Positions 1 through 39,074 of a stretch of DNA of 39,074 nt are shown here, piece by piece. Within the stretch, counting starts at the first letter, position 1, and each line of letters opens with the position of its first letter. Source of the DNA: a virus (Duplodnaviria > Caudoviricetes); the IMG/VR virus record IMGVR_UViG_3300028586_000742, positions 1 through 39,074 of that record. One strand, given 5' to 3'. A model generated the notes under the pieces. The model searched no databases, was not told where the DNA came from, and was given only the letters and a program-made list of their open reading frames with translations. Position numbers and translations under genes: made by a program.

Positions 1-1206
1 ATGGTAAGCTATTCCGTAAAACTTAAATGCAATTCTAACCGGGTCCAGAAAAATGGGAATGCTTCCCTTTATTTGCTGGTGATCATCAACCGGGAAAGCA
101 AACCAATCCCATTGAATCTATCGTGGCCAGCACACCTGGTTGATAACAAGGCTGGCACCATGAAGCCACGGAGCAAGCGTGATGCTGATTTCAATGATTA
201 TCAGCTGATCATCGCTAATGAGCTGCAGAAAGTAAATGAGATTTTTAAAGTGTACCGGATCCAGGATAAGGTTTTGTCGATGGATTTATTTATTGATGAA
301 CTCCGGAACATTGACTTACGCAGGGATTTTCTTGCCTACATGGAGCATAAGATAGCCGACCGGTTCAAATACAAGGAGATTTCAAATAGAACCCGCCTGA
401 ACAACATCGGCACTTTGAACCGATTAAAAAAGTTTAAGACCTCAATTCCGTTCTACACTACTGATAGGAAGCTGCTACAACGCTTCAAGGTACATCTAAG
501 CACCAGGCACAAAAACGATCATGCAACCATCTGGGGTAGGATTAAAGACATAAAAACCTACCTGCATCTCGCAATGGAGGAAGGCATCAGCTTGAATAAA
601 GATTTTGAAAACTATGTAAATACGCCACCGGCACCATCACTGACCTACCTGGAAGAGGACGAGATTAACCGGCTAACAGGATTATACCTATCCAACCGGC
701 TAGACGATCTGAGGCAGCAAACACTTAGAGCGTTTCTGTTTAGCTGCTTTACTTCGATTCGGGTGTCAGACGTTTACCGAGCGGAATGGGGCTGGGTTCA
801 GCTGAATAATGAAATGCATTTTGTGCCTTGGAAGAACAGGCGATTTAAAAAGGAGGTCCAAATACCATTATCCCGGATCGCTCAGAACTTCATTGAACGG
901 AAAACGGGAAAGTTTTTTAATCTTCCTACAGAGCAGGAGATGAACCGATCGTTGAAGGACATCGCTGCTATGGACGGGGTTAACATTAGAAAGAACCTGA
1001 CCTTCCACGTTGCGCGGCATTCCTTTGGCACCCACTACTACCGTCAAACAAAGGACGTGGTAGCTTTGCAGAAGATTATGGGACACTCCAAGATTACTAC
1101 CACAATGATCTACGTGCACGTAAATGAACAGGACAAACGCACCGGCATGGATATAATGAATGATTCATTTATGCGGAACGCTGGCTTTATGAGGCTAGTT
1201 AGTTGA
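1..1206 (+). CDS. int: Tyrosine recombinase / phage integrase
   Basis: Catalytic motifs SIRVSD (R), HVARH (HxxR), MGHS, TMIYVH (Y); N-terminal arm-binding-like region typical of Bacteroidota integrases. Confidence 0.95.
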   Translation: MVSYSVKLKCNSNRVQKNGNASLYLLVIINRESKPIPLNLSWPAHLVDNKAGTMKPRSKRDADFNDYQLIIANELQKVNEIFKVYRIQDKVLSMDLFIDELRNIDLRRDFLAYMEHKIADRFKYKEISNRTRLNNIGTLNRLKKFKTSIPFYTTDRKLLQRFKVHLSTRHKNDHATIWGRIKDIKTYLHLAMEEGISLNKDFENYVNTPPAPSLTYLEEDEINRLTGLYLSNRLDDLRQQTLRAFLFSCFTSIRVSDVYRAEWGWVQLNNEMHFVPWKNRRFKKEVQIPLSRIAQNFIERKTGKFFNLPTEQEMNRSLKDIAAMDGVNIRKNLTFHVARHSFGTHYYRQTKDVVALQKIMGHSKITTTMIYVHVNEQDKRTGMDIMNDSFMRNAGFMRLVS

Positions 1207-1260
1207 ACGCTTCTTTCAAATTTACACAAGTATATCATTCAATAGCGAAATAAAATAAAT

Positions 1261-2262
1261 ATGAAAATTAATGCATTATCTCCAGTCCTTTTCTTCCACT
1301 TTGAAGACTCTTCGAAAGGCTTCGAATTTGAAGATCTGTCTTATTTCTCCAATCCTAACCGATTGATGCCTTTCACTTCAAATCCTAGCTTAATGGCAGC
1401 TGTTGGTACAATAGACCTTAACACAATAAGAAGATTAGTAACTGTAAGTTATTCCGGAGATATTTCGTCTCTTCAAAATGGGTGGGCATTAAAGTGTCCA
1501 CATCCACATCCGATATCTGCTACGTTAAACTCCCACGTAAACAGAGCCCTAAGTTATTTATGGTTTATCAAAGACAATAGTGTATACTCGCAAAATTGTT
1601 ACGTCCACTCTCCTGAGCTAAACAATTGCTTTCGAAATGTTCGCAGTATGATGATCAGTAATTCCGCCGGGGAATATTCTGATACTTACTTTACCTTGGA
1701 TGAACTTAGCCAATTGGATGATTTGTCGAAGAGAATAAAATCAGTAAGTAGCTTTGATCCCACCAATTTAGAACCCGGCTTTCCTTTTAGCCTAGATAAT
1801 CCAGCTGTGGCATCAGCACACAATTATCAGAACTACAACAACTCAATAAACAGACTAACAAGAGCCTTAAGATTTTTAGATCTTGCACGAAGTACATCAT
1901 ACCTGCCACAGAAAATTTCATTTTATATGTCCATCTTGGAATGCTTGTTTACAACTGATAGTTCAGAAGTTACTCATAAAGTCTCAGAACGCGCTTCGTG
2001 TTTTTTGGGTGGAATCAAGAGCGACAAAAGGGATCGATTTACATATATAAAGCTAGCATACAAGATAAGGTCTACATATCTTCATGGACAGGTATTTAAG
2101 GCCGACCTTCATTCAAGAAATGAATGGGTGGTAATTTCATTAAAAATAGATAGTTTAATACGAGAGGTATTGAGAAAGATCATTTTTGGCGATCCTGCAG
2201 TTTTTCTTGAAAAGAAGAATGATCTTTTGGAGAAAATGTTTGATGAGATGTTGTTTGAATAA
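1261..2262 (+). CDS. ApeA-like HEPN domain protein (putative RNase, candidate defence moron)
   Basis: C-terminal ILECLF...KVSERAS...AYKIRSTYLHG with RxxxxH at 2068-2085; AT-rich. Confidence 0.8.
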   Translation: MKINALSPVLFFHFEDSSKGFEFEDLSYFSNPNRLMPFTSNPSLMAAVGTIDLNTIRRLVTVSYSGDISSLQNGWALKCPHPHPISATLNSHVNRALSYLWFIKDNSVYSQNCYVHSPELNNCFRNVRSMMISNSAGEYSDTYFTLDELSQLDDLSKRIKSVSSFDPTNLEPGFPFSLDNPAVASAHNYQNYNNSINRLTRALRFLDLARSTSYLPQKISFYMSILECLFTTDSSEVTHKVSERASCFLGGIKSDKRDRFTYIKLAYKIRSTYLHGQVFKADLHSRNEWVVISLKIDSLIREVLRKIIFGDPAVFLEKKNDLLEKMFDEMLFE

Positions 2263-2428
2263 GCTTAAAACTATTTTGTAAATGAGAGATAATCTGTTTC
2301 GCCTCTTCTACGGTGATAGAATATTCAACCTCCAAATCATCCTTCTCGGCGATAACTCGCATCGTGTTATCGCCAAGTATTTCATCAAAAAAGAGTTTTA
2401 CTCCGAATCTAACGAGTGATAAATACAT
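2180..2428 (-). CDS. Possible small hypothetical protein
   Basis: ATG ORF just downstream of the tape measure gene with protein-like composition, but its last 83 nt overlap the HEPN gene convergently. Confidence 0.3.
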   Translation of the reverse strand: MYLSLVRFGVKLFFDEILGDNTMRVIAEKDDLEVEYSITVEEAKQIISHLQNSFKLIQTTSHQTFSPKDHSSFQEKLQDRQK

Positions 2429-2476
2429 ATGATTAGCTAAGATAATTGGTTAAATAAAATGAATCGGAAAATATCA

Positions 2477-5410
2477 CTAAAGTGTTGCTCCTTGTTTAAT
2501 CCTAACTTGTTTAACTTCTGCAGCTTTTTCTTCCACTATTCGGTAGTTTAATTCCACAGGGATCTTATTAATTCTGGATTGTTCTTGAATAAAGGCATTA
2601 ACAGCACCGGTAAGCATTTCAATCTGCTCCCGCATGGTTGCGCTATCATCCCGGGAGGTATTGGATACTAGTGCCGATGTTGGGAGAGCAGGAGCGGTAC
2701 TGTTAGATCTGTACTGGTTTTCTGCGGTACGTGCACTAGCATTATCAACGGAATAGTTCACCGGCGTATAGAGCTTCTGACCCAAAGAAGCATTCATCAT
2801 GGACACCGTTTCCTCCGCATTATACACGTTCGCACCAGGTGCGAGATTTGCGAGCGTAGCCTTTTCTGCAAGCCATAATTTTCCCTGCTCTTCAATTAAC
2901 TCTGTACCAGCTTCACCAACGATCGCGGGTCCACCTTTGAAATTACGAACGCCGGCAGCAAATTCAGGCGGTTTCTGTGCTACGATCACAGCAAGCTGTG
3001 CCGCTGCAGCTACACCGGTAGCAATGGCTAAAGGGATATTCGGCAAAGCTTTGGTAACAGCCAACGCACCATTGATCACTGCTTGAGTAATGGCTGCCTT
3101 CTTTTCGTCCTCCCAAGCTTTCAGCTTCACCTGTTTAGCTTGTTCGTCAAACTTTTTGTTGATGGCAGCTTTCTGCTTTTCTGTTAGGTTTTTTTTACTA
3201 AGCTCAGTCTCTCTTTGCTTTTCAATGTTGCTTAATGCCAGATCAGTCTCGCGTTGCCTATTATTAGCCCCAATTTGAAACACAGCATCTGCGATTGATT
3301 GAGCACTTGAAAAAGCTGCATCCTTAATTTGCTCCTTTTTTGCTTTCTCTTTTTCTTCCTCATATTTAGCGTTTGCGAGTGCTAGTGCATCTTTTTCGAA
3401 CTGACGAGAAGCTTCAATTTTATCTATTGCCTCATAATATTCAATTGTTGAAATTACCTTATCACTGAAGTTTTTCTTCAATGCTGCAAGTTCATCATCA
3501 TATCTTTTATTAATCTCGGCCAGCTTCTTATCATCTTCATTTCCGGTCAACAGCCTATATTGACCTTCAATACGCACCTTTTCTGCTTCAAGCCGCTCTT
3601 TTTCTCTCAGTTCAGCATCTGAGAGGTCTTTTGCACGATCAATTTTAAGCTGAGCAAGCTTGCTTTCGTTGTCGGAAAACAATTGCTCCTGTTCATCATA
3701 GGTCTTATTGATAAGAGTTTGCTCTTTCTGCAGCTCCGTTTCCTTGACCTGCTGAAGCTGGGTTCGTAATTCTGTGATTTTTGCAACCATTTCCTGTTCC
3801 TGACGGACTGCGATAGTATTCAAGGCATTTTCCTTATCTCCCTTTAGCTGGGTTATGTTTGCTTCTGCCGCTTGCTTTTGTTCAGGAGCCGCAGTGGGAT
3901 GGTTTTTAAGGTAATCTTCACCTAATTTGATTAGATCATCATACTTCCGTTTTTCCTGCTCTATCTCTTTTTGGTTTTTAGAAAGCTGATCATCCAACCT
4001 TTGTAGTCCAAGCTTCTCATAGGCTTTGTCGAATTTTTCAAATTCAGAAAGTGCTTTCTTGCGTTCGGATTCCTGCTTTTTCGCCGCTTTCTCAGCTTCC
4101 TTTGCAGCCTTTTCTTTCTCCTTTGCAGCTAAATTGGTGGCTTTGGATTCTTCGGCCAGCTTCTTTTGCTCCCGATCATCTAATATTCCATTTCCAGCTT
4201 CCTTGATCATGCGAAGCTTGTCGTTGTACAGTTGGAAGGCTGCTGCACCTTCTTTCGTTGCCTTATCGACACGCTGCATTCTTCCGAGCACATCATCCTG
4301 AATAGCCAGCAGATCCTTGAAGTTTTTGGCGCTTCCGATGGAAGTATCCAGCGTACTGGAAACATTGGCAAAGGCATCCCTTTGCACCTGAGCGGTATTT
4401 GTTCCACCGTTCATTTCGGAGAATGTTCCTTTAGCACGTTCCCACAGGCTAGATCCCGGGCCACCGTACTTTTGTGCCAGGCTAAGGTTAGCCATGTATT
4501 TGCTCATGGCCGTTACCGCTTCGTTCATAATGTCGATAGCACCAGAAAACACACCCTGGGTCTCATCTCCAACAATCTTAAGCATGGACTCCCAGTTGTC
4601 GCCAAGGTTAGACACCTTGCCTGCTAGCGTTTCAGATATTCCAGCCATTGAACCAGAAATACCTTCCACATCTCCAAGGCCAACAATGTATTCGCGGATA
4701 GCTTCATTAGAATATTCTATCTCCTGCGTTATGCCTTTAAATGTCAAACGTATTTTATCGCCATCCTTTTCAGCGCGGATACCAAACTCCTTTAATCGTT
4801 CGAATTCTCCGGTTTCTGCATCCAATGCAGCTTCAATCAGCTGATCCATACTTTTACCAGTGGAAGCTGCAAGGTCACCGAGTTTTCGGAGTTCTTCCAT
4901 GGTTGGTTTAAATCCACGGTTTGCAAGCTTCACGTATGATTCTGTTATCTCATCAACTCCAAATGGGGTTTCCGATGCAAACTGCTGCAGCTGCTTCATC
5001 GCCAGTTGTGCCTGGCTTCTACTGCCAAGGGTAGTGGTCAGTACCGCTTCAAGCTTCTGGAACTTCGATGTGATTTCAAATACCTGAGCACCGATATCCT
5101 TGATCAAACCGATGCCCTCAGAAATACCTATTCCTCCAACTACACCAGCGGCAATATCCTTCCAGGACAAAGCGAGTTCTTGCGAATCGGTTACTAAACC
5201 TTTAAGCTCTTTACGACGTTCTCTTTCTGCGGTGGCGAGCATAGCACACTCTTCGGCCATCTTTTTATAGCCAGGATCAGAAGCCTTCATATTGCTTAAT
5301 AGTGCATTGTACTTCCGCTGTGAATTGGTTAAATCCTTTAGGGTAGCATCGGCTTGCTGTCCATTGATGACGAGTTTTACTACTGCTTCTGTATCGGTTC
5401 TATTAGCCAT
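2477..5410 (-). CDS. Tail tape measure protein
   Basis: 977 aa, Ala/Lys/Glu-rich helical; tape-measure signature LQQFASETPFGVDEITESYVKL...TLAGKVSNLGD; C-terminal hydrophobic stretch and VGEAGTE motif. Confidence 0.9.
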   Translation of the reverse strand: MANRTDTEAVVKLVINGQQADATLKDLTNSQRKYNALLSNMKASDPGYKKMAEECAMLATAERERRKELKGLVTDSQELALSWKDIAAGVVGGIGISEGIGLIKDIGAQVFEITSKFQKLEAVLTTTLGSRSQAQLAMKQLQQFASETPFGVDEITESYVKLANRGFKPTMEELRKLGDLAASTGKSMDQLIEAALDAETGEFERLKEFGIRAEKDGDKIRLTFKGITQEIEYSNEAIREYIVGLGDVEGISGSMAGISETLAGKVSNLGDNWESMLKIVGDETQGVFSGAIDIMNEAVTAMSKYMANLSLAQKYGGPGSSLWERAKGTFSEMNGGTNTAQVQRDAFANVSSTLDTSIGSAKNFKDLLAIQDDVLGRMQRVDKATKEGAAAFQLYNDKLRMIKEAGNGILDDREQKKLAEESKATNLAAKEKEKAAKEAEKAAKKQESERKKALSEFEKFDKAYEKLGLQRLDDQLSKNQKEIEQEKRKYDDLIKLGEDYLKNHPTAAPEQKQAAEANITQLKGDKENALNTIAVRQEQEMVAKITELRTQLQQVKETELQKEQTLINKTYDEQEQLFSDNESKLAQLKIDRAKDLSDAELREKERLEAEKVRIEGQYRLLTGNEDDKKLAEINKRYDDELAALKKNFSDKVISTIEYYEAIDKIEASRQFEKDALALANAKYEEEKEKAKKEQIKDAAFSSAQSIADAVFQIGANNRQRETDLALSNIEKQRETELSKKNLTEKQKAAINKKFDEQAKQVKLKAWEDEKKAAITQAVINGALAVTKALPNIPLAIATGVAAAAQLAVIVAQKPPEFAAGVRNFKGGPAIVGEAGTELIEEQGKLWLAEKATLANLAPGANVYNAEETVSMMNASLGQKLYTPVNYSVDNASARTAENQYRSNSTAPALPTSALVSNTSRDDSATMREQIEMLTGAVNAFIQEQSRINKIPVELNYRIVEEKAAEVKQVRIKQGATL

Positions 5411-5870
5411 TGAAAGTGATGTTATATTCTGACTGGTTGGTCATGATGTCTGAAATGTGTTTGGAAACTGCAGTATTGGTTCTGACTGCTAGCAGCTCGC
5501 GGAGCCTGTGCACCTGGTTAACCTTTTTCTTGTTGAACCAGCGAGCAGGTTTACGCGACAGGGCCGAGAGGTCGGTGCCATACTTTTTGTTAGCGGCAAG
5601 ATTTTGTTTGTTGGTAAAACGCTCGTGCGCTGAAACACCTTTGCCGACACCCATATCTCGAAGGCGCCCGTAAAATTTGAATTTTAGCATCACACCCAGC
5701 AAATCTTCGCGGTCGCGTTTTAGTTGATGTGTGAACGATCGATATAAATCATCGGTCACCCCGATTTTCTGTTTTCGGAGTTCTTTTCGCCAGGCTTCAA
5801 TGGTAAGGCGTGCCCAGCCATCGACATACCCGCGGATCTCAATCTGATCGAACAATGTTTTCTCTGCCAT
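5403..5870 (-). CDS. Putative virion morphogenesis (neck/tail completion-like) protein
   Basis: 155 aa basic protein overlapping the TMP start, with YGRLRDMGVG motif; function inferred from context. Confidence 0.55.
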   Translation of the reverse strand: MAEKTLFDQIEIRGYVDGWARLTIEAWRKELRKQKIGVTDDLYRSFTHQLKRDREDLLGVMLKFKFYGRLRDMGVGKGVSAHERFTNKQNLAANKKYGTDLSALSRKPARWFNKKKVNQVHRLRELLAVRTNTAVSKHISDIMTNQSEYNITFNG

Positions 5871-5874
5871 TCTA

Positions 5875-5912
5875 CGAAAATCCCTTTTCAGGGTGGCGTT
5901 GGAAAGGACAGG
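5875..5912 (-). promoter_or_regulatory. Putative late promoter copy 1
   Basis: - strand CCTGTCCTTT-N20-GATTTTCG, ending 4 nt before the ATG at 5870. Confidence 0.65.
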
Positions 5913-5913
5913 A

Positions 5914-5931
5914 ATCCCGCGTGTGCGGGAT
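5914..5931. terminator. Hairpin after the tail-GH10 gene
   Basis: ATCCCGC-gtgt-GCGGGAT; weak U-tract. Confidence 0.4.
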
Positions 5932-5936
5932 CCTTA

Positions 5937-8900
5937 CTAAGGTGCAACGTATGGCTGTACTGGCATATCGAGCAATGCCTGAACCGCTGGTGTAGGCGTG
6001 TAGTCTACGAAAAACAGTCCAGGGAATTCTTTGAAGGTTGGGAAGTTAATTCCACTGTCTGCGATACCTACGCACCAGGTTGTTATTCCATATAGGTTTG
6101 CACGCGGAATCACTTTCTGGGCAATCCTGTAATTTTCTGTGAAGAACATAGCATGTGCCGCTAACCTTGGTGGTGATGATCTGAAAATTTCCAGTTCAAT
6201 TTGGGTACGCGATTTGAACCGATAAACAGGATTTCCGTTGCTATCTACTTTCGGGTTGCCATTGCTGTCCAGCTCAGGGATGGGATTCCCCTGGTCATCG
6301 CGTAACCATGTTTCAGAAGTGGCCCAGGTTGGGGAAGTAGCAGAGCCTGGCTTAAGGATTACATCCAGTTCGGATATATGAATTAACAACCCTGAATTAC
6401 CTAATACCCGTAACCTGCGTTCATAATCTACCATATTCAGCGCAACACTGCTGTGCGATTGCGATCCGATCCCGTCGATTACGATCCCTCTGGTTGCCGC
6501 CTCTTTGATGTAGTTGACAACAGTAGGCCCTTTAGCATTAGAATCTTCAAAATCGAAATCATTGATGAACTGCGGAACATTCGGCATGATGCTCCTTACG
6601 GTGGAAACGGTTACATCAATCCAATCCGGAAGAACACGGCCCCAGAATGAAGATTTGAGGCCGTTCGGTCCGAAAGCCTCGTTAATGGAGTCAATTCCCG
6701 TTATTCTGTCTACATATGGAAGCAGATAGGTGAGCAGAGTTGTGATGTGATTGATAAGGAAGTCTCTAAACTGCTGTTGCGTCCATGTCCCTTCCTTATC
6801 CTTCAGAAATTGTGCATTCACATCTGCCCAAGTGATGCAGTGAATGTGGATATCCAGATCGTAAGCCACGGCTTCAGCAAGGATTGCATCAATTTCAGCG
6901 TACCTAAACTGGCCTTCCTGTGGTTGAAAGATGTGCATTTTAAAGCAGTTTTCACCGCCAATACGCCTTACATGCTTCCTGTAGGCTGATTTGTATTCAG
7001 GGGTGCGATCCTTGAAACCATCCTTCAACGTTGCGCCAACTGTAAGATCAAACTTTTCCTTTAATGCAGTAGGTGCTACAGGCGGCTCGGTTGGTGGATC
7101 CACTGGCGGTGTTACGCCTCCACCTCCACCATCAGTAGGCGGGGTAACGCTGATCGGATTTGGTCCGGGTAGATTTGCCTCTTCAAAAACGATCCAAATG
7201 CCCTGTACATCATAAGGTGAGCGTGGTAGAGTGATCAGATTTAGCCAGTAGTAACCATTGCCCATTTGAAAGTTGAATTTCATACCACCAACGATTGCAA
7301 ACCTCGGAACGCCGGAAGTAACCCGAAGTTCCCATGTCACCGGGGTAATCAGAGGCGGGGCAATCACGGTACCGCCAGTACCAAAACGATCTGTACTGAG
7401 CAGGATACTTTCCTTAAGTACGACTGATCTGCCATTTACTCTGCTGGTCCAAAGGATTTCAATGTTTACTGCAGGAAGTCTGGTTTTATCGAAAAACGCT
7501 TTGTAGGTAGCTGGAATCAATCCCGTTTTGTCGGCATCCGTTTCATTTGGATCCGGTTTGTATTCGATCAGCTGTGCATCGGTGGCGTAGGAGTTGACCA
7601 TCGTTCTGCACTGCAGGGTAGCATTAATGTAGCTGCTGTTGCCGGATGAAAGGTTATAGGGCAACTTTTCAATAAGTGCGATGGTGTAATTCCCCTCTTT
7701 GCTGAAAAAGGAGATCTTCTGGTAAATCTTAATCCGAGCAAGCAGGAAAGCCGGTATAGTCATCTTCAGCTTTACGGTCTTACTTTCGTTTTTGAACTTG
7801 TACCAGGTTGCATCATCCAGGCTCAGCTCCACCGGCTCTGCTTGTGGGAAGACCAGACCACCGGCAAGCGTTTTCATTCCGCGGTAACGCAAGAAACGTA
7901 AGGGGAATGACTCTGATCTGTTCTTATAATAGTACGTGCGCTGCTTAGTGGCCGGCATCGAATAAGTCTCGAATGTTTTCACCTTCAAGGTGGATGATTC
8001 CATGTCGATCGGCTTTTCCTTATCGCCGATGGTCAGGCGGTTTGTAGGAATGTAGGTGTTTTCGTTTTCCGCATTTGGATCAAGGAACAACTCATCATCT
8101 TCATCAGGCTTTAAAATGATTGAATAGCCGGTTACCTGCGGCACATCAATTTCGTCGATAGCAGTAACATAATCGGAGAGATCCTGCACGGTAAAGCTGT
8201 TCAGCACGCTGCTGGGCGTTACAACATTCACCTTGCCGGTTATCATATCAAAGTTGCAGCTGATCTGGAAACGCTCCTTGATTCTGATCAGGAAATCTTT
8301 CAGGGTTAGATCTTGCGGAAGGTAGGTGAACGATCCATTCATCAAAGTGCTGGACATGATCCTGGTGTAAACAAAGATTTCATCAGATTCGGAATCCTTC
8401 AGGTATTCGCCATCGATGGAAAAACCAAGGAACTCCACTACTTTCTGCAGCAGGTACTTAAGTTTGAAAAACGGGCACCAAGCTGAGGGCACAAATTTCT
8501 GTGCCGCATGATCCCATTTGTTGATCACAAACTCAGTTTCAGTTTCGCTTTCGCTCCAAGCTTCATTGTAGATTGGAAAAAAGCTATAACCATAGTCTTT
8601 CGGGTTTTTGCAAACGGCCAGCATGTGCGCTGTATCATAGGGCAGCTCCATAGCATCACCGGTGTAGATCTGGCAAAGCTTTACCTGTTTGGTTTGTTCC
8701 GATAACGCACCAAAGTTTATCCGGAACAGCGCATCGATGTCGTTGCCGGTAATTTTGTAGGTCAGCTTTCCGGTGTGTAGCGGTGTACCATCCACCAGGA
8801 GCGTAGCATCCTGAGCGTACTGCTCAATGGCCGCTTCCACCAGGTGCGCATTTTTGATGAACTCCTGATTGCCTGGGGTAAGCGGCAATTTAAATCCGTA

Positions 8901-9020
8901 GGTGACATCAGCGAAAAGCTGGGTATCTTCGTTAAACAGCGGATTGTTCCGTTCGATAGGGATGATCGTGTCGGTGTGCAGATCCGCTGTTTGAGAAAGG
9001 GCGTTTAGAAGTTGGAGCAT
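5937..9020 (-). CDS. Minor tail protein fused to a C-terminal GH10 (endo-beta-1,4-xylanase-like) domain
   Basis: N-terminal phage tail-like region; Pro/Gly linker at about 7068-7176; GH10 motifs ENCFK, HCITW, DSINEA, INDF, DGIGSQSH, IHISELDV, GITTW, PGLF. Confidence 0.85.
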   Translation of the reverse strand: MLQLLNALSQTADLHTDTIIPIERNNPLFNEDTQLFADVTYGFKLPLTPGNQEFIKNAHLVEAAIEQYAQDATLLVDGTPLHTGKLTYKITGNDIDALFRINFGALSEQTKQVKLCQIYTGDAMELPYDTAHMLAVCKNPKDYGYSFFPIYNEAWSESETETEFVINKWDHAAQKFVPSAWCPFFKLKYLLQKVVEFLGFSIDGEYLKDSESDEIFVYTRIMSSTLMNGSFTYLPQDLTLKDFLIRIKERFQISCNFDMITGKVNVVTPSSVLNSFTVQDLSDYVTAIDEIDVPQVTGYSIILKPDEDDELFLDPNAENENTYIPTNRLTIGDKEKPIDMESSTLKVKTFETYSMPATKQRTYYYKNRSESFPLRFLRYRGMKTLAGGLVFPQAEPVELSLDDATWYKFKNESKTVKLKMTIPAFLLARIKIYQKISFFSKEGNYTIALIEKLPYNLSSGNSSYINATLQCRTMVNSYATDAQLIEYKPDPNETDADKTGLIPATYKAFFDKTRLPAVNIEILWTSRVNGRSVVLKESILLSTDRFGTGGTVIAPPLITPVTWELRVTSGVPRFAIVGGMKFNFQMGNGYYWLNLITLPRSPYDVQGIWIVFEEANLPGPNPISVTPPTDGGGGGVTPPVDPPTEPPVAPTALKEKFDLTVGATLKDGFKDRTPEYKSAYRKHVRRIGGENCFKMHIFQPQEGQFRYAEIDAILAEAVAYDLDIHIHCITWADVNAQFLKDKEGTWTQQQFRDFLINHITTLLTYLLPYVDRITGIDSINEAFGPNGLKSSFWGRVLPDWIDVTVSTVRSIMPNVPQFINDFDFEDSNAKGPTVVNYIKEAATRGIVIDGIGSQSHSSVALNMVDYERRLRVLGNSGLLIHISELDVILKPGSATSPTWATSETWLRDDQGNPIPELDSNGNPKVDSNGNPVYRFKSRTQIELEIFRSSPPRLAAHAMFFTENYRIAQKVIPRANLYGITTWCVGIADSGINFPTFKEFPGLFFVDYTPTPAVQALLDMPVQPYVAP

Positions 9021-9062
9021 GGGAAGTAATCTTTTAGATGCAGGTAAGCGGCTTAGTTAATT

Positions 9063-11161
9063 TTACATCAAAAAGAATTCAAGAAATTTTTTGAAGTACA
9101 ATGCTTGCAACTGATGACCTAATTCGTTAAGGTGAACTGATCCGCTACCCGATCTGAACGAAGGCGGCGTTGTCTTAACTGCTTGAGCCGCCAGATCTGC
9201 TGCAGTTGGCACAAAGGCTGGATTAAATAGTAAAGCATCTGAGAGTGCTTGTGGTGAAATCAGATACTGACGGAAGGGGATATACTTTGCACCAAAATTT
9301 AGTTTTAAGAACTTCTCGAGTTCAACAATATAGTCGCCTATTACCGTTCCCGGCTTTTCATTTGGGCCTCGATCTAACACGCCCCAAACGAAGAAATCGC
9401 CTTTAACTACACTGGCAGCTGCCATATACCACCCTTTAACATCATCAATCGTTTGGGTGCCGTCTACGATCAAAGGCTCATTATTAATCCCTTGCCCTAA
9501 GATGGTGATGTTGCTCCATCTTGCTTTACCAGATAACGATACCATGCGTAAAGGCTGCGAACCGGTATTAATGTTTGAAGATATGCTTGTAGCTTTAAAA
9601 CCGTTTGTTTGATGAAGTACGCCGCTTACTTTATTTCCATTTTGAAGATAAAGGTCTACATCAATCTGCACTACCGCACCTGAACGCAGCGGGTTGATGT
9701 CCGGATAGCTTACTGCGACAAATGTATTCGGGATGATCACGCCGCCATTTACGGTAATGTTCGGAAATACTCCACCCATTCGGGCGGTGATTTCTTCAGC
9801 CCTTGCACCTGAAGATCCTAAGTTTATAATAACCACATCAAAGTAATTACCGAATAGAGTAGACCACCTTGTTAGTTCAGGATTGGCTAAATCAGCACCA
9901 AATGTGGTACTATCGCCATAGACAACGATGTATAAAATCGGCTTTTTAGCGGTTGCTCCAATCTGTACACCATCGATGTGTGTGATCGCTGATCCATAGC
10001 TTTCAAGTGGAGCAGCTGTTGCACCAAAATTAGCCATAAAGCTGTTTATGATTGATGCGTTATCAGTGTTCCGTTTTATGTTTATCTGCAAAACAGCAGC
10101 ACCGGATGGAATATCTATTGTTGTAAGCGCGCCATCATACTGAGTTGATCCGGAATTAGCAAGCACGTTTCCAGCTGCATCCAGTATACGCCAATATCTT
10201 CCAGAGGTCATCTGTCCACCAGATATTGTAATCTTTGTGGTGGTATTGTATTTAATAAGAATGTTGGCCATCATCCACCCTACGGCTCCAGATGTGGCTG
10301 TAATTGCTCCAGAGGTGCTCACAAATCGGTCAATCCAAATACCGTTGACGGTGCGGTTGTCTGTAGCAATTGTAGAAACATCTACTAGTTGTTTGCTGTA
10401 GGCAATTGTAAGCTTTGGGATTAAATTGGTAGTCGCCACAGGATTTCCGCCAAGTGTGCTTCCTTCTTTTAAGATCGAAGCCATAATTTCTTTACCCCTT
10501 ACCGAGAAAATTATACCGGGATCATTAAAGTTCAGGTAGGGGAATGCCTTACTACCTTTGTTCACCATAACCGAGTCTTTCGAATTTTCCGGGTCTACTG
10601 GTGCCGTTGACCTTCTTAAGTTGAACTGAAGTACGACGGCCCCAGATGGTCGATTAAAGACCTGTGTTGTTGATGGGATAACACCGAAACTGATTGTATT
10701 GCCTTGCCTGTCCACCCACCTGTAATACTTAGCGCTTGTAGATGGTAGATTAGATACGATTACCTGCTGAACAGAATCATTTAAAAACGGTATGTTGGCA
10801 ACCTGGAAGCCAATCTGTCCAGTTACAATCGCCCCTAGAGAGTTTATGTTTGTATCCTGTAAATAGCCGCTGTTGATGTAATCGGTACCAATCAACAATT
10901 TGGCTTTATCAAAAAGCTGAATGAAATCACTCAGTTGGCTGCTCACATCATTGTACTCAACCAAATCACTATTTACATTAGGCCACCACTTCTCAATGAT
11001 ATAGCCATCCTTTAAAATCCCTACGACTTTACCCCACCTGATATTTACAGGTACGGTGGCTTGGCCTCAGCATCACTGGTATAGGGTCCGAACCACCCGT
11101 CAAGGTTTCCTTGATTTAGCAGTTTAATGGGTTTAGCTACTTCTGTGTAATTAGTTGACAT
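9063..11161 (-). pseudogene. Tail fibre/spike with SGNH/GDSL esterase domain, split by a 1-nt frameshift near 11061 (main ORF 9063..10964)
   Basis: ATG at 11161 overlaps the upstream gene end and gives MSTNY...GWFGPYTSDAEAK then stop at 11045-11047; the shifted frame continues ATVPVNIRWGKVVGI...WW...LVEYN into the 633-aa ORF; SGNH blocks YGDST, NLGSSG, GINN, HLNELGH. Confidence 0.7.
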
Positions 11162-13034
11162 CGGTAATCGTTAAAATGTGATCATGAGAATAAGAGTAGG
11201 CAACATCAAGTGCCATCGTGCGTAACACGTACAGAATGCCATCAACAACAATGTCGACAGGCACGTATTCAGAAGCCACGTTCTCCTGACTGGTGTTATC
11301 AAAAGCGCTTCCCCACTTCTTTGTAAGTTTAGGGTAAGCAACGCTGATGTATTTACTTGGTCCGGTTACAACTGGGATCAGGTAAGCAGCAGCCGGTGCG
11401 CTGTTTGGAAGCGAAAGCACGTCAGCAGCAATAACCGGCCTTGTAAGTGATGGACCAAAATAAATCTGACCAGTGATCCGAACCGGTGGCGGTACAGGTT
11501 TGTAAACGTCACCTTCGGTGTATGATTGATCCTCAAACAGGTACTGGTATTCGAACTTCTGCGCAAACAGGTTATTGCCGTCTTCAATCTCGCCGATGGT
11601 CTTCGATGTAACCCGGATCGGGAGCAGCTTGCCATCGCTAAGTATGTACTTCATTGTAGCGACATAGAACTCCCGGTTCAGGTACAGCAGGGTTTTATTG
11701 GCAATAAATCCGGTGGTGATGGAGAACTTGGTTTGTATCGAACTATTAAAAACAGTTGATGTGCCCTGGCTAATTGCGGTAGGTAAAGAAGAATTCCGAT
11801 CCGCTACAGATTGCACCAGGTCGAACTCTACACTGCCTTTTCCATAAAACATGCGGCTTTCCAGCGCACCCCAGGAATTCCAAAACAAAAAATACTTGTA
11901 AAACTCTTTATAATCGTAATCGAGCAAATAGGAACGCACCTCAGAGATTGCAGCACCACCAGTATTTGAAAGCCAGATTTCAAACTTCTTTACCTTCCTT
12001 GCAGGGAAATCAACTGGGTTAAAGAGCTTATCAAATTGAACGCGGAAACCAATTTTACCACCACGTCCTAGCGTAGTTGATTGCAGTGGTATAGCCGCAA
12101 AGGTTCCATCTGTGAAATAGAACTTGCAATTGATGGTGAGGTTAACCTGATCACGGGTGTTCAGGAAGTACAGGTACTGCGGCTGATCCGTTCTGGTAGA
12201 AACCTCTGCAGGTCCCTGCACCATAAACCGGTCCTTATCTACTGTACCAGGTTTAAGCAATTTCAAAAATGACTGCCGGCCTTTAGCTCGGTAACTTAGT
12301 CCACCGTGCGCCACAATGTAAATGGGTGAATTTGTAAGCTTTTTAATTGTAGCCGGTTGCCCGAAGCTTTCCCCATATTGGAAGAAATATCTTCTGCGGC
12401 TTACATTACAGTTGTAGATGACAGCTTCGGGGATCTCCGGTTCGTACTTATTTAAATCAGCAGTGAGGCGCTGATGAAGTTTATCGCCCAGAACCGCGTT
12501 GACCTTATTCGTGCCGAATTGCAACGGAAGATTCGCAACATACGCTTCGGTGTATCCAGAATCCTGCGGATTTTGCACCATCAGCCGTACATGCACCGTA
12601 TAGTTTTCCTTCAGCTTCGGCAGGCTGCCCGGAGTAGTATTATATCCAAGAACATCATAGTCCCGGCCATCCTGCTTTGCTGTAAGGATGATTTTATTGT
12701 CAGCGGTGGATGTGATGTCGAAGTCAGTCGATAAAATCGGATGATTCTGAAAGTAGGGCAGAGCAGCCAAGGCCGCTTCAGGTGCTTCATTGATCCAAGG
12801 CACATACTGGAATTCACTTCCGCTGTTATCCGGATTTGTTTTGGCGGTCATGATGACCATATTTGTTCCATACTGGATCACGAAGTCGGCAGGCTCAGTC
12901 AATGTCTTTATCCCGATGGTGTTCACCGACTTTACACCCGGAGTTTGCACGAAATCACCGCACTGAAAGCCAGCGTTAATGAAATCAGCAGAAAAAGAAA
13001 TTTCCTCCGGAGGGGAGATCAAAGTTACACTCAT
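11151..13034 (-). CDS. Putative tail tip/baseplate structural protein
   Basis: 627 aa beta-rich protein in the tail module with FLFWNSWGALE motif. Confidence 0.6.
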   Translation of the reverse strand: MSVTLISPPEEISFSADFINAGFQCGDFVQTPGVKSVNTIGIKTLTEPADFVIQYGTNMVIMTAKTNPDNSGSEFQYVPWINEAPEAALAALPYFQNHPILSTDFDITSTADNKIILTAKQDGRDYDVLGYNTTPGSLPKLKENYTVHVRLMVQNPQDSGYTEAYVANLPLQFGTNKVNAVLGDKLHQRLTADLNKYEPEIPEAVIYNCNVSRRRYFFQYGESFGQPATIKKLTNSPIYIVAHGGLSYRAKGRQSFLKLLKPGTVDKDRFMVQGPAEVSTRTDQPQYLYFLNTRDQVNLTINCKFYFTDGTFAAIPLQSTTLGRGGKIGFRVQFDKLFNPVDFPARKVKKFEIWLSNTGGAAISEVRSYLLDYDYKEFYKYFLFWNSWGALESRMFYGKGSVEFDLVQSVADRNSSLPTAISQGTSTVFNSSIQTKFSITTGFIANKTLLYLNREFYVATMKYILSDGKLLPIRVTSKTIGEIEDGNNLFAQKFEYQYLFEDQSYTEGDVYKPVPPPVRITGQIYFGPSLTRPVIAADVLSLPNSAPAAAYLIPVVTGPSKYISVAYPKLTKKWGSAFDNTSQENVASEYVPVDIVVDGILYVLRTMALDVAYSYSHDHILTITDVN

Positions 13035-13040
13035 GGACTG

Positions 13041-13556
13041 TTATGGAATATCTGACCAAGTTCCGGAATCGACGCTCCAACCAAAAGGACAGGTAAACGA
13101 CAGCTGGGTTGTGTATCCGTACCAGTTCAGCTCCACTGGTCCAACCATTCGGATAGGAACATTACTGATTCGGAAAGTGATGGCCTTGCTGGGAACAATC
13201 TTCCCTTTGCGGCAATCCTGTTTTGTACGTCCAACAATTGATTTTATGACCTCAATACAAACCGATCGAATATCCGAGGTTTTGATGCCATCATCCTTTT
13301 TCTGCAGTATGTAAATCTGGAATTCCATAACCTGAACGTGATTTTCTGAATTGTTATCATCCAGTTCGCCTTCACCTGCAACCACAAGCATCACGGTAGA
13401 TCCTGTTGCATAGCGAAGCGCCTCATTAAACGCGTTCAGCTCATCGGGATCCTCAACCTCAAAAAAGGATTGCTGACCATCAAGGTTGTGCGCAATAGTG
13501 CGGTGTGCTATGGCAAGCTTTTCAAAATAGCTGATAAATTGATCTTCGGTTAACAT
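13041..13556 (-). CDS. Hypothetical phage protein (tail terminator-like)
   Basis: 171 aa, translationally coupled within the structural operon; function by context only. Confidence 0.5.
   Translation of the reverse strand: MLTEDQFISYFEKLAIAHRTIAHNLDGQQSFFEVEDPDELNAFNEALRYATGSTVMLVVAGEGELDDNNSENHVQVMEFQIYILQKKDDGIKTSDIRSVCIEVIKSIVGRTKQDCRKGKIVPSKAITFRISNVPIRMVGPVELNWYGYTTQLSFTCPFGWSVDSGTWSDIP
13056..13097 (-). promoter_or_regulatory. Putative late promoter copy 2 (inside the 3' end of a CDS)
   Basis: - strand TTTACCTGTCCTTT-N20-GAACTTGG, 21 nt before the ATG at 13034. Confidence 0.5.
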
Positions 13557-14317
13557 TACTTTTTACGGTTAGATTCTTCAATCTCATCACGCAGATGATC
13601 TAAAAAGAGGTATAAATTGGTTTGCTCCGTTTCCCTGAAGGAACCGAATTTTCCGTTACCACCGGCCACGGTTTTAATTAGCGGGGTGAGATTGGTGAAT
13701 TCTGACTTTTCGCCTTCCTTCCCAGGAATAAAAATGGTGGGGTACCTGGATACCACATGCCGCCTGCAACCTTCGTAATTGAAAAGGATCGCTGCTCTTA
13801 GGTGCTTATCCAGCTTGCGCATCCCTGCCGCATTGCGGATCACATCAATCTCAGTGAAGATCTTGCGCGCATCCTTGCCGTTGTTGTGTTTGGAAGTTGG
13901 CCTGTATAGCACTGCAATCAGCTGATCTAAGAAAGCCTCATTGCCTGTGTGCCGGTACATGTGGTAATAGCTCTCTGCAGCGTTAAACTCTTCGATCGTG
14001 GAAGTGCTCAGGTGATCAGCTGGGCCTTGATACTTTCTCATCAGTCCAACTTTGAACTCCGGATTTAACCAGGCGAAAAGCTTGTTATCCAGCAGGTACT
14101 TGAACTGATCTGCAAGCTGGATCTGCTGTGCTGCATTCAGCTTGAAGTACTCCCGCTTTGGGAGGCTCAAAAACATTGCACTAACAAACATCAAGGCTTT
14201 CTCCGGACCAATGTCTTTCGCGCAGATCTTCATCCAGATGATCAGCTGATCGGCGGTCAGTTCGTGCCATGCCGATGGCGCTTCTTTTAGCACCTCACCA
14301 ATTTGGATCTTGTGCAT
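13556..14317 (-). CDS. Hypothetical phage protein
   Basis: 253 aa, PSAWHELT motif, stop/start overlaps on both sides. Confidence 0.7.
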   Translation of the reverse strand: MHKIQIGEVLKEAPSAWHELTADQLIIWMKICAKDIGPEKALMFVSAMFLSLPKREYFKLNAAQQIQLADQFKYLLDNKLFAWLNPEFKVGLMRKYQGPADHLSTSTIEEFNAAESYYHMYRHTGNEAFLDQLIAVLYRPTSKHNNGKDARKIFTEIDVIRNAAGMRKLDKHLRAAILFNYEGCRRHVVSRYPTIFIPGKEGEKSEFTNLTPLIKTVAGGNGKFGSFRETEQTNLYLFLDHLRDEIEESNRKK

Positions 14318-14895
14318 TATTTGAAAACTTTGGTCACGATATAAGCCAGGATTCCAAGGATTGCTATAAGCTGCCAGCCACTAAAACCTTCCTTTTTATC
14401 CTTTTCAGACAAATCCGCTTTTTCTTCATGCTTGTAGTTGGTGCTATCCTGCTGTTGCTCGCTCGTGGATTTACCGGAGTTTTCCTGCTTCTGCCTCATC
14501 AGTTCCAGCAAAAAGCCTGATTCCCCTGCACGAGCGGCGTTCAACGCTTCGCCCTGGCTATTAAAAGCATTTCGAAGTTCATTGAATTGTGTCTGCATCT
14601 CGATAGCCGCTTTGCGCTGCTCATCGGTAGCGCCAGAGAGATCCGGCATTATCAGCGGCAAAAACGTTTGGGCGGTGGGCTGTGCATTCAGCTTTGCTCT
14701 TGGAAAGTAAATTCTCAGGTACTCGTTGGTGGTGGTTTTGGAAGTATCCACGGAAGCAGTACTGGAAGATGATCCCTGGGCAAGTGAAGTAGAACTTTCG
14801 GTATGGCTTTCCTTCTTTTGCTTCATCACGCTACAACTGCAGATGATCATGGGAATGGCGCAAACCATTAAAACAGATTTTATAAGCTTTTTCAT
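14317..14895 (-). CDS. Lipoprotein with C-terminal TM helix; unimolecular spanin candidate
   Basis: Signal peptide ending ICSC; C-terminal WQLIAILGILAYIVTKVFK; located in the lysis cassette. Confidence 0.6.
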   Translation of the reverse strand: MKKLIKSVLMVCAIPMIICSCSVMKQKKESHTESSTSLAQGSSSSTASVDTSKTTTNEYLRIYFPRAKLNAQPTAQTFLPLIMPDLSGATDEQRKAAIEMQTQFNELRNAFNSQGEALNAARAGESGFLLELMRQKQENSGKSTSEQQQDSTNYKHEEKADLSEKDKKEGFSGWQLIAILGILAYIVTKVFK

Positions 14896-14896
14896 A

Positions 14897-15082
14897 TTAC
14901 AGGGATTTTACTTTGTTGGAAAGTGTTTCCATCTTTTCAGAAAGCTTATCAAGCCTTTCTGGTAATTGCTCATAATGGTTATCCAGTGGAGCAGAATTAA
15001 CAATGGGCGCTGCCGATTTACTAGCAGGCTTGGCTCCTGTAAACAGGAACAAGATGATTAGGAGTGCTGCAAATGCTTTCAT
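14897..15082 (-). CDS. Small secreted/membrane protein in the lysis cassette
   Basis: Hydrophobic N-terminus MKAFAALLIILFLFTGA and short coiled coil. Confidence 0.55.
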   Translation of the reverse strand: MKAFAALLIILFLFTGAKPASKSAAPIVNSAPLDNHYEQLPERLDKLSEKMETLSNKVKSL

Positions 15083-15402
15083 TATTTGAGGTTTTTACGG
15101 TTGTTGAATTGGGTTGTAAGGCTGTCCACCTTATCGGCGCTGGTGATGACCTTGGTTGCAGCTGTATCGACCTTATTTGCGACATCATTCATCCGCTCGG
15201 TCGTGGGCCGCATATACTCTTTTAGTTCTTCAATCTGCTTTTCCTTATCCTTAACCCGATCATTTTGGAGATTAACGAACATAGCGAAGAGGGTAACCAC
15301 TGCCATAGTAAGCAGCGCAAGAAAGAAAGTGATGAAACCCGTTCGGAAGCCACCTGCAATGCCCCAGGTACTGAGCTCTTTTTCGTTTGGATCCATTTCC
15401 AT
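15082..15402 (-). CDS. Single-TM membrane protein, holin-like
   Basis: TM FITFFLALLTMAVVTLFAMFV plus coiled coil, directly after the endolysin. Confidence 0.55.
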   Translation of the reverse strand: MEMDPNEKELSTWGIAGGFRTGFITFFLALLTMAVVTLFAMFVNLQNDRVKDKEKQIEELKEYMRPTTERMNDVANKVDTAATKVITSADKVDSLTTQFNNRKNLK

Positions 15403-15947
15403 TATTTCTTCAATCTTGGATATACATACAGATAGACGTTCAAGCCCTCTTTTGTGAATTGGCGCGTGATGGTGCGTGCCTTAGCAGCTACACGGTCGCC
15501 CTCTCTGCTTCCGGAAGCATTGGTATTACCTTCCACACAGTACATGGTGTTGGTCTTTAGATCCACCTTTTCTACAATCCCAGCGTGCCCTGATGGACCA
15601 TGACCATGGATCCAGTAAACCAGTGCACCAGGTTCAGGTACGGTACCAGTTTCAAAGATTCCAGCTTTGCGCATGTTATCTGCAGATGCTTTTGCACCAG
15701 CATTAAGCTGCTTGTTTACCACGGCAAGTAAATCGCCAGTGAAGAGTTTGCGGAATACCATTTTAACGAAGGTTGCGCACCAGGCATCGCCTTTACGCCA
15801 TCCAGCTGCTGCCATCTCTTTTTCGAATGCTGAATCCACAAATCCGGCATTGCCCTTCTTTTCTAACCTTCCGATGTACCAGCGTGCATATGCGATCAAT
15901 GCTGCAGGCGTAGCTTTCTCGCCCAGTTTAAAACCTTCTATTTTCAT
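15402..15947 (-). CDS. CHAP-domain endolysin
   Basis: AWCATFV (Cys), GHAGIVE (His), VEGNT. Confidence 0.88.
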   Translation of the reverse strand: MKIEGFKLGEKATPAALIAYARWYIGRLEKKGNAGFVDSAFEKEMAAAGWRKGDAWCATFVKMVFRKLFTGDLLAVVNKQLNAGAKASADNMRKAGIFETGTVPEPGALVYWIHGHGPSGHAGIVEKVDLKTNTMYCVEGNTNASGSREGDRVAAKARTITRQFTKEGLNVYLYVYPRLKK

Positions 15948-16909
15948 ATAAAAAATACGTTTTGATAATTGTCGTTGATGTTTATTTGCTCAGGAGTGAT
16001 GTAGCCGAAGTCATCCTTGTGCGAAACCAGATATTTACGCAGGCTTTCAAGGTGCTGCTCAGCGCTCATCTGGTACCGGTTCATTGCAATAGCAAGTCGC
16101 TTGTCACTGGCGGATGATCTGTTTTCCACGTTACCGGAAATACCACCCACAGTTTCGCTCAGCTCAAATATTCCAGATGCATCCATACTCAGCACCATGT
16201 ATGGGATTGCCTCTGCCATAGTGTAGGCAGCAACAGCCTTGCGGACTCTTTTAAGTAACTGTTGCTGCTCAGTAGATAAGCTGTTATTCAAAATAGCCTG
16301 GTGCAGCGCCTCCTTGATGTCGTATCCGAGCACCGGCTCGATGTAGGTCAATTCGATAGTTTCCTGATAGGTGCGAAGCGTTGCGTACAATCGGGCATCC
16401 TGGTTAATGTTTACCCCGGATCCTTGAAACTCCGTAGCAGTATTGATCAGTAGTGCACGGTTTCTCGCGTGCTGAGCACTTTCCTTGTATACTGGAAAGT
16501 CATTAATGTTGTCTTCAAGGAAAGTAACCGCAGTTTCAAGTGCCGCGTATCCTGAAGAGATGTTCTGCTTTTTAAGTGCAATGATCTTCTTATCGGAAGC
16601 AGGTAGCTTCGTGCTGTCTTTTGCTACGTGGATACCCATATCACTGAACTGCACCGCACCCTGATCAGCCCAATAGTAGACCATGAATCCTACAGCAGCT
16701 TTCTGCAGTAGATCCAGCATTCGCTTTTGTTTCAGCGAAGCGGTTTGTTTCGCAGCTACCAGATTTGCAACCTGATCATAGCCGATAGCGTGGTAAATGT
16801 GTCTGTCTAGGCCTTCATTGATGAAAGATTGCAGGTTATCAATTTTTATGTTGCCTGATAGTGCGCTGTTGTGACGTTTAATGTCAAGTATGGTGTCGAG
16901 TAGTGCCAT
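15944..16909 (-). CDS. DUF6712-like protein, probable head-tail adaptor
   Basis: 321 aa helical with two similar halves (IYHAIGYD / IEPVLGYD), directly after the portal. Confidence 0.6.
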   Translation of the reverse strand: MALLDTILDIKRHNSALSGNIKIDNLQSFINEGLDRHIYHAIGYDQVANLVAAKQTASLKQKRMLDLLQKAAVGFMVYYWADQGAVQFSDMGIHVAKDSTKLPASDKKIIALKKQNISSGYAALETAVTFLEDNINDFPVYKESAQHARNRALLINTATEFQGSGVNINQDARLYATLRTYQETIELTYIEPVLGYDIKEALHQAILNNSLSTEQQQLLKRVRKAVAAYTMAEAIPYMVLSMDASGIFELSETVGGISGNVENRSSASDKRLAIAMNRYQMSAEQHLESLRKYLVSHKDDFGYITPEQININDNYQNVFFI

Positions 16910-18267
16910 TATTTTGTAGCAGGTTGAGTGTTTACAGCAATAGAATCTTTAGAGGTTGAGCCTTCGTCGAGGGTTTGCAGATCAACTTCAACCACGGAGA
17001 AGAATAGATTTTGAATACGATCTTTCCACCCGTCGTACATAGCCTTCAGCACCAAAGGTTCGAGGATCACGTCGCGATAAGGTGTAAGGATAGCTGTAGC
17101 GATGTTCATGGCGATCCGTTTATCCGAGCCAGAGCCAGCGTCTTTACCTCTGCCCGGACCATTACCTACTAGTGTAGGATCCACGTTCATTGCTCGCATC
17201 AAGTGTTGCGAAGCTTCTTGCGAATCTTCAAGGTTTTGTCCGTCCTTGAAGCCGCTTTCAATGCTCGTCAGTGTGAATCCAGGAACAGGTTTACCATCGT
17301 TATCGGTAACCATCTCTGTAAGGATGGTTGCACCGGCACCTTCAATGCCGCTCAAACTCGCGCTGATCTCCTTAACCTTAGCTTTTTTCAATTCAAGCTG
17401 CTCATCTCTGCCCAAGGCATCCCAATCTTTATAAGCCGTACGCCAGTAATTTGGATGGATGGTGAGGAGTTTGGCTGCCGATAAAAGGCGCTCCATAAAC
17501 CTGAGCTTCCACTTCGGAATGAGATTCTTGATTTTATACCAGTCGGAATTTATGAATGCAATCCAAGGTGAAAGGGAGTAATAAGCCTTTCCCGGTGAAG
17601 GGTAGTTAACAGGGTAAATGAACCTGGTAAGTTTCGTGTCTGCTTTAAGGTTTTCGATCAGCGATGCATCATAAGGATCTACAACCTTATGTTCCTGGGT
17701 GTATTCATCACCTACCTTGGAATCCGGCCACATTGCCGAAACGTATGCTTTCTCAACTGTGCCGCTTCCATTCATTTTGCCTAGCCTTGTCCAGGCGGCG
17801 TGATGGCAGGATATTGTAGCAATAGACTTTCCGTCTTTGCTCTTGAACATATCTGGAAAGATGTTCTGGAACCAGGTGAAATCCACACATGCTTCCCGCC
17901 AGTACCGTTTCCAGCTGATGCTGGAAAGAAAATCTTTTATTTCCTGATCCTTAACCTCTACAATGTCGAACTTTTTCTTTTCCTCATTCCACACTTCCTG
18001 CATCGCAACAACCTGCTTGCCTTGCAGCAATCGGCCTAGCCAATTGAGCAAAGCACCGAGTTCGGTATCTGCTTCCACTTTCGCGATGGTCTGTTGAGGA
18101 AAGTCGTTCCCTTCACCCCACGGGGAATATTCCAAGCTTCCGGTTTCCTTTGGTCGCGGAGATTTCATCGGAACGGCAGGATCCGGAGTCCACATATCGA
18201 TAATGATATCGTTATAGATCGCTACATCATCCCCGCGGAACTCAAGTTGGTTAACTGTACTACTCAT
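16909..18267 (-). CDS. Portal protein
   Basis: 452 aa; YSPWGEGNDFP, YYSLSPW, VDPTLVG, GSGSDKR motifs; position between terminase and adaptor. Confidence 0.75.
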   Translation of the reverse strand: MSSTVNQLEFRGDDVAIYNDIIIDMWTPDPAVPMKSPRPKETGSLEYSPWGEGNDFPQQTIAKVEADTELGALLNWLGRLLQGKQVVAMQEVWNEEKKKFDIVEVKDQEIKDFLSSISWKRYWREACVDFTWFQNIFPDMFKSKDGKSIATISCHHAAWTRLGKMNGSGTVEKAYVSAMWPDSKVGDEYTQEHKVVDPYDASLIENLKADTKLTRFIYPVNYPSPGKAYYSLSPWIAFINSDWYKIKNLIPKWKLRFMERLLSAAKLLTIHPNYWRTAYKDWDALGRDEQLELKKAKVKEISASLSGIEGAGATILTEMVTDNDGKPVPGFTLTSIESGFKDGQNLEDSQEASQHLMRAMNVDPTLVGNGPGRGKDAGSGSDKRIAMNIATAILTPYRDVILEPLVLKAMYDGWKDRIQNLFFSVVEVDLQTLDEGSTSKDSIAVNTQPATK

Positions 18268-18270
18268 AAA

Positions 18271-18576
18271 TTATAGGGTTGTCTTTAAGCCCATGAACCG
18301 GGTTACCAGCAGGACTTTTATTTTCATTATCCGATTTCCATCCATAGCGCGGATGTTACGGGTGTAATTGGCATGGTGACGTGGATTGTATTTGCGATTG
18401 TTCTTACTCGGTTTCCCAACCAGCACGGCATTTTCCAGCGTGATCTTTTCGCCTCCCGTGTTCCGGGACTGACTGTTAGTTACCCAGGTGATTGAACCGA
18501 AAGGAATGAACTCGCCTTTTGCATCTCGCTGGCTCATTACATTCAACATATCCGGAATTCTGATCATATCATCCAT
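18271..18576 (-). CDS. Hypothetical phage protein
   Basis: 101 aa basic ORF between a late promoter motif and the portal. Confidence 0.7.
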   Translation of the reverse strand: MDDMIRIPDMLNVMSQRDAKGEFIPFGSITWVTNSQSRNTGGEKITLENAVLVGKPSKNNRKYNPRHHANYTRNIRAMDGNRIMKIKVLLVTRFMGLKTTL

Positions 18577-18580
18577 GCAT

Positions 18581-18622
18581 CAAAAATCCCCAGATATACG
18601 CGCGTGCGAAAGGACAGGTAAA
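18581..18622 (-). promoter_or_regulatory. Putative late promoter copy 3
   Basis: - strand TTTACCTGTCCTTT-N20-GATTTTTG, ending 4 nt before the ATG at 18576. Confidence 0.72.
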
Positions 18623-18940
18623 GGGCCCAGGAACTACCTTTTATAAGCACTTACTTTCCTTAAAATTTTCCAGCACATTTCAATGAAGCGGTAAAAACGC
18701 TAATGCGCTCAAAATCAATCACAAAAACCAACATTTAGGAAAGATCACTTACACTGCCACACGATTGACCACGCCACGCACTGAGGGGGAAGGGAAAGCC
18801 CGGGGCCGACTTTGGGGATATATGATAGGGCCTTTTTAGTGCAAAAACCACCTTTAAAGTACCTTGAAGGCAGTTGCACGAGTGAACATAGGGAAAGTAT
18901 CTCACGAGCTTCACATGAGGAAAATTTCTTATCTTCCTGT

Positions 18941-20023
18941 ATGACAGAAGACAACAACTTAGAAGATATATTCTCCAGATATGGTGGAATCATACAGCCT
19001 AATGATTACAAGGAAAAGTTTAGCAACATCATGAATATTTGCATGAATGTAGAGGAAAGACTAAACGGTAGAAAGAATTTCGATTCCTCGGCTCCAAACA
19101 TCAAGGTATGTTTAATTAACAACTCAGAAATGAATGCCACCATAAAAAAGTATGGTGATACATATTACATCGGCGTTTTTGCCGGCACTTTCTTAGTTCT
19201 TGATAATTTATTTATGAGAATGCTAGCACATCCTGGGCTTTTTCAGGAGTTCGGCAATGTCGGTGTTGAGAAGGAACCGGAAAAGGTTTACGAGATAAGA
19301 ACATCCGACTACGTTCATGTTTACGATTTAATGGAAGGTATGATTTACCCCCAAGATGTCGATAGAGTGTTAGTTGCGAACGAATTAAAGACCTTAGTGG
19401 TAAATTTTATCATGTACCACGAATATGGTCATATTATGAACGGCCATTATGATTATGTCCATGCACTGCATGCATATGCATTCAGTGAATCTCCTGTTCC
19501 GGGTGTTGAACCACCGGCTCTTGATTCGGTTTTTTCTCAAGTTTGTGAATTAGACGCAGACATGTATGCTAATGACCAAATGTTATTGAAACTAGGCGCT
19601 TTAGTTATGGATGTTGCAGATCTTAGAAAAATTTATAGGGATCTAAAAACGGCAGTGTACCTATATTCGTTTGCATTATATAGCTACAGGAAATTGATGG
19701 ACGGACCTCAAAGTAAAGAGTTTGACATTAACGTAGCCACCCACCCACCAGCTTCCGTTAGGCAGTCAAACTTGGTATTAGAAACATACGACCATTTCTC
19801 CCGTGAAGAGGCGGTAAAAATATCGGAAGAAGAAAGAAAGGTTATATGTGAATATGCGATCAAAGCGGCTGTGGATGCAGAACATGCATTTGAGACAATA
19901 ACTGAACAGAAATTTGGAGGCGAATACAAGTTTTTCGAAAAAGAAATCTCTGCTTATATGAATAATATGAATACTCAACATCCTGGTGTCCGTAAGGCGC
20001 TGGAACCGTTCGTTTTGAGGTAG
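18941..20023 (+). CDS. Lit/peptidase U49-like (M48-related) HEXXH zinc metallopeptidase, moron
   Basis: YHEYGHI (19415-19435), CELDAD, ATHPPASVR; AT-rich, opposite strand; ATG 18941 preferred over TTG 18812. Confidence 0.75.
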   Translation: MTEDNNLEDIFSRYGGIIQPNDYKEKFSNIMNICMNVEERLNGRKNFDSSAPNIKVCLINNSEMNATIKKYGDTYYIGVFAGTFLVLDNLFMRMLAHPGLFQEFGNVGVEKEPEKVYEIRTSDYVHVYDLMEGMIYPQDVDRVLVANELKTLVVNFIMYHEYGHIMNGHYDYVHALHAYAFSESPVPGVEPPALDSVFSQVCELDADMYANDQMLLKLGALVMDVADLRKIYRDLKTAVYLYSFALYSYRKLMDGPQSKEFDINVATHPPASVRQSNLVLETYDHFSREEAVKISEEERKVICEYAIKAAVDAEHAFETITEQKFGGEYKFFEKEISAYMNNMNTQHPGVRKALEPFVLR

Positions 20024-20080
20024 AAATCCATCTTAATTGTAAGTGAATAATTAGTTAAGTATCTCTTATTATATCTCCGT

Positions 20081-21766
20081 TTATCCGATGATGATGTCCA
20101 TTTCTTGGTTGCTGGTGTAGCCATACTCTTCCTTGAAGCGGCCAATGTACAGGGTTTCGAAAGCATCACCCAGGTGCGGCGCATCCTCTGGTGCAATCAG
20201 CTTTGAGCGCTCAGGACGTTTGTCTTTCTCATAAAGATTGTTGCCAACCTGACGCGCACCGGTGAGCTGCATAGAGTTCAGTACTGACTCCGCATTGTCG
20301 TGGTTAAACCTAACCGGTTTGAACCTTTGATCCTGCTCTTTGAATACGTTCTCCCATAGCCGGTACCTGGTGGTTTGGTTTGGTTGTCCACCAATGTGGT
20401 GATCAATCACCTGCCATGCGACCCGGTTGTTGTCGGTTCCGCGAAGTTGATTAATCACCTGCTGTGAATAGCTTTCAAGCTTATCCGCTCCCACACCGGT
20501 AGCTGTGTTATCATAGTAGTAGTGTACCACCTTGCAAGGGTAATGCTCGTAATACTTCTTAAAGTCGTCAACCAAATCGCTAAGGATCTTCTTATCCGCG
20601 CCCAGCACAAACATGCTCTTTACAACCCGGTAATGCTTGACAGAATCCTGTCCAACGACGAGGGATTTAATTGAACCGTTGTAATCGAAAGCAATGTCCA
20701 GCGGCTTATTCTTGATCAGGTCTGCATCTTTCCTGGAATCTTTCACAACCCCTTCTGGCAGATATAGCCCAAGAGAATCGATGTATTCATAGTCGTATGA
20801 GTGGTAGCAATGCACCTGTGGATCCAGCAAGTGAAAGAAGCCATCTTCAACAGCAAGGTTCTTCATGTTAAGAATGGAGGTATCGAACACATGATCCTTC
20901 AACTCCCGTAACCACTGGTGGAACTTACGCTCGCCAAGGATCTGTATGTTATCCAGGGTAGAAGCTTCAGAGTACCAGACTAAACTTTCCCGGTCGCCAT
21001 CTTCATTAACTTCACCCATCTTGATCTCATTAATGGCGAGATAGTAGTTGCACAGCTTGCGGTGCAGGTAATCTTTGCGCGGCTTGGTGGTGCGCGGATG
21101 ATCATATTCCGCTTTCATCTTATTGAATTCTACTTGAAGGGTGATGATCAGAGTAACCTTCTCCATATCTACCTGCTTTGCTTTCTCTAAGATGTGCCGT
21201 GCTTTCTTGGTTGTAGGCATGTCTGTGTACATGGTAACCATGTGGTGTTCCCACATATGCCCGAACAGTTCATCGTTACCACGGTTTGCCGGAACAACCT
21301 CTTCCAGGTACTGATCGTGATTCAGGAACTTGTTCTCATCATTCACAATAGCATCAAAGGACTTGGCATTAGCCAAACCCTGACGATCCTGGCTGACCAG
21401 GTAAAACACGTGACCGTTGTACCAGTAGATATAATGGGATGGATCTAGCGCTTTATAAATCGGATCATCAATTTCGAACTTTGCAGGCGGTTTCTCCCGT
21501 ACCCAGTAATGCACACCACGGCGGTAACCTTTAGCCTCCCAACTCTTAAATAGCGGGGGAAGCGTACGATCCAGCAGCTGCATGTAAGTCTGGGCAATAA
21601 CACCAGTGGTGCCCCGAGGCATTTGATTGGCACCATGCGCAGAGCGTGTGCCGATTGGTCCATCAGTCTTACCGGTGGCACGGCCCCAAACACCATACTC
21701 TTCCGGAGCCATGATCAACTGAGAAAGCTTTTGCGGCTTGTTTAGCCAAATATTCTTAACCTCCAT
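20081..21766 (-). CDS. terL: Terminase large subunit
   Basis: Walker A WGRATGKT, Walker B DAIVNDE, nuclease motifs IAFDYN and HLGDAFE. Confidence 0.88.
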   Translation of the reverse strand: MEVKNIWLNKPQKLSQLIMAPEEYGVWGRATGKTDGPIGTRSAHGANQMPRGTTGVIAQTYMQLLDRTLPPLFKSWEAKGYRRGVHYWVREKPPAKFEIDDPIYKALDPSHYIYWYNGHVFYLVSQDRQGLANAKSFDAIVNDENKFLNHDQYLEEVVPANRGNDELFGHMWEHHMVTMYTDMPTTKKARHILEKAKQVDMEKVTLIITLQVEFNKMKAEYDHPRTTKPRKDYLHRKLCNYYLAINEIKMGEVNEDGDRESLVWYSEASTLDNIQILGERKFHQWLRELKDHVFDTSILNMKNLAVEDGFFHLLDPQVHCYHSYDYEYIDSLGLYLPEGVVKDSRKDADLIKNKPLDIAFDYNGSIKSLVVGQDSVKHYRVVKSMFVLGADKKILSDLVDDFKKYYEHYPCKVVHYYYDNTATGVGADKLESYSQQVINQLRGTDNNRVAWQVIDHHIGGQPNQTTRYRLWENVFKEQDQRFKPVRFNHDNAESVLNSMQLTGARQVGNNLYEKDKRPERSKLIAPEDAPHLGDAFETLYIGRFKEEYGYTSNQEMDIIIG

Positions 21767-22418
21767 GCTCTTCAGTGTAGTTTACGGATTCACTTTCGGA
21801 GATGATCAGGTCAATCTTACTCTTTTTACGTTTTGCCAAGATACGCGCAACAGCTGCTTCCGGATCATCCACTTTAGGGAATCCAAGTTCACACGGATCT
21901 ACCACCAGGTTAAATGATGGTAAGTGAATGTTTTCGTAATCCGGACGTTCCTGCTCTTCCTTCAGTAATCCCTTGATCTCGGCTAGTGCTTTGTAGAAAG
22001 CAGCAGCGCTTTTGAAGTCACCTAGGCTTTTTGCCTCGAACATCATTTGCTCGCCCCATTCGATCATTACCCCACGTGCAAAATCGCGATCATCTTTCGA
22101 GTAGGTCGAGAGAAAGAACTTCTTTGCGTTGGCTATATCATCATAGGCCGTACGATATGACACACTAAATTCTTGCACCAGGTAAGCTGCAAGTTTATTG
22201 AATGTATAAGGTTGGGTGATCTCTTTACCACCCTTTACAACCAGGTAACCATCACGAAGTAAGCTATCAGCCTTTTGCCAACGCTTCAGCATGTTTTGTA
22301 GCTGCTCAGGCAGTTGATCAACCTGATGTTCAAGCCATGCCCGTAAAATAATGTCGTAGGTAGTTTCTTTCTTGATATCACGGGGCTTTAGTAGCCCGGC
22401 AAGCATTGGGACACTCAT
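21756..22418 (-). CDS. Probable terminase small subunit
   Basis: HTH-like segment LVQEFSVSYRTAYDDI; overlaps the terL start. Confidence 0.55.
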   Translation of the reverse strand: MSVPMLAGLLKPRDIKKETTYDIILRAWLEHQVDQLPEQLQNMLKRWQKADSLLRDGYLVVKGGKEITQPYTFNKLAAYLVQEFSVSYRTAYDDIANAKKFFLSTYSKDDRDFARGVMIEWGEQMMFEAKSLGDFKSAAAFYKALAEIKGLLKEEQERPDYENIHLPSFNLVVDPCELGFPKVDDPEAAVARILAKRKKSKIDLIISESESVNYTEEHGG

Positions 22419-23104
22419 TCTTTAACTGTTCCTCCTAATTCTTTAATTCGTTGGACATTCTTTTGGATCAGCGCCTTTGTGGCTTCCACATCCCGACATC
22501 CTTCGGACTTCAGGCGGGTTCGCGCCTTGGAAGTGCTTTGGCGTAGAAGCTGAATTTCCTCTGCAGCCGGGCGGATTACCTTTACTTCAGCCTTCACCAG
22601 TGGAAAGTGGCCGTACTCATCGTAATAGTCAATCATCTTCCAGGTATCCTGCAGCTTTCCGTGCAGGGAAAGTATTTGCTTGGCGGTTTGGTGCAAGAAA
22701 GCAGGATTAGTGCCCAGATCCAGTTCAGTACGGTTGCGCTCAATCTGGCGGTACAAGGTTTGAATGTATTCTTTCAATTGCAGGTACTTCGGATATTCAG
22801 AAGTGTTATTGGTAGGTGCAGCACCCGGAGTGGGTGCGTCCGGTTTTTCCCCCTCTTGCACATTGACAGGAGGGGGTTCAAAGGTAACTATAGAGGCGGG
22901 GGGTGCATCGTTGGTGATGGCAGGTGGAGCAGGAGCGAGATCCTTCAGATCTGCTCCAAGCTTTTTGATGTTGTACGCCGTGGCTCCCTGGGTATTCAGT
23001 AGGGATTTGAAAAGGGAGTTCTTGCCGTATTTGATATACAGCGCTTTCCCGGTTTCAAAATCTTTACCTGATCGCAGCCATGCGTTTATTTCCTGCATGA
23101 TCAA
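22415..23104 (-). CDS. Hypothetical phage protein
   Basis: EINAWLRSGKDFETGKALY N-terminus, Pro-rich linker, coiled coil; start may be ATG 23098. Confidence 0.7.
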   Translation of the reverse strand: MIMQEINAWLRSGKDFETGKALYIKYGKNSLFKSLLNTQGATAYNIKKLGADLKDLAPAPPAITNDAPPASIVTFEPPPVNVQEGEKPDAPTPGAAPTNNTSEYPKYLQLKEYIQTLYRQIERNRTELDLGTNPAFLHQTAKQILSLHGKLQDTWKMIDYYDEYGHFPLVKAEVKVIRPAAEEIQLLRQSTSKARTRLKSEGCRDVEATKALIQKNVQRIKELGGTVKE

Positions 23105-23143
23105 AGGTGCTCAGAACAGGGAAAGTGCGAAAGGACAGGTAAA
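23102..23143 (-). promoter_or_regulatory. Putative late promoter copy 4
   Basis: - strand TTTACCTGTCCTTT-N20-CACCTTTG; shares TTTACCTGTCCTTTCGCAC (19 nt) with copy 3. Confidence 0.72.
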
Positions 23144-23152
23144 TTGGGTATG

Positions 23153-23187
23153 CAATTAAGCCTCTGTGGTGTGCAGAGGCTTAATTG
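23153..23187. terminator. 14-bp perfect hairpin at the end of the three-gene moron
   Basis: CAATTAAGCCTCTG-tggtgtg-CAGAGGCTTAATTG overlapping the stop codon at 23181. Confidence 0.6.
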
Positions 23188-23822
23188 TTACAAAAACAGG
23201 GATCATCGAGGCCAGGATGATCAACAATTTCTATACTAGCAAAATTTACAAAAGCAGCTCGAGCATTTGCACCGATTTTTGCAGCAATTTTCTTAATAGC
23301 TTTTGGATCGTTTTTGGCAAATTCCTCCAATGTTTGACCTTCAACATCCCAAAGAATGGAATAATGCCAAAAATTACCCTTTGTTGGAGTATGCTTCACG
23401 TAACATTTTGCATTATAAGAATTTTCTTCCAGTTTGATAGAAGCACTAATTTTTGCTAAAAATCCAATTTTTATCCCCCAATAAGTGCGTGCTTGATTTA
23501 GTTCAAAATGGTCTGGATGGATAGGGGTAAGACCTTCCTCATCAGGAGGACAATAAGCGTTAAAAAGTACTTTGCCTTCATTGGTGAATTCGATCTTGGT
23601 ATGTTCAAGTTTGTATATCCCAAGCAAACATGTAGACAAGTCGTGAATATGTTCTCTAGGGCTACAAATTCGATTAACGGCTAACTTTCCTGATCCGTCC
23701 AAAATCGTTTCTGTGACATTTGCTCTGTCAACATACCGAATAAGATAGTGTTCATTTATATCGCAGTCTATGATCTTATATTCCTTCTTAGGTAAAAGCG
23801 TGTCTGGATACACTTGAGGCAT
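23181..23822 (-). CDS. Putative ADP-ribosyltransferase-like toxin
   Basis: Ordered motifs YLIR, DLST, HTPTKGNFWH resembling R-S-H ART/RES-like folds; AT-rich. Confidence 0.45.
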   Translation of the reverse strand: MPQVYPDTLLPKKEYKIIDCDINEHYLIRYVDRANVTETILDGSGKLAVNRICSPREHIHDLSTCLLGIYKLEHTKIEFTNEGKVLFNAYCPPDEEGLTPIHPDHFELNQARTYWGIKIGFLAKISASIKLEENSYNAKCYVKHTPTKGNFWHYSILWDVEGQTLEEFAKNDPKAIKKIAAKIGANARAAFVNFASIEIVDHPGLDDPCFCNN

Positions 23823-24495
23823 TAATCTTTGTTGTTTTTTGTTGAACCAATGTTTTGCTTTTTGGTAAAAAATAAGAGTCAGCGTCCTCTAAAGAAGCTG
23901 GGAAATCGACAATCATATTTCCGTGAAAAACGCTCATTACAACCTTATCTGAGGCGTTAATGTTAGTTGTTTGGTGTTGAACTAACGTCCTACTTTTTGG
24001 TACAAAATGAGAATAGGCCCCTTCTAAGCTGCCTGAATAATCTACAGTCATGTCTGCTGCTTTAAACGCAGTGAGTACAACTTCATCTAAATCAGTATTT
24101 TTGTAGTCTACAAAATGCTCTAAGTAATAGTTTGCGCTGTCTAATGTAAAAGAATACAAAACACTACCATCGTATGTAGGTTGAACGGTTAAATTTACAG
24201 GTCTTAATTTTGAGATAAATTCCGATAGTTCTTCTATTTGACGTCTTAATCTCTCATCAGAAAATGTGGTGAGCGCATGATAACTAACTCTATCTCTATT
24301 TAAGATACGGAAAAAATGTTCAACCAAAGGATTTTCTTTATAAGATTTGATTGCACTACTCTCTTGCCGATTTAGGTAAAATGCTCCAATTGCAGTAGAT
24401 GTGTTTATCATATTGTTAGAACAAATTACTTCAGGAATGACACCGTTTAAGAACGTTGCATCTGCTTTTTCTTTTATATCTGCTGGAACCCCCAT
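23788..24495 (-). CDS. Hypothetical protein, antitoxin-like, with duplicated C-terminal repeat
   Basis: VQPTYDGSVLYSF motif; two ~45-aa repeats; 35-nt overlap with the toxin-like gene. Confidence 0.5.
   Translation of the reverse strand: MGVPADIKEKADATFLNGVIPEVICSNNMINTSTAIGAFYLNRQESSAIKSYKENPLVEHFFRILNRDRVSYHALTTFSDERLRRQIEELSEFISKLRPVNLTVQPTYDGSVLYSFTLDSANYYLEHFVDYKNTDLDEVVLTAFKAADMTVDYSGSLEGAYSHFVPKSRTLVQHQTTNINASDKVVMSVFHGNMIVDFPASLEDADSYFLPKSKTLVQQKTTKINASSVSRHAFT
23815..24087. repeat. Diverged tandem duplication (about 135/138 bp)
   Basis: Both units start TGAGGC(A/G)TTAAT at 23815 and 23950; encode ...SLEGAYSHFVPKSRTLVQHQTTNINAS and ...SLEDADSYFLPKSKTLVQQKTTKINAS. Confidence 0.85.
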
Positions 24496-24497
24496 AA

Positions 24498-24845
24498 TTA
24501 CACTTTTTGTTTGCTTATATCTCCAAATTTTTCCTCGAACTCGTTAATATGTTGTTGCATCCAAGTCACAACAGTTTTAGCAACCTCTAGATCCAAAAGT
24601 AAACCAAATTGAACTTCTCTTACTGAAGAAGGCTCACTCGGAGAAGCCGGCACTGGGTGCGGTGCTAAATCATTACCAATGATTTCGTGTTGTACAGACT
24701 TTGGTAATTCGAGTGTATCCAGAAAGAAATTCATATTTAATTGGCCTTTAGCCGTCACGCCACCAAAAACTCCGCTTGCCCAAACTGTTCTAAAGTCCAC
24801 GTTTTTTACATTTTTGAAGGTATAAAGCTTATTCGGTTTGCCCAT
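24498..24845 (-). CDS. DUF3467-like small protein (chaperone-like)
   Basis: FRTVWASGVFGGVT...NFF...VREVQFGLLLDLEVAKTVVTWM pattern, 115 aa. Confidence 0.5.
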   Translation of the reverse strand: MGKPNKLYTFKNVKNVDFRTVWASGVFGGVTAKGQLNMNFFLDTLELPKSVQHEIIGNDLAPHPVPASPSEPSSVREVQFGLLLDLEVAKTVVTWMQQHINEFEEKFGDISKQKV

Positions 24846-24985
24846 ATGTTCTATTGATGTATTAAATACAAGTGATAAAGTTAAAAGTTTACAAATATGG
24901 AAATAAATTACATATAAATATTGAGAATAATATGTAAAAAATGTTAAATATAGATGCCGTCACCTTCAGGTATTCACTGCTATAT

Positions 24986-25018
24986 AAAAAAAAAGCGGCC
25001 ATCTCTGAACCGCTTTTT
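24986..25018. terminator. Bidirectional intrinsic terminator
   Basis: A9-GCGG...CCGC-T5, downstream of the capsid/tail tube operon. Confidence 0.75.
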
Positions 25019-25051
25019 AGCCTAACCTAACTATTAAAACAAACTGACGTT

Positions 25052-25237
25052 TTACTTTTTATTCACCGGTACTGCCCTCAAATAGTCAGTGCCAGCTTTA
25101 ACCAGTTGTTCCGCCTGGTCTACGGTCATTGTTCTGAAGTCAACATCACCGATCCTGCTGTGCAGAACAGGACTGGTGGTATTGATGACTTCGAACTTTC
25201 CTTCCAATGCTGGACTTAATGTGAACTGCTTTTTCAT
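25052..25237 (-). CDS. Small hypothetical phage protein
   Basis: 61 aa, last gene before the terminator. Confidence 0.65.
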   Translation of the reverse strand: MKKQFTLSPALEGKFEVINTTSPVLHSRIGDVDFRTMTVDQAEQLVKAGTDYLRAVPVNKK

Positions 25238-25246
25238 GGCAGATGA

Positions 25247-25804
25247 TTAGGCGCCCACTGCCGGAAGTTCAGCGGTGTATTCGTACATCGGTACGGTATC
25301 GAACGCTTTAAGTGAAATTTTTAAACCAACCTCACCGGTAGAGCCGGTACCGAAACCACCTGCGATATCCTGAACCTTTGCTGGCATTCCAACTGTACCA
25401 ATTTGCCAGAAGCCAGTTGCCTGACCTGTTCTACGTACAAGTACAATAAAACGCATGTTTTTGATTGCAGCTGCACCACCTAATAAAGCGGCAGAGATCT
25501 GCGGAATGAAGAACTCAACATCCGTTTCAAACACCTTAGACAACTCTTCCCCAGATAGTTTAGAGTTGACACCAGATTTGTTGTACAATGGATTTACCAA
25601 AATTGGTGCCTTACCTGTGGCAAGTACGTGCGATGCCGCAATTGTAGCAAGGGAGCTTGCAGTTGTACCTGCAGGCGTCGGCTTGCCTTCTGTTTTTAAG
25701 TAGCTTAGCGGGATAAGGTATGCCTGCTCCTGGATACCCGAGGCGTTTTCTAAACCATCTTCAAATACGAAGTTTAAGCCTGTGATTGCTTTATAATCAT
25801 TCAT
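25247..25804 (-). CDS. Probable major tail tube protein
   Basis: 185 aa beta-rich with ENASGI N-terminus and WQIGT...PA motif, downstream of capsid. Confidence 0.6.
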   Translation of the reverse strand: MNDYKAITGLNFVFEDGLENASGIQEQAYLIPLSYLKTEGKPTPAGTTASSLATIAASHVLATGKAPILVNPLYNKSGVNSKLSGEELSKVFETDVEFFIPQISAALLGGAAAIKNMRFIVLVRRTGQATGFWQIGTVGMPAKVQDIAGGFGTGSTGEVGLKISLKAFDTVPMYEYTAELPAVGA

Positions 25805-25808
25805 TTTA

Positions 25809-26327
25809 TTAATCGATTAATGTGATTGAACCTGAACCAATTTCAAGCAGCTTTTTCAGGATGTAGGTATCTTCTACCAGATCCTGAGCGGTATACTGCT
25901 TACCGTCAAAATGAACGCCATAGTTCACTTTAACCTTTTTACCGTCTACATCTGCTTCCAGTGGATTTGCAGCCCGAGCAGCAGATGAGTTGAATCCTGT
26001 AGTAGCGTCCGCTACGATTTCCAGTGCTTCTTTAAGCTGAGTGCGCAGGTCTTCAGTTTCCTGATCCTGCTGTGTAAGCTGTTCTTTGTAATCAGCTTCA
26101 AGTTGATCTGTAGCCTCTGTAAACTTGATTTTAACTTCTTCAAGTACTTTAAGGTGTTCGGCTTTAAGCACCGATATTGCTTCAGGATCATACAAGCCAG
26201 CGGCCACATTCTTTAACTTTTCTAGCACCAAATCAACCAGGCTACCCATTTTATCCCGATTAGTTGCTTTTTCTTTCTCAGCCAGGATTTCGGCTACGAA
26301 TTTTTCAATGTGTTCCAATGTAAACAT
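25809..26327 (-). CDS. Hypothetical coiled-coil phage protein
   Basis: 172 aa acidic; C-terminal LKKLLEIGSGSI. Confidence 0.65.
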   Translation of the reverse strand: MFTLEHIEKFVAEILAEKEKATNRDKMGSLVDLVLEKLKNVAAGLYDPEAISVLKAEHLKVLEEVKIKFTEATDQLEADYKEQLTQQDQETEDLRTQLKEALEIVADATTGFNSSAARAANPLEADVDGKKVKVNYGVHFDGKQYTAQDLVEDTYILKKLLEIGSGSITLID

Positions 26328-26331
26328 TTAT

Positions 26332-26351
26332 GGTCCGGGCAGAACCGGACC
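26332..26351. other. Hairpin after the capsid gene (mRNA stabiliser or attenuator)
   Basis: GGTCCGG-gcagaa-CCGGACC. Confidence 0.4.
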
Positions 26352-26368
26352 GTTAAAGAATCTGTTAA

Positions 26369-27457
26369 TTACGCCTGATCGTTTACTTTGATCGCGTTCA
26401 GGTCACGCACCTGGAAGCCCATCGCGAACAATACTCTCCACTTAAGGATTTCAAGTTCAACATCGGTATGGATCTTATCCATATCACCTAGTGCATCAAC
26501 ACCAGCAAGCAAATTCGCTTTAGGCGTAGAAATAAGGCGCTGAGATGAACCCATCCAGGTAGCCGGTACAATCTTCACTTTACGCGCAGTATTATCTACT
26601 GTGTACACGCCAGCATCGTTAGGCTCTAAGTACTTTTTGTACTTCTCACGATAATCTTCGTTATACTTATCGAACACGTCGTAAGACATGAAGATCTCGA
26701 AACCTGCACGGCGGAAAGCCACAGGCATCGCTTTCATCATCTGCTCTACTTTGGATACAGCGTTAACATTGGAGATGGCTCCAGTTGCAACCGGTACCAG
26801 ACCTGTTCCAGCAACAGCGGTTTCGGCAGCGATTGCAGCAGCGATGATGGTACCTAAACCATCGAACGATTTAGCGACAGATGAGAAATCACCTTTTGCA
26901 GCCAGGTAAGACGAGTCGTTTACCTCCTGCGCAATTTTGATCATGGTCTGCTCAGTAACATACTTTGCAAAAGGGATATCGTCAGGGTTTACGCCTGGCT
27001 TCATCACCTCACTCATGAAAGTGTTGCGATATTTCAACGGATTGATCAACATGTCACGCTTTAACAGCTCAACAGATAGATCACGACCGCTATACTTCAA
27101 ATCGTCATCAGCAGCGTCGAATTGTTCACGGTATCCACGAACGCCATCTTTAACGGTTAATTTGGTAAGCTTCAAAGTGTTCTTGATACCAGGAATGACG
27201 GTGATGTCATTGAAGATATCCAGCGAGTTACGCAATGTAGAGAATAAAGCTTTCTCATACTTACCTGCGTAAGCAGCTAAAGCGCTGGTGTCTGGCGTAG
27301 CCATGAAAGCAGCACTTGTCTCGCGTTTAACCATACCTATGGCAGTTAAGCCTAAGCCGGTGGCAAAACCGATTGCCGGGCTTGCGAAAAACGTTCCTGC
27401 AGCATAAGCAATCATCGTGATCACAAGCAGGGAAATCATTAATTTAAAATTTTTCAT
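26369..27457 (-). CDS. Major capsid protein with hydrophobic N-terminal leader
   Basis: 362 aa directly after the head protease; SFDGLGTII motif; first ~42 aa hydrophobic. Confidence 0.75.
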   Translation of the reverse strand: MKNFKLMISLLVITMIAYAAGTFFASPAIGFATGLGLTAIGMVKRETSAAFMATPDTSALAAYAGKYEKALFSTLRNSLDIFNDITVIPGIKNTLKLTKLTVKDGVRGYREQFDAADDDLKYSGRDLSVELLKRDMLINPLKYRNTFMSEVMKPGVNPDDIPFAKYVTEQTMIKIAQEVNDSSYLAAKGDFSSVAKSFDGLGTIIAAAIAAETAVAGTGLVPVATGAISNVNAVSKVEQMMKAMPVAFRRAGFEIFMSYDVFDKYNEDYREKYKKYLEPNDAGVYTVDNTARKVKIVPATWMGSSQRLISTPKANLLAGVDALGDMDKIHTDVELEILKWRVLFAMGFQVRDLNAIKVNDQA

Positions 27458-27521
27458 TTGAGATGAATAAGGGGTAAAGGGTTTGTTTGGATTATTGGGT
27501 TTTTAGATGGGTTACTAATGG

Positions 27522-28577
27522 TTACAAGCCTCGTAAGGCTTTCATTTCGCGATCTACAGAAGTTTCGTAGGCATCAACTACCGGAGCGGCAGCACCTACA
27601 GCGTCGATCTTGTTCGTTACTGGCTTTTTAGGATCTTCAGCAGGTTTAGATAATGCCGTTACCAGCTTAGCTTCAAGGTCAGTTAGTTTTTCAGCTAAGG
27701 CTTCTTTCTCGGTGGTAAGATTGCTTACCTGACCTTCAAGGCCTTCAACCTTACCGGCTGCTTCCATGGTGTCCTTAAAATCTAAGTCAGAAACCAGAGT
27801 AGCACCGGTGATGCCTTCAGCTTTTAGTTCGTCATTAACTGCTTTGAAGTTTTCAGCAGTTCTATCCGCTACTGCGATTTTACCCAGAGCAGAGATGGTT
27901 TTAAATTTGGATGATAGAATAGACATATTATCGTTGTTTGTGATTTTACTAGGTGAGTAGAAAGCGGCTACACGGTCCATCTTCATGTCCGTTACGTTTT
28001 CTGGTAATTCTTCGGCAGGGTACTCTTCAATTGCCACCAAGCCTGCCTCAGCCGCTTCTTTGGCAGTAAGCCAGTGATCTTTACCGTCCATCCACTTGGC
28101 AACCGTTTCTTCCACAGTTAAGCCAGCGGCATCTGAAATAATTCCAGCTAATACCTCATCGAACTTGCCAAGCATTTCGGAAGTCTCAGCCATTTTAGCT
28201 TTGTTTCCCCAGGCAATCGTCGAAGCGGAGTGGATCATAGTCATTGATCCATTTGCTGCATGCCTTCTGCCTTCTTTGGCGCTGCACAATATTGCCGAAG
28301 CCATACTTGCAGCCATACCATCGTTCCAAGTGTGAATGTTTTTCTTTGATGCGATGATCGCATTGCAAATGGCTAAACCTTCACCGGTATCGCCACCAGG
28401 TGAATTGATACGGACGTTAATGGTCTGTACATCGCTTAATTGGGCAAGTTGTTCGAGGAAGTTTCGGGCAGTAATCGGAGAATGATCATCGTATATGTTC
28501 CCGATAATGCCGTAAATAAAGATATCAGCCGATTGATCAGCTGCATTCATTACGACTTTTAAGTGAGGTTTGCTCAT
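27522..28577 (-). CDS. ClpP-like (S14) head maturation protease with C-terminal scaffold-like coiled coil
   Basis: INSPGG, GMAASMAS, MIHS, DHWLTAKEA motifs. Confidence 0.9.
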   Translation of the reverse strand: MSKPHLKVVMNAADQSADIFIYGIIGNIYDDHSPITARNFLEQLAQLSDVQTINVRINSPGGDTGEGLAICNAIIASKKNIHTWNDGMAASMASAILCSAKEGRRHAANGSMTMIHSASTIAWGNKAKMAETSEMLGKFDEVLAGIISDAAGLTVEETVAKWMDGKDHWLTAKEAAEAGLVAIEEYPAEELPENVTDMKMDRVAAFYSPSKITNNDNMSILSSKFKTISALGKIAVADRTAENFKAVNDELKAEGITGATLVSDLDFKDTMEAAGKVEGLEGQVSNLTTEKEALAEKLTDLEAKLVTALSKPAEDPKKPVTNKIDAVGAAAPVVDAYETSVDREMKALRGL

Positions 28578-28609
28578 GTGAGAATTTTGAGTTCTTAATT
28601 ACAAGAACC

Positions 28610-28647
28610 CAAAATTCAACATTGAAGGCAACGTCCGAAAGGACAGG
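28610..28647 (-). promoter_or_regulatory. Putative late promoter copy 5
   Basis: - strand CCTGTCCTTT-N20-GAATTTTG, 32 nt before the protease ATG. Confidence 0.7.
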
Positions 28648-29082
28648 CTAAGCAGCTGTAGCCAGGGAAGTTTGATCTACAGTGAAATTGAATGCAGATC
28701 CGTTTTCATTGCTATACTTCTTACCGGTACCAGCATCTACGTTCAAGGTAACCGGAGCGTCTGGCGTACCGATGATGTACACGCGATCGTTCATGTCGGT
28801 GATGCGCATAATGGCGATGGCTTTTCCGCAGAAGGGTAGGAGTACTTCATCTACCTCATCGCGCATGTTGTGTACAAAGAAAGAACCGAAGTATGTATAT
28901 ATCGGTCCATTGGCTGAATCTTCAGATTTCAGCTTAAGCTCACCGGCTTCCTCCTTGATTGAAATCCGTATCCATTCTGTGCCGATCGGTAGATAAAGCG
29001 GTCTGAAGGCAATTGGTAGAGAATGCAGAAGAATATCGACATACTTGATGCTGCCGATATTATCGTTTTCGTAATAATTCAT
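28648..29082 (-). CDS. Hypothetical phage protein (beta-rich, possibly tail-tube fold)
   Basis: DNIGSI N-terminus and YIIGTPDAP echo the pattern of 25247..25804. Confidence 0.55.
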   Translation of the reverse strand: MNYYENDNIGSIKYVDILLHSLPIAFRPLYLPIGTEWIRISIKEEAGELKLKSEDSANGPIYTYFGSFFVHNMRDEVDEVLLPFCGKAIAIMRITDMNDRVYIIGTPDAPVTLNVDAGTGKKYSNENGSAFNFTVDQTSLATAA

Positions 29083-29092
29083 GTATTTGGGA

Positions 29093-29602
29093 TTAGTAAA
29101 CTAATTCGAGTTGAGCGGTGCGATTTACTTCAACCTTGGCGCGATCTTCCAGGCGAATGCGTTCACGGTAATACCAACGCTTCAGGTTATCGAACGGAAG
29201 TTCATCTTCGGATATATTGTACTGATCACGAAAGCTCATGATCAAATAGTCAACCTGATGTTCAGTTGCGTTTGGGTGCTTACACCATCGGTACATTTCT
29301 TCGCGGAACATGTCGTCAACGCAATCGTTGAACTCCCTTATTTTAGGATGACTCAGGTAAAGACCTTTTTTGATTTGAATTTCATCACCAATAAACACTT
29401 TGTAAGGGACAAACTTTTTGTCATCTATCAGTTTTTGGTTTGGTCTGATCGTAGCTGGATCTCCTTTTTTATGCTGTTCAAGCATGTGCTTTAATAAACG
29501 CGACGGCATGCCTCTTTCACTCAGAGTCATTTCCTTTCCGTACTGTACCATAAGGTACTTTTTAATGTGTGGCCATACTGGCAATAGAATTCTAGCGCTC
29601 AT
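29093..29602 (-). CDS. Hypothetical basic protein; candidate late-gene regulator
   Basis: RHH-like start (ILLPVWPHIKKYL) and helical end (FRDQYNISEDELPFDNLKRWYYRER); precedes the structural module. Confidence 0.5.
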   Translation of the reverse strand: MSARILLPVWPHIKKYLMVQYGKEMTLSERGMPSRLLKHMLEQHKKGDPATIRPNQKLIDDKKFVPYKVFIGDEIQIKKGLYLSHPKIREFNDCVDDMFREEMYRWCKHPNATEHQVDYLIMSFRDQYNISEDELPFDNLKRWYYRERIRLEDRAKVEVNRTAQLELVY

Positions 29603-29663
29603 TGTGCAGATGATTAGCGCAGTTCATTTTAAGAAAGGTTATGTATTGAGGCTGATGTAAAAA

Positions 29664-29701
29664 TAGTAAAATTATTAGTATAAATACTCACAGGATTAGT
29701 A
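29664..29701. promoter_or_regulatory. Two TACTAA-N5-TTAGTA-like operator boxes
   Basis: TAGTAA-aatta-TTAGTA (29664-29680) and TACTCA-cagga-TTAGTA (29685-29701). Confidence 0.55.
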
Positions 29702-29800
29702 AAATGTATAGGGGTAAATTACATTACCGTATTTACCGTAACTCATTTGTTTTCAGGCATAAAATTCGTAAGACTGTTGGAGGTAAATAAAGCTTTACGC

Positions 29801-30127
29801 CTACTTATCTCTGACCGGATTGTAACGAAACTCAAAGGCAGTAAGCATCCTTTTAACGAAAGCGTCACATTCGGCCTGTGCTCTCTTTAAATCTTCAAAT
29901 TTCCGCTCTATAGCGTGATGTGGATACAACAGGGTAAAGTTGATATGTTTTTCTAAGCCAAGACCTCCAAATACCACCCGTTCATTACACTCCATAAATT
30001 CTCTGGGAGTGTACCAACATTTCCTTTCTTGTGAATAGATGATGCAACCGGCATCAAATGCCTTCATGGCTACGTTAATCTTATCCTTGTACGCTTGGCT
30101 GTTCTTGTCCTGTAAATCGTCTTGCAT
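29801..30127 (-). CDS. Hypothetical protein
   Basis: ATG 30127 (MQDDLQ...) lies just downstream of a TATTTTTG box; WYTPREF motif. Confidence 0.6.
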   Translation of the reverse strand: MQDDLQDKNSQAYKDKINVAMKAFDAGCIIYSQERKCWYTPREFMECNERVVFGGLGLEKHINFTLLYPHHAIERKFEDLKRAQAECDAFVKRMLTAFEFRYNPVRDK

Positions 30128-30145
30128 GATGGTAGGTTGATGCCT

Positions 30146-30168
30146 CAAAAATACTAATATTTTTAGTA
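30146..30168 (-). promoter_or_regulatory. TAnnTTTG -7 box overlapped by a perfect TACTAA-N5-TTAGTA palindrome
   Basis: - strand TATTTTTG at 30146-30153; TACTAA-tattt-TTAGTA at 30152-30168. Confidence 0.6.
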
Positions 30169-30268
30169 ATTTAATATTGTTTAAACCTTGGAGCGCAATA
30201 AATGATTCGTTAAATTGAAGTGTGTTGGGCAATATCCTGGCATAGTCTGGGATCAAAGCTATTCTGTT

Positions 30269-30550
30269 ATGGAGATTAAAGACAGGCAATCATTTATGAT
30301 CGTTTTCGAAGATCGTTATAAGCGCTTTATTGAAGATATTGAATATGAATATAGTCAAGATCTTGATGTCCACCGGTACTGGCTCCGGCTAAAGAATGGA
30401 TTTACAAAGCCAGACTTTACCACAAGTGGAATTTATCCGTTCATAAACGAGATGCAACGGGTCTTCGATGATGAACTGACTATCTGGGTGCGGGCATATG
30501 ATGAGCCCAGAGAAACCTCTTGGTCGATTGATGTTAATGGACTTTATTAA
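30269..30550 (+). CDS. Hypothetical protein (accessory)
   Basis: Acidic/aromatic 93-aa ORF from ATG 30269, divergent from 30127. Confidence 0.5.
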   Translation: MEIKDRQSFMIVFEDRYKRFIEDIEYEYSQDLDVHRYWLRLKNGFTKPDFTTSGIYPFINEMQRVFDDELTIWVRAYDEPRETSWSIDVNGLY

Positions 30551-30871
30551 ACCTGTTAGTTCTTCCGGTGGTCTATCGACTGTGTAATACTTAGTGTAAT
30601 TCTTACACATTAATTTACGTTTATTTAATAGTTGTTGACTGATATTACCAAAATAGTACTTTTGTGATGAGAGCGTTAATTTAAGATGGGGCGACCGGTA
30701 TGGTTGCCCTTTTCTTTTTACCAGCTTTCTCATCTTGTCACATCGACTTTCACGATCGCTTCTGCACTCCCGAGCAATAATGTATAAACGCTTCTCGATC
30801 AATGAATGAACAAGCTGATATATGCATCTGAGCACTTAGTTTTATGGCTTCCAAGTATAAACTAGAACAGA

Positions 30872-31189
30872 ATGCAACAAGTAATTTTCCAAAATACTGA
30901 CTTCGGGTACAGTATGTCTGAGGTACTATCAGATCAATCAATGGAAGTCGAACTGGCCATCATAGCAAAGCAAGAAGCTCAAGTAATCTGCATCATCGAT
31001 GTTGAGACAAACTGCTTAACCTATATCGACGAGTTCATCGATATTCATCTGCAACTTATGAAAGCAAGTTACCCAAGGACCATTTTTGGCAGGATACTGA
31101 ATAAGTCTTCATTCAAAAATAAACCACCCTATTCATTTATACTTTCGCTAGAGGCTTGCAAGTTTGGATCTGTTGCAAATTCCTTCTAG
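30872..31189 (+). CDS. Hypothetical protein (accessory)
   Basis: 105-aa ATG ORF, AT-rich. Confidence 0.45.
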   Translation: MQQVIFQNTDFGYSMSEVLSDQSMEVELAIIAKQEAQVICIIDVETNCLTYIDEFIDIHLQLMKASYPRTIFGRILNKSSFKNKPPYSFILSLEACKFGSVANSF

Positions 31190-31345
31190 AGCTCGCCTTC
31201 TCTTCCAATCTAATATCTGCTCATTTAGGTCCGAAACTTTGACAGCAGGATACATGCTTCCAGCAAAGGACACCCTTCCAAAGACAACATCAAAATACTT
31301 CCTGAAAATCTCGCCAAACTTGCGGAGGTAAAAACCCACTAAATT

Positions 31346-31567
31346 TTATTAACTTTTTAACCGCTTGATAATGAGCGGTTTTTTCTTAACCAGGGCTATT
31401 TTATTTATTAACCGGGGTTCCCTTTTTTTATTAACCGGAATAACGGTTAATAACTTTTCTTAACTCTCTTTATTGGTTAATAAAAAGAGGTTAATTTATT
31501 AACCGTATAAGCTTCTCTCAATCAGTCTGTTAATATCAGAAAATAGCCCTGGTTAAGAAGTTAAAAA
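31346..31567. repeat. Iteron-like cluster with 20-bp inverted repeat; candidate replication origin
   Basis: About 12 TTHTTAACY units in both orientations; TTCTTAACCAGGGCTATTTT at 31383-31402 with perfect reverse complement at 31540-31559. Confidence 0.65.
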
Positions 31568-31777
31568 AAAAATCCGACTAGCTATTTATAAAGGTTGCAA
31601 GGAAAACCGGCCAGAAGCGCAGGGGTTTAAAACAGTTGCGCCGGCAAAACACCAACTCGGCAATGTGTCATGTCCGTGCACCGCTTAATGAGTTACTTGA
31701 TGGTGTGCTATTCGTCCGTTCAGAAGAAGTTATGGAGTTCGCCTAATGAGTTATTGCACGTGGACTATGTTAAATGC

Positions 31778-31806
31778 AAAAAGCCCTGGCGAAATGCCAA
31801 GGCTTT
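31778..31806 (-). terminator. Intrinsic terminator ending the early operon
   Basis: - strand AAAGCCTTGGC-attt-cGCCAGGGCTTTTT. Confidence 0.7.
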
Positions 31807-31831
31807 AGAAGTATGCAAGGTTCAAACTATG

Positions 31832-32230
31832 TTACTGGTCCGCTGAGATTTGACGTTCTTTTGCCCAGCCTAGGTTTTGTAATAACTTGATTGATCTACT
31901 CTCGAACGGCACCAGAAAGCCTTTTGAAATCAGATGCTGGTAGCCATCGTCAAAGCTTGGTGCGCTCAGATCCCCGGCGATGCTGTTGGCCCATACTCTG
32001 CAGTTTTTTGGGGTAGTGGTAGCACCGGATGAGAACTCCTTATAGAAGAGTAAGGCTTCTTCATCTGATAGTGTTTCTACGGAGCGTAAGCTGAGGTAGG
32101 AATCATCTCCAATAATGGTCAGCGTTTTTTCAGTTACAGGGTAGAGGAATTCGCTGTCATCTAATACTAGTACTGGTTGGCCGAGATAAGTTCGAAAGTA
32201 GTTAAGTCTATCCTCTGGTAGGTACTTCAT
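31832..32230 (-). CDS. Hypothetical phage protein
   Basis: 132 aa, LSLRSVETLSDEEA motif. Confidence 0.65.
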   Translation of the reverse strand: MKYLPEDRLNYFRTYLGQPVLVLDDSEFLYPVTEKTLTIIGDDSYLSLRSVETLSDEEALLFYKEFSSGATTTPKNCRVWANSIAGDLSAPSFDDGYQHLISKGFLVPFESRSIKLLQNLGWAKERQISADQ

Positions 32231-32403
32231 GTTGGTTGATTAAGAGTTAATGGATACGCGAATTTACTGTCTTCAACTGATAATTGTTCTACCTCGGTGA
32301 GTTCTTTTACCGCGCACTGAATAGAAGGTTCCGATATCAGTACATGAATAGTACCAGTCTGTTATGGCACGATTTGCGGCTTCTTTAATCCTGTACATCA
32401 CGT

Positions 32404-32649
32404 TCATTGATTGTTAAATTGCTTTACTGCTGTTCCCTTTGTCAGCTTACCTCGGTTTGCTGAAGCGATGATCACCTCCGCGATGCTCCCGTGTCTGGAA
32501 GCGAAGTAATCTGACCGGTTTTGAAATTCTACACTGAAGGGAATATCATTGTAGGATACCTTGATGGTTGGCCTGTCCTGCTGCTCATCTGCACTGATCA
32601 GGACAGGCTGGCAACTTTTGTCTCCGTAGGAGATAAGCCAGGTTCTCAT
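32404..32649 (-). CDS. Hypothetical phage protein
   Basis: 81 aa in the early operon. Confidence 0.55.
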   Translation of the reverse strand: MRTWLISYGDKSCQPVLISADEQQDRPTIKVSYNDIPFSVEFQNRSDYFASRHGSIAEVIIASANRGKLTKGTAVKQFNNQ

Positions 32650-32659
32650 ATTTCTGTGT

Positions 32660-32890
32660 TTACTTTGGTTGATGCTTTTTTAAAAATGCTTCCCGATCCT
32701 TGTTGCTCATTTCCACCAGCTCGTTGGTTAGTCTGCGGATCTTGCTTTCACAAAAGCCATATGTTGTGGCCAGATCTTTCATTTTAAGTGACGGATCTTT
32801 AAAGAACTTGATCATGATCTCTGCTTCTAAGCGGCTGTACTCTTTTTCATATACTACTTTGCGCCGCGCTGCTCTTCTTTCCGTATTCAT
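32660..32890 (-). CDS. Small HTH-like DNA-binding protein
   Basis: MKDLATTYGFCESKIRRL; basic. Confidence 0.55.
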   Translation of the reverse strand: MNTERRAARRKVVYEKEYSRLEAEIMIKFFKDPSLKMKDLATTYGFCESKIRRLTNELVEMSNKDREAFLKKHQPK

Positions 32891-33231
32891 ATGTCGGCTA
32901 CTTTTAAGAAGGTTGCACGAAAAGGAGACATGATGCCATCACCAATAAATATTTCGATATCGCCGTTTTCCTTCGGGCGGAAAGAAAGCACGACTGGCAT
33001 GCAACGCTTGTGCTTCAAATTGAGGTTTGACACATGGTACAGCATTGCTTTCTGAAGGCGGCTCATACCATCAATGCTTAACGAGAGCCGGTCGCCTTGG
33101 CTTAAATATTCAAATACTTCCTTTTCAAGGTTGTTTTTGGGTGATAGGATGTGGTCAATGTATAAGAGGTAATTCATAAAAATATTGTTAATGTGGTGGA
33201 AGGGAAATTGTGCTTTGGATGGTGCTTTCAA
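32887..33231 (-). CDS. Hypothetical phage protein (start uncertain)
   Basis: ATGA overlap with the next gene; TTG start, internal ATG (MNYLL) possible. Confidence 0.55.
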   Translation of the reverse strand: MKAPSKAQFPFHHINNIFMNYLLYIDHILSPKNNLEKEVFEYLSQGDRLSLSIDGMSRLQKAMLYHVSNLNLKHKRCMPVVLSFRPKENGDIEIFIGDGIMSPFRATFLKVADI

Positions 33232-33260
33232 GGCTTTGGTAAGGGGTTGACAGGTCTGTA

Positions 33261-33292
33261 GCCTTGCTAACCCCTTGCTAACCCCTTGCTAA
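33261..33292. repeat. 11-bp tandem repeat, 3 copies
   Basis: gCCTTGCTAA CCCCTTGCTAA CCCCTTGCTAA. Confidence 0.8.
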
Positions 33293-33522
33293 GGCCCTGT
33301 TAGCCCCTCGGGAGCCCAGTACTTGGCCGCTCCGGATTGGATCAATGTTGTTAATTTCTCTGCAGGGACTTGCTGAATTGCGTCCAGATGATCATACTTC
33401 AATTCGTAGTTCAGAACTCTGTACGCATCCCGAACGCCAGCACCCCAGATGCCTACTATGCTGAAGGTGAAAATCTTTCCATCCTTAGCTATCGTCCATA
33501 TTGAATGTAAAGCCGGATTCAT
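33289..33522 (-). CDS. Hypothetical phage protein
   Basis: 77 aa directly after the primase. Confidence 0.55.
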   Translation of the reverse strand: MNPALHSIWTIAKDGKIFTFSIVGIWGAGVRDAYRVLNYELKYDHLDAIQQVPAEKLTTLIQSGAAKYWAPEGLTGP

Positions 33523-33527
33523 ATCCG

Positions 33528-36500
33528 TTAGATTGGAAAGTCTACTTCGGTCTGATCAGTTGTGATGATGAAATCATCAGTCGGCATGTACCGCTTCGGC
33601 CCGGAGCTTTCTTGTGTAACGCCTTCGACATTCACATCATCAGGCAATTCATCAACCGTTTGGATGTAGAGAAGCTCTTTGGTTTCCTTCGCCCCTGGTA
33701 GATCGATCCAGGTATTTGTTTTTGGATCATACTGCGTTCGTTGTACCTTATGGATGATCTTCCGGTTTTTGTCCTGGAACTTCTTTGGATTGAGCACGTA
33801 GCCATTCAGCTTACAGAAGGCCTTCAACCGCTCTAAGAAACTTTGAGCAGTCATTTTACCACCATTATTATACAGGTAATCCTTGAAAGCCACATCACGG
33901 ACAATTAGCCTGTTAACTTTGTCGCCTGCCTCCGCGAAGAAGGCGTTGGCCCAGTCGTGGAAGGTCACACCCATTGCGGCAGTTAAATTTCTCTTATTTA
34001 CGTTACCCATGCTTGGGTTGATCCTTTCGGTAGGATCAGTGCCCAGGTAGAACCTCAAACAATGCGCTGCAGCATTGTAGAAATTGTTCCAGTCGTCCTG
34101 ATCAAAGTCTGTAAAAAGGTTCTTTCCCCCAAATTCAGATTTAGGTTCCCTGGTTTCCCTGTAGTCAGTCGTCTCACTCGCAGTGTGATAATAGTCGGAA
34201 AAAACTGAATAGATCAACCTTCGTAGCGTAGATCCTCCAAGGTTGGTAGGCGTGTAATTACTACTAAAAGAAAACTTGCCCGATTTTTCAAAGGGGATGG
34301 TATAAGGCTGTTTCCCTTTTGGGTTAACCTTTGTGTCGTTACTGATTTCAGAGTAAAAAACATCAAGGTTCAGATACTTATGTGCATCATCGATGAATAC
34401 ATAGCGGTGATGCTCAGAAAGACCATCGAATTTATGCGGGTTTTCTGCAAGCTTTGAGTCACGCCCATTTAACATGAAGTTTTTACGAAGTAAGGTGCGC
34501 ATGGCCATGTCGTAAAGGAGGGACTTACCAGATCCACCATGGCTCTGGCCATCGTCATTCAGCTTTGCATCCATCGCGAAGATGAACCAGGGTTTACCAC
34601 GATCCTTATACCGGTGCATCAGATAACCAATAGTGAAGATCTTGTTTACCAGATGGCGCTTTTGTTCTTCCACCTCAGTGTCGGTAAGCAGAGGGCCTGC
34701 AATATTAAACTGGTTGTCTTTAATATACTTTTCACGCTCTTCCGGTTTCATCGGAGCAGAGTCCAGACGGTCTTCAAGTTCTACACGCCAGTGCACTCTA
34801 CTGGTTTGCGTGAGGTATTTCAGAAACGGGCAGTTCTTATTGTTAATGGTGATGTCGTAGGTGCCAATTGCATCTTTAGTGATTGTAAAAGGCTCTTCCT
34901 TCAGGGCCTCATAACGATGTGGGTAAACATCTTCATCCCATACATACCGCTGTATTGTTCCCTGTTTGTGCTCAATAATGCCTGTAGCTTTCACTTCTAA
35001 GGTCTTATTCTGAAAGAACATGAACTGCGTGTCTTTATCGAAGTCGGTAAAATCAATTTCGATCTTATCTAGGTTGATCAAGCTGCTCTCGTTAAGTTGA
35101 GCCGTGCGGTACACTGCGTTTTTAAGATCCTTATCCAGGTACCTGTCACGCATGAACTTCTTAATGAACTGCTTTACATCTTCCGCACTGCTGTATTTCA
35201 CAACATTCCCCTGAATCCGGATGAACTCGGAATCGGTTTCTTTATTCCCCACTGGCAAGCGGTAGAAACCATTTTTCTGCAGAAAGTTGTAGCCTTGCTC
35301 ATTGTCGAAGGTGTAATCGTAGCCTTGAAACTCACCTTGGCGGTTGAAGTTTGGTTTCTTCTCCCAGAAGCGGTAAGGCATGGCCGTTTCTACAAGCTGC
35401 CGAAAAGATTTGCGCTTGAAGTGGTTGAAGTAGTCGCGCACGTCTTTACAAGGATTGCCGCGCTGATCACGATACTGCAGTAATGCATCTGGAAGTTCGA
35501 TATTATACAGGTCCAGGTATTGCATGGCCAGTGCGTGCGCTTGCCTTTTGCCAGTTGCGTCGATATCACCAAGCTGGTAAATACGGTCGCACATTGTGGT
35601 AAGCTCAAAGTACTGGTTTTCCTTCAACTTTGCCGTTTCGCTGTTCAACCAGATTACATGATATCCTTTCTGCACATATCCAGTAGCTGAATCGGTTTTT
35701 TTACCTAATGCTAAGGCTACATTGATAGCATCTGAAAAGCCAGTGCAAAGAATTACTTCTGAGAGCTTGTAGTCTTTCTTTTTCTTACTCTTCTTGGTAT
35801 CATCCTCCCCCTCAGCGTTGTCCTCGCTCAGTTCTTTTTTCTTCTCATATTCTGTCCTAAGTTGCTGCAAGCCGTGGATAAAGTCCGCAGGTTTGCGTCC
35901 TGGCTCATACATGAAACGCATTCCTTTTTCGGGATGTTTAGGCTGGTAAACTTTCTTATGAGTGCCCTCATCTATCAGGAAAATCGGATACTGATCGGTA
36001 GCAGAAAAGGTCATGACCTTACGATTCTTTATAATAGAATAACTAGCCAGGGGATGGGCATGCAGATACTTGAACATCGCCGAAATTGAGGAATAAGCTT
36101 CTTCTTTTTTCGACTTTTCCACGCTGGCCCAGCCGAGACTTTTCAAACTCTCTTTGCCGATGAGCGTTTCAATCTCCATGTCGTTATAACTAGTCCGAAT
36201 ATCAAACAGCCACTTGCCCTCTTCCTCTTCTGGCGCTGCTGGCCGATCGGAATATGTTGCCTTCATCATGGCCTTTTGTTCTGCAATTGAGACAACGTTG
36301 TACCTTGCTGCTAATTCCTGCAGCGCTGTCTGGTAGTCACATTTTTGCTCGTAAGCGTAACAGTTAATTGCATTGCGGCTGTGTTGCTCGGCTCCAAAAT
36401 CAATTACAAGGTAGGTTCCGTCAGCTGCAAGGTTCAGTTTGGCTGATGCTGTTTTCTCGTCACGGGTTTTAAACTTACGGTTTGGCTTGTGCGCAGATTC

Positions 36501-36584
36501 AGCTGCATCAGGGTAGAGGGAAAGGATAATGTCCAGTCCGCCATTAGTAGCAGAGAGGATATCTTCTGGTTTAATAAATGCCAT
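33528..36584 (-). CDS. DNA primase-helicase (Toprim plus C-terminal SF3-like P-loop ATPase)
   Basis: Toprim-like LCTGFSDA, GDIDATG, KDVRDY; Walker A GGSGKS, Walker B VFIDD, sensor FSSNY. Confidence 0.85.
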   Translation of the reverse strand: MAFIKPEDILSATNGGLDIILSLYPDAAESAHKPNRKFKTRDEKTASAKLNLAADGTYLVIDFGAEQHSRNAINCYAYEQKCDYQTALQELAARYNVVSIAEQKAMMKATYSDRPAAPEEEEGKWLFDIRTSYNDMEIETLIGKESLKSLGWASVEKSKKEEAYSSISAMFKYLHAHPLASYSIIKNRKVMTFSATDQYPIFLIDEGTHKKVYQPKHPEKGMRFMYEPGRKPADFIHGLQQLRTEYEKKKELSEDNAEGEDDTKKSKKKKDYKLSEVILCTGFSDAINVALALGKKTDSATGYVQKGYHVIWLNSETAKLKENQYFELTTMCDRIYQLGDIDATGKRQAHALAMQYLDLYNIELPDALLQYRDQRGNPCKDVRDYFNHFKRKSFRQLVETAMPYRFWEKKPNFNRQGEFQGYDYTFDNEQGYNFLQKNGFYRLPVGNKETDSEFIRIQGNVVKYSSAEDVKQFIKKFMRDRYLDKDLKNAVYRTAQLNESSLINLDKIEIDFTDFDKDTQFMFFQNKTLEVKATGIIEHKQGTIQRYVWDEDVYPHRYEALKEEPFTITKDAIGTYDITINNKNCPFLKYLTQTSRVHWRVELEDRLDSAPMKPEEREKYIKDNQFNIAGPLLTDTEVEEQKRHLVNKIFTIGYLMHRYKDRGKPWFIFAMDAKLNDDGQSHGGSGKSLLYDMAMRTLLRKNFMLNGRDSKLAENPHKFDGLSEHHRYVFIDDAHKYLNLDVFYSEISNDTKVNPKGKQPYTIPFEKSGKFSFSSNYTPTNLGGSTLRRLIYSVFSDYYHTASETTDYRETREPKSEFGGKNLFTDFDQDDWNNFYNAAAHCLRFYLGTDPTERINPSMGNVNKRNLTAAMGVTFHDWANAFFAEAGDKVNRLIVRDVAFKDYLYNNGGKMTAQSFLERLKAFCKLNGYVLNPKKFQDKNRKIIHKVQRTQYDPKTNTWIDLPGAKETKELLYIQTVDELPDDVNVEGVTQESSGPKRYMPTDDFIITTDQTEVDFPI

Positions 36585-36585
36585 A

Positions 36586-36912
36586 TTAAGAGCGGTTATG
36601 GGTTTTTAAGAATTCGTGAAGGGAGATGGTTTTGATGCCGAGAGAACGGGCAATGATGAATTCGAGCGTTGCTCCCCGGCTATCCTGCCAGTCATCGAGC
36701 ATGATCATGACCTCGCAAAAGCAAAGCGCACAGATGCAGATCTTCATGCATTTTTCCCATTCTGCAGCCGGAATGCCTATGCAGAGTTCATGTGGGTTTA
36801 CGACTTCGTAGCCGAGATGGCGGAGCTGCTTTGTGGCAATCTCAAACTTGATTTTGTTTAATTCAGGCATACCACTGATGGCACCTGAAACGTAAAGCTT
36901 CGGTTTACACAT
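36586..36912 (-). CDS. DUF4406-like (nucleoside deoxyribosyltransferase-like) protein
   Basis: LYVSGAISG, GYEVVNP, WQDSRGATLE. Confidence 0.85.
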   Translation of the reverse strand: MCKPKLYVSGAISGMPELNKIKFEIATKQLRHLGYEVVNPHELCIGIPAAEWEKCMKICICALCFCEVMIMLDDWQDSRGATLEFIIARSLGIKTISLHEFLKTHNRS

Positions 36913-36926
36913 AGTTGTGATCCTGA

Positions 36927-37109
36927 TTAGTGAGAAGAATGTTGGCTTGTAGTTTGATGCTTCAATCGGTAGTTATCAGCGGAAAGCCTCATACAGGAGA
37001 CTATGAATATAGCAGCAACAAATAGCGAAAGCATCAGTAATACTGTGAGAAGTGCTTCCCGATCATATCGATGAAAGCGTTTTTTTAATGACCTAACAAT
37101 GTGTTTCAT
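36927..37109 (-). CDS. Small single-TM protein
   Basis: LLTVLLMLSLFVAAIFIVSC. Confidence 0.45.
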   Translation of the reverse strand: MKHIVRSLKKRFHRYDREALLTVLLMLSLFVAAIFIVSCMRLSADNYRLKHQTTSQHSSH

Positions 37110-37261
37110 TACGTATCAATTTGCCTGGATGGATTTGCAGATCTTCCAGAAGTAAATAAATCAGATGGCTCAATGAGCCGATAACGGTACTGGATAGCCT
37201 AACCTTAAACTGCCAACCGTTAAATTTTCAGGTCCGCTCAACTGAGTCGGGCCTTTTTGTT

Positions 37262-37747
37262 TTACTGCCCCTGTGAGTAGTTGCAGCCTTTAAGCTCAAC
37301 AATGTGATACCTGCGCATCACTCGTGGATCGGCCATCAGGCTTTCGATGCTCATCTCGGTTGTAACGATAACCCGAGGGGAGGGAATGTATATGCTTGGT
37401 TTGCCATGCCGTCTTACCACTATTGAATCATTGCTCATAATGGAAAAGGTTTGGGCAAGCAGTTCTATATCCTGTACGTCGTCAATCAAAATGGCTTTAT
37501 GTTCTTCAGTAAGTCCAGAGAAGACGAATGGATCATCGAACACATTTTTAGTTCTTCCATTGATCTCTAATCGTTTCGGGAGTAATTCGCCAATAAATTT
37601 TGCGATTAAACTTTTCCCTGTACACGGATCGCCGCACAGTATTAGTCCTTTTTGGACATGGAACTCGTAAGATTCTTTCATTTCTATTGGTATTGTAAGT
37701 GAATTTTTGTTGTGATAAACTCCTGCAGTTTGCAGCTGCAGGAGCAT
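37262..37747 (-). CDS. Small stand-alone P-loop NTPase (SF3-helicase-like); start may be ATG 37681
   Basis: GDPCTGKS, ILIDD, VIVTTE, MRRY. Confidence 0.7.
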   Translation of the reverse strand: MLLQLQTAGVYHNKNSLTIPIEMKESYEFHVQKGLILCGDPCTGKSLIAKFIGELLPKRLEINGRTKNVFDDPFVFSGLTEEHKAILIDDVQDIELLAQTFSIMSNDSIVVRRHGKPSIYIPSPRVIVTTEMSIESLMADPRVMRRYHIVELKGCNYSQGQ

Positions 37748-37830
37748 TGGTGATTTATAAGAACTGGCTTCAATTGAAATCGGGAGAAAGCACCCGTTCC
37801 GGCAACGGTGTCCGGAAAAGCCCTAACCTT

Positions 37831-38076
37831 TTAAACTGCGGTCCGTTGATAGTCTTCGTATACGTTTAGCACGTTTATATGTACACCGTGCATGATCTTT
37901 AAGCTGTCGCGCAATTCTCTTCTTCGATCAATTGCAGCGGCGAGAAATCTTGAATTCAAGGCTGCTTGTTGAAGGTTTAAAGGCGTGGATGCTAACCTGG
38001 TGCTTAATTGAAAAATGTCTACATTTACACTTTCAATTTCTAAAAGGATTTCTGTGGGGGTTTTAAAAGCTTTCAT
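37831..38076 (-). CDS. Hypothetical protein
   Basis: 81 aa helical ORF in the early operon. Confidence 0.5.
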   Translation of the reverse strand: MKAFKTPTEILLEIESVNVDIFQLSTRLASTPLNLQQAALNSRFLAAAIDRRRELRDSLKIMHGVHINVLNVYEDYQRTAV

Positions 38077-38268
38077 ATAAGTGATCTTTAAGTACAGAAG
38101 AACCGGGTAGTAGCCGGTTTTTTCTGTTTATTGGTGAATGATATCCTGCAGTATCTCTGCAGGTGTAGTTGGTTACTATTTTATTCGCTACAGCTTTCCC
38201 ACTCAACTTCCCACTATTTCTCAGCCATATGCATGAGTATTCCATCAGCCGCTTTTTGTCGCTGGTTT

Positions 38269-38844
38269 CTAAATCAATTTGTATTTGTATGCAAGTATTG
38301 AAAGGCCTGCTTTCCGCTGAGTTTCTGCTTTGATGCAGAGATTGTCTTTATGGTTTCGCAGTGTGTCCTGCGAGATTTTGAGTACCTCACAGATTTCTTT
38401 ATCCAACAGACCTAAGCCGATTTGGCGGAGTACTTCTATTTCTTTTTTCGTCAAGGTGCCGTTTGGAAGTACAATGGAGCTGCATAGTTTTCCTTCATAG
38501 TCACAGATTCCGCCACGCCTTCCACAGTCTACATATTCAGCGGGCTGCATAATCCCGGTATCACATATATCTGGGGTATTGTCGAACCCACCAAAACGGC
38601 AAGCGATGTACTGGCGCATTCTTTCATCCGGATCCGTGATGTCCCAGTCATGTAGAGCTTTCATCGCTTTAGGGTTTGCGGCCATATCTGCATCTACGAT
38701 ATCAATGATCTCGGAAGGGAAGTCTTTAAATGGATACTTATTCCCCTTGTAAAGGCACCATATCTCATGCATGTAAATAAAGAACTCAACCGAGTTATCC
38801 ATTAAGCCAGGTGGAAGGGTTTGCTTGCGGTCTACGAAGTTCAT
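38269..38844 (-). CDS. LuxR-type HTH regulator with Cys-rich N-terminal region
   Basis: LTKKEIEVLRQIGLGLLDKEICEVLKISQDTLRNHKDNL; five clustered Cys upstream. Confidence 0.85.
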   Translation of the reverse strand: MNFVDRKQTLPPGLMDNSVEFFIYMHEIWCLYKGNKYPFKDFPSEIIDIVDADMAANPKAMKALHDWDITDPDERMRQYIACRFGGFDNTPDICDTGIMQPAEYVDCGRRGGICDYEGKLCSSIVLPNGTLTKKEIEVLRQIGLGLLDKEICEVLKISQDTLRNHKDNLCIKAETQRKAGLSILAYKYKLI

Positions 38845-39074
38845 GAAGCAAGTTCTTTTATTGCCTCTTTCTGCAACTCCAACTTTTCCTTCTGCTCTTT
38901 TACTACTTCAATGGCTGCATCGATCACTTTGCTGTTGTAGCGTTTAGGATCATTAAGAACTTTTCTAACAGCTTCGGCTGTAACCCTATGCAGCTTAGAT
39001 GCTACGAGCTCGTAGCCACCTACCGGCAATTTCTCTCTTAATATTCTGAGCTCAGTTCGACTAATTTTTAGCAT
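38841..39074 (-). CDS. Small Cro-like HTH protein
   Basis: 77 aa basic, YELVASKLHRVTAEAVRKVL; first gene of the early operon; ATGA overlap with the next gene. Confidence 0.55.
   Translation of the reverse strand: MLKISRTELRILREKLPVGGYELVASKLHRVTAEAVRKVLNDPKRYNSKVIDAAIEVVKEQKEKLELQKEAIKELAS

What the first reader, a model, noticed from the sequence alone, without database searches (positions are those of the whole stretch)
23181..24845. Three-gene chaperone-antitoxin-ART toxin-like cassette: candidate new anti-phage TAC-type system
Seen: an AT-rich, tightly coupled operon (2-nt gap, 35-nt overlap) insulated by hairpins on both sides, encoding 115, 235 and 213 aa. The last protein has R (YLIR), S (DLST) and HxPxxxNxxH motifs; the middle one has a PxxDG motif and a repetitive tail. 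Established: CmdTAC pairs an mRNA ADP-ribosyltransferase with an antitoxin and a SecB-like chaperone sensor. Inference: an analogous system using a DUF3467-like rather than SecB-like chaperone. The fold calls are from motif recognition only.
Basis: inference. Interest (0 to 1): 0.82.

Follow-up and report, generated by a model that had tools for sequence, protein, structure and literature searches.

The report
Prophage three-part toxin system without SecB
A bacterial virus carries three linked genes in a swappable slot: a predicted ADP-ribose-transferring toxin, a protein predicted to bind and block it, and a small third protein with no detected likeness to the SecB chaperone, from a family that also heads many unrelated toxin pairs, so this is likely an untested, widespread form of anti-virus defence switch.

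The parts
24498..24845 (-). Gene 1, 115 aa, divergent DUF3467 relative; predicted beta-meander plus C-terminal helix, weakly COMM/PC4-like; candidate guard or sensor of the antitoxin
23788..24495 (-). Gene 2, 235 aa, predicted antitoxin: unconserved N-terminal ~55 aa, conserved alpha/beta domain (~55-165, motif T107-x-D-x-S), C-terminal tail
   Evidence: Matches a profile built from TIGR04255-type loci at E 3.6e-16; conservation profile; predicted interface with gene 3 at residues 101-155
23815..24051 (.). 135-nt tandem duplication making the 'repetitive tail' of gene 2; private to this genome
   Evidence: Direct repeat, 102 nt, 73% identity, spacing 135; absent from P0009/L001
23181..23822 (-). 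Gene 3, 213 aa, predicted ART-fold toxin with an R29-S63-H153 triad and an H144-x-P-x3-N150 loop
24990..25018 (-). Terminator-like hairpin closing the upstream phage head genes; phage backbone, not part of the cassette
   Evidence: same hairpin in L001 and in L003, which has another cargo
24846..24989 (-). AT-rich leader, likely the cassette's own promoter region
   Evidence: A ~50-nt block is nearly identical in L001; promoter not identified (one-mismatch fit to a recalled Bacteroidota -7 consensus only)
23153..23187 (.). Perfect 14-bp inverted repeat over and after the stop codon of gene 3; possible terminator or RNA-stabilising stem
   Evidence: the L001 counterpart has a T-run, this one does not on the coding strand
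23105..25051 (.). Variable cargo slot between the 61-aa gene (25052-25237) and the 229-aa gene (22415-23104) of the phage head/terminase region
   Evidence: Same cassette in L001; single different gene in L003; of 12 further places 4 empty, 7 with other cargo, 1 unclear

Best explanation
The cassette is a three-gene operon in a variable slot of a prophage and is likely a tripartite toxin-antitoxin defence switch, in which a predicted NAD-consuming ART-fold toxin (gene 3) is predicted to be held by an antitoxin (gene 2) that would in turn be guarded by a small non-SecB protein (gene 1). Shown: the operon, its conservation, the slot, the interchange of two first-gene families and their pairing with several unrelated toxins. 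Predicted by models: the ART fold, and the antitoxin's beta-sheet cradling the toxin's C-terminal helix (174-194). Inferred, untested: gene 1 oligomers bind the antitoxin's unconserved N-terminal tail and keep it stable; a protein of an infecting phage displaces the tail, the antitoxin is lost, and the toxin ADP-ribosylates a host or phage target (nucleic acid my first guess, about 0.4; NAD destruction about 0.3; protein about 0.2) and aborts the infection. Step odds: ART fold 0.85, toxic 0.75, gene 2 antitoxin 0.85, gene 1 controls gene 2 by protein binding 0.5, anti-phage role 0.65.
For: Triad conserved in 131-139 of 139 relatives on the expected strands (strand scheme from passages of 10.1101/2020.07.21.169896). 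32 of 41 fold rows are ART-fold. Of 68 genomic loci, 56 have 1400 nt or more upstream: gene 2 in 53, TIGR04255 first gene in 48, DUF3467-like in 1; the 3 without gene 2 hold truncated or frameshifted toxin genes. Complex model: score 0.65, best of 3 controls 0.00; mark reached by 116 of 157 solved and 2 of 215 mismatched pairs; runs share at least 29% of contacts, partner pLDDT at least 52; job unlike the calibration; the score falls to 0.00 when the toxin is replaced. DUF3467-like genes head YafQ (Pfam, 2 scanned of 3) and PemK (1) toxins as well as ART-like ones; TIGR04255 heads PemK (2), DUF7689 (1), a weak HEPN (1) and 12 ART-like of 20 places. The second gene has an unconserved N-terminal stretch. 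The slot takes unrelated cargo, one type with a PADLOC effector hit at E 2e-8. DefensePredictor tables list TIGR04255 proteins as predicted defence genes (2 of 8 rows seen).
Confidence: 0.5

Rival explanations
1. Same toxin and antitoxin, but gene 1 binds nucleic acid (PC4/PUR/Whirly-like): it would be the operon's regulator, or a sensor of phage single-stranded DNA or RNA, not a guard of the antitoxin.
Against: First-gene proteins are acidic (median pI 5.3, 3 of 22 above 8; TIGR04255 0 of 36 above 8) with one conserved basic column, R76. The top six rows are COMM domains, which per passages of PMC13392464 appear to lack DNA/RNA-binding surfaces.
Confidence: 0.2
2. A tripartite toxin-antitoxin module that serves addiction or stress control (keeps the prophage or island, slows growth) and has no anti-phage role.
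For: Most homologues sit alone between housekeeping genes in chromosomes. No PADLOC match for any of 22 member proteins plus the 3 window proteins.
Against: It occupies an interchangeable phage slot shared with a defence-type effector; distribution is sporadic (18 of 401 and 18 of 251 genomes); tested TAC systems and DS-42 are anti-phage.
Confidence: 0.15
3. Gene 3 is a non-toxic ART-like enzyme or scaffold that works in a stable complex with gene 2 (for example RNA repair, as Tpt1 does).
For: Tpt1 entries are 4 of the top 12 fold rows; the predicted interface leaves the triad free; no catalytic glutamate.
Against: Intact gene 3 is not seen without gene 2 in 56 loci; its position is taken by bona fide YafQ and PemK toxins in sister operons.
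Confidence: 0.08
4. A true SecB-type TAC system (CmdTAC-like) whose chaperone has diverged beyond recognition.
For: Same three-role logic and an ART toxin; the SecB fold is not formally excluded because the monomer model may be strand-swapped.
Against: Order is third gene-antitoxin-toxin; the antitoxin has a folded domain and no conserved C-terminal tail; triad is R-S-H, not CmdT's H-Y-[EDQ]; gene 1 relates to DUF3467.
Confidence: 0.05

Closest known systems
CmdTAC / PD-T4-9 (PMC11618068; 10.1101/2024.02.24.581848; passages read)
   Same: Three genes; ART-fold toxin; prophage variable region; a third component beside the toxin-antitoxin pair.
   Different: CmdT has an H-Y-[EDQ] triad and acts on mRNA, this one has R-S-H and no known target; CmdA is two helices plus an unstructured C-terminal part, gene 2 has a folded domain and an unconserved N-terminus; CmdC is SecB-like, gene 1 is DUF3467-related; gene order is reversed.
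TAC systems in general (HigBAC, MqsRAC; PMC5105189 abstract and outline)
   Same: One third-gene family reused across unrelated toxin families; antitoxins with an extra unconserved stretch.
   Different: No SecB-like gene detected; the extra stretch is N-terminal, whereas ChAD is C-terminal; two unrelated first-gene families alternate.
DS-42 (PRO1) of DefensePredictor (PMC13092281, supplement rows)
   Same: Three coupled genes: unknown, 190-aa unknown with a Ser/Thr-rich start (by eye), effector last; weak validated protection (Bas1, -log EOP 1.1 in the row seen). Earlier scan notes call its first gene TIGR04255-like; the coordinates leave room for ~237 aa, which fits, but I did not test homology.
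   Different: Effector is a metallo-beta-lactamase-fold hydrolase, not an ART; E. coli; mechanism unknown; no DUF3467-like form reported in what I saw.
Tse2-Tsi2, AvrPphF/HopF, Tpt1, TreX, DarT, RES toxins (fold rows)
   Same: ART fold over ~85-110 aligned residues; Tse2 is recalled (no call) to use an R-S-H triad.
COMMD-like proteins and PC4/PUR/Whirly domains (PMC13392464 passages)
   Different: Gene 1 lacks the helical HN domain and has a long inserted hairpin; the passages searched have no hit for toxin, operon or defence.
Canonical DUF3467 (PF11950)
   Same: C-terminal strand-helix matches (profile-profile E 1.8e-5).
   Different: Canonical gene is single-copy in 48 of 61 Bacteroidota genomes, lies after rpoC in 4 of 12 loci read by eye and in none of the 12 heads an evident toxin pair; gene 1 is a sporadic paralogue.

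Membership tests
TAC (toxin-antitoxin-chaperone) | Third gene is a SecB-like chaperone | tested here: inconclusive
TAC (toxin-antitoxin-chaperone) | Antitoxin carries a C-terminal chaperone-addiction tail | tested here: not met
   Family C-tails are short (median 24 residues after the last conserved Gly, helix included) and unconserved; the long tail here is a private duplication; the long unconserved stretch is N-terminal.
TAC (toxin-antitoxin-chaperone) | Gene order toxin-antitoxin-chaperone | tested here: not met
   Order is third gene-antitoxin-toxin in the window and all complete loci read.
TAC (toxin-antitoxin-chaperone) | Antitoxin is unstable and fails without the third gene | not testable with these tools
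   Needs bench work.
CmdTAC | Toxin with H-Y-[EDQ] triad of the diphtheria-type ART clade | tested here: not met
   R29 (131 of 139), S63 (139), H153 (139) against CmdT passages.
CmdTAC | Match to PADLOC models of known or candidate systems | tested here: not met
   No hit for the 3 window proteins at E<=1 or 22 relatives at E<=0.5; library dates from 2023.
CmdTAC | ADP-ribosylates mRNA at GA | not testable with these tools
   Needs bench work.
ART superfamily | Split beta-sheet ART fold | tested here: inconclusive
ART superfamily | Conserved polar triad on strands 1, 2 and 5 | tested here: met
   R29, S63, H153 on strands 26-32, 62-67, 153-160; strand numbering is my inference from order; scheme.
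ART superfamily | NAD-dependent catalysis | not testable with these tools
   Needs bench work.
Type II toxin-antitoxin pair | Adjacent coupled genes, toxin not found intact alone | tested here: met
   53 of 56 loci; 3 exceptions broken.
Type II toxin-antitoxin pair | Direct antitoxin-toxin binding | tested here: met
   Model only: 0.65 vs best control 0.00; 116 of 157 solved and 2 of 215 mismatched pairs reach the mark.
Type II toxin-antitoxin pair | Toxicity and rescue | not testable with these tools
   Needs bench work.
DUF3467 (PF11950) | Score above the Pfam cut-off (25 bits) | tested here: not met
   21.3 bits; one relative, L080, passes at 28.7.
DS-42-type systems | MBL-fold hydrolase as third gene | tested here: not met
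   Gene 3 has no such match.
DS-42-type systems | Homologous first and second genes | not tested
   DS-42 proteins were seen only in a paper's table.

The most novel reading that the evidence does not exclude
This is one member of a widespread second class of guarded toxin-antitoxin systems, a mirror image of TAC: a non-SecB sensor (a COMM/PC4-like DUF3467 paralogue co-opted from a housekeeping gene, or the unrelated TIGR04255 protein) sits first, holds an N-terminal addiction tail of the antitoxin, and plugs into ART, MazF, YafQ, HicA-like, HEPN-like and probably MBL (DS-42) effectors; the ART branch is a new R-S-H clade.
Probability: 0.35. Interest if true: 0.86.

Novelty: new variant of a known kind. 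Interest (0 to 1): 0.7.

Why it matters
All chaperone-guarded toxin-antitoxin systems in the papers I saw use SecB and a C-terminal tail. A parallel design with two other, interchangeable guard proteins would widen how bacteria sense phage, give a first function to DUF3467 paralogues and TIGR04255, and possibly explain DS-42. Bacteroidota have a single-copy DUF3467 gene of unknown function; its co-option into toxin modules would mirror that of SecB. The sister operons with YafQ or MazF make the guard idea cheap to test with toxins of known activity.

Tried and rejected
Foldseek of the toxin model against PDB and BFVD: nothing at E<=0.001. ESM Atlas on the toxin: its own model was poor (pLDDT 0.33), no usable hit. 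Sequence searches of PDB with the toxin, gene 2, gene 1 and TIGR04255 profiles: nothing credible. Pfam over 139 toxin relatives: only scattered single hits. Gene 1 model: Foldseek blank, and SecB is not among the rows shown (305 matches counted, top ~50 shown; 50 of 121 rows shown); this does not exclude it. In the six-chain complex (four copies of gene 1) no confident contact with gene 1 was named, so the job says nothing on gene 1 binding either way. The tail as a ChAD element and the upstream hairpin as cassette insulation were rejected. No relatives of gene 1 in INPHARED phages, one weak plasmid hit not followed; no phage hit for a short ART-like relative; viral-contig scans gave only one phage with the cassette and none for the 185-aa flank gene. 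The metagenome collection was not scanned. The toxin tree is the quick version only. The DefensePredictor preprint and the Science main text have no 'DS-42' string. The COMMD paper passages gave no toxin or defence link.

Full report
Setting. The window is a 39-kb virus record with an integrase at 1-1206, tail, CHAP, Clp-type head protease and capsid genes: a temperate phage. The host is probably a Bacteroidota member: nearly all 68 genomic relatives of gene 3 are from that phylum, and the 229-aa flank gene has relatives in 11 of 301 genomes of the Pedobacter family, the only family searched for it.

Observation. ORFs, the 2-nt gap, the 35-nt overlap and the low G+C (0.364 vs 0.446 and 0.475) are as reported. 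The upstream hairpin is the phage's own terminator-like site, present also where the cargo differs (L003). The repetitive tail of gene 2 is a 135-nt duplication found only here.

The slot. The cassette lies between a 61-aa gene and a 229-aa gene. One related phage has the same cassette at the same site (L001). Another has a single nucleoside-deoxyribosyltransferase-like gene there, with a PADLOC effector hit at E 2.3e-8 (L003). Of 12 further prophage places, seen over 1.5 kb only, 4 are empty, 7 carry other cargo (a relative of the L003 gene, a staphylococcal-type nuclease, an HTH gene, four unnamed) and 1 is unclear. This is a cargo hotspot; only one cargo type has a defence-library hit.

Gene 2. 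Of 68 genomic loci, 12 had too little upstream DNA and were dropped. In the other 56, a gene 2 relative precedes the toxin in 53; the 3 exceptions (L058, L062, L065) hold N-truncated, frameshifted or fragmentary toxin genes. The profiles used for this count were built from the same loci, but the window protein, which was left out, matches at E 3.6e-16. The family has an unconserved first ~55 residues and a conserved alpha/beta domain. A complex of four gene 1 copies, toxin and gene 2 scored 0.65 for gene 2, best of 3 controls 0.00; the mark was reached by 116 of 157 solved complexes and 2 of 215 mismatched pairs; runs share at least 29% of contacts and partner pLDDT is at least 52; the job is unlike the two-chain calibration. 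All confident contacts join gene 2 residues 101-155 (with 64-71) to toxin residues 42-55, 121-130 and 174-194, and the score falls to 0.00 when the toxin is replaced. The near-invariant T107 faces toxin R188. The triad is outside the named interface, so inhibition, if real, would be indirect.

The first slot is interchangeable. In the 56 toxin loci the first gene is TIGR04255 in 48 (8 of 8 tested pass the NCBIfam cut-off), DUF3467-like in 1 (Pedobacter superstes, L006) and absent in 4 that keep gene 2, plus L051 among the shorter loci. The two families show no profile similarity. In a quick tree the three DUF3467-type toxins lie on one side of a branch (SH-aLRT 92, with 3 rows of unknown context) among TIGR04255-type ones, which fits one swap but does not prove it.

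Both first genes head unrelated toxins. DUF3467-like genes were found in 4 of 401 family genomes and 18 of 401 phylum genomes, 21 distinct places. Behind them: gene 2-like plus ART-like in 10 (4 by profile, 6 by eye, two of these doubtful), YafQ in 3 (2 scanned), PemK in 1, HicB/HicA-like by eye in 4 (one toxin broken; Pfam silent), an unknown pair in 1, nothing in 2. TIGR04255 was found at 20 places in 18 of 251 genomes: ART-like in 12 (mostly by eye), PemK in 2, DUF7689 in 1, weak HEPN in 1, unknown in 3, contig end in 1. The link between the short ART-like genes and gene 3 is weak: 5 of 20 match at E<0.001, profile-profile E 2e-4 against 0.32 reversed. This reuse of one accessory gene across toxin families is the hallmark of SecB in TAC systems and is the main ground for the guard model.

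Mechanism. I commit to a guarded toxin-antitoxin switch (0.5 overall): gene 2 binds and restrains the ART-fold toxin; gene 1 oligomers hold gene 2's N-terminal tail; a phage product releases the toxin and aborts infection. The last two steps rest on analogy with CmdTAC and HigBAC. The chief rival is that gene 1 binds nucleic acid (0.2).

What is known. It works like a TAC system but fails tested TAC features (order, C-terminal tail) and CmdT's triad; the SecB test is inconclusive. Full-text searches: 'DUF3467' 1 unrelated paper, 'TIGR04255' 0; TAC-related searches listed no such system by title or abstract. The library lacks most subscription papers and supplements are not searched, so this is not proof of absence. 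Papers seen: passages of PMC11618068, 10.1101/2024.02.24.581848, PMC11980606, PMC13069673, PMC13392464, 10.1101/2025.01.08.631726 and 10.1101/2020.07.21.169896; abstract and outline of PMC5105189; a term search and supplement rows of PMC13092281 (one file cut when stored; 2 of 8 TIGR04255 rows seen). Those rows show DS-42 as a validated three-gene system ending in an MBL hydrolase, and TIGR04255 proteins as predicted defence genes. Earlier scan notes call DS-42's first gene TIGR04255-like; I did not test that. If right, the TIGR04255 branch already has one weakly protective member, which supports the defence reading and lowers the novelty of the architecture. bioRxiv supplements were closed and may bear on novelty.

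Verdict. Real, conserved and apparently undescribed; a new variant of tripartite toxin-antitoxin systems, interest 0.7. The single cassette matters less than the pattern it exposes.

Noticed in passing
window 18812-20023 (+): 403-aa HExxH protein with weak Lit (phage exclusion peptidase) hits (PADLOC E 2.9e-4, NCBIfam E 1.2e-3, under cut-off), G+C 0.389, on the opposite strand just after the 561-aa terminase-like gene; L001 has only ~330 nt there. A second cargo slot, likely defence.
   Followed up: partly
window 5937-9020 (-): 1027-aa protein among the tail genes with a glycoside hydrolase family 10 domain (PF00331, E 1e-39); possible polysaccharide-degrading tail protein.
   Followed up: no
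window 1261-2262 (+) and 29801-31189: Low-G+C stretches with unnamed ORFs (333 aa; 162, 148 and 105 aa); possible further cargo.
   Followed up: no
L001 2518-3606: The major capsid-like gene is split by one in-frame stop (149 + 211 aa); assembly error or decay.
   Followed up: no
L003 2716-3597; L109 613-1455: Nucleoside-deoxyribosyltransferase-like single gene in the same slot in two phages (Pfam E 0.002-0.004; PADLOC effector E 2e-8).
   Followed up: partly
L096-L107: Canonical DUF3467 is single-copy in 48 of 61 Bacteroidota genomes and follows rpoC in 4 of 12 loci read; function unknown. By relation to gene 1 it may have a COMM/PC4-like fold.
   Followed up: partly
L135, L141, L142: TIGR04255 followed by a short gene and an unnamed 180-215-aa protein sharing a 'QGD...SxxCD' pattern (by eye); another candidate toxin family.
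   Followed up: no
L041, L042, L051, L053, L054: Two-gene forms without a first gene; L051's second gene begins with what looks by eye like a DNA-binding segment. Natural controls for the guard model.
   Followed up: partly
L077, L123, L124: Triplets inserted beside or within what look by eye like restriction-modification or BREX-type genes.
   Followed up: no
L093, L094: Stand-alone DUF3467-like paralogues with no coupled pair in two high-G+C genomes.
   Followed up: no
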